64,000 nucleotides of DNA, taken from positions 32,001 through 96,000 of the forward strand of contig CAWFGO010000001.1 in the NCBI GenBank assembly GCA_963815455.1, read 5' to 3'. Both the position numbers and the translations under genes were made by a program. How positions within the stretch are numbered: the stretch's first letter is position 1; each line of letters begins with the position of its first letter. Below the pieces are notes generated by a model that was not told the origin of the DNA, did no database searches, and saw only the letters and a list, made by a program, of their open reading frames with translations. Positions 1-64,000 of the stretch are shown here, one piece after another. This DNA is from an uncultured Verrucomicrobiae bacterium (GTDB lineage: Bacteria > Verrucomicrobiota > Verrucomicrobiia > Chthoniobacterales > UBA10450).

Positions 1-100
1 ATCTTTTTATTTACTCGGATTAGCAGCTAGAATCCGCGGCCGGAATTTTTTGAAACACAACCGGCAAGAACGTGTTATGCTCTGGAGGGAGTTAACAGGG

Positions 101-868
101 ATGTCTACGATCACTCGTCGAAAATTTCTCGGGCTCGGCGCTCTTGCCTTCCCGGCAGTGGTTGGGATCGACACCATCGTGCCCACGCCGCCACGTCTCC
201 GAGTGAGCGACTTGAAACTAAACGAATCCGGCAACTGCCGGTTCGTGCACTTCAGCGATCTGCATTACGTGGGTGAGCGGAAATATGCGGCTGAAGTCGT
301 CGGCACGATCAACGATCTGAACCCTGAGTTTGTTTGTTTCACCGGCGATCTGGTCGAAGATCGACGATTCGCGCCTGAAGCGCTCAGTTTCATCCGCCAG
401 ATCAAGGCGCCGGTCTACGGCATCCCAGGCAATCACGATTACTCGAGCCGCTCCCCGTTTTCCGAATACAGACGCAGTTTCACCGCCACCGGAGGCGCGT
501 GGATGCCGCATCGCAAAACCATCCTGTGCCAGCACGATCTCGAGCTTGTTGGGATGGGAATTACCGGAATGCCCGCTGCTCCTTCGGACGAGGTCACGCG
601 TCACCTCTTGCTGATGCACTATCCCATCATGGCCGACCGGCTTGGCCAGCGTCAATTCGAGCTGATCCTGGCCGGCCATTCGCACGGAGGCCAGGTTCGA
701 CTGCCGTTTGTAGGCGCGGTCAGCCTGCCTAGCGGGGTGGGCCCGTACGATTACGGCCGCTACGAGACGCCCGGCGGCCCGCTCTACGTCAACGCCGGGA
801 TCGGCACGCTGTCCCAGTTCCCGGTTCGTTTCAATTGTCCGCCCGAAATCACGGTCGTGACGATCTGA
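101..868 (+). CDS. Calcineurin-like metallophosphoesterase with Tat-like N-terminus
   Basis: Motifs SDLH, FTGDL, GNHD, LAGHSHGGQ; TRRKFL twin-arginine motif; GGAGG upstream of ATG 101. Confidence 0.9.
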   Translation: MSTITRRKFLGLGALAFPAVVGIDTIVPTPPRLRVSDLKLNESGNCRFVHFSDLHYVGERKYAAEVVGTINDLNPEFVCFTGDLVEDRRFAPEALSFIRQIKAPVYGIPGNHDYSSRSPFSEYRRSFTATGGAWMPHRKTILCQHDLELVGMGITGMPAAPSDEVTRHLLLMHYPIMADRLGQRQFELILAGHSHGGQVRLPFVGAVSLPSGVGPYDYGRYETPGGPLYVNAGIGTLSQFPVRFNCPPEITVVTI

Positions 869-898
869 GTCGGAGAGCGTCTGGGTCGGGCGGCGGCT

Positions 899-1381
899 TC
901 AACACGAAGTCGGAACGCGTTGGGCCAGCGCGACAGCATGAGGGATCGCGCCGTCAACGAAGCCGAGACATTCCACCGCGCCGCTTGGCTTTCCAGGCAA
1001 AGCAATAACGAGGGAAGAATCTACAATCGCCGCCAGACTGCGCGAAAGAATCGCGTTCGGGGTGATCTTCATCGATTCCCCGCGCATGATTTCGCCGAAA
1101 CCGGGAATTTCCACGCGCATAATGGCGCGGATCGCTTCCGGCGTCACATCGCGCGGGCCGACGCCTGTTCCGCCGGTAGTCAGAATCAAACCGCAGCCTT
1201 GTTGCGAAAACGAGCGGATCGTTTCCTGAATGCGAACGGCGTCGTCGGGGACGATCCCTTCGGCCAGAACCTGCCAGCTCGCTTTTTGAGCGGCGTCTTT
1301 CAGCGCCGGTCCGCCAAGATCGACATATTCACCAGCACTGGCCCGATCGGAAATCGTGATGATGCCAACGGTGATTTGCAT
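899..1381 (-). CDS. mogA: Molybdopterin adenylyltransferase (MogA/MoaB family)
   Basis: GIITISDRAS, TTGGTGVGPRDVTPEA, LPGKP; operon with moaC/moaA; start set at MQITVG. Confidence 0.88.
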   Translation of the reverse strand: MQITVGIITISDRASAGEYVDLGGPALKDAAQKASWQVLAEGIVPDDAVRIQETIRSFSQQGCGLILTTGGTGVGPRDVTPEAIRAIMRVEIPGFGEIMRGESMKITPNAILSRSLAAIVDSSLVIALPGKPSGAVECLGFVDGAIPHAVALAQRVPTSC

Positions 1382-1387
1382 TTTATT

Positions 1388-1456
1388 TGTAGCGGCGCTC
1401 TTAGAGCGTCGCATTCTTTCTCTCGATTCGAGCGACGGTCGGAGACCGCCGCTACA
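1388..1456. repeat. GTAG-type REP doublet
   Basis: TGTAGCGGCG...GCGACGGTCGGAGACCGCCGCTACA; right arm identical to 22777-22801 and to the reverse complement of 33963-33987; overlaps the moaC stop. Confidence 0.85.
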
Positions 1457-1904
1457 GTTTTTGTTTCGTTTTCTCGACTAAGTGGATTCCCGTGATTTGC
1501 ATCTCTTTATCCACGGCCTTGCACATGTCGTAAATCGTAAGTAAGGCGACAGCAACGCCGGTGAGCGCTTCCATTTCGACGCCGGTTTGGGCGACCGTTT
1601 GGGCGGTGCATGTCACTTCGGCGCCGTCGTTCGACGCGACGATTTCGATCCTCACCTCGCCCAGCGGCAAGGTGTGGCAAAGGGGAATGAGCTGGGCCGT
1701 TTGTTTCGCAGCCTGAATCCCGGCAATACGCGCTGTGGCAAAAACGTTACCTTTCGTGATTTGGTCCTTTGAAATCAGATCGAGCGTCTCGCGGTGAAGG
1801 CGAATTTTTCCAGAAGCAACAGCCTTGCGTGCACTCATTGGCTTGGCGGAGACATCGACCATTTGGGCCCGCCCATCGGCGGCAATGTGGGTGAGGCGCT
1901 TCAC
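1452..1904 (-). CDS. moaC: Cyclic pyranopterin monophosphate synthase MoaC
   Basis: LTH..MVDVSAK, LIPLCH, TGVEMEAL, TIYDMCKAVD. Confidence 0.96.
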   Translation of the reverse strand: MKRLTHIAADGRAQMVDVSAKPMSARKAVASGKIRLHRETLDLISKDQITKGNVFATARIAGIQAAKQTAQLIPLCHTLPLGEVRIEIVASNDGAEVTCTAQTVAQTGVEMEALTGVAVALLTIYDMCKAVDKEMQITGIHLVEKTKQKL

Positions 1905-1912
1905 AGTTCAGC

Positions 1913-2914
1913 TCAGCCACCGATCGCGACCATCTTGCGCCCAGGTTGATAATTGTCGCGGAAATCGTGCTGCTCCGGTTTGCGATCGACCACATCGAGA
2001 AAAAACTGGCGCAGCTCGGCGTCGCTCGCGCCCGCGCGCAACGGTTTCATGATATCAAACTCGAGGTAACTGCCAAGACACGGGCGTAATTTACCGTCGC
2101 AGGTAAGCCGCAGCTTGTTGCAACTCTCGCAGAAGTGCAGGTTCGTCATCGCGCCGATGAAACCGATGCGCTGAGTGCGGCCTGGGATCTGGTAGTACGT
2201 AGCCGGGCCATTCGTCCTAAACGTCGGCTCTGGCATCAGCTCGCCAAAATGCGTTTCGATCGCCCGCTTCGCTTTCAAGATCGACATGAAGTTTTCTTCA
2301 TCGAGCACTTCAGTCGTGCTCACCGGCATGAGTTCGATGAAACGCAGGATCAAATTGCGAGCAGCAGCGAATTCAACAAGCGGAATTAATTGGTCTTCAT
2401 TCCGGCCGCGCATCAGAACACAATTTAACTTTATCTGGTCGAATCCGGCGGCGATCGCCGCGTCGATTCCTTCGAGAGCCTGCGGATGAAAATCGCGCCC
2501 GGTCATCGCGGCATAGACGTCTCGATCCAGGGTATCAAGCGAAATATTCACCGAGCGCACGTCGGCATTCCGCAGGGACTCTGCCATGGTCAGGCCCGGT
2601 TCCGCTTCACGCGCCAGCAGCGTTCCGTTTGTGGAAAGGCCGATGTCGCGAAGACCTTCAATTTTCGGCAGTTCCCGCATCAGATCGAGAACCCCGCGGC
2701 GAGTGAGCGGCTCCCCTCCGGTGATCCGCACTTTGGAGACGCCGAGGCCCGTGGCAATACGAATCAGGCGCAGCGTCTCCTCATAACTCAGGATGTCTTC
2801 GCGCGGCAACCACTCCTGCAACTCCTGTGGCATGCAGTAGGTGCAGCGCTCGTTGCATCGATCGGTGATCGAGACGCGCAGATATGAAATGCGATGGCCG
2901 TAACGATCTTGCAT
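1913..2914 (-). CDS. moaA: GTP 3',8-cyclase MoaA (radical SAM)
   Basis: YLRVSITDRCNERCTYC, FCESCNKLRL, C-terminal IGG. Confidence 0.97.
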   Translation of the reverse strand: MQDRYGHRISYLRVSITDRCNERCTYCMPQELQEWLPREDILSYEETLRLIRIATGLGVSKVRITGGEPLTRRGVLDLMRELPKIEGLRDIGLSTNGTLLAREAEPGLTMAESLRNADVRSVNISLDTLDRDVYAAMTGRDFHPQALEGIDAAIAAGFDQIKLNCVLMRGRNEDQLIPLVEFAAARNLILRFIELMPVSTTEVLDEENFMSILKAKRAIETHFGELMPEPTFRTNGPATYYQIPGRTQRIGFIGAMTNLHFCESCNKLRLTCDGKLRPCLGSYLEFDIMKPLRAGASDAELRQFFLDVVDRKPEQHDFRDNYQPGRKMVAIGG

Positions 2915-3001
2915 CCAAGCGCAACGTTAGCGGGAATGTAGGGTTGAATCAACAAAGCGGGGCAATTGACTCAACCTAAGGAGACCGTTATGATTTTGGG
3001 C

Positions 3002-3505
3002 ATGAAACGTCATCTTTTTCCGGGCACTCTGGCCTTGGTTATCGCAGTTGGCGCGTTCACTTTGACTGGATGTTCGACGACCCAGACCCGAATTTCCGAC
3101 CATCCCGAGATCTACAATTCGCTCTCGCCCAGCGACCAAGCCCTGGTGAGCGCAGGCAAAATCCGTTCAGGCATGTCGAAAAATGCCGCTTGGTTGGCGT
3201 GGGGTTCACCAGACAGGAAATTCGAAGGGAGCATGCGAGGACGCCAGACTGAAACCTGGGTGTACATCAACTATGAGACAGCCTACCCCTACGGTTATCC
3301 TTATGGTCCATCCTTTGGCTACGGCTTCGGCGGCGTGGGGGTGTTGCGTCGCCATGGACATCACCGGTTCTTCTTCTACGGCAGTCCATTCTATGATCCA
3401 TTTTATTATTCGGCCATTCCGCCAAGTATCCCCGTCCCGTATAAGACCGTTACCTTCACGAACGGGCGGGTCGCCTCTTTCCAATACCGCGTCGAACGTT
3501 ATTAG
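3002..3505 (+). CDS. Lipoprotein, SmpA/BamE-like signature
   Basis: Lipobox LTGC; GMSK..AWGSPD..ETWVY; Tyr/Gly-rich insert. Confidence 0.7.
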   Translation: MKRHLFPGTLALVIAVGAFTLTGCSTTQTRISDHPEIYNSLSPSDQALVSAGKIRSGMSKNAAWLAWGSPDRKFEGSMRGRQTETWVYINYETAYPYGYPYGPSFGYGFGGVGVLRRHGHHRFFFYGSPFYDPFYYSAIPPSIPVPYKTVTFTNGRVASFQYRVERY

Positions 3506-3545
3506 GCCCGGTAGTGGGCGCGTGCCAATCTGCCCGGCATCATAG

Positions 3546-5015
3546 ATGGCTTATCGCTCGTTCCGCAATTTCCTCGACGCGCTGGAGCGAGCCGGTGAAC
3601 TAAAACGGATCTCGGTTCCCGTCGACACGAACCTGCTCATTGCTGAATGGGCGGATCGTGAAATGAAATCGCCCGGCGGCGGAAAGGCGTTGCTCTTCGA
3701 GCACCCGATTGTCGACGGGAAGGAGGCCGCGTTCCCCGTAGCGATCAATACCATGGGATCGCGTCGGCGTATGGCGCTGGCCTTGCAGGTCGCCGATGTC
3801 GAAGATGTCGCGCAGGAGATCCAGCTCATTCTAAAAGCGAAGCCGCCGACTGATCTGCGCGAGGGCTGGAGCTTGCTCAAGCAGGGAATTCATCTGCTGC
3901 ATGCGCGTCCGAAACAAGTAACCGATGCGGCCTGTCAGGAAGTCGTCCACAAGATCGACGATGGCGGCGCTTTTTCCCTAACCGATTTACCGATCCTTAA
4001 ATGCTGGCCGAAAGACGGCGGTCGTTTCATCACCTTGCCAAACGTGCATACCCGCGATCCCGAAACCGGTGCGCGCAACGTCGGCGTTTATCGGATGCAA
4101 GTTTACGATGAGCGCACGACGGCGATGCATTGGCAGATCCACAAGGTCGGCGCCCGACACGGAAAACGTTATTACGAACGCGGCGAACGCATGCCGGTCG
4201 CGGTCACCCTTGGCGGCGATCCCGTTTATACTTTTGCCGCGACGGCACCGCTGCCCGACGGTCTGGACGAAATCTTGTTCTCGGGGTTTCTGCGCAAGAA
4301 ATCAGTCGAAATGGTGCGGTGCAAGACCGTCGATGTCGATATTCCAGCCGATGTCGATTTCGTGCTGGAAGGCTACGTTCAACCAGGTGAAACGCGGCCG
4401 GAAGGCCCCTTCGGCGATCACACCGGTTTTTACACCGCTGTCGAGGACTACCCGGTCTTCCATCTGACCGCGATCGCGCACCGGCGCGACGCGATCTATC
4501 CGACCACAATCGTGGGGATGCCGCCCATGGAAGATTTTTATCTGGGGGATGCGACGGTGCGAATTTTTCTGCCGGTTTTCAAAATGAATTTCCCGGAGAT
4601 CGTGGACATGACGTTGCCGCCCGAAGGTGTGTTTCACAACCTCGTATTCGTCAGCATCCGCAAACAATATCCGTATCAGGCCTTTAAAGTGATGCATGGC
4701 CTGTGGGGCATGGGCCAGATGATGTTCAGCAAATACATCATTGTGGTCGACGAAGACTGTGATGTGCACAACACCAGCGAGGTGCTCTTTCGACTCTGTG
4801 CAAACACCGATCCCGCGCGCGATTCCACGGTCATCAAGAATCCAAGCGATTCGCTCGATCACGCACCCACGGATCAAAATGTCGGTTCGCACATGGGCTT
4901 CGACGCCACGCGCAAGCTACCCGGCGAAAATTACCATCGACAATGGCCGGAGCTTTTGAAAATGACCGACGAAGCGAAGGCGTTGGTGGATGAATTGCAA
5001 AAGAAAACGCGTTGA
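3546..5015 (+). CDS. UbiD-family decarboxylase (likely menaquinone futalosine-pathway type)
   Basis: NVGVYRMQ, EGPFGDHTGFY, GMPPMED, IIVVDED. Confidence 0.92.
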   Translation: MAYRSFRNFLDALERAGELKRISVPVDTNLLIAEWADREMKSPGGGKALLFEHPIVDGKEAAFPVAINTMGSRRRMALALQVADVEDVAQEIQLILKAKPPTDLREGWSLLKQGIHLLHARPKQVTDAACQEVVHKIDDGGAFSLTDLPILKCWPKDGGRFITLPNVHTRDPETGARNVGVYRMQVYDERTTAMHWQIHKVGARHGKRYYERGERMPVAVTLGGDPVYTFAATAPLPDGLDEILFSGFLRKKSVEMVRCKTVDVDIPADVDFVLEGYVQPGETRPEGPFGDHTGFYTAVEDYPVFHLTAIAHRRDAIYPTTIVGMPPMEDFYLGDATVRIFLPVFKMNFPEIVDMTLPPEGVFHNLVFVSIRKQYPYQAFKVMHGLWGMGQMMFSKYIIVVDEDCDVHNTSEVLFRLCANTDPARDSTVIKNPSDSLDHAPTDQNVGSHMGFDATRKLPGENYHRQWPELLKMTDEAKALVDELQKKTR

Positions 5016-5041
5016 CCCCACGTCGGGATCAACGCGTTTTC
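5003..5041. terminator. Probable bidirectional intrinsic terminator
   Basis: GAAAACGCGTTGA...TCAACGCGTTTTC inverted repeat between convergent genes. Confidence 0.5.
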
Positions 5042-5061
5042 GTAGACTAGTTGCGTATCGC

Positions 5062-5460
5062 CTAGGGCCTGCGGAATAGCTGGCCCGTATCGACGTCGCG
5101 GGTGAGCCCGCGATGAGGAACACCGCGAAGATCGTAAACGCGGCCGGTATAGGGACTGCGATAGAAACCGGGCCTTCCCGCGTACCGCCCGAATGGAAAG
5201 CCACCCGGAGGAGGCGGGCCGTAACGCGCCGCCTGGTCCTGCTGGATGGCATTACCAATCAGGGCACCGGTGGCTGCGCCGGCAGCTGCGCCAATCGCCG
5301 CGCCGCGCACTCTTCCGGTCGCCGCGGCGCCAATGATCGCGCCCGCTGCGGCTCCGTAACCGGCGCCCTGCCCAGTCGGAGTGTCACAAGAATTCAGGCT
5401 TAACGCCGACAGCGCGATCACCGAGATAATTCCCAAACTTTTTTGCTTCATTTTATTCAT
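5062..5460 (-). CDS. Glycine-zipper lipoprotein
   Basis: Lipobox LNSC; GAAAGAIIG/GAAAGAATG zipper; C-terminal GFYRSPY..YD..F..P module. Confidence 0.82.
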   Translation of the reverse strand: MNKMKQKSLGIISVIALSALSLNSCDTPTGQGAGYGAAAGAIIGAAATGRVRGAAIGAAAGAATGALIGNAIQQDQAARYGPPPPGGFPFGRYAGRPGFYRSPYTGRVYDLRGVPHRGLTRDVDTGQLFRRP

Positions 5461-5526
5461 AGTAATCCTTCCCCTAAATCAAACCCGTAAATTCAGGAAA
5501 GTCGCGCCAATGATTGTTTGACTGTC

Positions 5527-5847
5527 TTACGGTACAACAAAGACTTGCGGCGGCGTCGCGTACTTATCGAGCACGAACATGCCGCTCTTGAGCTGCCGGC
5601 AGTCGTACATCTTGCTGGAATACGGGCTTCTGAAGAAGCCCGCGTTGGCCGTCGCGCTGCGAGAATACTCTTTTATGGCTGTTAAATAGCCTTTCGGTCC
5701 AGGTGGATATTTTTTCTGCGCCTCCTCTTTTTTAATCTCTTTGGCTACAATGGCTCCTTGTGTGCCGGACTGCCCGTAGGTGGGAGCGTTCAGGAGCAGA
5801 TGCCCGACCGCCAAGACTGAAACAATTGCAACGATTTGTTTTTTCAT
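5527..5847 (-). CDS. Small secreted protein sharing its C-terminal module with the adjacent lipoprotein
   Basis: Signal peptide; GFFRSPYSSKMYDCR...VFVVP. Confidence 0.7.
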   Translation of the reverse strand: MKKQIVAIVSVLAVGHLLLNAPTYGQSGTQGAIVAKEIKKEEAQKKYPPGPKGYLTAIKEYSRSATANAGFFRSPYSSKMYDCRQLKSGMFVLDKYATPPQVFVVP

Positions 5848-5900
5848 TTTTTATTAGTGTTTCGCAACAGAGAGATTCGACGGATGCCTAGCGCGCAAAT

Positions 5901-6722
5901 TCAAAACAATTTGAAAAGCTGCGCCAAAATCCGACCGGCTTTCTCCAATTTGTTTAGCCGGTATTCTTTTTCGAAAACGCGAAATTTGTCCAGCTCCATT
6001 CTGCGGAGAAGACCGCGATAAATCGAGCCCATGATCTCGGCCGCAACCATCGATTTACGATCTTCGCGCGGCAGCACTGCTGCGGCAGCGGCGAAAAACT
6101 GGCGCGCCCGGGACGCTTCAAAGTTCATTAGACGGACAAAATGCTCGTTATATTGTCGATCCTGCAGTGCCGCTTCGGAGTAGTGAAACCGCGCCAGATC
6201 CTCGAGTGGGAGATAAATCCGGCCATTCTGCAAATCTTTTCCGATGTCGCGGATGATGTTCGTCATCTGCAGTGCCAGGCCAAGCTGAACCGCATATTCT
6301 TTGCAGAATGGATTACGATAGCCAAAAATCTCGATCGAAACCAGACCGACGGCGCTGGCAACCCGATAGCAATAGACCCGCAGCTCTTCAAACGTCGCGT
6401 AGCGGACGATGTTCAAATCCATTTCCACTCCGGCAATTATCTCCTCGAGCATCGCCGGCGACAGCGAGTATTTGTCCATCAAGTGACGAATATCGGCTGC
6501 GAGTGCTGGTTCGCCCGGAACGACTCCTCGCAGCATCTGGCGCCAAGCATCCAAACGGCTTTGCTTTTCTGAAACCGCCAGCTCCGACGAATCGGAAATA
6601 TCGTCAATTACGCGACAGAACGCGTAAAAGATCGTGATGTCGCGGCGCCGTTCGGGACCGAGCGAAATAAACGCGAGAGCGAGATTCGATTTGCTCTGAC
6701 GAGTAATACTTGCCGCGTTCAC
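5901..6722 (-). CDS. hpnD: Squalene/phytoene synthase family, HpnD-like
   Basis: YAFCRVIDD, YCYRVASAVG, LQMTNIIRD, GRIYLP. Confidence 0.85.
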   Translation of the reverse strand: MNAASITRQSKSNLALAFISLGPERRRDITIFYAFCRVIDDISDSSELAVSEKQSRLDAWRQMLRGVVPGEPALAADIRHLMDKYSLSPAMLEEIIAGVEMDLNIVRYATFEELRVYCYRVASAVGLVSIEIFGYRNPFCKEYAVQLGLALQMTNIIRDIGKDLQNGRIYLPLEDLARFHYSEAALQDRQYNEHFVRLMNFEASRARQFFAAAAAVLPREDRKSMVAAEIMGSIYRGLLRRMELDKFRVFEKEYRLNKLEKAGRILAQLFKLF

Positions 6723-6747
6723 AATTCACTCCAACAACGCCATTGTC

Positions 6748-7926
6748 CTAAAATTGAATCCAGGTCTGCTGCTCGACCCGTCCAGTTTCAGCTTGCCGGA
6801 ATAGACAGACCCACGAAGCGAGAAGCCAGCCAGTGATAAATCCGCGAAGACAAACAAGGATACATTTCCAAAGAAAAAGCGCCATTAGACGATCGGCAAT
6901 TGCGCCGCGGGCAATGGCATCGGCCACGGTAATGAAGAAAAAATGGATCGCGCAAATAAGCAGGAACCAGCCAAACCGCCCGGAGTTCCGGCCGATAAAT
7001 TGCCAATGAGCGCGGATGGCGGCGCTCAAATTCTCGTTGTGCAAGGCGAGTGAGATTTGAACGGAACAAAAGGCAATGATCAAGCCGCTCATTAGAGTGC
7101 GTTCCAGGGGCAGATAGTCGAGCACGTTGGGAATATTCATGAAGTAAGCGAGCCAGAGCGGAAGCCGCACAATGAACAGGCTGACCAGGACAACAATGCC
7201 GGCCCACTCCAGCACGTAACTGAAGCGGCGCATCGCGAATCGGAGAAGTTCCCCTTCTTCGAAGCCAAGTCCTTTAACCCAGAAGAGACAAACCGTGATT
7301 AAATACACCTGGATGTAGACGCCGAGCAGATACTCGAAAATGAATGCCACCGCATCCACTGTGGCTGAAATCTTCAACAGCAGCGGCGCGGCGATCACGC
7401 TACCCCACTCCGGCAGCACCCAGAAAGCAACCGGTTTCAAGAGCGAGGCCAGTGCTCCGATCAGCAAGCTCGAATAGATAAGGTAACTCCAAAAACGGTA
7501 CCTCTTCCACAACGAACCAAAGAGCACGCCGTGCAATCCACGCCAATTCAGGAACAAGAGAACTGCCGCAACGACCGAAAGCGGATACGTCGTCGTTGCA
7601 TTGTCGAAAATTCCGGCCACCCCTTCCAACGCGGGCAATGGCGTTTCCTTCCAGACCTCGGTGAACCCGGGAAAGTACCAATCCGGCAAGGAAGCAATCT
7701 GGTTAAGATCGAGATCCGTCGTGTTCTGGATCGGAGTAAAGGTGGCGAACTGAAAAACAAAATAGCCGAAGCCGAGCACTACAAACGTCAGCGCGACCCG
7801 TTTGAATCGCGTAATGCAACGAAACCCGTCGCGGAGGGCCAGGCGCACCGGATTGAAAAGCATCAGGATAACGTATCCGCCGATCAGTCCGAGCAGCGGA
7901 TACACTCGTGACGCGCTTGAGAGCAT
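6748..7926 (-). CDS. Polytopic membrane protein, unknown function
   Basis: Long ORF with many hydrophobic segments, co-oriented with lepB. Confidence 0.8.
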   Translation of the reverse strand: MLSSASRVYPLLGLIGGYVILMLFNPVRLALRDGFRCITRFKRVALTFVVLGFGYFVFQFATFTPIQNTTDLDLNQIASLPDWYFPGFTEVWKETPLPALEGVAGIFDNATTTYPLSVVAAVLLFLNWRGLHGVLFGSLWKRYRFWSYLIYSSLLIGALASLLKPVAFWVLPEWGSVIAAPLLLKISATVDAVAFIFEYLLGVYIQVYLITVCLFWVKGLGFEEGELLRFAMRRFSYVLEWAGIVVLVSLFIVRLPLWLAYFMNIPNVLDYLPLERTLMSGLIIAFCSVQISLALHNENLSAAIRAHWQFIGRNSGRFGWFLLICAIHFFFITVADAIARGAIADRLMALFLWKCILVCLRGFITGWLLASWVCLFRQAETGRVEQQTWIQF

Positions 7927-7939
7927 GGAGCCCCGCTGG

Positions 7940-9037
7940 CTAACGAATCAATCCCCAGTGCCGATTGAATGGCCAGTAAACAAGCAAACCGCGTCCCACC
8001 AGATTTTCCTGCGGGACCACGCCCCAGTAGCGGCTGTCCGCACTGTTGTAACTGTTATCGCCCAGCGCAAAATAGGCGTCCGGCGGCACCTCGAATGTAC
8101 TATTGGGGAGCCCAAGATAGCTCTGGCCCGAAGCGCCACCGTAGCCGCGATAGCCATCCCGCGCTGACATCACTCGTTTAAAACCGAAAGCCTCCCCCAC
8201 TTTCCCGTTGACGTAGAGCAGCGGCGGCTCGATCCGCAGCGTGTCTCCGGGCAAACCAGCCAACCGCTTGATATAGAATGGCTGGCCCGTTTCTGCGTCA
8301 CCCGGAATTCCGGGAATATTATTCGTTCGGAAAACAAAGACATCGCCGCGGTGCGGCTTAATGAAATTGTAACTGAATTTGTCGACAAAGACCTGATCGC
8401 CGGTATCCACGGCGCCCCGGGCAATGATTTCGCCCCGCTTATACATACGACCGGCTGTGACATTAAAATCGTGCCGGAGCGTATCCTGTGGCGCATAGAC
8501 CAAGTAGGTTTGATATCGGCAAATCAAGCGCGTGAAAGTGAAAAAGAAGAAGGTCTTTTTCTGTTGCACGCTGAGAATTTCGTCGTCTTGACGAGCGACA
8601 ACGTTGATGTAATTGCGACCCACAAAGACAAACTCGGCTGCCTGCCGCAGAATATTTGGCCCGGGCTCTTTGCTGGGATGGCCAATAATTCCATTCAGCG
8701 TCGGCTGCATCGATCCGGTCGGGATCTTGAACGGCTGCAAGAAATATGATCGGATCCCGATGGCCACCACGATCGCCACGAAAATGACTTCACAATTTTC
8801 CCGCCAATGCGATTCCCAGGTGATCGGGGTCAACCTGTGCATTTGCGCATCGAGCGCTTCGGCCTCGGTCTTGATCCGTTCGTGGTCCCGCTTCCGGAAC
8901 CCCTCCCGTAATCTTCCCATCGCGCCGGTCAATTCTTCTCGAGTCGCCGCGCTGAGCACATCGCTCTTGTAACGAAGATATTTTTGGGCGTGCCGCAGGA
9001 GCAGTTTGCTGTGCTTGACGTAACGTGGCGTAAACAT
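7940..9037 (-). CDS. lepB: Signal peptidase I
   Basis: PFKIPTGSMQPTL, YIKRL, GDNSYNSADSRYWG; follows lepA. Confidence 0.95.
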   Translation of the reverse strand: MFTPRYVKHSKLLLRHAQKYLRYKSDVLSAATREELTGAMGRLREGFRKRDHERIKTEAEALDAQMHRLTPITWESHWRENCEVIFVAIVVAIGIRSYFLQPFKIPTGSMQPTLNGIIGHPSKEPGPNILRQAAEFVFVGRNYINVVARQDDEILSVQQKKTFFFFTFTRLICRYQTYLVYAPQDTLRHDFNVTAGRMYKRGEIIARGAVDTGDQVFVDKFSYNFIKPHRGDVFVFRTNNIPGIPGDAETGQPFYIKRLAGLPGDTLRIEPPLLYVNGKVGEAFGFKRVMSARDGYRGYGGASGQSYLGLPNSTFEVPPDAYFALGDNSYNSADSRYWGVVPQENLVGRGLLVYWPFNRHWGLIR

Positions 9038-9084
9038 GGCTTAGAAAATAACGGAGCAGGAATATCGAATGACGAATGAATTAC

Positions 9085-10884
9085 TCATTGAGCTGCTTTT
9101 AACACTTCGATAAATGCTTCCTGTGGAATATTGACCTTGCCAATGCTTTTCATCCGTTTCTTTCCTTCTTTCTGTTTCTCCAGTAATTTCCGCTTCCGGG
9201 TGATATCGCCGCCGTAGCATTTCGCTGTTACGTTTTTTCGCAAGGCCGAAACACTCTCCCGCGCAATAATTTTTCCGCCGATCGCGGCCTGGATCGCGAC
9301 CTGATAAAGCTGGCGCGGAATGACTTCTTTCAACTTGGAAGCCAGCTGGCGTCCCCTCGCCTCGGCTCGATCCTTGTGCACAATGGTGGAAAAGGCATCG
9401 ACCGGTTCGCCGTTTACCAGCAAATCGAGTTTTACCAATTTTGCCGCGCGATAGCCGGCGTGCTCGTAATCCATCGAACCGTAGCCGCGCGTGATCGACT
9501 TAATCTTGTCGTTAAAATCGACAAGAATCTCGTTTAGCGGAAGTTCGCAATGCAACATCACCCGCCGCGTATCGAGCGATTCGGTGTGGTCCATCTGCCC
9601 ACGTTTTTCGAGAATTAGTTGCAGAATATCGCCGATATTCTCGTTCGGACAGAGCACATACGCTTTCACAATCGGCTCGCGAACCTCCTCGATCAGGCTC
9701 GGGTCGGGCAAATGCGCCGGATTGTCGATCAAAAACGTCTCGCCGCGCGTCGTCTCGATTTCGTAAATCACGCTCGGAGACGTGGCGATGATGTCCATGT
9801 CGTACTCGCGTCGAAGACGCTCCTGAATGATTTCCATATGCAACAGCCCAAGAAATCCGCAGCGAAAACCGAAACCGAGCGCGACCGAGCTTTCCGGTTG
9901 ATAGACAAATGCCGAATCGTTCAGGCGCAGTTTCCCGATGGCCGTTTTCAAATGCTCGAAGTCGGCCGTGTTGATGGGATAAATTCCGCTGAACACCATC
10001 GGATGAATTTCCTGGAACCCGGGCAGTGGTTCGCGTGCCGGATTTCTTTGATCCGTAACCGTGTCGCCAATTTTTAGCTCCGCAGTGGTTTTAATGTTTG
10101 CGATGAAATAACCGACGTCGCCCGCATTTAGGCGCGGCTGCGCGTACATCTTCGGCGTGAATACGCCGACTTCCTTGATTTCGTAGCGCGCGTCGTTTCG
10201 CATCAATTTAATTGCCTGATCCGCTTCCATCTTTCCCGAGACTACGCGCACATAACCGACCACTCCGCGGTAGGCGTCAAACACAGAGTCGAAGACGAGT
10301 GCACGCAAGATCTCATCCTTCGGTTTCTCGGGCGCTGGGATTCGGTGGACAACGGCTTCAAGAATTTCCTCAATCCCGATTCCCATTTTTGCGCTGGCAT
10401 CGATCGCTTCCTCGGCCGGAATCGCGAGGATCTCTTCCAATTGTCGATGAACCGACGGCACGTCCGCATTGGGCAAATCGATCTTGTTGATGATGGGCAC
10501 AATGGTGAGCCCCTGCTTATGCGCGAGATGGACGTTGGCCACCGTCTGCGCCTCAACACCCTGCGCAGCATCGACAATTAGCAACGCGCCTTCACACGCC
10601 GCGAGCGATCGCGAAACTTCATAGGCAAAATCGACATGCCCGGGAGTATCGAGCAGATTCAGTCGATATTTTTCTCCGGATTTGCTCGTGTAATGCATCG
10701 CCACCGGATGCGCCTTGATCGTGATACCACGCTCCCGCTCGAGGTCCATCGAATCGAGCAATTGGTCCTGCTTTTCGCGCTCGTGGATCGTGCCGGTGCG
10801 CTCGAGCAATCGATCCGACAAAGTGGTCTTGCCATGATCGATATGCGCGATGATGCAAAAATTGCGCGTGAACTCGATTGCCAT
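9085..10884 (-). CDS. lepA: Elongation factor 4
   Basis: RNFCIIAHIDHGKTTL, DTPGHVDF, KCYGGDITRKRKLLEKQKEGKKRMK. Confidence 0.98.
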   Translation of the reverse strand: MAIEFTRNFCIIAHIDHGKTTLSDRLLERTGTIHEREKQDQLLDSMDLERERGITIKAHPVAMHYTSKSGEKYRLNLLDTPGHVDFAYEVSRSLAACEGALLIVDAAQGVEAQTVANVHLAHKQGLTIVPIINKIDLPNADVPSVHRQLEEILAIPAEEAIDASAKMGIGIEEILEAVVHRIPAPEKPKDEILRALVFDSVFDAYRGVVGYVRVVSGKMEADQAIKLMRNDARYEIKEVGVFTPKMYAQPRLNAGDVGYFIANIKTTAELKIGDTVTDQRNPAREPLPGFQEIHPMVFSGIYPINTADFEHLKTAIGKLRLNDSAFVYQPESSVALGFGFRCGFLGLLHMEIIQERLRREYDMDIIATSPSVIYEIETTRGETFLIDNPAHLPDPSLIEEVREPIVKAYVLCPNENIGDILQLILEKRGQMDHTESLDTRRVMLHCELPLNEILVDFNDKIKSITRGYGSMDYEHAGYRAAKLVKLDLLVNGEPVDAFSTIVHKDRAEARGRQLASKLKEVIPRQLYQVAIQAAIGGKIIARESVSALRKNVTAKCYGGDITRKRKLLEKQKEGKKRMKSIGKVNIPQEAFIEVLKAAQ

Positions 10885-10941
10885 GGGAGGGGCACTATGC
10901 TGGCGCACCGGCGGTGGGTCAATCAGCTGCCCTTCCTACCA

Positions 10942-11027
10942 CTGTCATCCTAAGCGGAGTCGAAGGATCCCGTGGCGCCGCCTTCAACTTGTTCAACGGG
11001 ATGTCTCGACTTCGCTCGACATGACAG
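10942..11027. repeat. TGTCAT-type REP doublet
   Basis: CTGTCATCCTAAGCGGAGTCGAAGGATCCC...GGGATGTCTCGACTTCGCTCGACATGACAG; family present at 8 loci in the window. Confidence 0.88.
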
Positions 11028-11057
11028 CTTTTGTTGCGCTACGCTAGGATCGACAAT

Positions 11058-11561
11058 ATGCCAAAACTCGTCGTCAGCGGAACTGCTCACGAACTCACCG
11101 ATGAGCTCGTCACCATCGGGCGGGCTCCGGACAACTTGATCGTGATCGATGATCCATCCGTCTCGGGACGCCACGCGGAGATTCGGTTAAGCGGAGAAAT
11201 CTACAACCTCAAGGATCTCGGATCGACCAACGGAACGCGTGTCAACGGCATCCCGATTACCGAAACTGCTCTACGCTCCAACGATCGAATCCGTTTCGGC
11301 GCAATCGATGCCCGCTACGAATCCGACCAGCGCGGGTCGGAACCTTTGCCTCAACTCGAGGAAATCACAGCCAAACCGGCCGAGTCGAGCATGGCGCCCG
11401 TCGATTTCGCTAATGCGTCACCATTTCCGCGGCGCAAACAGAAGAGTGACCCGGTCCGCACCGCAATTTTGGGCGTCGCCGTTGTTGCATTCATCGCCTT
11501 CCTTGGCAGCATGATCGCCGTGCTGATGATGCACGCGCCGGGTCTTGAGGCCATGCTCTGA
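11058..11561 (+). CDS. FHA-domain membrane protein
   Basis: TIGR, SVSGRHA, DLGSTNGT; C-terminal TM helix. Confidence 0.9.
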   Translation: MPKLVVSGTAHELTDELVTIGRAPDNLIVIDDPSVSGRHAEIRLSGEIYNLKDLGSTNGTRVNGIPITETALRSNDRIRFGAIDARYESDQRGSEPLPQLEEITAKPAESSMAPVDFANASPFPRRKQKSDPVRTAILGVAVVAFIAFLGSMIAVLMMHAPGLEAML

Positions 11562-11569
11562 GATGCTTT

Positions 11570-11652
11570 TGGAGGGACATGCTTCCGCATGTCCAGGACG
11601 TGCAGAAGCACGTCCCTCCGCCTCAAGGCACGCTCCACGGATGCCCCTCCAA
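11570..11652. repeat. GGAG-tagged REP-like hairpin cluster
   Basis: GGAGGGACATGC..GCATGTCC and GGACGTGC..GCACGTCCCTCC hairpins in an intergenic spacer. Confidence 0.6.
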
Positions 11653-11734
11653 CGAGGCAATCGTTGCTTGTCACGAACAGTCTGCACTTTGTCTGTGAAA
11701 ATCTGCGAAATCTGCGGATGATATATGTCGCAAA

Positions 11735-12421
11735 ATGACAAAAACGCGTCTTCTTCTTTTCGATATCGATGGCACGCTCATCAATTCGGGCGGCGCGGGT
11801 ATCCAGGCGCTAAAGGTAGCGCTTACGGAGCGCTTCAGCATCGCCGACGACCTCCACGACATCGAAATTGCCGGCATGACCGACTCCGGGATCGTTGTCA
11901 GCATCTTGAACAAGCACAAAATCCCGGCGACGAATGAGAACATCGCCGCATTCCTCGACAGCTACGCCCATTTCCTTTCGCTCGAATTGCCTCGGCGTTC
12001 CGGCGCACTTCTTCCCGGTGTGCGCGAATTGCTCGAGAAATTGAAATCAAGAAAGCACGTTGTCCTGGCGTTGCTGACAGGAAATATCTCGCGCGGCGCG
12101 CAGCTAAAGCTCGAACATTACGGGGTCTGGCACTTTTTCGAGTTCGGAGCGTTTGCCGATGACCACCACGATCGAAATCAGCTGGGCCCTTTCGCCCGGG
12201 CTCGGGCCAGGGAAATACACGGACGCGAATTCTCCGCCGCCGAGATCGACGTGATCGGAGATACCCCGCGCGACATTGCCTGCGGAAAGGCTTTCGGCGC
12301 TCGCACCATTGCCGTCGCGACCGGGACCTGGAGTCGCGAGCAGCTTTCCCAGCATCACCCGGATTTTCTTATTGATGACCTTGCCGATGTCGATCATCTG
12401 ATCGATACACTCGGGTGGTGA
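11735..12421 (+). CDS. HAD-family hydrolase
   Basis: LFDIDGTL, LLTGN, IGDTPRDI. Confidence 0.92.
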   Translation: MTKTRLLLFDIDGTLINSGGAGIQALKVALTERFSIADDLHDIEIAGMTDSGIVVSILNKHKIPATNENIAAFLDSYAHFLSLELPRRSGALLPGVRELLEKLKSRKHVVLALLTGNISRGAQLKLEHYGVWHFFEFGAFADDHHDRNQLGPFARARAREIHGREFSAAEIDVIGDTPRDIACGKAFGARTIAVATGTWSREQLSQHHPDFLIDDLADVDHLIDTLGW

Positions 12422-12442
12422 CTGAATAACGATGGGGGATAA

Positions 12443-12790
12443 ATGAAAAAACCAGCACCGCCAGCCGTTATAGCACCGCGGAAAGATCGTCCGAATGTTC
12501 TGCCGCTCCAGGGCGAAATCGATCTGCACGTCTCGCCGATTGTCGCGGCGGCGCTTGCCAGGATGACCGAGAAAAGGCCGAGCAAGCTGATTGTCGATCT
12601 TTCCGGCGCGACCTATTTGGACAGCTCCGGTTTGGCGGTATTGATCGAAGCCATGCAGAACGTGGGAGAGTACGGGGGCGAATTCGCGCTGGCTGGCCTG
12701 CAGGAAAGCGTTCGCCCCATCTTCGAGATCGCCAAGCTCGATCAGGTCTTCCGAATTTTTCCGGACACCGATGCCGCCCTGGCCGGGTAG
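12443..12790 (+). CDS. STAS anti-sigma factor antagonist
   Basis: GEIDLH, DLSGATYLDSSGLAVL. Confidence 0.92.
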   Translation: MKKPAPPAVIAPRKDRPNVLPLQGEIDLHVSPIVAAALARMTEKRPSKLIVDLSGATYLDSSGLAVLIEAMQNVGEYGGEFALAGLQESVRPIFEIAKLDQVFRIFPDTDAALAG

Positions 12791-12972
12791 CGCACTGCCT
12801 GCCCGCCTGGGTGCGGGCGTCTCGCGTGCTGGCGGGCGAACAGGCTCCAACGCCTGAATTTTTCCCGATTTTCTCGTTGCGCTTCCAACCCTTCGGGACT
12901 GCTCCGAGTCGCCAGGCATGCCCGACTACCCTGACAGGATGGGAAGCCTGTCCTCCCATCTGTTTTCCCTCC

Positions 12973-13365
12973 TCACCAAACGATTTTGACGCCGTACGGT
13001 TTGAAGCGGCGGTCGGCGGTCAGAATGACGAGGTCTTCCACGTCGGCCTGGGCGATGAGCATCCGATCGAATGGGTCTTTGTGGTGCCATGGTAAATCTT
13101 GCAGGCGCCGACAGTGTTCTGGTTGAATCTCAATGCGCACCGCGCCGATCTCGCGCAGTTCGTTTACCAACTCCTGATGCCACTTCCCAGGCAATGCGAC
13201 ATCGAACCCGCCCTTGCTCAGCTTCAGCGCGATTTCCCAGAAACTCACCACCGAAAAAGCCAGCCGTTCCACCCGCTCGATCTCCAAACGCGCGCGTCGC
13301 GACAGACGCGGATCGTCGGTGGTCATCCAGAGAAGCGCATGCGTATCGAGCAGGATTCCTTTCAC
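12973..13365 (-). CDS. vapC: VapC PIN-domain toxin
   Basis: LLDTHALLW, SFWEI, HKDPFDRMLIAQA, LTAD. Confidence 0.93.
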   Translation of the reverse strand: MKGILLDTHALLWMTTDDPRLSRRARLEIERVERLAFSVVSFWEIALKLSKGGFDVALPGKWHQELVNELREIGAVRIEIQPEHCRRLQDLPWHHKDPFDRMLIAQADVEDLVILTADRRFKPYGVKIVW

Positions 13366-13631
13366 CTGGATTGGAGCGGATCGCGGCGATCGGCCCGGTA
13401 AAACTCGCGCTCGATTTCCCGGTTCACCCTTTTCTCGTTAAAGGCGCGGCCGGGCTTACGGCGCCAATGCTTGAGTCCCCCGGTTCTGCGCCCGGCTCGC
13501 GGGGATGTCACCGGCTCGAGCCGGACCAGCGGCTTATCGCGATTGGCAATGATGACTTCTTCACCGTCCAGTGCCTTGCCGATCAATTTCGATAGATGAG
13601 TTTTGGCCTGATGGATAGTGGCTTGCGTCAC
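13362..13631 (-). CDS. Phd/YefM-family antitoxin
   Basis: IHQAKTHLSKLI..GEEVII; 4-nt overlap with vapC. Confidence 0.9.
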   Translation of the reverse strand: MTQATIHQAKTHLSKLIGKALDGEEVIIANRDKPLVRLEPVTSPRAGRRTGGLKHWRRKPGRAFNEKRVNREIEREFYRADRRDPLQSR

Positions 13632-13664
13632 GGACGCTGAACTTAGCTAAGATGCTTAGTCATG

Positions 13665-14765
13665 TCAAAGGCGACACGCGCCAACCAGAATCGCGAGCGT
13701 TTGCTCGACGTTTTTTGCGATGCCGAATTGCGATGCTCGCTCGATGATGGCGGATCTTGCCTCAGCGCGCCGCGATGAATCCGACCAAAAACGAATCGCG
13801 TCCCGCAGGGCCGCGATATTGTTTGGAGCATCGACAATCGATCCGTGCGCGCCGTCGTCGATGATTTCGCTGAATCCGTTGCTGCGAGTTGTGATAACGG
13901 GAAGGCCCGACGCGAGCGCTTCGAGGCATCCGTTCGAAAACGGATCGTAGATTGTCGGCAGGATGAAAATGTCCGCTGCGGCATAAACCTGGCGAAGATC
14001 TGCCATTTCGCCGAGAAACCGGACAAATGATCGCTGGAATTTTTGCTCATCACCACGGCCCGCCACTAACAGTCGTAACTTCGGGTTCTTGCACGCCTCA
14101 ATCGCCTTTACGGCAAAACGCAATCCTTTTCGCTCCCAGCCGGAACCGGCGAATAGCACTGCGACTTCGTCCTTATTCAGTTTCAGATCTGTCCATGATC
14201 GTTCCCGGAACGCGGCATCGAAGCGAAATTCCTCGAGCGGCACGCCATTCCGCACAATATCGATCCGATCGGCAGGATAACCGTAAAAATCGCCGATTTC
14301 TTTCTTAACCATCTGAGAATTGGCAATCACCCGACTCGACTCTCGATTACCCAGAAGCGACTCTTCCAGTCGCAGGATATCATGGTGTTTGCGATTGAAA
14401 CCCCGCACGAGATTGGCAAAGGGGCCCCCGAACCTTTTTCTGCGTTCCAACCATGCTCGATGGACACCGTCACCTGCGCGATAAACATCGCACTGCCAGA
14501 TGCGCTCAAAGCTCATTAGCACATCGCACTGGATCTGGGATTGCATCCTTTTGACTTCGTCCGCGAATGCGATGGGCGACGTTGCTTGTAATCGCATGAT
14601 TTCATTGAAGGACAAATCATCGTGGGGCCAGTCCTCTGACGTAAAAAGGTGCGCGTGATGACCCTGAGCGACCAGGCCGCGGGCCAGCCGTTTCAAATAA
14701 GCTTCGGCGCCGCCGCTCGGAGAGTATCCGCGGCGGACAAAAGCGATACGAAGTTTTTCTGTCAT
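13665..14765 (-). CDS. GT4 glycosyltransferase (WaaG/RfaG-like)
   Basis: GGAEAY, DVYRAGDGVH, RKGL, YDPFSNGCLEALASGLP; ATG lies in the end of a REP. Confidence 0.9.
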   Translation of the reverse strand: MTEKLRIAFVRRGYSPSGGAEAYLKRLARGLVAQGHHAHLFTSEDWPHDDLSFNEIMRLQATSPIAFADEVKRMQSQIQCDVLMSFERIWQCDVYRAGDGVHRAWLERRKRFGGPFANLVRGFNRKHHDILRLEESLLGNRESSRVIANSQMVKKEIGDFYGYPADRIDIVRNGVPLEEFRFDAAFRERSWTDLKLNKDEVAVLFAGSGWERKGLRFAVKAIEACKNPKLRLLVAGRGDEQKFQRSFVRFLGEMADLRQVYAAADIFILPTIYDPFSNGCLEALASGLPVITTRSNGFSEIIDDGAHGSIVDAPNNIAALRDAIRFWSDSSRRAEARSAIIERASQFGIAKNVEQTLAILVGACRL

Positions 14766-14842
14766 GTCGAGCGAAGTCGAGACATCCCGTGGCGAACCGA
14801 GGTGTTTTGCATCGGGATTCCTCGACTCCGCTCGGAATGACA
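14760..14842. repeat. TGTCAT-type REP doublet
   Basis: TGTCATGTCGAGCGAAGTCGAGACATCCC...GGGATTCCTCGACTCCGCTCGGAATGACA. Confidence 0.9.
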
Positions 14843-14880
14843 ACTTTACTTGCCTTTGTCCGCCACAATAGTTGCAAAGA

Positions 14881-16091
14881 ATGCCAGGTGAAATCTTAAA
14901 CGCAGGCACCCTTCCGGGAGCCCCCACAGCAAGGCAGCTCCCCCTGCCCAAGAGCTTACTTTACTCGATCTTCGCCCGCATCGGGGGGCCCGGGCTTGAT
15001 ACCGATTCGTTTGAAGCGTTGCGCGCGTCCTATCGTGGTGGGTTTCTCGGGCGGGCGATCGCCTACGATAATCGCCAGTCAGAGATTCCAGCGCGATTCA
15101 TTCAGTCGTTGCGCTGGCATCCCGTGCGCCTGATTTCCTTTCTCGATCGACCATATTATTACGGCGCAAAAAAGAAATATCTCGACTGGATCGCTTCACG
15201 CCACTTGGCAACGGGGCGTTACGATTTTTTTCACAGTTGGTCGGGGGACTGTCTGCAAACCCTGCGGATTGCCAAACAAAAGAAAATTCCATCGCTCATC
15301 GAAATCCCAACATGGCACCGGGATCGCGCAACGGGAAACGCGCCCCGCGCCACACGATCGACATCGACTACCTGGAAATCGCGCTTGTTACTCGAACACG
15401 AGCGCTTCATCGAAGAATACGATCTGGCCGATCTGATAGTCGTTCTTTCAGAAAAAGCGACTGAGACATTTCGCGAACGCGGTTTTCCGGACGAAAAACT
15501 TTATTATTTGCCGCGCGGCGTGGATGTGGACCGGTTCAAACGGCCGGGAACGGGCGGAAGCGGCCGCCTAATTTTCGCGCGATCTTTTCCGGCGCTTTAA
15601 TCGAACGCAAAGGAATTCATCATCTACTGGAAGCATGGGCCCGGCTTGATCTGAAAAATGCGGAGCTGTGGCTGATCGGCGCCGTTCATGAAGAAGCGAA
15701 GCCGCATCTGCAAAAATTTTGGCGCGACAACATCAAAGTTGTCGGATTTGTGCGCGATCCGGAGAATTATCTCAATCAGGGCACCGTTTACGTATTTCCA
15801 TCGCAGTGGGAAGGCAGCGCGAAAACGATTTACGAAGCCGCCGCTTGCGGTCTGCCAATGATCACAACGCGCGAGGCCGGCGATGTGGTTCGGGATGACG
15901 TGGAGGGGATCATCGTGCAACCGGGAGATGTCGATGCTATCGCCGCGGCGTTGGAACAATTATATCGGCATCCGGAAACAGTTGAGCGCATGGGCCGCGC
16001 CGCCCGCCAGCGGGTGGTGGAAAATTTCACGTGGGATCATTACCGAACGCGATTACTGGAAGCGTACACGACTGCGATGCAAAAGCCGTAA
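14881..16091 (+). CDS. GT4 glycosyltransferase, frameshifted near 15540-15575
   Basis: N-half ends RGVDVDRFK; another frame continues FRAIFSGALIERKGIHHLLEAW...FPSQWEGSAKTIYEAAACGLP. Confidence 0.82.
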
Positions 16092-16100
16092 TGATTTCTT

Positions 16101-17111
16101 GTGAAGATTCTGCTCCTTCAACTAAAGCGGATCGGCGACCTGATTGTAACGACTCCGGCGATCGCCGCGTTGCGCGAAACATTTCCAGACGCACATATCA
16201 CACTCATTGTTTCGAATGAGTGTGCCGCCTTGATTCCGGCGATTTCGAATGTCGATCGTATCCTCGTCGTCTGTCGCAATCTGAGCGATCTCGCAATCAT
16301 CTTTGCGATTGCCCGTCAGAAATTCGATTATTGCATCGATTTCACCCGAAACGATCGCTCGGCTCTTTTGGCTTTCGTGTCCGGCGCGCAAAAGCGGGTG
16401 GTATCCGAACGCATCAAGCATAAATCAAAAATCCGCGCGCGAATTTACAACGAGTTTGTGCCGCATCGTATGCGCGACATGCAAACGCTCGATTACAATC
16501 TGGCGTTGATCGAACCGCTCGGAATTAGGAATGCCTCGCGCCGGATGCATCTGAAACTGCCGCAGGTCGCGCACGAAATGGCCGATTCGCTTCGACGCGA
16601 TACCAAGATCGACAGTTCCTTCATCGTGTTTCATCCCGGCTCAGCGCGCCCGGAAAAATTCTGGGAGGCGCAACGATGGGCCGACGTGATCGATCATGCG
16701 CGGTCGACCTGGCAACTCAACGTCGTGCTCACCGGCGGCAGCTCCGATTTTGAGCAACAACATATCCGTGAAATCAAATCGAAAGCGCGTCAACGCATCG
16801 CCGATCTTTCCGGTAAAACTGATCTGCTCACGCTGGCCGCGCTGATCGCAAAGGCGCGATTGCTTGTAACTGTGGACTCCGCGCCGATGCATCTCGCCGC
16901 CGCGACCAGCACGCCGCAGGTTGTTCTGTTCGGCCCGACAAATCCGTTTCACTGGCGACCGCAGGATAGCCCGGCGCTAATCATGCAGGGACCATCGACA
17001 TCTCCAATCGCCGAATTTGCAGCGAAACAGGCCCGGTTTTCAATGAACCAAATCTCGACGCAAGCGGTGATTAGTGCTATGGAATCGCTGCTGTCATCCC
17101 CCGCGGCGTAG
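16101..17111 (+). CDS. GT9 LPS heptosyltransferase
   Basis: RIGDLI..TP, FHPGS..KFW, VDSAPMHLAAA, LFGPT. Confidence 0.92.
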   Translation: MKILLLQLKRIGDLIVTTPAIAALRETFPDAHITLIVSNECAALIPAISNVDRILVVCRNLSDLAIIFAIARQKFDYCIDFTRNDRSALLAFVSGAQKRVVSERIKHKSKIRARIYNEFVPHRMRDMQTLDYNLALIEPLGIRNASRRMHLKLPQVAHEMADSLRRDTKIDSSFIVFHPGSARPEKFWEAQRWADVIDHARSTWQLNVVLTGGSSDFEQQHIREIKSKARQRIADLSGKTDLLTLAALIAKARLLVTVDSAPMHLAAATSTPQVVLFGPTNPFHWRPQDSPALIMQGPSTSPIAEFAAKQARFSMNQISTQAVISAMESLLSSPAA

Positions 17112-17117
17112 CTGCAC

Positions 17118-19008
17118 ATGAAAGATAAGGAAGGCCAGAAGGTAAAGCTGTCGTTCCGGGAAACGATCGAGGCCTCGCGCACACTGTATCGTCGCCTCTT
17201 CGGTTACGTGCGACCGTACAAATGGCGATTTGTGGTGGGGCTGATGTTCGGTCTGGCGTTCGGTGCGACCAACGGCCTTCTGCCGCTGGCAGTGGCCCAG
17301 GTCTCCACTTTTATTTTCCACGGCGCAGTACCCGAATCCAAAAATGCTGTGGGGGCACCGTGAGATGTTGAACACGGGCCCTCAAATCAATTCGATCGGG
17401 CTGATTTGCATATTGATTCCTCTCATCATGATCGTCCGCAGTCTCCTTGACTTCGGGAACGCCTATTACATGAACTGGGTAAGCAATCGAGTTGTGCTCG
17501 ACATTCGGAACCAGCTTTTCTCGAAGCTGGTCCATCATTCGATGGATTTCTTCAATCGAATGCGAGTCGGGTTTCTCATGTCGCGCATTGCCAACGACAC
17601 GCGCAGCATGCAAATGGCGCTGAGCACGGTCAGCAGCGATGTTTTTAAACAACCGATGTCGATCCTGGGCGGCCTTACCGCGCTGCTCCTGATGGATTGG
17701 AAATTTACCATCGTGACAATGATTCTTTTTCCCACCTGTATCGTGCCGATGCGTTTGCTGGCACAACGCGCGCGCCGTGCAGTGCAAAGCGAACAGAAGG
17801 GCATCGGTCAGATGACCGTGACGATGCAGGAAACTTTCACCGGGATTCGAGTGGTTAAATCGTTTGGGCGAGAAGAATTTCAAGAAAGGACGTTTAAGCG
17901 CGCCACTCAGCAGCAGTTCTCAAATGCCATGCGCATGGTCAAGACGATGGAAGCCATGGGGCCAATGGTGGAGGCCATCGCTTCAATCGGCGTCGGTCTC
18001 GCGCTCTTTTACGTTTATGCGGCCAATCTGCCGGCCGGCCGCTTTCTCGGACTTATCAGCGGCATTTTTATTCTCTACGCGCCGATCAAGACGTTGAGCA
18101 AGCTTCACATTGTGATGCAACGTTCGATTGCGGCTACGACCAAAATTTTTGGCCTGCTCGACTCAACCCCAAGCGTGCAGAATTCACCGAGCGCCGCACC
18201 GCTTACTGTCTCCCGCGGGCAAATCGAATTCGAGAGCGTCACTTTTCGTTACGCCACCGGAATCACCGACGCGGTTCAAAATATTAGTTTGCGGGTCGAG
18301 CCCGGGAAAACATTCGCGCTGGTCGGCGCGAGCGGTGCAGGCAAAAGCACGATTCTTTCTCTCATCTTGCGGTTGTACGATCCCACAGCCGGAGTCATTC
18401 GGATCGACGGACAGGACGTGCGCAACGTCACGCAAAAATCTCTGCGGCAGCAGATCGGTCTTGTGACCCAGGAAACATTTCTGTTCCACGACACGATTTT
18501 CAAGAATATCCAGTTCGGCCGACTGGACGCGACGCCGGAGGAAGTTTACGCCGCAGCTCAAACCGCGTTCGCGCACAGCTTCATCATGGCCCAGCCCAAC
18601 GGTTACGAAACCGTCATCGGTGACAAAGGCTGTTTGCTCTCCGGCGGGCAACAGCAACGCGTTGCCATCGCCCGCGCGCTCTTGAAGAATGCGCCCATTT
18701 TGCTACTCGACGAGGCGACTTCATCGCTCGATTCTGAATCCGAAAAGCAAATTCAAGAAGCGCTGGAGAAATTGACTACCGGCCGGACCGTGATTGCAAT
18801 CGCCCACCGCCTCTCGACCATTTTGTCCGCGGATCAGATTGTGGTGATGGATCATGGGCAAATCAAGGAAATCGGCACGCACGCGGAGTTGATCGAGAAA
18901 TCCGGCCACTATCGCCGGCTATACGATTTACAGTTCAATCATCCTGAGGAGCCCGAGCACTCGGAAACGACGCCTGAACCGGATGTGCTCGAGGAAGAGC
19001 TAGTCTAA
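17118..19008 (+). CDS. msbA: MsbA-like ABC exporter (TMD+NBD), frameshift near 17330
   Basis: GASGAGKST, LSGGQQQR, LLLDEATSSLD; N-terminus is in ORF 17118-17363; LPS gene context. Confidence 0.8.
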
Positions 19009-19054
19009 TTGTGGCGGCGATCTCCAATCGCCGCACTTTGGGTTTCGAGCGAGG

Positions 19055-19594
19055 CTACAACAATTTCGCGAGAGCACCGCGACGATGTTCGTGTTCGTCG
19101 TCGCTTAAAACAGGGTCGAATCGAATTCCGGAGGCCGGCTCGGGCAAGTTCACCCAGGATCGACATCCGCCAAATCCCTTTTCATTTGCGATCGTCCATG
19201 TTGGCTGAACGCGAAATACTCGCACAAAAGCAACCTGCAGTCCCGGCGCCCGATCGTAGTCAAAACGTTCGCGAACAACGCTCGGCTGCAGGATATGCAA
19301 GGGCCCGAGCGCTTCCGCGATTTCCCATGATGTAATCACATGAGACGACTCCAGTTTGGCAAAATGCTTGATGTCGATCTTGTCGGCGTTTGGTTCCGGG
19401 AATTCAATCCCGGTCTGGCGAACTTTCTCGGGTTGCTCGTGAAACCACGTGGGGAAAAGAAAGAACTCGGAATGGCGAAAGCTAAATCCGTCTCGGCCTT
19501 CGGCGATGCCGCCTTTGCGCAGGATGATGCTCTGCTCACCCCGCCCGAGCGCTTCACAGACGATCGCCCATTCCTTGAATCCAACACTTTCCAT
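19055..19594 (-). CDS. DUF1802 family protein
   Basis: KEWAIVCEALGRGEQSIILRKGGIAE, GGCRSWV. Confidence 0.85.
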   Translation of the reverse strand: MESVGFKEWAIVCEALGRGEQSIILRKGGIAEGRDGFSFRHSEFFLFPTWFHEQPEKVRQTGIEFPEPNADKIDIKHFAKLESSHVITSWEIAEALGPLHILQPSVVRERFDYDRAPGLQVAFVRVFRVQPTWTIANEKGFGGCRSWVNLPEPASGIRFDPVLSDDEHEHRRGALAKLL

Positions 19595-19623
19595 TTCGCT
19601 TTCGCCAAAGTACCTTGCCTGGA

Positions 19624-20352
19624 ATGCCGTTCAACTTCGACCTCCATACTCACACGTTTTTTTCCGGCGACGGAGTTTCGAGCCCGGAGGATCTAATCGC
19701 CGCCGCGCGCGCGAAGGGCCTGCACGGGATTGCGATCACGGACCACAACACGTGCGAGGCCATCACCTATCTGCTCGAAAAAGGCTTGATGCGGCAGGAT
19801 GGACAGCCGGTCGATAATTTTCTCGTGCTTCCAGGCGTTGAAGTCACGACCGCTGACGGTCATCTCCTCTGCATCGGCGCGGAGCTTCCCTACTTGAAAG
19901 GAAAACCGGCGCGCGAGGTCTGCGACATGATCCACGAACGTGGCGGTCTGGCGATTCCGCCGCATCCTTACGATTTGTTTCGCGCCGGAATCCGTTTCGC
20001 CACATTGGAGACGCTGCCAATCGACGCGATCGAAGTCTTCAACGCCGCCACCACCTTGCGAAGATACAACCGCTACGCTTTCAAATACGCGCAGATTCGC
20101 GGCTTGCCAATGATCGCTGGAAGCGACGCGCACCATGCCGCCGCCGTCGGCACCGCTTATACGATTTTGAATACCAGCGATCTGACGGTGAAAGGAATCC
20201 TCGCCCAGATCCTCAAGAGCAACGAGCTCAATCAGCAATATTTGACTCCGCGCGACAGCCTCCGCAAAACCTGGAACAACTGGTTGCGGCTGCGCCGGCG
20301 AAAGAAGATTCCCGAACTCGCCGCTAAAGATCGCGGCCTGAACGACCACTGA
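19624..20352 (+). CDS. PHP-domain metal-dependent phosphoesterase
   Basis: DLHTHT..SGDG, AITDHN, PHP, GSDAH. Confidence 0.9.
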   Translation: MPFNFDLHTHTFFSGDGVSSPEDLIAAARAKGLHGIAITDHNTCEAITYLLEKGLMRQDGQPVDNFLVLPGVEVTTADGHLLCIGAELPYLKGKPAREVCDMIHERGGLAIPPHPYDLFRAGIRFATLETLPIDAIEVFNAATTLRRYNRYAFKYAQIRGLPMIAGSDAHHAAAVGTAYTILNTSDLTVKGILAQILKSNELNQQYLTPRDSLRKTWNNWLRLRRRKKIPELAAKDRGLNDH

Positions 20353-20376
20353 CACGAGACCACTGACCACTGACCT

Positions 20377-20664
20377 ATGCCAGCCTACGTGATTGTCGAA
20401 ATCGAGATTGTCGATCCTGTCGGTTACGAAAAATACAAGCAGCTCGCCGGGGCGACGGTTGAAAAGTACGGAGGCAAATACATAGTGCGCGGCGGAAAGG
20501 CCGAAGTGCTGGAAGGCGACTGGAACCCGAAGCGCATCGTAGTGCTTCAATTTGAATCGATGCAACGCGCCAAAGACTGGCTCAACTGCGAAGAATATCG
20601 CGAGCCGCGCAAGATGCGCCACCGCGCGGCGAAAACGAACATGATCGTCGTCGAAGGCGTTTAA
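20377..20664 (+). CDS. DUF1330 family protein
   Basis: YGGKYIVRGG..LEG, VVLQFES..AKDW. Confidence 0.9.
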   Translation: MPAYVIVEIEIVDPVGYEKYKQLAGATVEKYGGKYIVRGGKAEVLEGDWNPKRIVVLQFESMQRAKDWLNCEEYREPRKMRHRAAKTNMIVVEGV

Positions 20665-20711
20665 GCCGGTCCGTCTCGCGAAAATTGTGGCGCAACCCGG
20701 GCTGGTTGCGC

Positions 20712-21266
20712 ATGATCTCTACCGCCGTGGAACAAGAAATTGTTGCTCTCCTTCGAGCTGCCGGGAAACGCGGTTTGCCCAGTCTGCTGATTGGCGCGAA
20801 TGCGGTCTTAATGCTCGGCTATATCCGCAACACGATTGATCTCGACCTTCTCGTGCCTGAGCGCTCGCGTTCTGAATGGCTCGATCTGCTTCGCGAACTC
20901 GGTTACCGGTTCTTTCACGGCACTGCAAGTTTTGCTCAATTCGAGTCGCATGATAATACCGGGCCGCCCGTTGATCTAATGTTTGTCGAGCAAGAGACGT
21001 GGGAAAAGCTTTTCCAAGGAGCAAAAGAGGTCCGGCTTGGAAGTGAAGCCGTGCTGTTACCACGGCCGGAATATCTTGTCGCACTCAAGCTGCACGCCGC
21101 CGCCAGCCCAACGCGAAGTAAGCCGGCAGTCGATTGGGAGGATATCCGTCAGATCGTTCGGATTTGCCAGCTGAATCCGGACGAAGAATCTTTTCGCGCC
21201 CTTATCTTGCGCTATGGTGGTGAAGATGCGCTCGGGAAAATCCAAAGCTTCGTCCGGAACGAGTAA
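20712..21266 (+). CDS. Nucleotidyltransferase-fold protein (AbiEii/DUF6036-like)
   Basis: IGANAV..GYIRNTIDLDL, VDL, LVALKLHA, DWEDI. Confidence 0.75.
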   Translation: MISTAVEQEIVALLRAAGKRGLPSLLIGANAVLMLGYIRNTIDLDLLVPERSRSEWLDLLRELGYRFFHGTASFAQFESHDNTGPPVDLMFVEQETWEKLFQGAKEVRLGSEAVLLPRPEYLVALKLHAAASPTRSKPAVDWEDIRQIVRICQLNPDEESFRALILRYGGEDALGKIQSFVRNE

Positions 21267-21453
21267 CGGCCTGGACCACAACCTGCGGCTTCCTGTTTTC
21301 GACCAACCTCTGGTCGAGCGCTGGCCGATGAAGATATCGTGGGAAAACGCCGTGCGCAGCTTTGCTTCGTCGCGTGATCACTACATGCAACACTTCGATT
21401 CAGCGGAGCAGCGCGCGCGCGATAAGAACCCGCAGCGTTTCTCACTAGGCTAA
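21214..21453 (+). CDS. Small hypothetical protein overlapping the nucleotidyltransferase gene
   Basis: Co-oriented overlapping ORF that fills the spacer; start uncertain (21214 or 21226). Confidence 0.5.
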   Translation: MVVKMRSGKSKASSGTSNGLDHNLRLPVFDQPLVERWPMKISWENAVRSFASSRDHYMQHFDSAEQRARDKNPQRFSLG

Positions 21454-21597
21454 ATTGCCCTCGACTGATCTTTGACGTCTGGCTTCCGCTTCGCCGGCGA
21501 TTACCAAACAATATGATCGTGGTCGAGGGGCGTGTAGATCGCGACGTTGGCGAAGCCATCGAACACAGCGGATTAATCGGCCCGACTGAGTCTTGCC

Positions 21598-23868
<2,271 letters not shown>

Positions 23869-23895
23869 GTGGCTAGGCGTCACTAGTTAAAATGC

Positions 23896-24076
23896 CGTCA
23901 TTCCGAGCGAAGTCGAGGAATCCCGTTGCGGAACTCAAAGGTAATGCCTCGGGATCCTTCGACTTCGCTCAGGATGACTGTTGGCGGCGAGCGAAGTCGA
24001 GGAATCTCTTGCGTTAGCATATTGTCACATCGCAGGATCCTTCGACCCCGAAAGCGTTCGGGGGCTCAGGATGACA
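23896..24076. repeat. Two tandem TGTCAT-type REP doublets
   Basis: CGTCATTCCGAGCGAAGTCGAGGAATCCC...GGATCCTTCGACTTCGCTCAGGATGAC, then a second partial doublet. Confidence 0.9.
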
Positions 24077-24081
24077 GGTTG

Positions 24082-24831
24082 ATGGAAACGACAATGGACG
24101 CTACACATCTCGTCTTTCTTTTTCTCGCGGTTGGCGTGGTGGCGTTTCTCTATTCATCCGTCGGTCATGCGGGTGCATCCGGTTACATCGCAACCATGAC
24201 GTTGTTCGGAATTGCGCCGGTGGTCATTCGGCCAACGGCGCTGGTGTTGAACATCCTGGTCGCTTCAATCGGCGCGTTCCAATTCTGGCGGGCCGGACAT
24301 TTTTCGTGGAAGCTTTTCTGGCCATTCGCGCTGCTCGCCATCCCGGCCGCGTACTTGGGCGGCTATTTGCAGCCATCTGCGTCGATCCTGAGAATCCTGA
24401 TCGGACTGGTGCTGCTGTTTTCTGCCTGCCGACTGATCTTTCGGCGCGGCGATCCGCCACAAACAATCGTTCCGGCACGGCCGCTAGCGGTCGGCGTGGG
24501 TGCTGGACTCGGGTTCTTATCGGGGTTAACCGGAACCGGCGGCGGGATATTCCTGACCCCGCTCTTGTTGTTTTGCCGATGGGCACATATTCGGCAGGCG
24601 GCAGCCGTTTCGGCCCTCTTCATTTTGGTGAACTCGATTGCGGGCCTGGCCGGCTATTTCACGGCCAAGCAGTCTGTTCCGTCGCTTGGTTTGGTTCTGG
24701 CTGCTTCTGCAATCATTGGCGGCACTCTTGGTTCGCATCTCGGTAGCCGCCGTTTTCCCAGCCGCACGATTTCCATTCTACTGGCGATTGTACTCGTGAT
24801 CGCCGGGACGAAACTGATTCTCACCAGGTAG
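24082..24831 (+). CDS. TauE/SafE-family sulfite exporter
   Basis: YSSVGHAGASGY, GFLSGLTGTGGGIFL; the ORF track's upstream extension is REP-derived. Confidence 0.9.
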   Translation: METTMDATHLVFLFLAVGVVAFLYSSVGHAGASGYIATMTLFGIAPVVIRPTALVLNILVASIGAFQFWRAGHFSWKLFWPFALLAIPAAYLGGYLQPSASILRILIGLVLLFSACRLIFRRGDPPQTIVPARPLAVGVGAGLGFLSGLTGTGGGIFLTPLLLFCRWAHIRQAAAVSALFILVNSIAGLAGYFTAKQSVPSLGLVLAASAIIGGTLGSHLGSRRFPSRTISILLAIVLVIAGTKLILTR

Positions 24832-24888
24832 GGACGCGCCGCTGGGGGGTCCGTCAATAAGTCGGACGTTTCGGAGAAACATCCCTAC
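24828..24888. repeat. GTAG-type REP doublet between convergent genes
   Basis: GTAGGGAC...ATCCCTAC; each end contains the TAG stop of a flanking gene. Confidence 0.7.
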
Positions 24889-25358
24889 TTGGTCAATGAA
24901 AGCCTCGGCGCGGTTTCAGGCGACCAGGGATTCTCTTGATACTCGGACGCAACAATTTGATCGGCGTACGTCCGCAGGAGCTGGCATAGCGCGGTAACAT
25001 CCAGACCATGGTGTTGCGGCCCGAAGCTCGACAAGTTTTTTTCCGCCAGCCGAAACAATCGCACCGCCGGCGGCAATCGCCGGCCGTGTTTGGCGTGTGA
25101 TGGATGTTCGAATCGCTTTTTCAAATGCACAAAAGCACCAGCCGCCTGGATCAATCCCTTGAAGAAATTGTCGTCCGGCGAGTCTTTGATCAGCCAAACC
25201 TGCTCAAGGACATCGTGAGCCTCGTAGTATTGCCGCTCGTTCCAGCATTTGAAGTAGGCGCGATAATACGGATGATCAACGATGTCGATCTTCGCGGCAT
25301 CGACATGTCCTCCCTCCATCTCTCGTACGAGACGTGAAATCCTCTCGCCTTTGTTCAT
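24885..25358 (-). CDS. DUF309 family protein
   Basis: YYEAHDVLEQVW, FFKGLIQAAGAFVH. Confidence 0.88.
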   Translation of the reverse strand: MNKGERISRLVREMEGGHVDAAKIDIVDHPYYRAYFKCWNERQYYEAHDVLEQVWLIKDSPDDNFFKGLIQAAGAFVHLKKRFEHPSHAKHGRRLPPAVRLFRLAEKNLSSFGPQHHGLDVTALCQLLRTYADQIVASEYQENPWSPETAPRLSLTK

Positions 25359-25486
25359 GAAGCGCTTAACTTGATCGCAGCTCCGATGATGGGCAAATTC
25401 GCACGCTTCACTTTTCCGGGGAACCACAAAAGCTCGCCACGGGATGGGTCCGTCCGAATGGCGAGTTTTGGGGGCCGCAGCGAAAA

Positions 25487-26776
25487 ATGACGCTCGCTGG
25501 ACTCACACTTTTGCTCGCCGCGATTGCGGTCCTGATTTTCTGCTCGGCGCTGTTTTCGGGATTGGAAACTGCGTTGTTTTCCCTCAAGCCCCATCAACTC
25601 AGGCGATTGGAAGAGCAGCATCCGAAGCTGAGTAAATTTGTGCAGATGCTCCGCGACCATCCGCGGCGTGTTCTAAATGTGCTTCTTTTGGCGGATGGGC
25701 TGGTCAAGCTGCCGCTGGTCGTGCTCTGCCTGGTCTTGTTATGGGAAGGACCGCTGGCCGGGCGCGTGCCACAATGGCTGGCCGCTATCGCAATTTTCGC
25801 GGTGGTCGTTTTGATTTGCGATCTAATCCCGAAGGTGCTGGCGCTTTCGGCTTCATACCGCATCTCGACGATCGGAGCGTTTACGCTCAACGTATCGCTG
25901 CCGCTGCTCGATCGAGTCGGGCGCACGCTCGAGACTGCGAGTACCGCAGTTGTCGATCTTGTTACACCGGCGGGACTCAAGATCCGTCCGCGCTTAAGCG
26001 ATGAAGAACTGGAGACGCTGGTGGAAATGGGCGAAGAGGAAGGCGCGCTGCAGGAGACCGAAGGCGAGATGATCCAGGAAATCATCAAGCTGGGCGACAA
26101 GACGGCCAAGGATTGCATGACCCCGCGGGTGGACATGTTCGCGCTGCCGGATGATCTAACGAACGAGGAAGCAATCGCGCGGCTAAAACAAAAACGGCAT
26201 CACCGCGTCCCAGTCTATGCGGACACCCCCGACCAGATCGCAGGCATTATCGATGTGAAAATGTTCCTGCTCGACCCGGCGGAACATTATACCGAGAGCA
26301 TGATCGCACCCTCCTTCGTGCCGGAAACGATGCGCGCGATTGCTTTGCTCAAATTATTTCTTACCCACCCACAAGGTATGGCCGTCGTGGTGGACGAATT
26401 CGGCGGGACTGAAGGAATTATCACGATGGCGGACATCGTGGAAGATATTTTGAGCGATGCAGCGCCCTTGGGGGATGCCGATCTTTACATTGAGAGCCTG
26501 GACGACGGGAAATTCCTGGTGAGCGGCAATGCGCGGCTCGACGATTTGAGCGAACGCCTCGGCTTCGAGCTCGAAGCGGAGGGAATCGACACGATCGGCG
26601 GGCTCGTATTCAACCGGCTGGGGCATTTGCCGACAGCGGGCACGGAGCTAGAGATCCCCCGGCTTGCAATAACGGTGCGCCGGGCCGGGCGCAAACGAAT
26701 CGAAGAATTGCTGCTCGAGAAAACAGCCTGCCTGGAAGACGCGGACAGAGGCGGCGACGGCCAAACCGAATCGTAA
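25487..26776 (+). CDS. CNNM/hemolysin-family protein (DUF21+CBS+CorC)
   Basis: SALFSGLETALFSL, MTPRVD, VVDEFGGTEGIIT, DTIGG. Confidence 0.93.
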   Translation: MTLAGLTLLLAAIAVLIFCSALFSGLETALFSLKPHQLRRLEEQHPKLSKFVQMLRDHPRRVLNVLLLADGLVKLPLVVLCLVLLWEGPLAGRVPQWLAAIAIFAVVVLICDLIPKVLALSASYRISTIGAFTLNVSLPLLDRVGRTLETASTAVVDLVTPAGLKIRPRLSDEELETLVEMGEEEGALQETEGEMIQEIIKLGDKTAKDCMTPRVDMFALPDDLTNEEAIARLKQKRHHRVPVYADTPDQIAGIIDVKMFLLDPAEHYTESMIAPSFVPETMRAIALLKLFLTHPQGMAVVVDEFGGTEGIITMADIVEDILSDAAPLGDADLYIESLDDGKFLVSGNARLDDLSERLGFELEAEGIDTIGGLVFNRLGHLPTAGTELEIPRLAITVRRAGRKRIEELLLEKTACLEDADRGGDGQTES

Positions 26777-27723
26777 TGGACATCGCAATCATTTTTTTCT
26801 GCTGGATTGTTTCCTTTCTGTTCGCAGGCATCGAAGCCGGCTTGTTGTCGATCAACCCGGTTCGACTACGGCATCACGTAAAGCAAAACTTGAGCGGTGC
26901 GGTCAGGCTCGATCGACTGTTGCAAAAGCCCGAGCGCTTGTTCGTCACCGTCCTGCTCATTACCAACATGGCGGACATTCTTGGATTGCTCCTGCTCACG
27001 CGCCGTTTGGTTGCGGCATTTGGCGCGATGGGGTTTGTCGCGGCTCTTGTTATCGCCTTTCCGATTTACCTTTTCTTGCTGGCTGTTTTACCCACATCGC
27101 TTTTTCGACGGTTTCCGTTTCGGGCATTGGTGCCCCTGGCCGGCTTGCTGGAGCTGATTTCGCTTGTTCTGTGGCCCGCCCTGGAACTAGGGACGCGCCT
27201 GGGCCGTCTGGCGTTGCCTGGCCGAACAAGGGAGCGTGGCCGGCTTTTTGCCGCGCGGGAGGAACTCAAGCAAATCACGACCGAGAGCGAGCGCGAGGGA
27301 TCGCTCACTGCGACTGAGCGAGCCATGATTCATAATGTGGTCGATCTTCGAAGCGTCAAAGTTCGCGATATGATGGTGCCGTTAAGCAAAGTTATTTCGG
27401 TGCGGCCGGATACGCCGGTGGAGGAGGCGCTCAAGCTTAGCCGCGCATCGAGCGTGGATCGGCTCCCCGTGATTACGAGGGACGGGAAAGCGCTCGGATT
27501 GGTCAATGCGCTGGACATCCTTTTGGAACCGGACCGGCAGCGACCTTTGAGCCAACAGATGCGGCGGATTGTGATGACCAGCGAAGAGGAACCCGCCTAC
27601 CGGGCCATGCAGCGCCTGCGCGCCGCCCGGCTGGGTTTGGCGGGTGTTTTGGATCGAAATCACAACCTGAGCGGGATAGTGACAATCGAGGAACTGATTC
27701 GCAGGCTGGTCCAAAGCGCCTAG
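26776..27723 (+). CDS. CNNM-family protein (DUF21+CBS)
   Basis: SFLFAGIEAG, VRDMMVP, GIVTIEELI; TAATG coupling to the previous gene. Confidence 0.88.
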   Translation: MDIAIIFFCWIVSFLFAGIEAGLLSINPVRLRHHVKQNLSGAVRLDRLLQKPERLFVTVLLITNMADILGLLLLTRRLVAAFGAMGFVAALVIAFPIYLFLLAVLPTSLFRRFPFRALVPLAGLLELISLVLWPALELGTRLGRLALPGRTRERGRLFAAREELKQITTESEREGSLTATERAMIHNVVDLRSVKVRDMMVPLSKVISVRPDTPVEEALKLSRASSVDRLPVITRDGKALGLVNALDILLEPDRQRPLSQQMRRIVMTSEEEPAYRAMQRLRAARLGLAGVLDRNHNLSGIVTIEELIRRLVQSA

Positions 27724-27752
27724 GGACGCGCCCGACAAGCGACATTCCAACC

Positions 27753-27793
27753 AAAAGCAAAGCAGCCCCATCCGGGTTAGCGGATGGGGCTGC
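27753..27793 (-). terminator. Intrinsic terminator of the PEP-CTERM gene
   Basis: 13-bp stem GCAGCCCCATCCG/CGGATGGGGCTGC followed by TTTGCTTTT on the minus strand. Confidence 0.8.
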
Positions 27794-27825
27794 CTGGTGA
27801 AAAAAACAGCTACGAGGAAAGCAGA

Positions 27826-28497
27826 CTAGTGGCTGGCCTTGCGGCGGCGATAAACAACCACGCCCGAGCCGACAGCGGCTATGCCGAGCAGCGCGAGGGT
27901 GCTTGGCTCCGGCACGATCGTAATCACGAAGGTACCGGCGGGGATAATGTTGTTATCGTTAAAGCCGGTATCGGTGACTTCCGAGATACGCGGGCTGGTG
28001 GTGGTCGAGCGCAGGGTGAAGCTCTGGCCCATCAAACTGGTGGCCCCGCCGTCGATGGCGAAGGTCAGCATGTTGATCATATACGTCCCCGGCGGGATCT
28101 CGCTGCCCGGCGTGGAGTCGTTGGTTGCTCCAAGGTCACGCGTTTCGTTCATATAACCAGGGATTGCGCCACTGGTTGAGTTGAACAAGGCGGGATTTGG
28201 CACAGTTTGGTTCGGATCGGGGAACTGTGACGAGTAGGTCACGCCCGTAATACTGAGGAAGGGCGCCAGGGCTGTCGGCACTTCCAGCCAATAGGAAAGA
28301 CCAAATGAGCTGTAACCGGCGTAGGTCAGAAAGACGTTGAGGTTAACTGATGTTCCCGGATTCCAGACCGCCGGGCCAGTAAAGGCCAGTGATTGGGTGT
28401 GTCCTTTAGGCGATCCGATCGGGTTCGGATTTTGACTCTGCCCAAAGGCAGCGGTCGTCAGGGCGCAGATCACTGCGAGTGTAAGTAACTTTTTCAT
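27826..28497 (-). CDS. PEP-CTERM sorting-domain protein with possible cohesin-like body
   Basis: Signal peptide; VPEPSTLALLG + TM + RRRK. Confidence 0.93.
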   Translation of the reverse strand: MKKLLTLAVICALTTAAFGQSQNPNPIGSPKGHTQSLAFTGPAVWNPGTSVNLNVFLTYAGYSSFGLSYWLEVPTALAPFLSITGVTYSSQFPDPNQTVPNPALFNSTSGAIPGYMNETRDLGATNDSTPGSEIPPGTYMINMLTFAIDGGATSLMGQSFTLRSTTTSPRISEVTDTGFNDNNIIPAGTFVITIVPEPSTLALLGIAAVGSGVVVYRRRKASH

Positions 28498-28620
28498 AGG
28501 TGGTTTTTTTCCTCGTTTGTTTTCTTCTTTTCTACTTGTTTCGGCTGGCTGGATTCTGAAGGAACACTGGTTAAAATTTTTCAGCCCTCAAGCCCTGCTA
28601 AATCTCATAATTTGCGGTTG

Positions 28621-28650
28621 TTTATAGGCGAATCGGCCAAAGAAAAGCAA
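28621..28650 (-). promoter_or_regulatory. Putative sigma70-like promoter TTGCTT-N18-TATAAA
   Basis: Same architecture repeated at 31559-31588. Confidence 0.55.
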
Positions 28651-28795
28651 GTACAAATTTAAGAATTTTTGGCCAGGCTCGGGAGCCACCATATTAGGGC
28701 TCTGCCGGCCCCGAAGCGGTCCAAACGTGGTTTCGGTAAGCTTGGTAAAAGCATCATTTCTGAAGTTTCCGACAAATCCGCCTTGTCGAGATCTC

Positions 28796-31454
28796 CTAGG
28801 GAACACTGCTCCCCAAATTGGATTTGATTTGCGCAACATCGCTGGCGTTGATCGTGCCGTTGGCGTTCACGTCCGAGCGGAAATTTGTCCCATCGGCACT
28901 TGCCCCGAGCCGGGATTTTGTTTGCGAGACGTCGCTAGCGTTGACCGCCTTGTTGCCGTTGGTATCGCCAATGAGGACGTTCATGCTCACGTCGGTGGCG
29001 GCCAGGGTCTGGCAGAACGTATCGGTGGCGCCGCTCAGTGTAACCGTGACCTTTTGAGCATTGGTGACGCCGGTCAGGTTGACTGTCATCGTATTGCCGC
29101 TGAGCGCGGGTGATCCCGAAATGGTGGCCGTGCCAGCCGTGACGGCAGCATTGCCGCTGGTAAGGCTATTATTGAATGTAAAGACGAGCGTGTGATTCCC
29201 GCCCGAACTGCGGCACTCGACGCCGGGCTCGCCCGTAAGCGGCAGATTGACGTCAAACGTTCCCGCTCCTCCGTGGGTTTTGCGAGAGACAGCACTTGTC
29301 AATTGCAGCGGGCCCGGGGTCAGGCCGCCCGTGACAGTGAGAACTCCCGCCCCAGTTATAGATTGACCATCGGGATTTGTGACCATTACGCCCCACGAGC
29401 CGTTCGCGGCTCCGGTCGTGTTCAAGTCTAGAGTGACGGACGTTGGACTGTTGTAGGTCACGGAATTGACGGTTACACCGGAGCAAGGAACGGCGGCGCC
29501 GATGTGATTGAAGGGCACAGCGGGCGGCGCCAGGTTCGTCCCTGGATCATAGAAACCTGAACCAGAGGAAGAAGTGCCCGTAATCGTCACGCTCACAGAG
29601 GCCTGGCCCGCCGCCACACTACTGGGAACAGCAGACGAAGGCGTCGCCGGCGGAGGGGCGAGTAATTTAGCGGCCTTGCAGCCGTAAGTATTTGTGGCGT
29701 TGCAGTATTCCTGGATGGTCCAAATCGACATGTCGTCCAGCGGGTCCAGATCGGTAAAGGAATAATCTCCCCATCGGCGGCCACCCGCTCCGCCTGTGTC
29801 TCCGGGCGGGTTATACGCCGGCGGCGTCGGGTTTAAGTAATTGGGCGTATAAATATTGACCGCGCCTAGAGAGCCAAGAGTATCGCCGACGAGCCGGCCG
29901 TTCGTAGCGCAATCTATTGGAAAGGTGGTTCCAGCAGTGCTGTAGCCTAACGCAGCGTGGCCTTGTCCGGAGACCGTAGCCGTAGGAATCCAATATTGAC
30001 GCGCGGTGGCAACGGTCGCCGCGGTGTCGAAAACGGTGCCGGATTGTACCACCACCGGCGTGCCGCCATTATCGGAGCTGCGAACGCCATTGAGCTCGTA
30101 CCATCGGACCGCGTTACGTCGATTGGTGTTGGTGCCGCTGGCCACCCCGGTCGCAAGAACCGCAATCCCGTGCGCGGTCCAGAGGCGCCCATTCCGGATG
30201 TGTGCCGCGAACAGGTTATCGTCCAGTCCGTCGAGGTTGCCGTTGGTGCCACCCGTGTTGCCCAAGATGGGCCACGGTCCGGGCAAACGCCGTCGAACTC
30301 ACCGTCAGCAAAATATTGGCCGAGATAGTCGGCGTGCCGCCCGGCGTACTCACTCGGCGAAAAACCAACCGGCCAAAAGCACTATTACTAACCCCGATGA
30401 AATAGCCCTCGTTTGCGGTCGGGTCGTAGTTGTCCACTCCGCGCGGCGCAAATGGCCCGTCTCCGGCTCCCACCGCAAGGCCGCGGAAGGCCGTAACGAC
30501 GATGGGCCCGCCAGTGAGAACCGAGCTCTTTCGAACAACGAACCCGGTGGTTTGAGTGAAAGATCCGGTGGACGCGATAAACATGTCGCATCCGATGTAG
30601 AGGGCGTTGTTATCAACGCCGAGCGACGGGTAATCGGCGAACTCGCCCGTATCCCCACCGCCGATGGTGTTCTGTTGGAAAAAATAAAATGTCCACGTGG
30701 TGCCCATCGTGATCGTGCTCGAATCTGAGACGGCGATCATGATCCGATTCGGAAACTGGGTCACCTGATCGGAAGCCAACGGCACGTCGGCCATCATGAT
30801 AAACCAGCGCCCGGAAAGACGATCATAACGGATTTGCGGGTCGGTGGTGAAATTAATGGCAATTCCTCCTCCCAAAGGCGTCAAAACCGAGGCGAAGAAT
30901 ATGTCCGTGTTTGCGTCGAGCACTCCGTCTGCGGTGCCAGCTTTTGCAAAACTTCGGAGCCGGCCATTAACGCACAGAATGAACTGAGTGGGCCCTACCG
31001 CCCCCATCGTATCGGGCGGGAACGATCCGGTTTCAGTCGGGCCAGTTATAGTGTCGAAGCTCAGGCCCACTGGCTGCGGAGCCTGGGCAATTGGGGGAGC
31101 GGCTTTCTTCGATAATCCGGCTTCATCAACCTGTGGAAACCGGGAAATTGGCTGCGCCTTGGGATCCTGAGGCCGGTTTTCTCGCCATGGAATTTTCAGT
31201 TCCGGTTTATCGAAAATCTGCTTTCTCCCCTGGGTTGCACGGGGCAATGCCATGATTTGACCGGTTGTCATTTGCACGCCGCGTTCGCCAATCTGCGGCC
31301 GGCCGACGGTGCCGCCGGGAAGTTCCTTTCCTTCAGTCGATTTCCCCGGCTGTCCGGAAACGGCCACGGTTCCGAGCGCAAGCCCGACAAAAAGCAATCC
31401 CAGCAACGGAGCGCTTAGTATATGTTTGCCAGATAATGAAAATGTCTTCTTCAT
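28796..31454 (-). CDS. Large secreted protein with C-terminal Ig-like module and type I dockerin; frameshift near 30260-30285
   Basis: Signal peptide; PPDTMGAVGP, DYPSLG, RWGDYS; duplicated GDTNGNKAVNASD / SDVNANGTINASD; two ORFs join as ..TVAHL|GNTGG.. Confidence 0.85.
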
Positions 31455-31558
31455 GGGCGGATCGTAGTTAAATACTGAGTGTAGATCTTTGGCTGCTGGG
31501 ATCAGGGCGGTTAATCCGTGTAGCTTCCCCGTTACCGAAGACCCATAATCGTGGTCTT

Positions 31559-31588
31559 CTTATAGGAGAATTTGCCGAGCAAAAGCAA
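31559..31588 (-). promoter_or_regulatory. Putative sigma70-like promoter TTGCTT-N18-TATAAG
   Basis: Matches 28621-28650; about 105 nt upstream of the dockerin-protein start. Confidence 0.55.
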
Positions 31589-31657
31589 GCCAATTTTTCC
31601 GGCCTTAAGCGGTAGAAATCCACGAGGCCGGGGACCGAGCGCCGCAATGATTGTTCG

Positions 31658-32134
31658 TTACGATTCCGCGAGTTTTGCGATTTCCTCCCGCTTCAACCGA
31701 AACACCGTCCACTCATCCATCGGCGCCGCACCCAGCGCGCGATAAAATTTTATGGCCGGCTCGTTCCAATCGAGCACCGCCCATTCCATCCGGCCGCAAT
31801 CCCGGTCGCGAGCAATCCGGGCCAGATGCGTCAGCAACGCGCGTCCGTAGCCTTTTCCCCGCTCTTCCGGTTTAACGAACAAGTCTTCCAGATACAGACC
31901 CGGGCGCCCCAGCCAGGTGGAAAAATTGTGGAAGAAGACAGCGAAGCCGACCGCCCGATCGTCCTCACAAGCCAGGACCACCTCCGCCGCCGGCCGTTCC
32001 CCGAATAGAACATCGACAAGTTGTTCCTCCGTCGCCGTTACTTCGTTTGGCGCCCGTTCGTATTCGGCGAGATCGCGAATAAGTTGGAGAATTGTCGGCA
32101 CATCGTTTCGCGTGGCTGTTTTTATTGTGATCAT
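31658..32134 (-). CDS. GNAT N-acetyltransferase (SSAT-like)
   Basis: FSTWLGRPGLYLEDLFV..RGKGYG, WAVLDWNEPAIKFY. Confidence 0.93.
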   Translation of the reverse strand: MITIKTATRNDVPTILQLIRDLAEYERAPNEVTATEEQLVDVLFGERPAAEVVLACEDDRAVGFAVFFHNFSTWLGRPGLYLEDLFVKPEERGKGYGRALLTHLARIARDRDCGRMEWAVLDWNEPAIKFYRALGAAPMDEWTVFRLKREEIAKLAES

Positions 32135-32279
32135 TTTAAAATCTCCAAGTTCGTTTTGCTCTCGGCTTACCCTCCGCGAGCTCGTGGACACAATCCACTT
32201 CCCAGCCAGATATTACCGGCCTAATGCAAGCGCGTCTTGACAAACGGCATCCGCGAAGTCAATCGAGTACGTGTCCCGA

Positions 32280-32813
32280 ATGAAAATGGCCGCAAATCTC
32301 TTGCTCGCGGGGCTGCTCGTTTTGGCCGCCGCCGGAATGATGGCCCAGGATGAGCCGAGGCTCGTGCCGGACGTTGTCGATTATCAGAAGTTGATTCCCA
32401 TTTTGCCAAAGGCGCCTGAGGGATGGACCGCGGACGAACCGGAAGGATCGACAGAGGACGTGGGCGGATTCAGGATCACCAACGTGCATCGCGATTATCG
32501 CAAAGGCGAAGGCGATAAAGCGCCGACGGTCGCGATCAGCGTTCTCGATTCGGTCTCCAATCCCGATTACGTGACCGCGACCAGCGCGAGCTGGAATCGA
32601 AACAGTGAAACCCCCGAGGGCTACAGCAAGTCGGTCACGATCGATGGCCACCCGGGATTTGAAGCCTACGAAAAAGAGCAAAAACATGCATCGCTCTGGG
32701 TGATGATCGCGAACCGTTACTTTGTGCAGATCGAACTGCAAAACCAGGATCCCAAGGAGCTGCAGGAATGGATCAAGCGAGTCGATCTCAAAAAACTCGC
32801 CGGGATCAAATGA
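32280..32813 (+). CDS. Secreted hypothetical protein
   Basis: Signal peptide ending MMA-QD; globular composition. Confidence 0.75.
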   Translation: MKMAANLLLAGLLVLAAAGMMAQDEPRLVPDVVDYQKLIPILPKAPEGWTADEPEGSTEDVGGFRITNVHRDYRKGEGDKAPTVAISVLDSVSNPDYVTATSASWNRNSETPEGYSKSVTIDGHPGFEAYEKEQKHASLWVMIANRYFVQIELQNQDPKELQEWIKRVDLKKLAGIK

Positions 32814-32874
32814 ACGTGAGAGTGCGCCTGCGGGCCGGTCATGGACAGGGAAGTTTCTTGCGTCGTGTAACGCT

Positions 32875-33146
32875 TGTCATCCCGAACCGCGAAGACGGCG
32901 AGGGACCTCGCGTCCGTAGTCCACGTTTTCTATTTCCTAGAAGCCAAGCCATTTCATAAATGGCGTCTTACGTTGTAGCCACGACAGCGGAGCGTGCCCT
33001 GAGCGGCAGTCGAATGGGTCGCCGTGTTCCGAGGCCGGAGACGCCCCGACAAAGCGGGGCGGCTACAGCGGGAATATTATGAGATCGCTCGCTTCTAGTG
33101 CGATCAATCGACTCGTGTGAGGTCCTTCACTTCGTTCAGGATGACA
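32875..33146. repeat. Nested composite of REP elements
   Basis: Outer TGTCAT...ATGACA arms, inner TGTAGCC...GGCTACA doublet (32974-33067), innermost CCCTGAGCGGCAGTCGAATGGG. Confidence 0.75.
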
Positions 33147-33202
33147 GATCGTCGAAAAGCGCGGGCGGCCGCTCGTAGCGGCGGAATCACAGCAACATCC
33201 GA

Positions 33203-33967
33203 GTGAAAATCGCGTCCTGGAACATCAATTCGTTGCGTAAACGCCAGGACCGTCTCTTCGCCTGGCTGGAAAGTTCGAAGCCGGACGTCGTTTGTTTGCA
33301 GGAAACCAAATGCAGCGACGATCAATTTCCCGTGCTCGCTTTGCAGGGCGCCGGTTATCATTCCGCGTATCACGGCGAGAAATCGTATAACGGGGTGGCG
33401 ATTCTTTCGAAAATGGAACCGCAAGAGGTGCGCGTGTCCCTCTGCGATGAAGTTGTCGATCCTCAAGCGCGCGTGATTTCGGCGAAGATCGACAATATTC
33501 GCGTGTTCTCCATTTACGCGCCAAATGGTCAGGCCGTCGGGTCGCCCGCCTATCACTACAAGCTCGATTGGTTCCGGCGGCTGCGCGATTGTCTGGCCAG
33601 GGAAAATTCTCTCGATCTTCTCGTGTGCGGCGATTTCAACGTCGCGCCCGAGGATGTCGATGTTCACGCACCCGATTTGTGGCGCGGCGCGATCATGTGT
33701 TCGGTCAAGGAACGACGGGCGTTCCAAGAACTAGGCAGGATCGGATTGCGCGACACTTTCCGGCTTCATCATCCCGAGGGCGATCTTTTCAGCTGGTGGG
33801 ATTACCGAATGCTCGCGTTTCCAAAAAACCGCGGCTTGCGCATCGACGCCATCCTGGCCGGCGAACCGTTGGCGAAAAAATGTTCCGATGCCGGAATCGA
33901 TCGGGAAATGCGCAAAGGAAAAGAACCTTCCGATCACGCCCCGGTTTGGGCACAATTCGAATTGTAG
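33203..33967 (+). CDS. xth: Exodeoxyribonuclease III
   Basis: ASWNINS, LQETK, YNGVA, GDFNVAP, SDHAPV. Confidence 0.96.
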   Translation: MKIASWNINSLRKRQDRLFAWLESSKPDVVCLQETKCSDDQFPVLALQGAGYHSAYHGEKSYNGVAILSKMEPQEVRVSLCDEVVDPQARVISAKIDNIRVFSIYAPNGQAVGSPAYHYKLDWFRRLRDCLARENSLDLLVCGDFNVAPEDVDVHAPDLWRGAIMCSVKERRAFQELGRIGLRDTFRLHHPEGDLFSWWDYRMLAFPKNRGLRIDAILAGEPLAKKCSDAGIDREMRKGKEPSDHAPVWAQFEL

Positions 33968-33992
33968 CGGCGGTCTCCGACCGTCGCCCTAG

Positions 33993-35846
33993 ATGAAATC
34001 TAATATCCACGTCTCAAATCTCCCGCCCAAACCGCTCCTGATCTGGGATGGCGACTGCCACTTTTGCAAACATTGGATTGAGCGCTGGCGCGAGATCACC
34101 GGCGGCAAAATCGACTACGCCACTTATCAGGATTTTGCCGACCGTTTCCCAGAAATTCCGCGCGCCCAATTTGAGCGCTCCGTTGTGTTCATCGACCAGA
34201 ACGGCAAAGCATTTTTCGCCGCCGAGGCCGTTTATCGCTCGTTGGGATGTCGATCTTCCCGAAGATGGATGGCCTGGAGTTACGATCATGTTCCAGGATT
34301 CGCCGCCGTCTCCGAGGCGGCCTACAAACTTATCGCGCGTCATCGCGGTTTCGGTTCGGCTGTTACCCGATTGCTCTGGGGAAACGATGTCCGGCCACCG
34401 ACTTATTTTTGGGCGAGAAAATGGTTTCTGCGCGCGCTCGGGTTTGTCTATTTGATCGCCTTTGCTTCGCTTTGGGTACAGGTGGACGGCCTCATCGGGG
34501 CAAACGGAATCTGGCCGATTAAAGAGGTTCTGCCTGTGGCTCAGGCGCAGCTTGGCTCGCATGCATATTCCCTTCTTCCTACCCTTTGCTGGTTCAATGC
34601 GAGCGACGGTTTTCTCCATTTCCTGTGCGGTGGCGGCGTTGTTTTTTCATTGATCCTGATTGCCGAAATCGCGCCGGCAATTTCGCTAATCGTCCTTTTT
34701 GTTTTTTATCTGTCGCTCACCATTGCCGGCCAGACGTTCCTGAATTTTCAATGGGACGTGCTCCTGCTCGAGATCGGATTCCTGTCGATCTTCTTCGCTC
34801 CGTGGCGAATTTGGCCGCGGTCAACGCCCGCGGCTACAGCGCCCGTGTCGCGCGCGGGTTTGTTCTTGCTCAAGTTTCTTCTGTTCAAATTGATGCTGAT
34901 GTCAGGTGTCGTGAAACTGACCAGCGGCGATGATTCCTGGTGGAACCTGACCGCGCTCGATTACCATTACTGGTCGCAACCGTTGCCGACAGTTTTTGCC
35001 TGGTGGGCCGACAAGAGCCCGGAATGGTTCAAACATTTTTCCGTCGCGTTTTGCCTGGTAGTCGAAATCGTCGTCCCGTTTTTCATTTGGGCCCCGCGAC
35101 GTCCGCGACTGGTTGCGGCCGGTTTGTTGGTCTTTCTGCAAATCGCGATCGCCATCACCGGCAACTATTGCTTCTTCAATTTGCTGACAATCGCATTGTG
35201 TTTGTTGCTGGTTGATGACGCCGCGCTGGGACTGAAAATGCCGGCGGTCAGAGACCGCCGCTACAGTGATAGATTGTCGATCTACGCCGGAGTTGCAGCG
35301 ATTGTAATCACTCTTCCCATCAGCGCGTGGCTGATTTACACGGGCTTTAAACCCGAGGCGCAATGGCCGCGGCCGCTCGAGATTGTTTACGGGCGATTGG
35401 AATCGTTCCGGATTGCTAACGGCTACGGACTCTTTCGGGTGATGACAAAGGATCGACTCGAAATTGTGATCGAAGGCAGTGCCGATGGAGTCGCGTGGCG
35501 GCCGTACGAATTCAAATGGAAACCGGGCGACGTGATGCGCGCGCCGGGATGGTGCGCGCCGCATCAACCGCGCCTGGATTGGCAGATGTGGTTCGCCGCG
35601 CTGGGGACGCCACAAAACAATCCATGGTTAGCTCGCACGCTCATCTGCTTGCTCCAGGGCAAGCGCGACGTGGAAGAGCTCTTTGCCCGAAATCCGTTTC
35701 CGGATGCGCCGCCTCATTACATTCGCGCCATGTTCTATCGCTATCGTTTCACGACAGAGCAGGAACGTCAGGAAACCGGCGCGTGGTGGACCCGCCAGGA
35801 ACTGCGCGAATACATGCCGGCATTTTCGCTCGATCAGCTGAGGTAG
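33993..35846 (+). CDS. DCC (DUF393) thiol-disulfide domain fused to lipase maturation factor family protein
   Basis: WDGDCHFC; FQWDVLLLE, HYWSQPLP, GYGLFRVMT, APHQPRLDWQMWFAAL. Confidence 0.9.
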   Translation: MKSNIHVSNLPPKPLLIWDGDCHFCKHWIERWREITGGKIDYATYQDFADRFPEIPRAQFERSVVFIDQNGKAFFAAEAVYRSLGCRSSRRWMAWSYDHVPGFAAVSEAAYKLIARHRGFGSAVTRLLWGNDVRPPTYFWARKWFLRALGFVYLIAFASLWVQVDGLIGANGIWPIKEVLPVAQAQLGSHAYSLLPTLCWFNASDGFLHFLCGGGVVFSLILIAEIAPAISLIVLFVFYLSLTIAGQTFLNFQWDVLLLEIGFLSIFFAPWRIWPRSTPAATAPVSRAGLFLLKFLLFKLMLMSGVVKLTSGDDSWWNLTALDYHYWSQPLPTVFAWWADKSPEWFKHFSVAFCLVVEIVVPFFIWAPRRPRLVAAGLLVFLQIAIAITGNYCFFNLLTIALCLLLVDDAALGLKMPAVRDRRYSDRLSIYAGVAAIVITLPISAWLIYTGFKPEAQWPRPLEIVYGRLESFRIANGYGLFRVMTKDRLEIVIEGSADGVAWRPYEFKWKPGDVMRAPGWCAPHQPRLDWQMWFAALGTPQNNPWLARTLICLLQGKRDVEELFARNPFPDAPPHYIRAMFYRYRFTTEQERQETGAWWTRQELREYMPAFSLDQLR

Positions 35847-35897
35847 GATCGACAATCGCGCCTTGGCGGGACGAGTGTTAGCGAGTATTCTTCGGCG

Positions 35898-36116
35898 ATG
35901 GCAAAGGAAGATCCCATCGTGGCGGAAGGAACGGTGACTCAGGTGTTGCCGGGCACAATGTTTCGTGTCGATCTTCCCGGCCAGCGCAATGTGCTGGCGC
36001 ACATCTCCGGTAAGATGCGTAAGCATTTCATTCGCATCGTGCCGGGCGACAAGGTCTCGGTGGAGCTTTCCCCTTACGATCTGACCAAGGCGCGGATCAT
36101 CTTTCGCGAACAATAG
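35898..36116 (+). CDS. infA: Translation initiation factor IF-1
   Basis: [33 protein letters not shown]. Confidence 0.98.
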
Positions 36117-36253
36117 CTGCCAGGGATACGGCGAAGGTAAGCGCGATCCGCGCGCGATTTTCGTTTCTATATATAAAAGATTTTCTGGCGCAGCGTTTGC
36201 TCAAAATGCCAAGCGCGCGGATATTTAGAGCAACACTAACTGGAGATTGACCA

Positions 36254-36604
36254 ATGCCTGAAGAAAACAAACATCGAGCGACTGGAATGGCAGACGCACA
36301 GAACAAATTCGAGAGCAGCAAGACACACGCACGGAAAGCAGCCGAGGACCTACGTTCGGCCGCCGGCGCAGTGGCCGGTGAATACCGCGGCCGGGCTGAG
36401 GAAGCCTGGGACGAAGCGCGCGGCAAGGCTGAAGAGGCCTGGGGTGAAACCCGGGGCAAAGCCGAACACGCCTGGGGCGAAGCCCGCGAGCGCGTCCGCA
36501 CGTTTCAAGAGGACGCCGAGGAATACGTCCGCGAGAATCCGACCAAGGCGGTTTTCACTGCGCTAGGGATCGGTTTTGTTCTCGGCCTGATTTTCCGGCG
36601 TTAA
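36254..36604 (+). CDS. DUF883 (ElaB/YqjD) family protein
   Basis: YVRENPTKAV..ALGIGFVLGLIFRR tail; three 11-aa repeats. Confidence 0.88.
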   Translation: MPEENKHRATGMADAQNKFESSKTHARKAAEDLRSAAGAVAGEYRGRAEEAWDEARGKAEEAWGETRGKAEHAWGEARERVRTFQEDAEEYVRENPTKAVFTALGIGFVLGLIFRR

Positions 36605-36614
36605 TTCCTCGCTA

Positions 36615-37046
36615 ATGACTGGCGAGACCATGCGGTCCCGCAATCCCGCGGGGCGCGCCGGCTTTTTCAATAATTTGCTGGCGTTCGTTAATGCGCTGGC
36701 TGCATTTATTGAGAGTCGTCTCGCGCTTTTCGCGAAAGAGTCAAAGGCGGCGGTTGGCCAGTTACTGGGCGTGCTGGCCTGCCTCGTTGCGGCACTACTG
36801 TTCCTTGCCGTGGGATACGGCTTCCTGATCGTGGGAGCGATCGCCGGGATCGCCAGGCTCCTCCAAGTACCGTGGCTCTGGGTCGCTCTCGCGGCGGCCG
36901 GTGTGCATTTCGTGCTCGTCCTGATTTTATTGCTGGTCGCGCGCACCCTGATGATAAGGCCGCCGTTTCGTGAGCTGACAGCGGAATTAAAGAAAGATCG
37001 AGAATGGCTAAAGAATCTGGACGAAACAGACCAGTCGACGAACTGA
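36615..37046 (+). CDS. YqjE-like/phage holin family membrane protein
   Basis: RLALFAKE, two TM helices, ELKKDREWL; DUF883 operon context. Confidence 0.82.
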   Translation: MTGETMRSRNPAGRAGFFNNLLAFVNALAAFIESRLALFAKESKAAVGQLLGVLACLVAALLFLAVGYGFLIVGAIAGIARLLQVPWLWVALAAAGVHFVLVLILLLVARTLMIRPPFRELTAELKKDREWLKNLDETDQSTN

Positions 37047-37378
37047 AAGAAGAGATCGCCGTCTCGCGCGAGGAAGTCTCCCGCAATCTTCGCGGGTTGC
37101 GCTACGAATTGGATTTGCCGCGAAAGATCCGGAACTCATTTCGCGATGAGCCGCTCCCCTGGATTACAACGGCAGCAGCGGTGGGGATTTTCATCGTTCT
37201 AATGGCCACTCGCCGCAAAAGGGCTCACGTTGATGTAAAAGCCCTCGCCAAACCACCCGGCAAACTTCTAACGGTGGGGTTTGCCTTGGGCGCCTTGCGG
37301 ATTGCCGCCGGTTTGCTCAAGCCGGTAATCCTCCGTTTTGTGGAAAAAAAAGTACGAGACTACACAAGCGAATCCTGA
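37004..37378 (+). CDS. YqjK-like hypothetical protein
   Basis: Third gene of the DUF883 operon; coiled segment plus TM helix. Confidence 0.65.
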   Translation: MAKESGRNRPVDELKEEIAVSREEVSRNLRGLRYELDLPRKIRNSFRDEPLPWITTAAAVGIFIVLMATRRKRAHVDVKALAKPPGKLLTVGFALGALRIAAGLLKPVILRFVEKKVRDYTSES

Positions 37379-37463
37379 AGGAAATCGTAGGGCGCCCTGT
37401 CCAGCGACCCGGATTTTGAGTTTACGCGCGGGCCGCGGCGCGTGATTATCTCGGCACCGCGCA

Positions 37464-38573
37464 ATGATTGCGAAATTTACTGAAAAGACCGGCGCCACCC
37501 AGTCGCATCCGCTGGCCCATGTCGATGACTATTTGGCGATCGGCCAGCAAGCTGGCGCGTCCGATATTCACCTTGGCGTAAATGTCCCGCCGATCTGGCG
37601 ATTGCACGGAACGCTCCAACCGATCTGGCCAGACGCTCCCTCTCTCACCGCAAAACAAACCAAAGCGCTGGCGGAAGGCTTTCTAGCCGACGCACAAAAG
37701 GCTCAGCTGACCGAGCGCGGCGATGCCGATTTTGCCTATGCGAATTCGTTTGGCCGGTTTCGCACGAGCGTGGTGCGCCAACGGCTCGGCGTCGATGTTG
37801 TTTTCCGCATCATCAACACCGCCGTCCGCACGATGGACGAGCTTGGTTTGCCCGAGCACCTCAAACTCCTTACGCGTTATCAGAACGGTCTGATTCTCGT
37901 GACCGGGTCCGTAGGCAGCGGCAAATCGACAACATTAGCCGCGCTGGTCGATCAAATTAACGTCGAACGCCGCGAGCACATCATTACACTGGAGGACCCG
38001 ATCGAGTACATCCTGGAACCGAAAGGATGCCACATCACGCAGCGCGAGGTGCACACGCACACACGTTCGTTCGGGGCCGCGCTGCGCGGCGCACTACGGG
38101 AAGATCCCGATGTGATCATGGTGGGCGAAATGCGCGACCTGGAAACCATCTCGCTCGCCATTACCGCCTCCGAGACCGGCCATCTGGTGTTGGGAACGCT
38201 GCACACCAGCAACGCCTCGCGGACGCTCGACCGCTTGCTGGACGTGTTTCCGGTCGATCAACAGGAACAAATTCGAGTCATGGTGAGCGAATCGTTGCGC
38301 GGAATTATTAGCCAGCAACTGGTGCCGCGTCTCGATGGCCAGGGGCGCGTTCTTGCCCTTGAAATACTAACGAACACGCCGGCCGTGGCCAACGTCATTC
38401 GTGAAGCCAAGACTTTCATGCTGCCTGGCATCATTCAGACCGGCAAGAAACAAGGGATGCAACTAATGGACGATGCCCTTGTCGATCTTTATAGAGGCGG
38501 GCTCATCAGCGCCGAAGAAGCCTACGCCCGGGCCGATCAAAAACAGGAAATGCGGACGCAGCTCGCGAAATGA
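37464..38573 (+). CDS. pilT: Type IV pilus retraction ATPase PilT family
   Basis: ASDIH, TGSVGSGKSTT, EDPIE, ALREDPD, GEMRD, TLHT. Confidence 0.93.
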   Translation: MIAKFTEKTGATQSHPLAHVDDYLAIGQQAGASDIHLGVNVPPIWRLHGTLQPIWPDAPSLTAKQTKALAEGFLADAQKAQLTERGDADFAYANSFGRFRTSVVRQRLGVDVVFRIINTAVRTMDELGLPEHLKLLTRYQNGLILVTGSVGSGKSTTLAALVDQINVERREHIITLEDPIEYILEPKGCHITQREVHTHTRSFGAALRGALREDPDVIMVGEMRDLETISLAITASETGHLVLGTLHTSNASRTLDRLLDVFPVDQQEQIRVMVSESLRGIISQQLVPRLDGQGRVLALEILTNTPAVANVIREAKTFMLPGIIQTGKKQGMQLMDDALVDLYRGGLISAEEAYARADQKQEMRTQLAK

Positions 38574-38702
38574 CGAAACACGAATGACGAATTACGAAAC
38601 AATGACGAATTACGAAGCCCGAACCTCAGCGTTCGAGCAGACTTCGTCATTCGGATTTCGTTATTCCTTCGTGCTTCGTCATTCGTCATTCGTCATTCAG
38701 TC
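38570..38702. repeat. Inverted heptamer (ATGACGA/TCGTCAT) repeat element
   Basis: Tandem AATGACG arms facing CGTCATT arms; related copy at 45120-45260. Confidence 0.8.
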
Positions 38703-39872
38703 ATGGCTTACCTGGATCAATTCCTAAGCGTGATTGTCGATCAAGGCGGGTCCGACTTGCACATTGGCGAAGGGCAACCGCCCAAAATGCGCCGGCATGG
38801 CGACGTGATGCCGATCCGCGAGGAGCCGGTGTTGCGCGACGAGGCGATGTCGATGTTGAGCGAGGTTTGTGGCGAACATAACTGGAAGATCTTCGAGGAC
38901 CGCGGCGATCTCGATTTTGCTTACGAGATGGATCAGAAATCGCGGTTCCGCTGCAATTACCTAATGCAGGCAAACGGTTACGGTGCGGTCTTTCGTTTGA
39001 TTCCGAGAAAAATCGCTACGCTGGAAGAGCTCGGCATTCCCCTGGTGGTCAAGGAATTTGGTCATTTGCGCGGCGGGCTGGTCCTCGTCACCGGCCCGAC
39101 CGGTTCCGGGAAATCGACCACGCTGGCAGCACTGGTCGATTACATTAATGAAAATTTCTCTCGCCACATCGTGACGATCGAAGAGCCGATCGAGTTTGTG
39201 CACGACACCAAGCGCAGTGTCATCACCCAGCGTGAAGTGCCCGGCGATTCGGAATCCTTTCCGACCGCACTGAAGGCCGCGCTGCGCGAGGATGCCGACA
39301 TCGTTCTGGTGGGCGAAATGCGGGACTTGGAAACGATCTCGCTCGCGCTCACGGCCGCGGAGACCGGCCTTCTTGTTTTCGGGACCTTGCACACCAATAA
39401 TGCGCGAAAGACGGTCGATCGCATGGTGGATGTTTTCCCATCGGCCCGGCAAGAGCAGGCCCGTGCCATGCTCGCCAATTCGCTGCGCGGTGTTCTGGCC
39501 CAGTTGCTCTTGAAAAAAGCGGACGGTTCCGGCCGAGTCGCCGTGAATGAGATCTTGATCTCAAATCCCGCGGTCGCGTCCATCATTCGTGAAGGGTCGA
39601 CCCAAAAACTCCAGGACGTGATCGTCTCCGGCAAAAGCCAGGGCATGCAGTTTATGGACGACGCCATTTGGGCGCTGTTGCAACAAGGCATCGTCACACC
39701 GCACGAAGCCTTCATGAAAGCGATCGACAAGAATCGATTTAAGAATTTTTTGCCGCCCGAAGATCAGCATCTCGGCGACGCGGCCGGAGCTGCGCCAGGC
39801 GACGAGAAACGCGCGCCCGGAGACTTCGTCAAGCGCGCTGGCGCCGGTGCCGTTCGCGGGCCACGGCGGTAG
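38703..39872 (+). CDS. pilT: Second PilT/PilU-family ATPase
   Basis: GSDLH, TGPTGSGKSTT, EEPIE, ALREDAD, TLHT. Confidence 0.9.
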   Translation: MAYLDQFLSVIVDQGGSDLHIGEGQPPKMRRHGDVMPIREEPVLRDEAMSMLSEVCGEHNWKIFEDRGDLDFAYEMDQKSRFRCNYLMQANGYGAVFRLIPRKIATLEELGIPLVVKEFGHLRGGLVLVTGPTGSGKSTTLAALVDYINENFSRHIVTIEEPIEFVHDTKRSVITQREVPGDSESFPTALKAALREDADIVLVGEMRDLETISLALTAAETGLLVFGTLHTNNARKTVDRMVDVFPSARQEQARAMLANSLRGVLAQLLLKKADGSGRVAVNEILISNPAVASIIREGSTQKLQDVIVSGKSQGMQFMDDAIWALLQQGIVTPHEAFMKAIDKNRFKNFLPPEDQHLGDAAGAAPGDEKRAPGDFVKRAGAGAVRGPRR

Positions 39873-39890
39873 CATTCTCAAACGGCCCGC

Positions 39891-40769
39891 CTAACCGCGG
39901 CGGCGTTTGCGGGCCCGGGCTTCGAGCTGCTGTGCTTTGCGCACTTTGCCGAGTGAGCGCAACAAGTCGGCATAATTCGAGGCGACGATTTCGTAATCTT
40001 CGGGCGGCGTCTCCGTCGTCTCTTCCCAGGTCTCGAGCGACGCGCGATAAAGCTCGGCCGCTTTGGCGTAATCGCCGCGCGAATGATAGACCACGGCGAG
40101 GTTACACTTCGATTGCGCGATGTCGGGGTGCGCCGGCGGCAGTGATTTCTCGCGAATATCCAGCGCGCGCAGATGGATCTTTTCCGCCTCGGCGTATCGG
40201 CGCTCGTTGGTATAAAACACGGCCAGATTATTGAGAACCGACGCGACGTCGGGATGATTTGGCCCGAGCTGTTTCTCGTAGATTTCCAGCGCGTGCAAAT
40301 AATATGGCTCGGCTGCTTTTTGCCGCCCGGATTTGCGAAAAATCAGCGCGACATTGTTGAGCATCGTGCCCAGATCCGAATACGGCAGATCGTCCAGCTC
40401 GGTCCCGGCGGCGATGGCCTTTTCGTAGAAGCGGATCGCTTCTTCCGACTGGCCAAGGTTGTCGCACAAGAAAGCCAGGCGGCGAGCGGACTGAAAAATC
40501 GCGGGACCGTCGGGCACCGTTGCTTTGTCTAAAATGGAATGCGCCTTGAGGAGGTGCGCCTTCGCCGCGGTGCGATCACCGGCTTGATCGAGAAGTTGCC
40601 CAAGCTTTTCGTAACTCAACGCCAGTGAGCCGTCGTTATCGGGAAAGGCGCGCTTGGCCAAGTCGAGCGCGGTTTCGGCAATGCGAATCGCTTCGGGGAG
40701 ACGATTACTGGCGCGAAGGTTGTCGAGCTTGTCGTTGAGAATGACCCATAGCTTTTGCTCGCCTTTCAT
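39891..40769 (-). CDS. Tetratricopeptide repeat protein
   Basis: Repeated LNNLA..Y..AE..ALEI.EK.LGP.HPDVA. Confidence 0.9.
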   Translation of the reverse strand: MKGEQKLWVILNDKLDNLRASNRLPEAIRIAETALDLAKRAFPDNDGSLALSYEKLGQLLDQAGDRTAAKAHLLKAHSILDKATVPDGPAIFQSARRLAFLCDNLGQSEEAIRFYEKAIAAGTELDDLPYSDLGTMLNNVALIFRKSGRQKAAEPYYLHALEIYEKQLGPNHPDVASVLNNLAVFYTNERRYAEAEKIHLRALDIREKSLPPAHPDIAQSKCNLAVVYHSRGDYAKAAELYRASLETWEETTETPPEDYEIVASNYADLLRSLGKVRKAQQLEARARKRRRG

Positions 40770-40775
40770 CGAACA

Positions 40776-41285
40776 TCACCAGCCCTCGCTCAATTGACTA
40801 ACCAACCGCGTCGCCAGCTCTTCCGTTGCCAGCGGCAACGCCTGGCGTTCATCCGTGGTCACGTCCGTGCCGACGAAGAAACTCGTCGTGCCAACCGCTT
40901 CGGCAGGCGGCGCCAGCGGCTTTCCGTCGCGACCGACCAGCGTGTATCTCACGCGCATGTTTAGGTTGAATTCGGTCGTGGCGAGCACGTTGCCACGCAC
41001 CGAACGCGCCGGGGAACGGCCGATGTGAATGATATCGCCTTTCAACGTCGCATCGGCGTTTTCATCGCTGGCAATCCGAAATGTGCCATCTTGTTGAAAC
41101 TGCTTGATCACTGTGGATGTAAGTAATACTTCGATCCGCGGGATCAGCGTGGAGTTCTTGAAAGTCGGCACTGCAATCGAGTGAATCTCGCGGAGGTAGT
41201 AAGGTTTCGCCGGGCCGATGTGATAGCCCAGGCAACCGGTTAGGCACAAGCCGGAGATAATGATTGCCCCTGAGAAAGCTTTCAC
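40776..41285 (-). CDS. lptE: LPS assembly lipoprotein LptE family
   Basis: Lipobox LTGC, GYH, SIAVPTFKN; coupled to bamD. Confidence 0.8.
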   Translation of the reverse strand: MKAFSGAIIISGLCLTGCLGYHIGPAKPYYLREIHSIAVPTFKNSTLIPRIEVLLTSTVIKQFQQDGTFRIASDENADATLKGDIIHIGRSPARSVRGNVLATTEFNLNMRVRYTLVGRDGKPLAPPAEAVGTTSFFVGTDVTTDERQALPLATEELATRLVSQLSEGW

Positions 41286-42637
41286 GGCGTCGGCGAAACG
41301 GAGGCTTCCGGCGTCGGGGTTTCCTCCGGCGTGGGAGACACTTCCGGTGTCGCAGTTGCGTCGGGAGTGGCCGTCGCTTCGGGCGTAGAGGTTGGCTCGG
41401 GCGGCGTTGACACGTCCGAACTGTGCGCAGGTCCCAGGGAAGATGGCGGCAACATCAAATCGATTGCCGGCGGCGGGGACTGACTTGGCGATGACGACGC
41501 AGGCTCCTCCCGCCGCGTCTCGCTCGGCGTAGGTGTGCTTGCGGACGCCTGACTTTCGGCAGCCGGCCTGGGTGCACCCGCTCCGCTACCCTCTGACTCT
41601 GGCTTCTGCTTTTCCGCTTCCTTTTTCTTTTTCTCCGCCGCCTCCGCCGCAACAAATTCCGGCTGGAGCGCAGCCTCGCCGACTTTGCGGCGCAACTGAT
41701 CGATCCGTTTCTTGGCCTGCTCGCTCTCGCGCGAACCCGGCTGTTGGCGAATCACTTCATTATAATAAATCACCGCCGCGCGAAAATTCTTCTGCTTGTC
41801 GTAAAACTGCGCAACCTTAAACGAGCTCGTGGTTTGTTTGCCCTCGAGCAATCTTAAATTTGCCTGCGCCTGCGCCGCCTTCTCGCTGTTTGGATGGCGA
41901 AAAAGAAAATCCTGGAAGGCAGTCTTCGCGTTGGTCGTGGCCGCGACGTCTTTGGTTCCGCCGCGCGCGGCGGTAAACCAAATGTAGCCAATCTGATATT
42001 GCGCATCCGCCGCCACCGGCTCGTTCGGGAATTTATCTACCACTGCCTGGTAAGCTTGAAGAGCAGCGTCATTTGCCCCCTGTTTCTCGCGGGCCAGGCC
42101 AATGTCGAATTGAGCGCGGGCAGTGTACTTGCCGAAAGGCGCTGTCCGTACCACCGCTGCGAAAATATCCACCGCTTTATCCAGCGCCGAGGCCATCGGG
42201 ATTCCAAGAAATTTTAGCTTCCGGCCCGCCAGATAAATTTCGCCGATACGAAATTGCGCCTCGATTGCTTCGTTAAAATGCGGACTGGTCGGATATTTCT
42301 CCACCAAAGTTCGGTACGACTCCGCTGCGGGAATATATAGGCGCAATTTTTCCTGTAATTCGGCCGCGCGATACTGCGCTCCCGGCGCCAGTGCGTCCTT
42401 GAAATAACGCCGCGACAGCGTCTTATAAGCCGAGATGGCGCGTTTATAGTTACCCCGCTTTTCCGCCTTCTGTCCTTCCTCGAACAACTCCTTGGCGTTT
42501 CCGCTCAATTCCTCCTCGCCCGGGGCCACATATTTCGTCTTCTCGTTCGGCTTGAATACCACCGGGGCCTTCATCGCCAGCGGAAAACCGACCAGTGCAA
42601 TGATGAAGAAAATGAGGCCGCGAACGCTGAAATTCAT
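41282..42637 (-). CDS. bamD: Outer-membrane assembly factor BamD-like TPR protein with Pro/Thr-rich tail
   Basis: TPR helices, FQDFLFRHPNS, VAQFY..AAVIYY. Confidence 0.78.
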   Translation of the reverse strand: MNFSVRGLIFFIIALVGFPLAMKAPVVFKPNEKTKYVAPGEEELSGNAKELFEEGQKAEKRGNYKRAISAYKTLSRRYFKDALAPGAQYRAAELQEKLRLYIPAAESYRTLVEKYPTSPHFNEAIEAQFRIGEIYLAGRKLKFLGIPMASALDKAVDIFAAVVRTAPFGKYTARAQFDIGLAREKQGANDAALQAYQAVVDKFPNEPVAADAQYQIGYIWFTAARGGTKDVAATTNAKTAFQDFLFRHPNSEKAAQAQANLRLLEGKQTTSSFKVAQFYDKQKNFRAAVIYYNEVIRQQPGSRESEQAKKRIDQLRRKVGEAALQPEFVAAEAAEKKKKEAEKQKPESEGSGAGAPRPAAESQASASTPTPSETRREEPASSSPSQSPPPAIDLMLPPSSLGPAHSSDVSTPPEPTSTPEATATPDATATPEVSPTPEETPTPEASVSPTP

Positions 42638-42772
42638 GGGGCTTGGCAGGGTAGTTTACTTATCAATTCCGTCAAGTTGCGCGGACCAGGCAAAAGGGAG
42701 TAATGGAGTGCTGGAGAAATGGAGTATTGATTTCATTCCCGGCCATCATTTCGGATACTTCATTCGCCCACT

Positions 42773-43648
42773 GTGAACCTCAGCGATCAACAAAAAATAC
42801 GAATCGGCGCCTGCGCCTGGACCTTTGAGGAATGGAAGAGGTCGTTCTATCCCGCTGAGTTGCCGGAATCTCAATGGCTGGAATTTTACGCGCGCTATTT
42901 CCCGGCCGTGGAAGTCGATTCGACCTTTTATGGCGCACCCGCCGGGCAAACGGTGCAGCGCTGGGTCGAAGCCACGCCGGCCAGTTTTCGGTTTGCCTGC
43001 AAGCTTCCCCGTGAAATAACTCACGCCTGCCGTTTGCGCGATTGCCGCGCGGAGCTAACCGCCTTCCTTCAAGCGATCGAACCCCTGGCGCCGAAGTTGC
43101 AAGTGATCCTTATTCAACTCCCGCCTTCGTTCACGCCGAAAGATGGCCGCCAATCGTTGCGGAAATTCCTCACCCAGTTGCCAAAATCGTTCCGATTCGC
43201 CGTCGAATTTCGGCATCCCGGTTGGCATCGTCCGCAGATCATCAATCTCCTCGAGAAACATCGCGTCTGCTGGGTCTGGGCCGATACCACTCCGCTCAAC
43301 GAACGAAATCTTGCGCCATTTGAATTTCTCCCGCGCACCGCCGATTTTCTCTATCTCCGGTTGCTGGGTGACTACACCACCAAATACGACGCCGATGGAA
43401 AACATCTCCATCGCTACCACAAACTTCTGTGGAAACGCGAAGCCGCTCTCGATAGTTGGGCGGTTCGAATCGAACGTCACCTGTCCGAAGTCCGCAGTGT
43501 CTGGGCCTTTGTCGGTAATCACTTCGAAGGGTTCGCTCCCGAAACAAGCCAGCGTCTCGCCCAACGCCTCGGATTCGAATTACCGTTGCCCTCCGAAACC
43601 GAGAAAACTCTCTCCGAGCAAGATCGCGCCCAGCTTGAATTGCTCTAA
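42773..43648 (+). CDS. DUF72 family protein
   Basis: VEVDSTFY, FACKLPREITH, QLPPSF, AVEFRH. Confidence 0.93.
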   Translation: MNLSDQQKIRIGACAWTFEEWKRSFYPAELPESQWLEFYARYFPAVEVDSTFYGAPAGQTVQRWVEATPASFRFACKLPREITHACRLRDCRAELTAFLQAIEPLAPKLQVILIQLPPSFTPKDGRQSLRKFLTQLPKSFRFAVEFRHPGWHRPQIINLLEKHRVCWVWADTTPLNERNLAPFEFLPRTADFLYLRLLGDYTTKYDADGKHLHRYHKLLWKREAALDSWAVRIERHLSEVRSVWAFVGNHFEGFAPETSQRLAQRLGFELPLPSETEKTLSEQDRAQLELL

Positions 43649-43666
43649 TCAGGGACGCTCAAATTC

Positions 43667-43807
43667 CGTCGTCCTGAGCGACGCGAAGGACCCCGCGAAA
43701 GGCCAATAATTGCCGCATTTCGTGACGCGCGACTGCCGGCCAGACAATGTAAACGCTCGCGTACTAACAGTTCGACCGTGAGATCCCTCGCTACGCTCGG
43801 GATGACA
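43667..43807. repeat. TGTCAT-type REP doublet
   Basis: CGTCGTCCTGAGCGACGCGAAGGACCC...GATCCCTCGCTACGCTCGGGATGACA. Confidence 0.75.
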
Positions 43808-43809
43808 GA

Positions 43810-45110
<1,301 letters not shown>

Positions 45111-45119
45111 GGCGCAAAT

Positions 45120-45260
45120 TATGAATGACGAATGACGAATGTCTAATGACGAAGGAACGACGAAATCCGACTGGCCGAAACTGCCATGGACAGTTTGATG
45201 TCGTATCATGCGACATCAAACTGTCCTAAGCGCTTAACTTCATTCGGGCTTCGTCATTTT
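45120..45260. repeat. Heptamer repeat element enclosing a 16-bp perfect inverted repeat
   Basis: GAATGACGAATGACGAAT arm; GGACAGTTTGATGTCG/CGACATCAAACTGTCC at 45188-45226. Confidence 0.8.
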
Positions 45261-45312
45261 GGCCGGGCCAACTCGCACGTGACAACGATTCGCCTGGGCC
45301 GATACTTTCCCC

Positions 45313-46419
45313 GTGGAAACCCTCAGCCTTCTCGGCGTCGCCCTTGGTCTAGCGTATCTCTCCGGGATCAATCTTTATCTGACCGTCTTCGCCACCGGCC
45401 TGGCGATTCATTTCCACTGGATCACGCTCGCGCCCGCCTATCAATCGCTCGAAGTGCTGGGCGATCCCGTTGTGATCATCATCTCCGGCGTTCTCTATTT
45501 TCTCGAATTTTTTGCCGACAAAATTCCCTGGGTCGATTCGGCCTGGGACGCCGTCCACACCGTGATTCGGCCAATCGGCGGCGCGCTTCTCGCCATTCAG
45601 GTGCTCGGGCATCCCACTCCGGCTTTCGCAGTGATTGTCGGATTGCTTGGCGGCGGCACCAGCCTGGTTGCCCACACCGCCAAAGCTGCCACGCGTCTCA
45701 CCAGCAACACTTCGCCCGAGCCATTTTCGAACATCGCACTGAGTCTGGGAGAAGATGCGGCGGTTCTCGGCGGTCTGGCGCTCATCCATTACAATCCCCT
45801 GTTCGCTCTGTTCGTCTTCGCGCTTGCCATCGTCGGCTTCCTTTATTTTGCGCCAAAGATTTTGCGCGCTATGAAATCAAAAATCTGGCTGGCCTTGAAA
45901 AAGTTGAATGGCCCGGCCGATCTCGGCACTCCGGTCCAACTTCCTCTCGCCCTGCCGGCCCGGCTGGCCGCTGTGTTCAGTCGCGAAAATGTTCTTGGCG
46001 AAACGACCGCCTGGGCTGCGCCGTGCATCAGCGGACGCGGTCGCCGCATCCCGGCGAATCTTTTTGGCGCGCTGGTCGCCACCAATGAGGAGCCGAGAAA
46101 GCTGCGGTTCGTTGCGCGAAAAAATGGACGGCCATTTTCCCAGACCGATCGATCTCGAAGGCTCGATGGTCGCGCACGAGCCAAAATTTCTGTCCGAAAA
46201 TCTCATTATCTTCCCGGCCGCCGGCAAAGGTCCAAAATATCTTGTTCGTGTTTCCCCGGCCGCACGCCGCGATGGTGGAACGGATCGTGGAATATTTGCG
46301 CGAGCGTTTGGGTCGGCACGAGCCCGCGGAGGAAGCGGTGGTTGCGAGCGCAGAATAGGTGGATCGAGCAGTCTCCTTACTCGATGCTGAAAAAGAAACG
46401 CCTTCGGCGCCTGAATTAG
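45313..46419 (+). CDS. DUF4126 family membrane protein, 3' part frameshifted (about 46147 onward)
   Basis: SGINLY, EFFADKIPWVDSAWD..HT.IRP, EPFSN..SLGED. Confidence 0.8.
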   Translation: METLSLLGVALGLAYLSGINLYLTVFATGLAIHFHWITLAPAYQSLEVLGDPVVIIISGVLYFLEFFADKIPWVDSAWDAVHTVIRPIGGALLAIQVLGHPTPAFAVIVGLLGGGTSLVAHTAKAATRLTSNTSPEPFSNIALSLGEDAAVLGGLALIHYNPLFALFVFALAIVGFLYFAPKILRAMKSKIWLALKKLNGPADLGTPVQLPLALPARLAAVFSRENVLGETTAWAAPCISGRGRRIPANLFGALVATNEEPRKLRFVARKNGRPFSQTDRSRRLDGRARAKISVRKSHYLPGRRQRSKISCSCFPGRTPRWWNGSWNICASVWVGTSPRRKRWLRAQNRWIEQSPYSMLKKKRLRRLN

Positions 46420-46482
46420 CATCGCCCGACGGAGCGGTCGATCCACCTTCCCCTCTCACGCGCGCTGCGATACAACCGAAGC

Positions 46483-47869
46483 ATGCGAGGACAGCCTGCC
46501 GATCGCTACGCCGAAATGCGCGAATAGCGCCGCGTCCGCGAACGCGCTTTGTTTCCAACGTTGCGCACACCGAGCGAGCTGGAGCTGCAGGCGCGCTGGT
46601 TCGCCGGCGATTTCGGGCAAACAATTGTTTCCCCAGCCGGCGACAAGATCGACATTGTCCAGTTTGGCACCTGGAACCGCGAAGCCGGGCCGGATTTTCG
46701 CGACGCGGCGGTTCGTTGAACGGCGGCGAGCCGATTCGCGGCTGCATCGAGATCGATCTGGCCGATCGCAATTGGGAGACGCATGGCCACGCAACTAATC
46801 CGGCGTTCGAGGATGACCGTGCTCCACGTCTTCATTGATAAAAGCGAGCGCGAATTTTTTACTCGGACGAAATCGAATCGCGAAGTGCCTCAAGTGCGCA
46901 TCGATCTCGACACGTTGCCGGAAAACTTCAGCGCGAACATTCCGCTGGCGCGACCGGGGCGTTGCCAGGCGCCGTTGAGAAATCTGCCGGAAGATCAAGT
47001 CGTGAGCATTCTCGACGCGGCGGCCCAGTTTCGTTTAGACAAAAGGCGGCGCGCATCCGGCGCAAGATCGACAACTGCCAGTCCGGCTCGGACCATCGTT
47101 CGACGAAGTGCTGTTTCAGGAATGGCGGCGGCGCTCGGTTACAAGGAGAACAAACTGCCGTTCACTCTGCTGGCGCAACGTTTGCCGCTGAAGTTTTTGC
47201 GCGAAACAATGCGCTGACTGCGAAGCGCTGCTCTTCGGAGTCGGCGGTTTTCTGCAGACGCCCGATCTCGCGGTTTACCAAAATCGACGCGAGAATACGT
47301 GAGCAAATTATGGGACAGTTGGTGGCCTTATCGCGACGAATTCAAACAATTGATTGTGCCAAAAAAGTTTGGAAAATCAGTGGCACCCGACCGGTCAACC
47401 ATCCTCAGCGCCGTCTGGCGGCGTTGGCGGCTCTCGCATCAATGGCCAACGTTCGCGAAGCGTTTCGAACGGATAATCAACCGGCGTTGAAACATTTTCT
47501 CCTCGGCCTGCAACATTCGTTTTGGAATTTTCATTACACACTCACAGCAAAAGCGTCGGCGAAAGAGATGGCGTTGATTGGCGAATCGCGCGTCGCAGAC
47601 ATTTTGGCGAACGTCTTTTATCCCTTCGCGTTTTCCGAAGGGCCGCGATCTCTGGCACGATTTCGAGAAATTGCCGGCGCCGTCTGTCCAATCGCCGGCT
47701 CGCAACCGGCGCAACGCGTTTGTTCGGAGACGATCCACGCCGCAAGGAATTTCTCAAAACCGTCGCCGGTCAACAGGGCCTCCTCCAGATCTACGAAGAT
47801 TTCTGCCTGCAGGATAACTCCGATTGCGCGCAATGTCCGTTCCCCGAGCAAATGAAGAAATGGGTGTAG
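46483..47869 (+). CDS. DUF2851 family protein, multiply frameshifted
   Basis: Pieces in different frames: LQARWFAGDFG, GTWNREAGPDF, IEID..WETHGH, RPVNHPQRRL, QQGLLQIYEDFC..CAQC. Confidence 0.75.
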
Positions 47870-47925
47870 CGGCGGGCGTGTCGCCCGCAAACATTTGAAA
47901 CTGCGGCCGCACGGCCGCCTCTACA
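47865..47925. repeat. GTAG-type REP doublet
   Basis: TGTAGCGGCGGGCG..CGCCCGC ... GCGGCCG..CGGCCGCCTCTACA; overlaps the stop codon. Confidence 0.7.
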
Positions 47926-47986
47926 TTCTCCCGAAAATTGAATGTTGAACGTTGGACGTTGAGCGTTGAACGTTTTGCTCTTCCAC

Positions 47987-48598
47987 ATGCACCAGCTTTC
48001 TCGCAGGCAGAGCGCTTTCACCCTCATCGAGCTTCTGGTCGTCATCTCGATCATTATCATTTTGATGGGGCTGCTTTTTCCCGCGTTTCGCGGCGCCCAG
48101 GATCAGGCGAAAAAAGTCGAGGCCAAGAACGATCTCGCCCAAATCGTGAATGCGGTGAACGCGTTTTATGCGGAATACGGTCGTTACCCGACTGACTCGA
48201 CAATCGATATTACCTACGGACCAGCCGGCGTCGGCAATGATACGTTATTTAACGAGCTGCGTAGCACGGGCGCAATCATCAACACGCGAAAGATCGTTTT
48301 CCTCAACGCTCCCGATGTAAAAGATCCCGGCAACCCGCGGTCGGGCATTGGAACAACTGTCGGAGCCGGCCAATTTTTCGATGCCTGGGGAACGCCCTAC
48401 AGCATTTCGCTCGACGCCGATTACGACAATACGATCACGAATCCCTACGGCGCGGGTGGTGGAGCCGGCGCCGATCCGCTTCGGCAAGGGGTCCTGGCAA
48501 GGTCGTTCGGCAAAGACAAAGCAGCTGGCAACAAAGGCGACAACGTTTACAGGACCGCCGCCGGCGTCCAATCCGACGACGTGATTTCGTGGCAGTAA
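47987..48598 (+). CDS. Prepilin-type N-methylation domain protein (pseudopilin G-like)
   Basis: SA|FTLIELLVVI class III signal; YGRYP; DAWG.PY. Confidence 0.9.
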   Translation: MHQLSRRQSAFTLIELLVVISIIIILMGLLFPAFRGAQDQAKKVEAKNDLAQIVNAVNAFYAEYGRYPTDSTIDITYGPAGVGNDTLFNELRSTGAIINTRKIVFLNAPDVKDPGNPRSGIGTTVGAGQFFDAWGTPYSISLDADYDNTITNPYGAGGGAGADPLRQGVLARSFGKDKAAGNKGDNVYRTAAGVQSDDVISWQ

Positions 48599-48659
48599 CC
48601 GCCGGACTAGCCAGTTTGAGGATCGACAATTTCGATTTCGACTGCTGTAGTCTCGTAAC

Positions 48660-49172
48660 GTGAGACGATCAGCAATCTGGTCGAGTTTCTGCGCAATTGG
48701 AGCGCTCCTTTTCGCGGCGCAGCTTTCCCGCGCTTCCGCGCAAATTGTCGAAATCGTGTCCAGCAACGATTGGAACGCCGCGGCGGTCCGCCTCGAGATC
48801 AGTCGCAGTCAGCGTCAGGTGACGTTGTATCGCGGCCCAATCCAGATCAAAAGCTATTCAGTGGCGATTGGTCGTCCCGGCTGGGAAACACCGACAGGAA
48901 AGTTTCACGTTCTCCAGATGCAAAAGAACCCGACTTGGAAGCATCCACTGACCGGCGAAATTTTTGGCGCGGGCGATGAAGGCAATGAGCTTGGGCAGTA
49001 TTGGATCGGATTTTTGACGACCAGCAAGGGCGCGATTGGATTTCACGATACGCCGCATCCGGAAACAGTTGGAAAAGCGGTGTCGCACGGTTGCGTGCGA
49101 ATGTTCGAGGACGATATCGCGGATTTGTTCCGGCAAGTCCGCGTCGGCACACTTGTCACCGTCGTGCCATAA
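48660..49172 (+). CDS. L,D-transpeptidase (YkuD family)
   Basis: VAIG..ETPTG.F, IGFH, SHGCVRM. Confidence 0.92.
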   Translation: MRRSAIWSSFCAIGALLFAAQLSRASAQIVEIVSSNDWNAAAVRLEISRSQRQVTLYRGPIQIKSYSVAIGRPGWETPTGKFHVLQMQKNPTWKHPLTGEIFGAGDEGNELGQYWIGFLTTSKGAIGFHDTPHPETVGKAVSHGCVRMFEDDIADLFRQVRVGTLVTVVP

Positions 49173-49228
49173 CTCAGTCGCGATTGTAATCGTCGATCTT
49201 GCGCAATCGTCGTCGCGTCGATTTCAGC

Positions 49229-51238
49229 TCACCACAACGCCTGGACCGGATTTGGCGGATGAATCAATTCCGGCGGCGGCGGACTATCTTTGAGATAATT
49301 ATCAACTGCTTCCTTGCTGGCGTCGTCGATGTTCTTGCCCGCCTCTCTTTCGGCCTCGTGCGCTTTTTCCGCGACTTTCTCTGCGTTACGCAAATTGCCC
49401 ATCGCGCTCTTACCGTCGTCGGTCTTGCTGAAATCCTGTTTAAAATCGTTCTCGAGCTTCTTCAATTGATTATCGAGTTTCTTAAACGCGTCTTTGTCGG
49501 CGCCCGTCGCGCCAGCAGCCTTGGCTTTCTTCTCGGCATCATCACGCTGACTTTTCAAGTCGTTATAGCTTTTCTTTTGATTGAGGAACTCCTTGAACTT
49601 CTCGTTGTAATTATCTAAAGCCTCGTCTTTGAGCTGATCGGTCCAGCCAGCCTTAAACTTCTTCTCCAGCCAATCGGCAAACGGATACTCTTTTAGAAAT
49701 TTGTCCCACCAATCGAATCGGTAAACGTAACCTTTTTTCTTTTTGCCCTTTTTATCCTTCTTATCCTTTTTCGGTTTCTCTTTTGTTCCGGGGCCGGGAG
49801 TTGGCGTGTCGTTTGAAATATTGACGGTTGTCCCTGTCGCCAATTCTTCCTCCTCCGGTTCTTCCAGTTCCTTGGCCTTGGTCGAAGTCAGTTCCACTTT
49901 TTCGAAGATCGTGTCGATGCCCTCGTCGACTTTCTTTTTCGTCTCCGGCTTCATCGGCCCTTTTTCTTCGATTTGTTTGTAGACGACTTTTTGAAGGTCT
50001 TCTTTCGTAGCCGGAGTTGAGCCCGTGATTTGGCAGATTTGTGGGTCGCTCCAAACGCTCCACTGAATCACGATGTCCTTCTGCTTTTGCTTATCGTGGT
50101 AGGGCAATTCCTTGAGCTTGCCTTCTTTTTGCAATTCCTCGGCGGCATCGTACTTGGAACTGGCCAGCCGAAGCATCTCGTTTGCATCCTTCGGCCGGAG
50201 ATGCGAGCCGGCCATTTGCGTCGGGCCCCCTTCATTGATCACCAGATCGCCAGTCTCGCCTTTGCCGACTGGCGGTTTGCTTCGGTCGAGACAAACCCCA
50301 TCCATCGGCACTGTTTTGCTCTGGTTCGGACCAAGCTGAACCATCTGTTCCTTCGGACAGGCGTAATGCTGATTCTTCCCGCTGCTAGATTCCAACACCA
50401 TCGCCGGAATGACAAAGCTGACCGCCTGGTTTGTTAGGTTTTGAATTCTGCAATCGGCAATGTGGCCGATGGTTGCGCCGGTCCCAGCCAGTTCCAAAGC
50501 GACGGTCTTCTGACCAAGCAGCAAAGAAAGCGTTTTCTCCGGAGCTTTCTCAGACGAGGGCGACGGAGATCGCGTTGGGCTCGGTGATCCCTCCAAAACT
50601 AATCCGGCCGATCCCCATTTTTTTTGCAAATCACCCAGAAACGCACCGAGTTTGGGGAAACTGTTCGGATCGGACACCATGCCTTCCGAGTTTTCCCATT
50701 CTCCCGTCTTAGGATTCCGTTGCTGCGTTTTCCAAACGTCGGTCTTCCCGTCCTCCCAACCTTCAAAGGAGTATGTGACCCCAGTCGCAGGATTTTTCCC
50801 GCTCGAATCGTAGGTTTGAAAACGATCGTAAAGCATCGTGCCATCTTTGGTTGAGAAAACCTGATCCGTCTTTGACTGAAGAGTCTTTCCATCTTTCAGA
50901 TAATTGTAAGTGGTGACCGTTGTTCGATTCGTGTTTGGGTTCGACTGAACAAACACCGCCATCGCCAGCTTTTCCTGTTTCTTTCCAAATTTGACCCACT
51001 CGATCTTGGTAAGGTTTCCGTCCTTGTCCCGAGTCGTCCGCTTCTCACCAGTGCCAACAAAGGGCCCACTTTGAATACCGTCTTTACCGAAACTCACCCT
51101 TTCACTCGCGGTCGTGCCGCCGTCCAGGTTTTTTGTAACTTTCGGTTCGTCGCCGCAAACGGAAATGACGAGGCCAAACCAGCTCAGAGCGAGCAACACC
51201 CGCCATGCTCCACCGGATGCAGGGCTATTTGAACTCAT
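49229..51238 (-). CDS. Secreted multidomain hypothetical protein (operon gene 4)
   Basis: 669-aa ORF with signal peptide; central domain paralogous to the C-half of 51235-52758; ATGA overlap. Confidence 0.85.
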   Translation of the reverse strand: MSSNSPASGGAWRVLLALSWFGLVISVCGDEPKVTKNLDGGTTASERVSFGKDGIQSGPFVGTGEKRTTRDKDGNLTKIEWVKFGKKQEKLAMAVFVQSNPNTNRTTVTTYNYLKDGKTLQSKTDQVFSTKDGTMLYDRFQTYDSSGKNPATGVTYSFEGWEDGKTDVWKTQQRNPKTGEWENSEGMVSDPNSFPKLGAFLGDLQKKWGSAGLVLEGSPSPTRSPSPSSEKAPEKTLSLLLGQKTVALELAGTGATIGHIADCRIQNLTNQAVSFVIPAMVLESSSGKNQHYACPKEQMVQLGPNQSKTVPMDGVCLDRSKPPVGKGETGDLVINEGGPTQMAGSHLRPKDANEMLRLASSKYDAAEELQKEGKLKELPYHDKQKQKDIVIQWSVWSDPQICQITGSTPATKEDLQKVVYKQIEEKGPMKPETKKKVDEGIDTIFEKVELTSTKAKELEEPEEEELATGTTVNISNDTPTPGPGTKEKPKKDKKDKKGKKKKGYVYRFDWWDKFLKEYPFADWLEKKFKAGWTDQLKDEALDNYNEKFKEFLNQKKSYNDLKSQRDDAEKKAKAAGATGADKDAFKKLDNQLKKLENDFKQDFSKTDDGKSAMGNLRNAEKVAEKAHEAEREAGKNIDDASKEAVDNYLKDSPPPPELIHPPNPVQALW

Positions 51239-52758
51239 GGCTTCGGCTCTTCCTTTTTTTCGTCGACCGGCTGGTTTTCGCCTTTCGCCTCTTTCCCGGT
51301 CAGCTCAACGTTCTGGAAGAGATCGGGCGTCTCTAGTTCTTTCGCCTTCTCGCCCGTGATCTCAATCTTTTCAAAGATCGTGTCAATGCCCTTGTCGATC
51401 TTCTTCTTGGTGGCGGAGCTTGGTGTCCCTTTTTCCTCAACCTGTTTGTAGACGACCTTCGTCAGGTCTTCTTTTGTTGCCGCCGGCGTTTTTGAGATCT
51501 CGGAAATTCGCGGGTTGGTCCAGGTGGTCCATTGAAGCAAAATTTCCCTCTGCTCCTTTTTGTTTTTGTAGGGAAAATCTTTGAGCTCACCGCTTTTCTG
51601 AACCTGGTCCACGGCGTCGTAAATCGACTGGCAAATTCGCAGCAAACCGCCGGCGGCCTTCGCCGTAATATGACAATCAGAATGTTGCGCGACGCCGGGA
51701 TCGACCGTGTTCAGCACGAGTTCGCCGCTGCCGCCTTTTTCCACCGGCGGCTTGTCCCGATTAATACAAACGCCTTCCAACGGGACTATCTTGGTTTGAT
51801 GAGGCGTCAGCGTGACCTCCTGCGGCTGGGGACAGGCGTAGTCCTGGTTCTTGCCGCTCTTCGATTCAAGGAGGAGGGCCGGGATGACAAAAACCAGCGA
51901 GCCATCCGACAAGTTTTGCAGTTTAAGGTCGGCCACATGTCCGATCGTTTCGCCGGTGCCAATCGTTTCCACTTTAACTTTCTCGGGCTCCTTCCCACTT
52001 CCATTCGAATGCGACAACACATCCATCGGCTGAGCGGTAATAAAGAGGAGCAGGTTGCGCTTGTGTGGGGGATCTTTCACGAACAGCCCGCCCAGCACGG
52101 GAATTTGTCCTAGCCCGATCGTAACATCGTTAGTCGATTTCTGTTCGTCCTGGGCCCGCTGCTGGGGTTCATTTCCTGTTACCGACTGAATCCTGGGATT
52201 GAACGTCATTTCCATGCTGCCATCTGCGTTCACCCGCGGCTTGATCTCCAGAATGAGCCCCCCATCTGAAAATCCGACCGATTGGGGGACGTAAACGTTC
52301 GCCGGCTGATTGCTCGGAATCGTAATAACCGGTTGCGCAATTACGTTGACGCCCTTCTCGTGATCGAACGCCTTCAGAATCGCGTCAGATTGCTCGCGCG
52401 TGAGCAGGCCAGTGAGGTTGATGTTGCCCGGTTCCGCATCGTCGGGGAAAAACCGCTGGTCAATGATTTTAGTTGAGGGAGACGCGCCCAGACCCAAAGC
52501 CGTCGCCTGCGACGAAGAGAGGTTCGACGCATCGGAAGACAATTTCCCAAGCGCATCAGCAATGCGCGCGTCGATCCCCAATTCGCGCGTCGTGTTTCGA
52601 CTCACCTCGACAAGCTTGGCTTCGATCTGTACCTGCGGCGTCAACGTTTCGGCAAAGGTCAATTGGCCGAAGAAGAGGCAGCTGGACGCAACAATGGTGC
52701 CGGCGGCCATGAACAGGCGCACAACCGCGATCCGAACGTGCGATGTTGTCGCCATCAT
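51235..52758 (-). CDS. Secretin-core domain fused to an uncharacterised domain (operon gene 3)
   Basis: QVQIEAKLVEV..ELG, VIAQPVI, GLILEIKPRV, LGQIPVLGGLF, NLLLFIT. Confidence 0.82.
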   Translation of the reverse strand: MMATTSHVRIAVVRLFMAAGTIVASSCLFFGQLTFAETLTPQVQIEAKLVEVSRNTTRELGIDARIADALGKLSSDASNLSSSQATALGLGASPSTKIIDQRFFPDDAEPGNINLTGLLTREQSDAILKAFDHEKGVNVIAQPVITIPSNQPANVYVPQSVGFSDGGLILEIKPRVNADGSMEMTFNPRIQSVTGNEPQQRAQDEQKSTNDVTIGLGQIPVLGGLFVKDPPHKRNLLLFITAQPMDVLSHSNGSGKEPEKVKVETIGTGETIGHVADLKLQNLSDGSLVFVIPALLLESKSGKNQDYACPQPQEVTLTPHQTKIVPLEGVCINRDKPPVEKGGSGELVLNTVDPGVAQHSDCHITAKAAGGLLRICQSIYDAVDQVQKSGELKDFPYKNKKEQREILLQWTTWTNPRISEISKTPAATKEDLTKVVYKQVEEKGTPSSATKKKIDKGIDTIFEKIEITGEKAKELETPDLFQNVELTGKEAKGENQPVDEKKEEPKP

Positions 52759-53126
52759 TACTCTTTGGGCGATGTCGTCGCAGAATTATCCGATGAGGCT
52801 ACGTTCTTTGCTTTCTTTCCCGTTAACTTCACACCGATAAAAGGATTGGATTCGCCCGTGTTGGTCTCATTCTTTTTGGTTCTGGATCTATCGTGACTCT
52901 GGGAAGTGGACGATCCTTCCGACACAGCAAAAGGATCGGCCTCGCGCTTGCGCTGACCCACACCGCCAAGATCGACACTCCCGCCAATTCCGACGCCGCC
53001 GTGGCCGCCGCCATGCCCGCCCTCTTTCCCCTTACCGCCCTTGCCGCCGCACCCGCCAAAAACGTTTCCGCTGAAAATCAAAACGCCCGCCAGAACACAG
53101 GCAACGAATCTGGTTGTTTGTTTCAT
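52758..53126 (-). CDS. Small Gly-rich secreted protein (operon gene 2)
   Basis: Signal peptide; AGGAG/AAGGA RBS; TAATG coupling to the next gene. Confidence 0.75.
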   Translation of the reverse strand: MKQTTRFVACVLAGVLIFSGNVFGGCGGKGGKGKEGGHGGGHGGVGIGGSVDLGGVGQRKREADPFAVSEGSSTSQSHDRSRTKKNETNTGESNPFIGVKLTGKKAKNVASSDNSATTSPKE

Positions 53127-53142
53127 GGTGATGTCCTTTCTC

Positions 53143-53673
53143 CTATTTGGCCAGAGAGGTCAGCGGCAGGACAACCGCTTGTCCGCCCGGTAACACAATC
53201 TGGAGTTTCTTTTCGGCCGTGAAAATTTCCTTCGGCCAATCGACTTTTGTGTAAGCGTAATCCCCTTTCGGTCCGAAAATCTTGTTCAGGTTAACGCCGA
53301 CGCCGGCGCCGTGAAGCCCCGAGGTGCCGCCGTATCCACCAACCGATACCGGGAGGCCGGTATTCTCTTCATGTCCCACTTTGCGATCCTCGCGAAACAC
53401 TGGTTTCGCCGCGGCGCCGCTCTTGTCGATCAACGCGATTTGCCCGGGCTTAATCAGCTTCTTATCCGCGCCGGAAACACGAATGATGATTCGCGTATTC
53501 TCCGGCTTGGCTTGATGCAATGTGTCGCCGATGGTTTCGATTGTGTAAGCGCCGCGTTTGGCCGTGTTATGCACCGGTGTGAGCGTGCCGCCCTTTCGCG
53601 AGCCCGCCTCGACCTGAAAATCGACAATCAATCCGGCAAGGAACAATGCGACGGCAATAGATACTTTTCTCAT
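53143..53673 (-). CDS. Secreted hypothetical protein (operon gene 1)
   Basis: GGAGG RBS; signal peptide ending VEA. Confidence 0.8.
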   Translation of the reverse strand: MRKVSIAVALFLAGLIVDFQVEAGSRKGGTLTPVHNTAKRGAYTIETIGDTLHQAKPENTRIIIRVSGADKKLIKPGQIALIDKSGAAAKPVFREDRKVGHEENTGLPVSVGGYGGTSGLHGAGVGVNLNKIFGPKGDYAYTKVDWPKEIFTAEKKLQIVLPGGQAVVLPLTSLAK

Positions 53674-53952
53674 GGCAGTTTTACCTCCGAGTTTTGGTCA
53701 TCACTGGACCATTGGTTGCAACGCGACGTCGATACACGAATCGCGCAAATTACCCCAAGAACCCCGACAGCCCTGCTGAAACGACAAAGTTTCATGTCGT
53801 GGACCCCTCAGATTAGCCGTTGCCCAGATCGATTGTAAAGAGCGTTTTTGATCCCGCCTTCTGCGCTTGCAAATCAAACATCGACACCGAATCCATTTGC
53901 CGCGCTTGACTTGACTCTCTCAACCATCAACTATCAACTTTCAACTCTCTCC

Positions 53953-54023
53953 GCGGGTGTAGTTCAATGGTAGAACGGCAGCTTCCCAAGCTGCATACGG
54001 GAGTTCGATTCTCCTCACCCGCT
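53953..54023 (+). tRNA. tRNA-Gly (CCC)
   Basis: Acceptor GCGGGTG/CACCCGC, anticodon arm GCAGC-TTCCCAA-GCTGC, T-loop GTTCGATT; CCA not encoded. Confidence 0.96.
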
Positions 54024-54127
54024 CACTTTGCTTTCATCGCCGCCGATTTGGAGTCGCTCGCACAACGTCCGCGAAGTGCTCAAGGTCGGATGACTCCGCG
54101 TCCTTCGTGACCTTTGTCGAGGTTCCA

Positions 54128-56299
54128 CTATTTCCCGCCACCGAAAAATTTGCGCAGGGTTTGGAAAAGTTTGTTGGGCAGCTCGGCCGCTTTGCGGGCT
54201 GGGTCTTGAAATCCGCGGGCGAACATTTGATCGCCGCCATGAATCTCGCACGGTTGGCTCGGAATCTTATCGACCGGCAGATCGATTTCGTAGGCCGTTC
54301 CGGCTTGCTGGCAACCGGTGGTGGCCAGATGATTTGAAATCGAGCACACCATCGCCTGCTGGATCGGCATGGTGGGTTGCAACGGTTGTGGCGGATAACG
54401 TTGGGCGGCTTTGTTCATCACCTGGACCCAGACAGGCAACGCCAATGCCGAGCCGTAGCCGCGCGGCATAATCGTGACCGGTTGATCGAACCCAACCCAT
54501 ACGCCGCAGGTGACCGTGCTGGTGTAACCGACGAACCAGGCGTCCTTGTAATCGTTGGTAGTGCCGGTCTTGCCCGCGGCCGGCAATTTGAAGCCTAACG
54601 AACGCGCGCTCGCTGCCGTCCCGCTGGTGAGCACGTCTTCCATTAACTGCGAGGTCATCCAGGCCGCGCTGGGATCGAGAGCCGGCACCGAAATGTGCGC
54701 GGCCCGATAAATCGGGCGGCGATCCTGATCGTCGATCCGTTCGATGATGTAGGCCTGCTTGCGCACCCCGGCGTTTGGAAAAACGGCGTAGGCCGCGCTC
54801 AGATCGCGCAGATTTGTTTCGAATGAGCCGATATAAATCGCCGGGCCGCGTGGGACATTCTGGCTAAGGTTGAGCGTGTTCGCGATTTTTTGCACGGCGT
54901 CGAGCCCAGCGAATTGCCCGACGCGCACGCTCATGGTGTTGCGCGAATGGACCAGTCCGTAGGAACATGGCTCGATCCCGCCGTAAGTGCCGTCGGAATT
55001 TCCGGGCGACCAATTTCCGGCGCCTTGAATCTCGCCCGGTTGAATCGGCCCGTCACTAATCGCCGCGCCGGGAAGAAGTCCATTGGTAAACGCGAGCGTG
55101 TAAACAAACGGCTTAAACGCCGAGCCGACCTGGCGATTGGTCGGCGCGAGCGCGCGATTGAATTTACTCTGCGAATAATCGCGGCCTCCGACAAGTGCCC
55201 GAATCCCGCCGCTGGCGTTGTCGATCGCTACGAGCGCGCCTTCGAGGTAAGGCATGGCCGAATCTTCGCCATTCTCCGGTGATTTGTAATTCGCTTTGAC
55301 CGGATGATTGAACCCCGGCTGTCGTTCGATTTTGGTCAGTTGCGTCTCCAGCGCTGCTTGAGCGGAATTTTGCACCGCCGGATCGAGCGTCGTGTAAATA
55401 AACATCCCGCCGTTGTCGATCTGGTCCTGGGTCAGAAGCAGGTTCAAATCGCGCTGGACCGCGTCCATCGCGTAATTTTCCTGGATTTGCAGCATCCGTT
55501 TCGGATGCGTGTTGACCTTTGCCTGGCGGGCTTGGGCAGCCTGCGCGGCCGAGATTTTTTTCAATTCGACCATGCGCTTCAGGACCGCGTCGCGTTGGGC
55601 AGCCGCACCTTTCGGATTCTTCAAAGGCGAAAACCGGTTCGGGCTGCGAATCAGGCCGGCCAGCAACGCCGCCTCGGACAAGTTCAACTTTGAAGCGTTC
55701 TTGCCGAAGTAGGCTTGCGACGCGGTCTCCACGCCGTAACAACCCGCGCCGAAATAAATTCGGTTAATATAAAGCTCGAGAATCTGCTGCTTGGTAAACT
55801 CGCGCTCGATGCGCAACGCGACCATCGCTTCGAGCATTTTGCGACTGATAGTGCGTCCGCCCAACGGAAGACTATTGCGGGCGAGCTGCTGGGTGAGACT
55901 GCTGGCGCCTTCCCGGGCCGACAGGCTCAGAACATCGCGAGCCAGGGCGCGCAAAACCCCGCGAAAATCGATTCCGCCGTGCTGGTAAAAACGCGTGTCC
56001 TCGCGCACCAGCAACGCATCGATAAACAACGGCGAGATTTCGCTGAGCGAAACCTTGAGACGATTCGCGCCGGCCAGGCGGCTGTAAATCTTACCATCGA
56101 CATCGAACACCGTGTTGCGTTCCGGCATTTGCCCCACCCGCTTCATGTCGAAGGTTTCCGCCCAAACCCCGTAGAATACGAGGACGCACAGGCCGATGCC
56201 GGCGACAACGCCGAACAGACTCAATTTCCAGCCGTAGCGGAACCAACGGCTGTTTCCGTTCTTTTTCTTGCCGGATCGGAGACGCGCGAAAAATTTCAT
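54128..56299 (-). CDS. Class A penicillin-binding protein (PBP1A family)
   Basis: EDTRFYQH.G, GASSLTQQL, SAFK, SRN, KTGT. Confidence 0.95.
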   Translation of the reverse strand: MKFFARLRSGKKKNGNSRWFRYGWKLSLFGVVAGIGLCVLVFYGVWAETFDMKRVGQMPERNTVFDVDGKIYSRLAGANRLKVSLSEISPLFIDALLVREDTRFYQHGGIDFRGVLRALARDVLSLSAREGASSLTQQLARNSLPLGGRTISRKMLEAMVALRIEREFTKQQILELYINRIYFGAGCYGVETASQAYFGKNASKLNLSEAALLAGLIRSPNRFSPLKNPKGAAAQRDAVLKRMVELKKISAAQAAQARQAKVNTHPKRMLQIQENYAMDAVQRDLNLLLTQDQIDNGGMFIYTTLDPAVQNSAQAALETQLTKIERQPGFNHPVKANYKSPENGEDSAMPYLEGALVAIDNASGGIRALVGGRDYSQSKFNRALAPTNRQVGSAFKPFVYTLAFTNGLLPGAAISDGPIQPGEIQGAGNWSPGNSDGTYGGIEPCSYGLVHSRNTMSVRVGQFAGLDAVQKIANTLNLSQNVPRGPAIYIGSFETNLRDLSAAYAVFPNAGVRKQAYIIERIDDQDRRPIYRAAHISVPALDPSAAWMTSQLMEDVLTSGTAASARSLGFKLPAAGKTGTTNDYKDAWFVGYTSTVTCGVWVGFDQPVTIMPRGYGSALALPVWVQVMNKAAQRYPPQPLQPTMPIQQAMVCSISNHLATTGCQQAGTAYEIDLPVDKIPSQPCEIHGGDQMFARGFQDPARKAAELPNKLFQTLRKFFGGGK

Positions 56300-56485
56300 C
56301 CCAGGAACTATGACAATCTAGCCACAGATTGGCTCAGATTAAACTAGCACCGTACAGCTGGTGGATCGGCCGCTCCGCCGGGCGATGGTAAACAAATGCG
56401 GCTTTGCCGCCTAATCTTAGCATCGAGCAACGGACTGCTCGATCCACCTTGCCGCGAAAGGGGATCGCGTGCGGAGAAACGTCCT

Positions 56486-56821
56486 CTACAAATTCAGCTT
56501 CACCGTGCCTTCGTGCAGCTCGTTCGGGCACGGGGCGTTGGTGGGAACGTCAGTCGGCGCGTCGCTCGACTGGACAACCCTGTTGTCGATTAAGTACTGC
56601 TCGACTTCCTCGCCGCTGATATCGGCGAGCATCTTGCCGTCGATCTCGACACAGGGCGAAAGCGGCTGGCCGCTTTTGGTTTCCATCTCCCAGCGAAACG
56701 CGGGATTCTGGATGATGTCCTTTTCGGTGTAGGGCAGATTGTATTTTGCCAGCACAGCGCGGACTCCGGCGCTCCATCCGCAAGTGGTCTTAAGGTAAGC
56801 AGTGATTTGAGGCGTATCCAT
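56486..56821 (-). CDS. Monothiol glutaredoxin-like protein
   Basis: CGWS motif, SGQ..SPCVEIDG. Confidence 0.82.
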   Translation of the reverse strand: MDTPQITAYLKTTCGWSAGVRAVLAKYNLPYTEKDIIQNPAFRWEMETKSGQPLSPCVEIDGKMLADISGEEVEQYLIDNRVVQSSDAPTDVPTNAPCPNELHEGTVKLNL

Positions 56822-56963
56822 TGGGCTCAATTTAGCATGCGAACCACAGCGTCACAATTTTTCCTTTCCCCACGTTAGCGAATCTCGCTCGTACGCCGGC
56901 GCGTGAGCGCATGATTTTTCGTTCGGCGTTTGACCCAAATGCCGCTACAACTTCCTTCCAGCG

Positions 56964-57485
56964 ATGAATCCGTCTCTTCCAATTCTGAGCGCGCTGATCG
57001 GCGCAGTCATTTTGCTGCTTGGACGCAGATTGTTCTGGTTGTGCGTGGCAGCTGTCGGGTTTGCGGCCGGCATTGAGATGGCGCCGCTTCTTGCTCACCA
57101 GCCGTCGCCCGTATTGGCGCTGACGTTCGCACTCGTGCTCGGATTTGTCGGAGCGCTCTTAGCTCTGTTTTTACAGAAACTCGCGATCGGCATAGTAGGA
57201 TTCCTGGCCGGCGGGAAATTGGCGACTGCAATCCTTGCCACCTTTTTTGTTCAGCAGACGAATTATTCCGCCATCACGTTCCTGCTCGGGGGAATCATCG
57301 GAGCGATCCTGCTTCTGATTTTGTTTAATTGGGCGCTGATTGTTCTCTCTTCCGTTGTTGGCGCATATTTAATTCAGAGCGCGGTCGTGCTGCCTTCGAC
57401 GGGAACGGCCATCCTGTTTATCGTGCTCGCGGTCATCGGTATGGTCGTCCAGACGACGGCCATGCGACGGACGCGCATCGTTTAA
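56964..57485 (+). CDS. DUF4203-like membrane protein
   Basis: LGRRLF..VGF..G; about 6 TM helices; terminal G..VQ. Confidence 0.75.
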   Translation: MNPSLPILSALIGAVILLLGRRLFWLCVAAVGFAAGIEMAPLLAHQPSPVLALTFALVLGFVGALLALFLQKLAIGIVGFLAGGKLATAILATFFVQQTNYSAITFLLGGIIGAILLLILFNWALIVLSSVVGAYLIQSAVVLPSTGTAILFIVLAVIGMVVQTTAMRRTRIV

Positions 57486-57525
57486 TTTTGCTGACAATTG
57501 CGGAGCGGCCTGAAAGAATTGGCCC

Positions 57526-57723
57526 ATGAGCTCACAAGCAACTGGATTACGCGTCGCGAGTGTCATTTTTGCCCTCGTTGCCATTGGACATCTGTGGCGT
57601 GTGATCGTTCATGCGCACGTGGTGATCGGCACCACAGAAATCCCAATGTGGCTAAGCGTGGCCGGGCTTATCATCGCTGGAACGCTCAGTATTTGGATGG
57701 GGCGACTATCCGCCCGCGGCTGA
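57526..57723 (+). CDS. Small two-TM membrane protein
   Basis: IFALVAIGHLWR..IPMWLS. Confidence 0.7.
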   Translation: MSSQATGLRVASVIFALVAIGHLWRVIVHAHVVIGTTEIPMWLSVAGLIIAGTLSIWMGRLSARG

Positions 57724-57816
57724 AACGACTTCGTACAACGGCCACAAAGGTTCGCAACGGCAAATAATCTCCTGTGATCCTTTGTGTTCGTCGTGACCTT
57801 CGCGTAAGTAACGGCT

Positions 57817-59340
57817 TCAATGCCGAAAATGCCGGATGCCGGTGAAGATCATCGACATGTTTCGTTGGTCCGCGGCGGCGATCACTTCGTCGTCACGCAC
57901 AGAACCGCCCGGCTGAATGGCACAGGTGGCGCCGGCCTCGGCCGCGGCGATTAGGCCGTCGGCAAATGGGAAAAAAGCGTCGCTGGCGATGGCACTGCCC
58001 TTGAGCGAAAGCCCCGCTTCCTCCGCTTTCCAAATCGCGATGCGCGACGCGTCGATCCGCGACATCTGACCCGCGCCAATGCCGAGCGTCCGATCCGGCG
58101 CGGCATAGACGATCGCATTCGATTTCACGTGCTTAACTACGCGCCAGCCAAAAAGCATCGCCTCCAGTTCGGTCTTGGTCGGCTGCCTTTTCGTCACCAC
58201 ATTTTGCGGAATCTCACTCGATCCATCCGGGTCCTGCACCAAAACGCCGCCAAACACCGAGCGGATGTCGATCTTCGGCCGGGCTTCGTTCACCGAAGTG
58301 AGCAACCGAATCAGACGCAGATTTTTTTTCTTCTGCAAAACGGCGCGCGCGGTCGGTTCGAACTCCGGCGCGATAATCACCTCGCTGAAAATTTCGCCGA
58401 TCACTTTCGCCAGCGGCTCGTCCAGCGGCCGGTTGCAAACAATGATCCCGCCAAAGGGTGCCTGTTTGTCGGTCGCATAAGCTTTTTCCCACGCCTGGCG
58501 AAGATCGACATCGGATCCGACGCCGCACGGATTGGTGTGTTTGAGAATCGCCACCGTCGATTCGTCAAATTCGCCGATCAAATTCGTGGCCGCGCTGATG
58601 TCGAGAATGTTATTAAAAGACAGCTCTTTGCCGTGAAGTTTTTCAAAATGCCGTTCAAAATCGCCGTAAAGCGCGGCGGTCTGGTGCGGGTTTTCCCCGT
58701 AACGCAACCGGCTGACGAGTGGCAGTGAAATCGAGAACGAAGCATCGGTCGCCTGCTCCTTGTTGAGAAAAGTGCCGATGGCCCGGTCGTACTCCGAAGT
58801 TTTAATGAACGCCTTGATCGCGAACCGCTCGCGCAATTTCAGAGTGGTCTCTCCTTTGTTGTCGCGCATCGCTTCCAGCAACGTGTCGTAATCTGATGGA
58901 TCGACCACGACCGTCACCGATTCGTAATTTTTCGCGGCGCTGCGGATCATCGAAGGCCCGCCGATGTCGATGTTCTCGATCGCTTCGGCCAGTGTGACGT
59001 TCGGTTTCCGGATTGTTTCTTCGAACGGATACAGATTTACCACCACGAGATCGATCGGCTCGAACCCGCACTCGCGGGCCTGCGCTTCGTGTTTGGGATT
59101 GCCGCGCTTGAAAAGCAGGCCGCCGTGGACGCGCGGATGCAGCGTTTTTACTCGTCCATCGAGCACTTCGGGAAACGCGGTAAAACTGGAAATCTCGCGG
59201 ACCGGAATTTTTTCTTTGCGCAGCAACTCGGCGGTGCCGCCCGTGGAGATGATATCGACGCCCTGACGCTCGAGCGCGCGAGCCAGCGCGGCGATGCCGG
59301 TTTTATCCGAAACAGAAATGAGAGCGCGGGAAATTTTCAT
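57817..59340 (-). CDS. purH: Bifunctional AICAR transformylase/IMP cyclohydrolase
   Basis: [43 protein letters not shown]. Confidence 0.98.
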
Positions 59341-59359
59341 GGTGAGACTAAAACTGTCA

Positions 59360-59441
59360 CGTCATTCCGAGCGAGGTCGAGGAATCCCGTTGCGAAACCT
59401 TAAGTAATACCACGGGATCCTTCGACTTCGCTCAGGATGAC
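59360..59441. repeat. TGTCAT-type REP doublet
   Basis: Near-identical arms to 23896-23978. Confidence 0.9.
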
Positions 59442-59456
59442 TTCAAGCGCCTCGCT

Positions 59457-60401
59457 TCAGCGATCCAGGATGACGTTTTTGGCCGCAGGGTACAGCACCG
59501 GGCAGCAGCCGATCGTTTCGCAAAAGGCCTTGCTGAAATGGCTGAGGCTCGAATAACCGACTTCCGTGGCGGCTTCGGTGACATTGTAACGGCCAGTGCG
59601 CAACAGCTCGGCCGCGCGCTCCATACGCACATTTCTTAGATATTGCGGAATGGTGAGACCAACCTCGCGTGAAAAAATTCGGCTCAGATAAAACGGACTG
59701 CACCCGACTTCCTGGCCGAGCATTTCCAGTGTCGGCGGGTTGGCCAGGTCGCGCGCCAGAACTTCCTTGACGCGTTCGACCCGCTCGCGGGCCACGCGCT
59801 TTTGCCGCATGCAAAAAAATTCCGGGTCCTTCGGCGCGAAAAGAAAATGCGCCATGAGCTCGAGCGCTTTGCTTTGGTACCAGAGAATCTGGGCCGCTTT
59901 CGGCACCGGCGGCTCGGTCAGACTCGCGATGACGTCGCGCTGTTGGATCGACATCGGACGGGTGGGCGCGACCACGCTTTCGTTTTTGCCGTCAAAAATG
60001 ATCCGGCGAATCTGCGGTTCAAGCCCGTCTTCGTTTTGCACCAGCTGTTTCTGCAAATGATCGCGCGAAAATTCGAGCGTGACGAATTGATGATGATCGC
60101 GCGCGTGACGCGATGCCGGTAACGGTTCGTCGGCCACGGCGTAGTAGCCAGAATTGCCGGGGAGATAATCGCCGCGCTCAGATCCCCGTCCGCCAACCGC
60201 GCCGCGGCCGTCGAGATTCAAACAAAACTCGAGACTCTGTGAATGAAAACTTCGTCCCCAATCGAGTGCTCGTTCGGTTCGAAAATCGTGCCATTCGATG
60301 CTCACTCCAAGGCGATCGAAATCGCCGTAAAGTTGACGCCATCCGCGGGCGACCCGGGTCCATGCGCCGTGCTCGGCGTGCGCTGCTTCGTTCGAAGTCA
60401 T
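59457..60401 (-). CDS. AraC-family transcriptional regulator
   Basis: SPFYLSRIF..G.TI..Y..RMERA..LL; VGYSSLSHFSKAF. Confidence 0.93.
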   Translation of the reverse strand: MTSNEAAHAEHGAWTRVARGWRQLYGDFDRLGVSIEWHDFRTERALDWGRSFHSQSLEFCLNLDGRGAVGGRGSERGDYLPGNSGYYAVADEPLPASRHARDHHQFVTLEFSRDHLQKQLVQNEDGLEPQIRRIIFDGKNESVVAPTRPMSIQQRDVIASLTEPPVPKAAQILWYQSKALELMAHFLFAPKDPEFFCMRQKRVARERVERVKEVLARDLANPPTLEMLGQEVGCSPFYLSRIFSREVGLTIPQYLRNVRMERAAELLRTGRYNVTEAATEVGYSSLSHFSKAFCETIGCCPVLYPAAKNVILDR

Positions 60402-60422
60402 TCCGTTTAATTTCGCTCCAAA

Positions 60423-61377
60423 TTACAGGCGCGGATGGGGCGAATGCAAGGAGGGTTTCACTTCCTCGAGCGCCGCCCGGTCCCATTGCCCGAGTTTCGC
60501 GGCGGCGTCATAAGTGCTCTGGGCGAATTCCAGCAGCGAGGCATCGGGCGACTTGGCCGTGCGAACAGCGTCGTACAGGTAGAACAAACTCGCGCATCTT
60601 GCCGTAATACGACGCGACGTCCGGGAGGATTTTGGCCCCGGCAAATCCCGCCGGTTCCGGATAAGCGTATGAGTAAAATATCGGCGTTGGCGCAGCGGGG
60701 TTGCCCGGCCAGAAACCGAGGCTGCTCACCTCCTGCGAGTATGCTTCCCGCGTGATCGCATCCGGGAGATGCGGGATGCCTCCGGGATGCGGCGGCGCCG
60801 GGCGTCCGGAAAAACGGGTCACAGCCAGATCAAAGCTGCCCCAGAAAAAGTGGACCGGACTGCACTTGCCGCAAAACCTGGAACGGAATTCTTTGAATAC
60901 TCGATCGCTTTGCACGAGAACACGCCAAAACCGATTCGCATACTCGGGATCGTAAGTACGATGTTGTTCGTCGCGATCGAATGCCACCGGGTTCTCGATT
61001 TCATTCGGCAGAACGTTGATAGTGACCGGCAATTCCATTTCCTGCAGCGCATTCATCACCTCTTCGTAAAATTTGGCCACAGACTGGGGACGCAACTTCC
61101 ACATGCGTGCCGCGCCATCGCTTTTGAGGATGCGCAATTCGTGATCGATGAAATCGAAACGGATTTCGAACGTAAAATTACCGTGCGGAATCGGCGAAGT
61201 GGTCAAGCCTCGAGAAGTGACATAGAGCGTGACGTGCCAGGAATGATTTGTCCACGGAGTCTGGGCCAAACGAATCTTGCCCACGATTTGCGTCCACATG
61301 TGCAGCGTGGTCGCGGTGTCCTGCCATTTTTCAAAAGGCAGGGCCGGCCAAAACTTATCGAGTTCGTCGGAGCGCAT
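60423..61377 (-). CDS. DUF5996 family protein, frameshift near 60580
   Basis: TLHMWTQIVGK, SPVHFFWGSFDLAVTRFSG, EAYSQE..GFWPG; C-terminus YDAVR..LLEFAQSTY in another frame. Confidence 0.82.
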
Positions 61378-61384
61378 CTTACTC

Positions 61385-61505
61385 TGTCATCCCGAGCGCA
61401 GTCGAGGGATCCCGTTGCTGAACCAACACCTCAAAAGACCGCCGCAATAGTTTTCGGCTTCTCATCGGGATTTCTCGACTTCGCTCCGCTCCGCTCGAAA
61501 TGACA
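61385..61505. repeat. TGTCAT-type REP doublet
   Basis: TGTCATCCCGAGCGCAGTCGAGGGATCCC...CTCGACTTCGCTCCGCTCCGCTCGAAATGACA. Confidence 0.88.
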
Positions 61506-61509
61506 TTAA

Positions 61510-62208
61510 CTAATCGCCGGCAATAAAATCGGCGAAGGAACGGCGCACTTTATGGAACATGTCGCTCGCTTCATCCTGGGCGCGATGAAATGTGTCTTTG
61601 ATTCGCGTCTTCGCGGTGCTCAAAATTCCGCGGTCGTTTTCCTTGCCACGATCTTCATCCGTTTCCACATCTGCCATGGTCGTCCCATCGAACATTCCTT
61701 CGGTCCGTGTGACCGTGCCGCGGTTTGCACCGATATAGATGGTCCCGACCGGTCGCGATCGATTCTGCAAGGTCACGATCCAGGTGGGTTCGCCACGCTC
61801 ATCTGTACGCAGTGTATAACTGGCGGTTTCAAAACGAGTATTCGATTTCTCGGCAGTATGACTGGCCACGCTGAACGCTCCGCTGGAGTCGAGATTCAAA
61901 CGCGCCGTCTTAATCGTCGCTCCTTCGCTTGATCCGGTCACCGAGCGGACCGGGGTGCGCTCGGAAACGATCCGGCCGCCGGCAACCTCCACTTCACGGA
62001 CGCCGCCGCGCGCCTGAGGATCGTCGAGCATGATCTTCCATGTCTCCGGTTGCGGGTCGCCCTCCGCGCCGGTAACAGAAATAACGTGATTGACACGATC
62101 GCGGCCCAGTTGCGACCCGACGACGCGCAAGGCTTCGTAAGCCGTGGCATGCTCCTGAGCAAAAGCCGGCGTGGCCAAAAGCAGAACCGCTGCAAACGAT
62201 CTCCACAT
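61510..62208 (-). CDS. Secreted hypothetical protein
   Basis: Signal peptide ending AFA-QE. Confidence 0.75.
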   Translation of the reverse strand: MWRSFAAVLLLATPAFAQEHATAYEALRVVGSQLGRDRVNHVISVTGAEGDPQPETWKIMLDDPQARGGVREVEVAGGRIVSERTPVRSVTGSSEGATIKTARLNLDSSGAFSVASHTAEKSNTRFETASYTLRTDERGEPTWIVTLQNRSRPVGTIYIGANRGTVTRTEGMFDGTTMADVETDEDRGKENDRGILSTAKTRIKDTFHRAQDEASDMFHKVRRSFADFIAGD

Positions 62209-62321
62209 GAGTGAAATTGAACAGCGGTTAAGGCTGCTGTCCATCGGGTTTTGCGCAAACTCTCCTTCCCACTTGAATCGGCCCGGATGCGTGTCCAGCT
62301 TCCAAGGTTCCCCAATCGCGA

Positions 62322-62723
62322 ATGAAGACGAAGAAAATCGAGTTTAGCAGCCACACCGGCAATCTCGCGTCGATGCGTTGTCTGGTTCGTGAATTTCTCG
62401 ACCGTTATCCATTCTCGGAGAAAGAGCGGATATTGATGGTGCTCGGCGTGGACGAAGCGTGCACCAACATCATTCGCTACGCTTATGATTTGCGCGACGA
62501 TCAGCCGATTGCCTTGTCACTGGAAGAATTGCGCACCTGCGTCCGTCTGCGGCTGCGCGATTACGGACAGCAAACCCGACCGCACGAAATGCGCGGCCGC
62601 CCTCATGACGCGGTCAAGCCCGGCGGACTCGGCCTGCATCTCATTCGCAACGCGTTCGATGAAGTGAATTATGTGCTCAAACCGCGCGGGACCGAGCTGG
62701 TGCTCACGAAGAAATTGGAATAA
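62322..62723 (+). CDS. RsbW-like anti-sigma factor kinase (HATPase)
   Basis: VDEACTNIIRY, RDYG, GGLGLHLI. Confidence 0.9.
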   Translation: MKTKKIEFSSHTGNLASMRCLVREFLDRYPFSEKERILMVLGVDEACTNIIRYAYDLRDDQPIALSLEELRTCVRLRLRDYGQQTRPHEMRGRPHDAVKPGGLGLHLIRNAFDEVNYVLKPRGTELVLTKKLE

Positions 62724-62745
62724 TCGATGATCGACGCGCCGCTGA

Positions 62746-62807
62746 CTGTAGGGGAAGCTGATAGCTTCCCAAGCATAAACGGGAGAAGCTGTCAGCTTCC
62801 CCTGCAG
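62746..62807. repeat. GTAG-type REP doublet
   Basis: CTGTAGGGGAAGCTGATAGCTTCCC...GAAGCTGTCAGCTTCCCCTGCAG. Confidence 0.75.
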
Positions 62808-62812
62808 AATTA

Positions 62813-63823
62813 ATGACGCCCCAAATGAAACCGCCGGAACCGGATATCGCGTTCGAAATTTCGCTGCGGCCGCCCGCTTTCAGTGAGTTCACCGGCCAGC
62901 TGAAAGTGCGCGAGCGGGTGGAATTGATGGTGGAAGCGGCGACGAAACGTGGCGATGTGCTGGAGCATATTTTATTAAGCGGGCCGCCAGGTCTCGGGAA
63001 AACGACGCTGGCCTACATCATTGCCAACGCCATGGGGGTGAAAATCAAAAATACGAGCGGTCCCGTGATCGAAAAAGCAGGTGATCTCGCGGGATTGCTT
63101 ACGAGCCTTGAGAAAGGCGATGTGCTCTTCATCGACGAGATTCACCGGCTGCAGCCAACCATCGAAGAATACCTTTATCCGGCGATGGAAGACTACAGGG
63201 TCGATATCATCATCGATCAAGGCCCGCAGGCACGCAGCCTCCGGCTGAATCTGCCGAAGTTCACGCTGGTCGGCGCCACGACGCGCGCCGGAATGGTCAG
63301 CGCGCCGCTCCGCTCCCGCTTCGGAATGTCGGCGCGCCTTGATTATTACAACGCCGAGGAGATGCAAAAGATCATTCTGCGCAGCGCGCGTCTGCTTGGG
63401 GTCGAGATCGATTCTGCCGGCGCAACTGAGATCGCCACTCGATCGCGCGGCACGCCGCGGACCGCCAACAATCTGTTGCGATGGGTCCGCGATTATGTGC
63501 AGGTCAAAGCCGATGGCAAGATCAACGCAGAACTGGCCGATCGCGCACTGGTCATGCTCGAGATCGATCGCGACGGCTTCGATCAATGGGACAAGCGCAT
63601 CATCGAGACCTTGATCCACAAATTCAATGGCGGGCCGGTCGGATTGAGTTCGTTAGCCGTTGCTGTCGGCGAAGAGGCCGGGACGCTGGAAGAGGTCAAC
63701 GAGCCGTATTTGATCATGGAAGGTTACATCCGCCGCACCGCTCAGGGCCGCGTCGCGACACCAAACGCCTATCGAAAGCTCGGATTGAAACCGCCCGCCG
63801 GCTCGCAGGCCGAATTATTGTAG
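62813..63823 (+). CDS. ruvB: Holliday junction branch migration helicase RuvB
   Basis: [32 protein letters not shown]. Confidence 0.98.
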
Positions 63824-63835
63824 CCAAGATGCCTT

Positions 63836-63930
63836 CGTCATTCCGACCGAAGCGAAGCGAAGTGGAGGAATCCCGCGACGCCGCCTTTCGGTAATGCCAC
63901 GGGATGTCTCGACTTCGCTCGACATGACAG
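63836..63930. repeat. TGTCAT-type REP doublet
   Basis: CGTCATTCCGACCGAAGCGAAGCGAAG...GGGATGTCTCGACTTCGCTCGACATGACAG. Confidence 0.88.
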
Positions 63931-64000
63931 AAACGGCTGATCTCTTCCCGCAAACCGCAAAGGTTTTTACCGTTGCCGAGCTGACGCGACAGATTCGCGG
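63924..64000 (+). CDS. xseA: Probable exodeoxyribonuclease VII large subunit, 5' fragment cut by the window edge
   Basis: Reads MTETADLFPQTAKVFTVAELTRQIR, resembling the XseA N-terminus; only 25 codons visible. Confidence 0.6.
   Translation, partial: MTETADLFPQTAKVFTVAELTRQIR

Follow-up and report, generated by a model that had tools for sequence, protein, structure and literature searches.

Downstream of a gene for a secreted protein with a C-terminal dockerin, the DNA analyzed here carries a gene for a PEP-CTERM protein, the body of which is predicted, with high confidence in its fold, to be a divergent cohesin. Co-occurrence across genomes, gene order measured against a control, gene fusions, and co-variation of the two domains all point to a cohesin–dockerin pair. 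The same four lines of family-wide evidence back the pairing that the initial annotation had proposed. This pair is found repeatedly across its family of the Chthoniobacterales, with both partners changing together, and is therefore likely to fasten many different secreted proteins to the cell surface or matrix. Single cohesins sorted by an exosortase probably tether non-cellulolytic dockerin cargo, either at the cell surface or in a cell-bound matrix. New contributions of this analysis are a count of gene order made against a control and the pairing of cohesin with dockerin subtypes.

The two-gene unit and its encoded domains

The window, a stretch of 64,000 nucleotides (G000:C1:32001-96000), is part of a genome of 3.62 Mb that is ∼90% complete. 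Within the unit (Table 1), the PEP-CTERM gene starts 298 bases past the stop of the dockerin-bearing frame, and no hairpin comparable to the one that closes the unit was found between the two genes.

Table 1. Features of the dockerin–cohesin unit (window coordinates).
Feature	Position	Strand	Basis
PEP-CTERM gene, 223 aa	27826..28497	(-)	ORF; PF07589 and TIGR02595 over cut-off
Cohesin-fold domain (predicted), residues 31-195	27913..28407	(-)	AlphaFold2, Foldseek, VIA-align
PEP-CTERM sorting signal: motif, hydrophobic helix, basic cluster	27829..27912	(-)	PF07589, TIGR02595
Type I-like dockerin, two near-symmetric Ca-binding loops	28799..28969	(-)	PF00404, E 2.3e-8; family profile; model
Ig-like X-module, conserved, directly before the dockerin	28970..29311	(-)	21-copy alignment; model; VIA-align
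Cargo gene, ∼880 aa, secreted, C-terminal X-module and dockerin, frameshift-split	28796..31454	(-)	ORFs, orthologue, Pfam, Atlas
Frameshift site: three-base run, one base longer than in relatives	30261..30263	(-)	Orthologue, related-strain contigs
Terminator-like hairpin, strong, 15 pairs, closing the two-gene unit	27760..27795	(-)	Consensus match only

The initial annotation had described the upstream product as a secreted protein ending in a dockerin. The dockerin end was retained; the product is not encoded by a single ORF, however, the gene being split here by a one-base frameshift into two ORFs (30216-31454, 412 aa with a signal-peptide-like start, and 28796-30286) and intact in relatives. 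The orthologue in G143, a member of the same genus, is a single open frame of 884 codons that spans both cargo halves, matches them at 71% and 84%, and is followed by the same PEP-CTERM gene; compared with it, the frame shifts between 30252 and 30265. One base at 30263 is absent from related-strain contigs in two of the four sequencing runs. Because all four DNA runs hold only relatives (mostly <95% identity), this frameshift is not callable as an error for the source strain itself, and either an assembly error or a lesion of the strain would account for it. Similar splits affect the exosortase gene at C1:1009k and several further tail genes, which makes an assembly indel the likely cause. The intact cargo orthologue matches only Dockerin_1 in Pfam. 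The cargo body of the window belongs to no known family; of the Atlas matches listed for it, 30/30 lack a common Pfam family.

Both copies of the duplicated calcium-loop motif that had been noted at the cargo's end are present on the minus strand, and together they score as Dockerin_1 (E 2.3e-8; 34.6 bits, cut-off 22.9). Each 12-residue loop is followed by a helix in the tail model (125-133 and 156-164), as in type I dockerins, and Ala-Ser occupies positions 10-11 of both loops. The specificity of dockerins is set by these two positions, and symmetric loops permit two binding orientations (dual binding is named in titles among the literature and structure matches). Across the tails of the source genome, Ala-Ser or Ser-Ser predominates at positions 10-11 (57/89 loop matches). 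A profile of the tail family matched type I dockerins among solved sequences (best E 3.9e-8), and the CipA X-dockerin with its positions 64-171 (2b59_B, E 1.3e-4). The X-module in front of the dockerin, which is absent from the earlier description, measures ∼110 aa, is conserved in 21 aligned copies from the genome, and is modelled as an Ig-like sandwich; its best VIA-align match was an Ig-like domain (Z 9.0, rmsd 2.0, 92 residues aligned). The model of the two-domain X-dockerin had no Foldseek match at E ≤ 0.001, with the CipA X-dockerin at rank 4, and the VIA-align rows obtained for it cover mostly the X-module.

That the next gene encodes a PEP-CTERM protein was borne out, its 223-aa product scoring 27.2 bits with PF07589 (Pfam; cut-off 20.7) and 27.4 bits with TIGR02595 (NCBIfam; cut-off 16). 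The N-terminus looks like a signal peptide, as judged by eye from the sequence, and the C-terminus has the PEP motif, transmembrane helix, and basic cluster of an exosortase substrate, exosortase itself being encoded in the genome. LPXTG models remained below their cut-offs (14.8 against 20, and 14.2 against 15.9) and SLH models gave no match; the protein is thus neither LPXTG- nor SLH-anchored. All of the strand motifs from which a cohesin had been suspected are present in the translation, and the body comprises about 165 aa instead of the ∼155 aa given at the time.

As a test of its own proposal, the initial annotation had named the cohesin β-sandwich, and the predicted body adopts this fold. 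The AlphaFold2 model (118 sequences) is nearly all strand and reached a pLDDT of 97 and a pTM of 0.90. The first Foldseek match was a cohesin from Clostridium acetobutylicum (E 5.9e-7), with cohesins in 9/10 top rows. When the model was compared with 48,161 chains by VIA-align, rows 1-16 were all cohesins (Z 13.8-10.8; rmsd 2.3-3.0 with 125-144 residues aligned, and 2.3 with 136 in the best row), the first non-cohesin being the CLIPPER domain of a Gram-negative adhesin (Z 10.0). The predicted structure is, like that of cohesins, an elongated β-sandwich, and superposes on them over the whole domain. Trp40, Asp91, and Gly93 of the domain are invariant. Sequence identity to solved cohesins was 9-17%. 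None of the members of three body alignments (0/118, 0/40, and 0/43) matches PF00963, a search of the source genome with the PF00963 profile gave no match, and profile searches of solved sequences with the three alignments gave no significant cohesin match (E 0.37 at best). Antibody light-chain matches of one alignment (A6) were weak and were treated as chance. Of the Atlas matches listed for the body, 17/30 sit in clusters with some PF00963 members (13% in the row shown), which is taken as a lead only. Prediction of a complex of the cohesin domain, the dockerin, and two calcium ions gave 0.26 and 0.24 against a mark of 0.32, controls not having been folded, and weighs neither for nor against the pair.

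The initial annotation had further suggested that dockerin and exosortase genes be counted genome-wide. The source genome holds 47 distinct dockerin loci, 44 of which lie no more than 30 residues from the end of the ORF, and four exosortase genes (five matches), none of them in the window; 15 of the 18 PEP-CTERM matches listed were over cut-off. Five copies of the cohesin-fold domain were found, three with PEP-CTERM (one frameshift-split) and two joined to an X-dockerin, which the domain precedes in one case and follows in the other. The 36 tail-bearing ORFs scanned contain Kelch, BNR, FG-GAP, and DUF5122 repeats, subtilase, phosphoesterase, RHS repeats, and cadherin-like domains, with many showing no family besides the dockerin, and cargo size reaches 3,473 aa. 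No glycoside hydrolase catalytic family was detected in these 36 ORFs at E ≤ 0.001 (∼11 short or split loci left out), and no multi-cohesin scaffoldin was found, each cohesin-bearing protein of the source genome having one cohesin domain. Because the cargo is mixed (propeller repeats, subtilase, phosphoesterase, RHS, and cadherin-like domains), the system would be one of general display and not of cellulose breakdown; it is not a cellulosome. Of the “cellulosome-like” anchoring put forward earlier, the term applies to the docking logic only, as neither a multi-cohesin scaffoldin nor glycoside hydrolase cargo was found.

Co-occurrence, gene order, and co-variation

X-dockerin tails were found in 102/151 genomes of the family (including the unpublished G239 and G259, both cohesin-negative), and the cohesin-fold domain, with the widest profile, in 60/151. 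According to a comparison of the two lists, all 60 cohesin-positive genomes are among the 102 with tails and none of the 49 tail-less genomes is positive; the profiles were widened from matches in genomes that carry tails, the neighbor of one row (L086) having led to its choice, and kin are not independent. The number of cohesin-positive genomes rose from 41 to 53 to 60 as the profile was widened. Two very tail-rich genomes, G217 and G211, were negative at first but proved to have a cohesin gene immediately behind a gene with a tail. No such cohesin was detected in 42 of the 102 tail-bearing genomes. Genus g8 carries tails in 5/5 genomes (7-18 matches each); neither the broad cohesin profile nor PF00963 matched in any of the five, and no cohesin was seen downstream of 26 tail loci from two of them. 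Outside the family the domain is uncommon. A single query found the domain in 0/109 genomes from other families of the order. In a sample of the phylum, 5/301 genomes had matches: three of the same family, G015, and G288, the last of which was rejected as weak and partial. In G015, which belongs to another family, the gene directly behind an X-dockerin gene is again cohesin-like, but its tail is of another kind and not PEP-CTERM. A related-locus search with the single domain returned four loci.

Gene order was scored on part of the matches, picked by cohesin score (the best per genome, then weaker ones), which gave 68 recognized cohesin–PEP-CTERM genes, 63 of them scorable after five that were partial or at a contig end had been dropped. 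In 42/63, a dockerin encoded on the same strand ends no more than 1 kb upstream, by a tail pattern that missed a few real genes, and the arrangement occurs in 32/46 genomes and 15/20 genera. As a control, 68 other PEP-CTERM matches from the same loci and the source genome were used (49 scorable); only 3/49 had a dockerin gene within 1 kb upstream (six dockerin-rich genomes), and one of these three is itself a cohesin that the filter had let through. Strand positions that close behind a dockerin amount to ∼0.65% in the source genome. The remaining 21/63 cohesin–PEP-CTERM genes have no dockerin neighbor, including one of the two scorable in the source genome. In G209, G179, G192, and G215, dockerin-then-cohesin cassettes are repeated, with different cargo. 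All 13 longer forms, 12 from a database search that scored 7,999 candidates and the source genome's own, combine one cohesin with an X-dockerin; none of the 13 is a multi-cohesin protein.

Over 42 neighbor pairs, the rank correlation of distances was 0.54 between cohesin and dockerin and 0.34 between cohesin and X-module; the partial correlations were 0.46 and 0.14, respectively, with a permutation p of 0.002 that ignores kinship. Between genera the values were 0.54 for the dockerin and 0.30 for the X-module; within genera the X-module follows the cohesin as closely as the dockerin (0.65 versus 0.58). When the pair with the nearest cohesin from another genus was considered, its dockerin was in the closest 3% (median), and its X-module in the closest 29%. 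One cohesin subtype stood with one dockerin subtype in 12/12 cases and in 0/30 others, by motifs picked after inspection of the data. The 12 pairs come from eight genomes of six genera, and both subtypes are present in G179, G181, and G209, each beside its own dockerin type. Inheritance or transfer of the cassette as a unit could give part of this co-variation.

Proposed docking mechanism and alternatives

In the proposed mechanism, cohesin and cargo would both be exported by Sec, after which exosortase would cut the cohesin protein at its PEP motif and link it to lipid or polysaccharide. The calcium-loaded dockerin would then bind the flat sheet face of the cohesin, one cargo per anchor, possibly in two orientations, as its two symmetric loops suggest. 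The three PEP-CTERM cohesins (counting the frameshift-split one) would serve the 47-locus dockerin pool, and the two fusions of cohesin and X-dockerin may be spacers or adaptors. We infer both the binding of the dockerin, on which the genomic signals bear indirectly, and the arrival of the processed protein at the outer surface, as opposed to the periplasm or the matrix. A more tentative extension, which may well prove too broad, is genome-wide, specificity-coded docking across the family: exosortase-anchored cohesin subtypes would each take their own dockerin class, fusions would chain anchors, and at most ∼70 unrelated secreted proteins per cell would be displayed, as a Gram-negative counterpart of sortase-anchored scaffoldins that serves general surface coating.

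The pair might also bind without tethering anything to the outer surface, the cohesin being periplasmic or released and the complex serving as an intermediate in sorting or as a cross-link free in the matrix. Exosortase targets may indeed be surface-attached or released, and some are periplasmic (PMC12188702, PMC4960237); as for an export route for the cargo, the source genome has four secretin matches and no T2SSK match (at 90% completeness). Against this, the cargo seems extracellular in its size (up to 3,473 aa) and its cadherin-like, RHS, and propeller repeats, and PEP-CTERM proteins stabilize the connection of the cell to polysaccharide in the organisms tested (PMC12188702), so that binding without surface tethering is considered improbable. 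Slightly less probable still is that the X-dockerin tail is mainly self-standing, be it as a secretion or targeting signal, a calcium-stabilized cap, or the ligand of another receptor, with the cohesin as an option that only some neighbors bind. The excess of tails over cohesin domains in the source genome (47 versus five) fits such a role, as do genus g8 and the 37 further genomes with tails in which no cohesin was found. Detection, however, improved with each widening of the profile, turning even G217 and G211 positive, and the prevalence of Ala-Ser or Ser-Ser at loop positions 10-11 is what would be expected for a shared receptor.

The presence of a similar fold in the CLIPPER domain of a Gram-negative adhesin, the low identity to solved cohesins, and the missing sequence link to PF00963 would all be compatible with a domain that binds glycan or is a generic surface β-sandwich, its adjacency to dockerins reflecting the clustering of genes for secreted proteins. 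Other PEP-CTERM genes, however, rarely show the adjacency (3/49); moreover, the domain was found in none of the 49 tail-less genomes, all 13 fusions are to X-dockerins, and between genera the domain varies more closely with the dockerin than with the X-module. This explanation is therefore regarded as very unlikely, the least probable of the three, and tethering of dockerin cargo by exosortase-sorted cohesins is preferred.

Comparison with known docking and sorting systems

If tethering by PEP-CTERM cohesins is true, it would give a rare defined molecular role to PEP-CTERM proteins, the bodies of which are mostly without function, and would account for the dozens of “orphan” dockerins without a profile-visible cohesin in such genomes. 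It would join cellulosome docking and exosortase sorting, which are known apart, in uncultured soil-type Verrucomicrobiota, and new orthogonal cohesin–dockerin pairs would serve display engineering. No paper was found in searches for “cohesin domain” together with PEP-CTERM, nor any that joins cohesin, dockerin, and PEP-CTERM (a mention in subscription papers or supplements is possible), and none of the literature matches listed describes a docking role for PEP-CTERM/exosortase targets. PepA-type PEP-CTERM targets of flocs and matrix have the same tripartite tail, and exosortases occur in the source genome too; the likeness is limited in that the 223-aa protein scored below the cut-off of every family-level NCBIfam model. 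The attachment target of PEP-CTERM proteins and their crossing of the outer membrane are unsettled, some being periplasmic (PMC12188702), and in Akkermansia intracellular fractions contained more of them than outer-membrane ones did (PMC4960237).

Cohesins and dockerins beyond the cellulosome have precedents. In freshwater Planctomycetes, which are diderm PVC bacteria, a “planctosome” has been proposed in which cohesin and dockerin modules serve non-cellulolytic cargo (PMC6461901), and non-cellulosomal cohesin–dockerin systems are described for ANME archaea (PMC9012536, PMC5244752). The cohesins of these systems were found by standard profiles, unlike the cohesin family of the window; the tether proposed for the planctosome is a 2,210-aa protein with a lamin-tail domain, and the portion available for PMC6461901 describes no PEP-CTERM anchor. 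A survey of cellulosome-displaying bacteria names, in the part available, one PVC organism (PMC11557425).

Among cellulosomal proteins of Clostridium thermocellum, Coh-OlpA (3ul4, Z 12.6) and Coh-OlpC (4dh2, Z 12.4) match the body structurally at ∼10% identity, and the X-module–dockerin dyad of CipA resembles the cargo tail, as the match of the tail profile indicates. OlpA/OlpC and SdbA are single-cohesin anchors that use SLH modules. These anchors serve the cellulosome, whereas the window system does not; SLH anchoring in general is covered in PMC12484212. ScaE of Ruminococcus flavefaciens is alike in that it has one cohesin together with a sorting signal at the C-terminus that a transpeptidase cleaves, and its partners bear an X-module–dockerin dyad, a peptidase being among them (PMC12484212). 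The body model superposes better on type I cohesins and those of Clostridium perfringens (Z 12-13.8) than on ScaE (2zf9, Z 9.2), and for the window system, in contrast to ScaE, no scaffoldin or cellulase partners were found. Whereas ScaE is anchored through LPXTG and sortase to a Gram-positive wall, the system described here combines PEP-CTERM with exosortase in a diderm bacterium.

Candidate control of the two-gene unit

A common promoter-like motif (TTGCTTTT, 15 bases, CTATAA) lies ahead of both genes, the one for the X-dockerin-tailed cargo and the one for the PEP-CTERM protein. Genome-wide, the pattern matched only these two sites, a count that is circular because the pattern was built from them. 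This motif suggests that the two genes are controlled separately, yet by shared control.

Features of the source genome (G000; C1 to C3, contigs)
Feature	Location	Strand	Remark
TTGCTTTT, 15 bases, CTATAA	window 31560-31588	(-)	precedes cargo gene
TTGCTTTT, 15 bases, CTATAA	window 28622-28650	(-)	precedes PEP-CTERM gene
Tandem gene pair	window 37464-39872		presumably PilT/PilU-like ATPases
Secretin match	about window 52129-52353
Large X-dockerin genes	C3:729372-765825		six or more consecutively
Large X-dockerin genes	C2:30007-53164		six or more consecutively
RHS-repeat protein	C1:593872-596535		internal X-dockerin
RHS-repeat protein	C3:729372-735176		internal X-dockerin
Exosortase gene	C1:1009k		split
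Cohesin paralogue	C1:13.9k		split

X-dockerin genes across genomes

Large X-dockerin genes are clustered at two places in the source genome, and the N-terminal domain of the window cargo, which belongs to no known family, recurs in several of the clustered proteins (25-33% identity). In two RHS-repeat proteins, the X-dockerin is internal and followed by an extra C-terminal part. Split genes (frameshifts), several tail genes among them, are common across this genome. In the tail-rich genomes G217 and G211, 73 and 69 X-dockerin matches, respectively, stand against cohesin genes of which just one or two were found.

Alternative C-termini of cohesin-fold proteins

At three loci (L063 and L077, from G192 and G128, and L114, from G247), PEP-CTERM is replaced by other C-terminal modules fused to the cohesin-fold domain, which suggests other sorting routes. 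At L178 (G015:C109, another family), a cohesin-like gene is overlapped by an X-dockerin gene and runs on into Asp-rich repeats instead of PEP-CTERM.

Follow-up and report, generated by a model that had tools for sequence, protein, structure and literature searches.

The described systems closest to the locus considered here are the thioester domains (TEDs) of Gram-positive surface proteins, represented in our comparisons by CpTIE (5a0g), BaTIE (6fwv), Cpa (2xi9) and p34 of pLS20, and the secretins (GspD, PilQ, RcpA, pIV and, in Verrucomicrobia, the Amuc_1098-like proteins). Sortase-assembled pili and the donor-strand and SpyTag-type forms of covalent assembly are functional analogues of the lysine-isopeptide coupling that we propose below. 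The matches retrieved with TEDs by PSI-BLAST were exclusively Gram-positive (PMC4450167), and TEDs have been reported from Firmicutes and Actinobacteria (PMC13685950, 2026); our searches of the open literature listed no Gram-negative example besides the alpha-2-macroglobulins. For the secretins, the amphipathic loop is described as essential for membrane insertion (PMC8134430). The locus that we compare with these systems belongs to an uncultured Verrucomicrobiae bacterium, a Gram-negative host, and no description of its gene cassette was found in the literature searched.

The locus lies in a window of 64,000 nucleotides (the whole stretch of DNA that was analysed, to which all positions refer) and consists of four ORFs on the minus strand, as the first-pass annotation had it. 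Gene 1 (53143-53673, 176 aa) has a signal-like start, contains no Cys and is constant; gene 2 (52758-53126, 122 aa) is a short linker, likely mostly disordered. Gene 3 (51235-52758, 507 aa) joins a signal-like start, a secretin remnant, a core domain and a tail with a Lys motif, and gene 4 (49229-51238, 669 aa) joins a signal-like start, a variable N-terminal module (cluster M11), the core domain and a variable, charged C-terminal module (cluster M1). The junctions are the 16-nt gap, the TAATG and the ATGA originally described, and the signal-peptide-like N-termini appear as a hydrophobic stretch at the start of all four proteins (within the first 30 residues, the best 15-residue window has a Kyte-Doolittle value of 2.1-2.4), which are likely exported via Sec. 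The GC content is 0.50-0.55 in the operon against about 0.56-0.57 genome-wide, and a promoter scan found none. The absence of an ATPase was borne out, with no Walker A motif in the long ORFs of the operon and the nearest ones belonging to a pair of PilT-like genes at a distance of about 10 kb; with no ATPase, inner-membrane platform or co-transcribed pilins in the locus, the T2SS, T4P, Tad and T3SS layouts are indeed not matched. PADLOC gave no matches for the four genes.

The operon sits, as first noted, between a tRNA-Gly (53953-54024, plus strand) and a convergent gene pair, one pilin-like, the other encoding an L,D-transpeptidase of the YkuD family (48660-49172, plus strand; Pfam YkuD E 2e-25). 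The tRNA-Gly forms the edge of a variable slot and stands next to the cassette in many related loci. The pilin-like gene only marks this chromosomal slot: it occurs without the cassette in all five cassette-free genomes tested and is thereby ruled out as a cassette member, and in G006 a stretch of about 1 kb that holds no cassette separates it from the PBP gene. The L,D-transpeptidase gene adjoins the cassette in 2 of 40 loci, the same two that have the secretin module, and a close orthologue was not found in 4 other core-positive genomes queried; it may belong, as an accessory, to the version of the cassette that carries the secretin module.

Sequence comparison shows the four-gene operon to be one form of a gene cassette that varies within a group of Verrucomicrobia. 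What stays constant is gene 1, gene 2 and the core, a domain of 221 residues; the two genes accompany one to four core-domain genes, and shuffled modules flank the core, varying on both its N-terminal and its C-terminal side (70 module clusters in 87 combinations, counted over 226 core proteins). The core and gene 1 are found together in 10 of the 12 relatives having either (300 searched); gene 1 occurs once per genome, in 12 of 301. The relatives carry names of Chthoniobacterales or Verrucomicrobia, and the core, predicted to be TED-like, occurs also in a Planctomycetota bin and in Bacteroidota. The neighbourhood is conserved across genomes, with the same four genes in G458 and an extended operon in G023. 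The ~215-aa domain reported to be common to genes 3 and 4 is the core (213 aligned residues, 54% identity, E 2e-77); its thioester-domain resemblance and the shuffling of modules were both absent from the first-pass annotation.

Variable modules and tandem paralogues would also be expected of a family of polymorphic toxins or secreted Cys-enzymes, with the core as the delivery or catalytic domain, and Pfam scans of 45 members do find reprolysin-like or C39-like peptidase modules in a few of them. The same scans contain no toxin family, however, PADLOC is silent, and the core varies on both flanks. Downstream of gene 4 there is neither a small immunity-like gene nor room for one, the gene 4 stop codon lying 56 bases from the convergent L,D-transpeptidase gene, and the most conserved core columns include neither a His nor an Asp as an invariant partner. 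We consider this the least probable of the readings.

The operon had been taken for a stand-alone surface or outer-membrane assembly built around a secretin fusion. A stand-alone assembly at the envelope or surface remains the likeliest reading; the secretin as its centre does not hold. Residues 38-246 of gene 3 (52021-52647, minus strand) do have the sequence and fold of a secretin C-domain and keep the secretin strand order. The Pfam Secretin family (PF00263) scores 30.7 bits against a cut-off of 27.5, structure matches to secretins reach Z 5.0-6.6, phage pIV is the sole PHROGs match and falls in the secretin part, and the closest secretin of the genome is Amuc_1098-like (E 6e-14, with relatives going down to 1e-25). 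These matches, and the retention of the core fusion in 29 proteins (42-59% identity among those aligned), favour an outer-membrane channel or secretion system centred on gene 3. The anatomy of the module, which lacks elements required of a secretin channel, speaks against it: the N domains (N0, N3) are absent and the secretin strands start right after the signal-like segment, both gate hairpins are shortened, and a 26-residue gap falls at the membrane (amphipathic) loop relative to two of the genome's secretins. A stretch like half of this loop is retained and modelled as a strand, with no helix there in the model. The module is, moreover, optional, being one of the shuffled modules, present in 29 of the 274 family proteins and 2 of the 40 related loci and missing from the other 245 and 38, and three full-length secretins are encoded elsewhere in the genome. 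On this distribution and anatomy we reject a secretin-centred system as very improbable. The remnant would be at most a ring-forming scaffold with no gated channel; it amounts to a natural deletion mutant of a secretin, retained in 29 proteins. A search of the literature on truncated secretins in this lineage, or on its surface proteins, found nothing relevant.

The constant element of these proteins is the core, which spans residues 259-479 of gene 3 (51322-51984, minus strand) and residues 244-462 of gene 4 (49853-50509, minus strand). Modelled alone, it reaches pLDDT 97.2 and pTM 0.92. Among 48,161 chains its top structure match is the TED 5a0g (Z 6.2, rmsd 3.5, 126 residues aligned, model 5-222), a score that is level with unrelated partial matches and below the tool's threshold of 8, which no TED reaches. 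The full span of both subdomains is covered, among the 50 best matches listed, only by the TED-type entries 5a0g, 6fwv, 5dcq and 2xi9, of which we take 5dcq and 2xi9 to be TEDs, and six TED-type adhesin entries cover residues 263-481 of the full gene 3 model. Class I and class II TEDs match each other with a Z of about 13 (PMC6194298), about twice the score between the core and a TED. Foldseek gave no match at E<=1e-3 in the PDB and viral libraries, and a second structure comparison, on Foldseek's 996 chains, had no TED among the 50 best matches listed.

Profile searches likewise returned little. Pfam TED (PF08341) and TED_2 (PF20610) have no match in the bacterium's own genome at E<=10, with controls that were weak and, for TED_2, silent; the Pfam scans of 45 family members contain no TED or TED_2 match; the core profile found no usable match among PDB sequences; and among the 120 listed matches of a third homologue search, made with a more diverse profile, neither a named TED protein nor a named ARPP-1 protein occurs. 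ARPP-1 (PF20208), a beta-sandwich with a Gln-then-Cys pattern, scores 0.81 with the core in a language-model comparison, a value that by the tool's own statement can arise by chance, and its HMM matches nothing in the bacterium's genome at E<=10. Taken as predicted, the core is a beta subdomain with a helical bundle that resembles Gram-positive TEDs and places Cys331 (gene 3, codon 51766-51768, minus strand) at the position of the thioester Cys. The domain ends with its last helix, and several members stop at that point; an insertion of about 190 aa that precedes this helix in L056 shows it to be displaceable.

The predicted likeness to TEDs extends to a strand-end Cys, after which come hydrophobic-polar residues and then a proline-rich stretch, to QxxxW on the central helix and to a secreted multidomain context. 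Over 262 distinct domains, Cys331 and Gln305 (codon 51844-51846, minus strand) are each found in 261, W413 in all, Q/E409 in 261 and K473 in 246 (R in 7, a gap in 9); their counterparts in gene 4 include Gln290, Cys316 and Lys456. Q/E-x-x-x-W (residues 409-413 of gene 3) is present in 261 of the 262, on model helix 400-414, and C-hydrophobic-polar at Cys331 in 203. The TED motif TQxx-hydrophobic-W is matched only at Q and W, because the preceding T is rare (17/262) and the hydrophobic position is mostly T. Before Cys331 the core has mostly V (229/262) whereas TEDs have Y, F or L; the canonical [YF]C occurs in 20 domain rows from 10 distant proteins, one from a Saprospiraceae genome. The best hhalign alignment with six plasmid TEDs matches Cys331 to the Cys of YCID/FC at E 0.064 (controls 0.12-0.46), and at E 0.0042 with a YC subset picked on that very motif, the probabilities being just 0.9% and 8% across 21-26 columns.

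In the glutamine the core departs from TEDs. The P-Q hairpin that follows the third helix of TEDs is absent, and TED alignments end 12-17 residues short of the thioester Gln of 5a0g and 5a0n (positions from PMC4450167); the candidate Gln305 sits instead in an N-terminal hairpin, on the N-terminal side of Cys331. Covariation pairs strand 305-311 with the strand of the Cys (A308-I332, Q311-E328), from about 137 effective sequences and in a register that could also put Cys309 opposite Cys331; it also links 272-304, 330-408 and 412-468. The missing hairpin and the weak fold and profile scores favour a non-covalent modular scaffold, a TED-like or unrelated fold in which the invariant residues are structural and docking occurs by exchange of the last helix or not at all. 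Disulfide pairing would fit as well: Cys309 and Cys331 occur together in 203 of the 262 domains, and the proteins of this operon have even Cys counts, with four Cys in each of the gene 3 and gene 4 cores, compatible with all-disulfide pairing. Yet Cys331 is invariant irrespective of a partner, standing without Cys309 in 58 domains and as the sole Cys in 19. The Cys count is odd in 166 of the 261 Cys331 domains, and the two commonest patterns (90 domains) have five Cys each and therefore leave one unpaired. Gln305, too, is invariant in distant members (45/45 rows). We judge the non-covalent scaffold to be unlikely, and lean towards thioester chemistry of some kind in the core.

Such a thioester could act outwards, on a foreign protein or a peptidoglycan amine and not on a motif of the cassette, as a covalent adhesin or envelope anchor. 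The chemistry of TEDs is established (PMC4450167, PMC8092201), the fold evidence is the same, and the slot is flanked by PBP and L,D-transpeptidase genes. Against this stand the presence of the PBP gene in 5/5 cassette-free genomes tested as well, and the loop after the first core strand, GTGETIGH in 189 of the 262 domains. The corresponding TED loop is the variable specificity loop (PMC4450167, PMC6194298); if the two are equivalent, the putative specificity loop here is nearly constant, and it is the flanks of the centrally placed, constant core that vary, opposite to the arrangement in TIE adhesins. Neither LPXTG nor an isopeptide stalk is visible, genes 3 and 4 have no C-terminal hydrophobic segment for the membrane, and the free Lys motif on gene 2 would go unexplained. 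An outward function is, we think, improbable.

In contrast to TEDs, the core comes together with two further genes, gene 1 and gene 2, and with a Lys motif that recurs. Gene 1 is the most conserved member of the cassette, with at least 120 relatives at 67-82% identity (of 402 at E<=1e-3). It has no match in Pfam, NCBIfam, PADLOC, PHROG or PDB sequences (including a profile search against PDB) and language-model scores no higher than 0.82. We rejected a distant copy of the beta subdomain of the core (hhalign probability 0.2%, E 0.27), and a membrane beta-barrel is unlikely because only a few residues of its Gly-rich loop are left in L019 and L035. In gene 2, residues 44-66 form a conserved head motif and residues 96-107 (52806-52841, minus strand) a tail motif that ends in Lys; D52, L53, G57, R59, E62, P65, F66 and K107 are invariant in a 17-row alignment, K107 at the cost of a 3-residue gap in 2 rows. 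Its relatives often have an added variable C-terminal module, common to core proteins.

The 12-residue motif occurs, as originally reported, in genes 2, 3 and 4 (one, two and one copies). Two of the four copies are the last helix of the core itself; the Lys-ending end of this helix recurs free-standing on gene 2 and on the gene 3 tail (residues 481-492; 51283-51318, minus strand). When the 3.6-Mb genome is translated in six frames, a regular expression derived from the operon's own copies has 4 matches, every one of them within the operon, and an extra Lys motif directly follows the core in 19 of 225 proteins. The motif may be just a duplicated helix end.

Combining these observations, we favour, with a probability of roughly 40%, a reading in which the core is a rearranged thioester domain acting as a covalent clasp, which would likely attach exchangeable modules to a conserved partner within an envelope assembly of the same cell. 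The thioester would form between Cys331 and Gln305, the Gln of the N-terminal hairpin replacing the missing C-terminal one. The weakest step, drawn from conservation, is the amine acceptor: it would be the invariant Lys of the 12-residue motif as carried by gene 2, by the gene 3 tail and by the helix that ends each core (Lys473 in gene 3). With that Lys as the acceptor, isopeptide bonds would join the subunits on a base of gene 1 and gene 2, with no need for a sortase. Unlike sortase pili and SpyTag-type assemblies, the cassette has no sortase or CnaB domain, and the proposed chemistry lies within the subunit itself. In its fullest form, a sortase-free Gram-negative system in which a third TED class and the Lys motif of the cassette polymerise a shuffled library of passengers on this base, among them a domesticated secretin ring, the proposal is doubtful, if still conceivable.

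If the thioester clasp is true, a self-reacting pair of domain and tag would be a new tool for protein ligation. The TED family would be widened to include Verrucomicrobia, Bacteroidota and a Planctomycetota bin and would gain a different source of the Gln, and the constant target loop would reverse the logic of TEDs, turning a variable harpoon into a constant clasp.

We begin with the four minus-strand genes at 49229..53673 of the window. The genes and their junctions, as described by the first-pass annotation, are borne out by the sequence, as are the two elements said to unite them: genes 3 and 4 have a domain in common (the core domain, 54% identical across 213 residues), and the pattern of the 12-residue motif (the Lys motif) matches four times in the whole genome, every copy lying inside the operon. 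The names that close homologues bear suggest a placement in Chthoniobacterales, Verrucomicrobia. The conservation of the neighbourhood, which that annotation had proposed to check, is found as well. One genome (G458) has all four genes, likewise ordered, together with the convergent L,D-transpeptidase, and another (G023) has an extended operon of genes 1, 2 and 3, three more core genes and the transpeptidase. The second core gene in G023 (L016:9859-11357) is broken over three frames, either a pseudogene or an assembly error.

Across 300 genomes of the family, the core domain is present in 11, gene 1 in 11 and both in 10, for which no p-value is given because related genomes among the 300 are not independent. 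The exceptions are G025 (core without gene 1) and G706 (gene 1 without core; 77% complete, with the match close to a contig end). The search for the core in 400 genomes sampled across the phylum finds none. Searching 1.84 billion representatives with an HMM gives 502 matches at E<=1e-3, with multi-core proteins among the 150 listed; the one named entry among ten distant members looked up comes from a Saprospiraceae genome, and one core locus from a Planctomycetota bin.

In 40 of 41 non-duplicate loci examined, the core matches over 100 residues or more. Gene 1 accompanies the core in 22 of the 40 (9 of 14 where the sequence extends 2.5 kb to each side), a pilin-like gene in 15 and a PBP gene in 10. 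Since the pilin-like and PBP genes lie about 1 kb apart in G006 with no cassette between them, the cassette fills a variable slot beside tRNA-Gly. A second genomic context is seen in L019:6439-8681, L026:6469-8696 and L043:6451-8678, where an ORF of ~385 aa lies upstream and overlaps the core gene; this ORF begins with a 'SAVSRELKSAR...' segment and has a WWSYS repeat that also occurs in the N module of the core protein. About 10 kb from the window's cassette, two adjacent plus-strand PilT-like ATPase ORFs (37464-39872, Walker A at 37905 and 39093) are likely ordinary pilus retraction genes.

The proposal that the operon is built around a secretin fusion does not survive: the secretin part is a remnant, found in only 29 of 274 core proteins and 2 of 40 core loci, and the transpeptidase occurs in the same 2. 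In a FastTree tree of 232 cores, the 28 secretin-bearing tips fall inside a 42-tip clade, interspersed with 14 others. The genome itself has three full secretins, and residues 38-246 of gene 3 are nearest to its Amuc_1098-like one, compared with which gene 3 lacks the N domains, has shortened gate hairpins and shows a 26-residue gap at the amphipathic-loop region. N3 and the gates are common to all secretins compared in 10.1101/2021.07.20.453082, and the loop is described as one that membrane insertion requires (PMC8134430). Gene 3 retains something resembling the loop's second half, modeled as a strand; family members vary in which side of the gap they seem to keep. Because N domains, full gates and an intact amphipathic loop are missing, we infer that this part is not a working channel, and a cassette acting as a secretin channel is highly improbable. 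The convergent L,D-transpeptidase is seen only with the three secretin-bearing cassettes (window, G023, G458; matches at window 48660-49172, L016:14682-15281 and L084:7064-7441). The G458 match has one internal TGA. The window's genome holds another 12 or more L,D-transpeptidase-like matches.

We turn to the core domain, whose model, predicted for the core by itself (pLDDT 97.2, pTM 0.92), has eight strand segments with helices after. In a wide structure search a Gram-positive thioester domain (TED) ranks first (5a0g, Z 6.2, rmsd 3.5, 126 aligned), with a Z below 8, level with partial matches and about half the 13 reported between TED classes (PMC6194298); among the best 50 rows only TED-type adhesins span both subdomains. 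Foldseek libraries give nothing at E<=1e-3, and Pfam TED models give no match in the genome at E<=10, with controls for both models weak or silent. In TEDs a hairpin that follows the third helix supplies the Gln (PMC6194298), whereas the core stops at the equivalent of that helix. It is therefore not filed as TED class I or II, the defining C-terminal Gln hairpin being absent.

Sequence evidence separate from the fold comes from 262 distinct near-full core domains, in which Cys331, Gln305 and Q/E409 are each present in 261 and W413 in all. Three motifs mark TEDs: [YFL]C-hydrophobic-polar, TQxx-hydrophobic-W on a helix, and one around Gln that is weak (PMC4450167). The core has C-hydrophobic-polar at Cys331 in 203 and Q-polar-hydrophobic-hydrophobic at 305 in 233; unlike TEDs, it has V before Cys331 in 229, with Y/F in 20 rows of 10 distant proteins. 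The canonical YC/FC motif is seen in distant proteins with two tandem cores (P0200, P0201, P0211, P0213, P0215-P0217, P0220, P0222, P0223), of which P0211 (Saprospiraceae) also carries an eCIS-core (DUF4157) domain. When profiles are compared, the core Cys falls on that of six plasmid TEDs, weakly (E 0.064; YC subset 0.0042; controls 0.12-0.46; probabilities <10%); the Cys of the pLS20 TED is functionally required (PMC8092201). Gln305 begins the second strand of an N-terminal hairpin, which covariation, weak at ~137 effective sequences, sets beside the Cys strand. A Cys331-Gln305 thioester could form in such an arrangement. The four Cys in each of the window's own cores would allow all-disulfide pairing; the 19 sole-Cys domains and the five-Cys majority patterns of the family would not.

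Around the core, the proteins are modular. The flanking segments of 226 single-core proteins form 70 clusters, a count that may be too high owing to fragments and to helical segments of low complexity, in 87 N/C combinations, and two of the larger clusters (M1 and M13) occur on both sides of the core. In 408 pairs with cores at least 85% identical, the N module differs in 70 and the C module in 54; some C modules also occur on gene 2 relatives. A toxin or enzyme family is a very unlikely description, slightly more so than a channel. A reprolysin-like HExxH metallopeptidase or weak C39-like peptidase rides as a passenger in P0150, P0089 and P0206. Many gene 2 relatives (L016:7835-8314, L020:752-1978, L045:8719-9837, L047, L049, L054) open with a CPCxPCxCxxCxC stretch and then His-rich runs, possibly metal-binding; of this stretch the window's gene 2 keeps a single Cys.

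What would such a thioester react with? The loop after the core's first strand is nearly constant (189/262), and the TED loop that we take as its equivalent varies for target choice (PMC4450167, PMC6194298). Lys473 is retained in 199 of 201 rows, most other Lys-majority columns standing at 35-86% (K429 96%). The end of the last helix with its Lys recurs as a free copy on gene 2 (17/17 aligned rows) and on an upstream gene in L056, and 19 of 225 proteins carry one behind the core. These three features favour an acceptor within the cassette, and an outward adhesin or wall anchor is rather unlikely. We favour over all rivals, tentatively (probability about 0.4), a covalent clasp: the proteins would be exported via Sec, an amine would attack the thioester, and subunits would be coupled through the Lys motif. 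A non-covalent scaffold, with no reactive bond in the core, is the less probable second choice. The L056 upstream gene has the Lys motif without the gene 2 head motif; the core gene of L056 (7098-9221), at a locus without gene 1, has ~190 residues inserted ahead of the last helix, and L057 has the same insertion start.

Apart from the secretin part, Pfam, NCBIfam, PADLOC and PHROGs link genes 1-4 to no described system, and the literature searched, mostly non-subscription papers, describes neither this cassette nor any Gram-negative adhesin-type TED. The cassette is real, modular and hitherto undescribed. On present evidence it would rank as a variant form of the thioester surface proteins, and it would be categorically new if self-coupling were shown.

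Follow-up and report, generated by a model that had tools for sequence, protein, structure and literature searches.

A trimmed secretin core joined to a thioester-domain-like module in predicted exported proteins of Chthoniobacterales

Described secretins and thioester domains, and the fusion protein

The secretins that have been studied are gated membrane channels. Several compact or reduced members have been described. Mitochondrial GspD, of the miT2SS, lacks N0–N3, the S-domain, and a portion of its C-domain, yet still oligomerizes and conducts; its N-domains are found as separate proteins of a T2SS-like system, it forms pores, and it retains the two transmembrane strands on either side of the amphipathic helical loop (AHL; PMC8134430). 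The AHL and its two flanking transmembrane strands, which make up the membrane lip, are described as essential for insertion (PMC8134430). The Tad secretin RcpA of P. aeruginosa (8odn) and phage pIV (7ofh) are compact secretins. RcpA forms rings without N3; it keeps an N-domain, Gates 1 and 2, the AHL, and the lip, and needs the pilotin TadD (PMC10499894).

The second comparison is with bacterial thioester domains (TEDs) of class I/II (SfbI, Cpa, CpTIE 5a0g, BaTIE 6fwv; PF08341), in which a conserved Cys lies on a strand and three motifs are recognized (PMC4450167, PMC6194298). In these two papers and in a preprint (10.64898/2026.02.05.703941), the hosts are Gram-positive, and the passages considered make no mention of permutation.

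The window analyzed here, a 64,000-nucleotide stretch of DNA from an uncultured Verrucomicrobiae bacterium, contains a gene (P0001; 51235..52758, minus strand) for a fusion protein of 507 aa that consists of a signal peptide, a trimmed secretin core, a TED-like domain, and a short tail. Residues 1–36 (52651..52758, minus strand) resemble a Sec signal peptide by sequence, hydropathy, and comparison with aligned relatives: The strongest hydrophobic stretch of the protein starts at residue 10, cleavage motifs of the type FAD, LAD, or VAE are aligned in the relatives, and we infer that cleavage is likely between TFA and E (36/37). Two modes of anchoring were considered and rejected. Lipoprotein anchoring would require a lipobox, which is lacking here and has its pattern in 7 of 225 relatives, and a PEP-CTERM pattern was found in none of the 225.

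The secretin-derived core (residues 41–246, 206 aa; 52021..52638, minus strand) is followed by 261 aa. It contains the motifs QVQIEAKLVEV (42–52), ELG (59–61), VIAQPVI, GLILEIKPRV, LGQIPVLGGLF (216–226; 52081..52113, minus strand), which is the remnant of an AHL motif, and NLLLFIT. The TED-like domain, called domain X below (residues 259–478, 220 aa; 51325..51984, minus strand), comprises a β subdomain and a helical bundle.

Origin and trimming of the secretin core

A preliminary description of this DNA had proposed a secretin origin for the core, and the searches bear this out. Pfam Secretin matched it above cut-off (E 2.8e-7; 30.7 bits vs. 27.5), phmmer matched it with PilQ and GspD chains (best E 5e-4), and all 30 of its atlas matches belong to the Secretin set. 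TIGR02517 also matched (E 1.2e-17), yet far under its whole-protein cut-off, and the seven NCBIfam secretin models that matched were all under theirs. The core strands are present in an AF2 model of the fusion protein (mean pLDDT 79, pTM 0.70). With this model, the best 17 Foldseek rows were all secretins (best E 9e-5), at low TM-scores of 0.16 or less, and secretins also formed the top rows in VIA, where the core matched RcpA 8odn with the best rmsd (3.4 over 91 aligned residues, Z 6.8). By these modest structural scores, the modeled core corresponds to the two-sheet β-sandwich of the secretin double barrel. LGQIPVLGGLF is modeled as a β-strand paired with the last strand, and residues 54–103 as short helices.

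The source genome encodes three intact secretins elsewhere: one of the Amuc_1098 family (G000:C1:635480-638254; 797 bits with NF042912, above cut-off), one PilQ-like, and one GspD-like. An HMM built from 23 cores matched the first best, with E 3e-33; the PilQ-like paralogue reached 3e-18 and the GspD-like one 4e-11, and PilQ and GspD were rejected as donors. The signature AIDALLFP..PG..LSGVFTDPQFQ is common to the cores and to the genome's Amuc_1098-family secretin. Sequence comparison thus assigns the core to an Amuc_1098-type secretin as its source. The Amuc_1098 family (NF042912) is the closest sequence donor; it shares with the cores its strand spacings and the signatures of the first strand, the helix, and LFP..PG..LSG..T.PQ.Q. 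Unlike such a secretin, the fusion lacks all periplasmic domains and about 140 aa of the core itself (gates, lip, and part of the cap), its core is joined to domain X, and it scores 41 bits against an NF042912 cut-off of 750.

A database search with the fusion returned 107 proteins. Twenty-two of them, the query included, align over 82–100% of the length and one more is a truncated copy; the rest share residues about 259–478 only. A domain X profile retrieved 643 cluster representatives at E ≤ 0.001, and six further carriers of the whole core were found among the 150 matches listed. The core alignment therefore holds 29 copies, P0001 and 28 relatives, and the relatives number at least 28. The core starts at residue 21–61 in 27 of the 28; P0011 begins inside it. 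The other intact copies have open frames and 41–59% identity, and P94, F104, P105, Q123, P143, and P174 are invariant or nearly so across the alignment.

Spans of the core were compared with six parsed Amuc_1098-type sequences out of 10 (canonical anchors). They were assigned to gates and lip partly by what we take to be the strand order in GspD. Secretin anatomy as given in PMC6155069, PMC10499894, and PMC8134430 was also used. The spacings of the sandwich base equal those of the donor type (19 aa in 28/28 and 20 aa in 29/29), and this base, the portion that is kept, makes up the hydrophobic core within the secretin sandwich (PMC6155069). The cap region is 23–65 aa long, compared with 87–97 aa in the donor type, and Trp after ELG-x-D is kept in one of 28 cores. 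That segments between the motifs are shortened, as the preliminary description had stated, applies to the gate-1 span (25–32 vs. 61–79 aa) and to the span from gate 2 to the last strand, which covers gate 2 and the lip (46–69 vs. 115–128 aa); gate 2 is reduced by about 25–45 aa. Both gate hairpins are cut in all 29 copies. None of the 29 carries N-domains, and their absence is not peculiar to one assembly, which would have spoken against that description, as the same core occurs in at least 28 other proteins.

The lip is not at full length (AHL and two transmembrane strands) in any of the 29 copies. The AHL is missing from 14; another 14, P0001 among them, have an AHL-like motif without the preceding strand, and P0141 has both in shortened form. 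The cuts fall in two registers, at the similar words G[QE]T..LGG and LGD.P.LG. In a core tree that includes the over-long core of P0020, and with the lip types of P0115 and P0141 set by eye, the two types are interleaved and need 4 changes, at least 2 of them forced by starred branches; 0% of 200 bootstrap trees had 1. The cut is therefore likely to have arisen more than once, and the interleaving suggests repeated trimming, although the same interleaving could come from recombination among members of the array.

The preliminary description had left open whether the secretin was repurposed or degenerate. Repurposing fits, and degeneration sits poorly with a Nei-Gojobori dN/dS of 0.20–0.37 for the core in the six unsaturated of 10 pairs. 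Core saturation affected the four pairs that include L039; low dS (0.15) was found only for L036–L037, with dN/dS 0.34. The corresponding values for domain X were 0.09–0.17. The fusion core is under purifying selection.

Domain X as a candidate thioester domain

Domain X matches the three TED motifs described in PMC4450167 and PMC6194298, save that the Gln motif comes first. The candidate thioester Gln is Gln305 (51844..51846, minus strand), present in 237 of 237 domain copies, and the candidate thioester Cys is Cys331 (51766..51768, minus strand), present in 238 of 239. The third motif, Q409-x-x-x-W413 (51520..51534, minus strand; Q in 225/233, W in 232/232), lies within a modeled helix (400–414); the leading T of TQxx(hydrophobic)W is not conserved. 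Cys331 is preceded by V in 168 of 239 copies and by Y or F in 37, and positions +1 and +2 fit the TED motif [YFL]C-hydrophobic-polar. Distant members have G[YF]CTD and YQ.Y, like motifs in PMC4450167. These motifs also occur in proteins of 570–1100 aa with two tandem domain X copies (P0184, P0190, P0192, P0197–P0199, P0201, P0202, P0206, P0207, and similar), of which P0192 has an eCIS core domain.

As in TEDs, the conserved Cys is on a strand, the Gln motif is on a neighboring strand, and the modeled domain has a β lobe and a helical lobe (AF2 pLDDT 94.7). The Q-x-x-x-W helix follows 78 aa after the Cys, compared with about 60–75 in canonical TEDs. In contrast to TEDs, the Gln strand precedes the Cys, which would amount to a circular permutation, there is no Pfam match, the host has two membranes, and the domain is often internal or C-terminal, without stalk repeats or a recognized anchor. 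A two-membrane host alone is not unique, since canonical PF08341 domains are found in 2 of 151 genomes of the class. A canonical-order TED (YCTD, LQLAIW, SQGLL) with a PEP-CTERM-like tail is encoded in a genome of the same class (L118:1198-2016, minus strand).

In VIA, TED structures made up 7 of the best 50 rows with the whole fusion protein and 4 of the best 50 with domain X alone. In the latter run they were the sole rows that spanned both subdomains (112–131 residues aligned), at Z 5.4–6.1 (5a0g: Z 6.1, rmsd 3.5), which is level with unrelated partial matches. Covariation in 232 rows arranged strand 305–312 antiparallel to segment 326–334. The Gln strand is placed beside the Cys strand because the two strongest pairs were 308–332 and 306–334, the second of which was absent from the whole-domain run. 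The same register sets Cys309, found in 140 of 237 copies and in 27 of 28 secretin-fused copies, opposite Cys331; a Cys309–Cys331 disulfide could for that reason be a real rival to the thioester. Analysis of Cys co-occurrence, which is confounded by relatedness, gave no disulfide partners.

Profile methods gave no link to TEDs. PF08341 had no match in the 22 aligned copies, and its best E was 0.05, in one of 41 further relatives; NF012162 reached E 0.08 in one of 40. Comparison of domain X by hhalign with canonical TEDs, seven sequences only, was negative (probability 0.1–1.2%). Foldseek with domain X alone had no match at E ≤ 0.001, and no TED was among its rows, a PDB profile search gave nothing meaningful, and the atlas held only leads below 0.9, ARPP-1 at 0.81 among them. 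We consider it probable that domain X is a circularly permuted thioester domain, one without sequence-profile support. If so, it would add a permuted class to a family characterized in Gram-positive adhesins, and it would imply that Chthoniobacterales, common inhabitants of soil, use covalent chemistry for attachment.

Module exchange, the locus, and possible roles of the fusion

The preliminary description had treated the tail of about 260 aa as a passenger of the secretin. The relation is the reverse: What the family conserves is the tail, and what it exchanges is the secretin piece, carried by 29 of 178 full-length domain X copies. N-terminal parts longer than 60 aa among the 107 homologues fell into 19 BLAST clusters, one of them secretin-like and some metalloprotease-like. 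A FastTree of the 178 full domains grouped 29 of 29 secretin-bearing copies in one starred clade of 40 rows, of which 11 carry another module (5 changes); this is consistent with a single secretin capture and later exchange of modules. In this large family of proteins, exported by prediction and encoded at a tRNA-Gly locus of Chthoniobacterales, modules are shuffled and domain X is conserved. In P0152, the first secretin strand has left only the remnant QVAIEARF, between signal peptide and domain X. In P0219, a fragment with a secretin AHL and last strand (residues about 236–270; Pfam Secretin E 0.1) lies inside domain X, between the Gln and Cys strands; the family may here have captured secretin sequence a second time, independently.

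Fourteen related genome loci belong to Verrucomicrobiae, Chthoniobacterales, Ca. Udaeobacter or Chthoniobacter, with one in Planctomycetota. Occurrence is patchy: A full-length match was present in 1 of 40 relatives, domain X in 0 of 300 other genomes of the phylum, and the secretin core at 1 of 14 genome loci and 3 of 79 metagenome loci, which are mostly short. Searches for stand-alone cores (30–277 aa) and for long forms (889–2535 aa) found none, which is weak evidence. The literature covered, mostly open papers in their main texts, holds no account of this protein family or of permuted TEDs.

The explanation that we favor, although it could equally well prove wrong, is that the core is a secretin fragment that has been domesticated, forms no pore, and serves as one among many interchangeable modules attached to a domain for covalent adhesion. 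The fusion protein would be exported by Sec and its signal peptide cleaved; it may then stay in the periplasm or pass out through the GspD-like secretin of the host. The core would fold as a soluble secretin β-sandwich base with helical caps, which its cut membrane lip would keep from inserting as a barrel, and would act as a rigid stalk or clustering module, possibly through side-by-side association by inherited strand edges. Cys331 and Gln305 would form an internal thioester that reacts with Lys or another amine on a target in the cell envelope, a biofilm, or soil.

A more elaborate arrangement, which we think unlikely, is a soluble membrane-free secretin ring, or a guest subunit in the host's pilus secretin, bearing a 12- to 15-fold crown of permuted thioester harpoons. 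With this crown, the diversifying array of an abundant soil bacterium would include a multivalent adhesin or cross-linker that bonds covalently. A four-copy complex prediction of the core (residues 37–250, 29-row alignment) scored 0.00, outside its calibration, and counts neither for nor against assembly.

It is slightly more doubtful that the core is a generic monomeric filler, that is, a β-rich spacer, decoy, or specificity determinant whose secretin-type contacts go unused. At least 19 unrelated types of N-terminal module take the same position, the 11 rows with another module lie in the very clade of the fused copies, P0152 keeps just a first-strand-like remnant, and selection is weaker on the core than on domain X. 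Against this, the exact strand spacing and the invariant or near-invariant residues indicate structural constraint, though a monomer would need the same.

The locus bears on another reading. The start of a downstream paralogue (49229..51238, minus strand; 669 aa) overlaps the fusion stop; its domain X is 54% identical and its N- and C-terminal modules are unrelated, and no domain X was found in the source genome beyond these two genes. Upstream are genes for two small proteins with signal-like starts, a Gly-rich one of 122 aa (52758..53126, minus strand), whose stop overlaps the fusion ATG, and one of 176 aa (53143..53673, minus strand). The latter is the most regular array partner (39 of 79 domain-X loci; 57–80% identity among 33 aligned copies) and its conservation (mean column identity 71%) exceeds that of domain X; a family scan and a PDB profile search gave it no Pfam or PDB match. 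A tRNA-Gly(CCC) gene (53953..54024, plus strand) marks the locus, also in 33 of 79 metagenome loci. In the relatives, one to four domain-X genes and the two accessory genes lie between PBP1a/tRNA-Gly(CCC) and a pilin-like gene/serS. No sigma-70-like promoter was found, nor an excess of terminators.

The operon partners have no family match, and the only part of a secretion or pilus gene cluster nearby is the pilin-like gene, on the opposite strand; no full-length secretin was matched at the 79 metagenome loci. It is rather improbable that the core serves as a docking module. In that role it would join, or attach to, the ring of the host's own Amuc_1098-type secretin, and would thereby bring domain X to the pilus gateway or disturb the gateway. 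The same genome does encode an intact secretin of the donor family, the inter-subunit strands are what is retained, and the pilin-like gene flanks 25 of the 79 loci. However, that gene accompanies all domain-X genes, fused or not, and the cores have diverged (41–58% whole-protein identity), whereas in the corresponding strands the donor family appears to vary hardly at all.

The first option of the preliminary description was a minimal pore. A minimal ungated pore, or a membrane-seated ring displaying a crown of domain X, is in our view quite improbable, and on sequence grounds the core is very probably not a pore, because in each of the 29 copies the strand-AHL-strand lip is cut, as are both gate hairpins. 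The argument lies in the lip and gates and not in the missing N-domains, since secretins without N3 or without all N-domains form rings or pores. All base strands are kept with exact spacing, an AHL-like motif is present in 15 of 29 copies, P0001 included, and truncated mitochondrial GspD and N3-less RcpA provide precedents (PMC8134430, PMC10499894). Mitochondrial GspD, however, keeps the transmembrane strand-AHL-strand element (PMC8134430), which is cut here, at full length in 0 of 29 copies and with the AHL gone from 14. A pore with both gates cut would also stand open, no pilotin-like or S-domain-like partner was recognized in the gene cluster, and 149 of 178 full domain X copies do without the core, so that domain X does not need this module. 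Residues 54–103, the modeled short helices, could bind membrane.

A pseudogene remnant or assembly chimera, for which one might cite the patchy occurrence and the 0 of 300 other phylum genomes with domain X, is refuted by the 28 other intact homologues at 41–59% identity, with open frames, dN/dS far under 1, and a conserved locus, and we regard it as highly implausible.

Both parts come from known families, of which we treat them as variants and not as members: The core departs from secretins in its N-domains, gates, and lip and in lying outside a machine, and TED profiles did not match domain X, whose motif order also differs. The donor assignment, the map of deletions, the distinction of two types of lip cut, and the test for selection are new in this analysis. 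The fusion core is a part of a secretion machine reused outside the machine, and the 29 sequences form a natural series, with the sandwich base only and the lip cut in two ways, in which base folding, oligomerization, and membrane binding can be tested.

The motif F..V.LTG..AK ends domain X and recurs in the tail of the fusion and several relatives (51235–51330); it also ends the 122-aa accessory protein and its homologues (52758–52870). It could serve as a docking tag or offer the Lys with which the thioester reacts. A gene for an L,D-transpeptidase (YkuD; window positions 48660–49172) converges on the array, likewise at L021 and at 6 of 79 metagenome loci. YkuD on one side and PBP1a on the other are gene-order hints of a cell-wall target. 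Between 43810 and 47869, what we take to be serS (43810–45209) and a DUF4126-like membrane gene, together with the gene before the pilin-like ORF, appear split over several frames. Since the relatives have single ORFs there, this suggests indel errors of the assembly, which leave the secretin-fusion operon unaffected.
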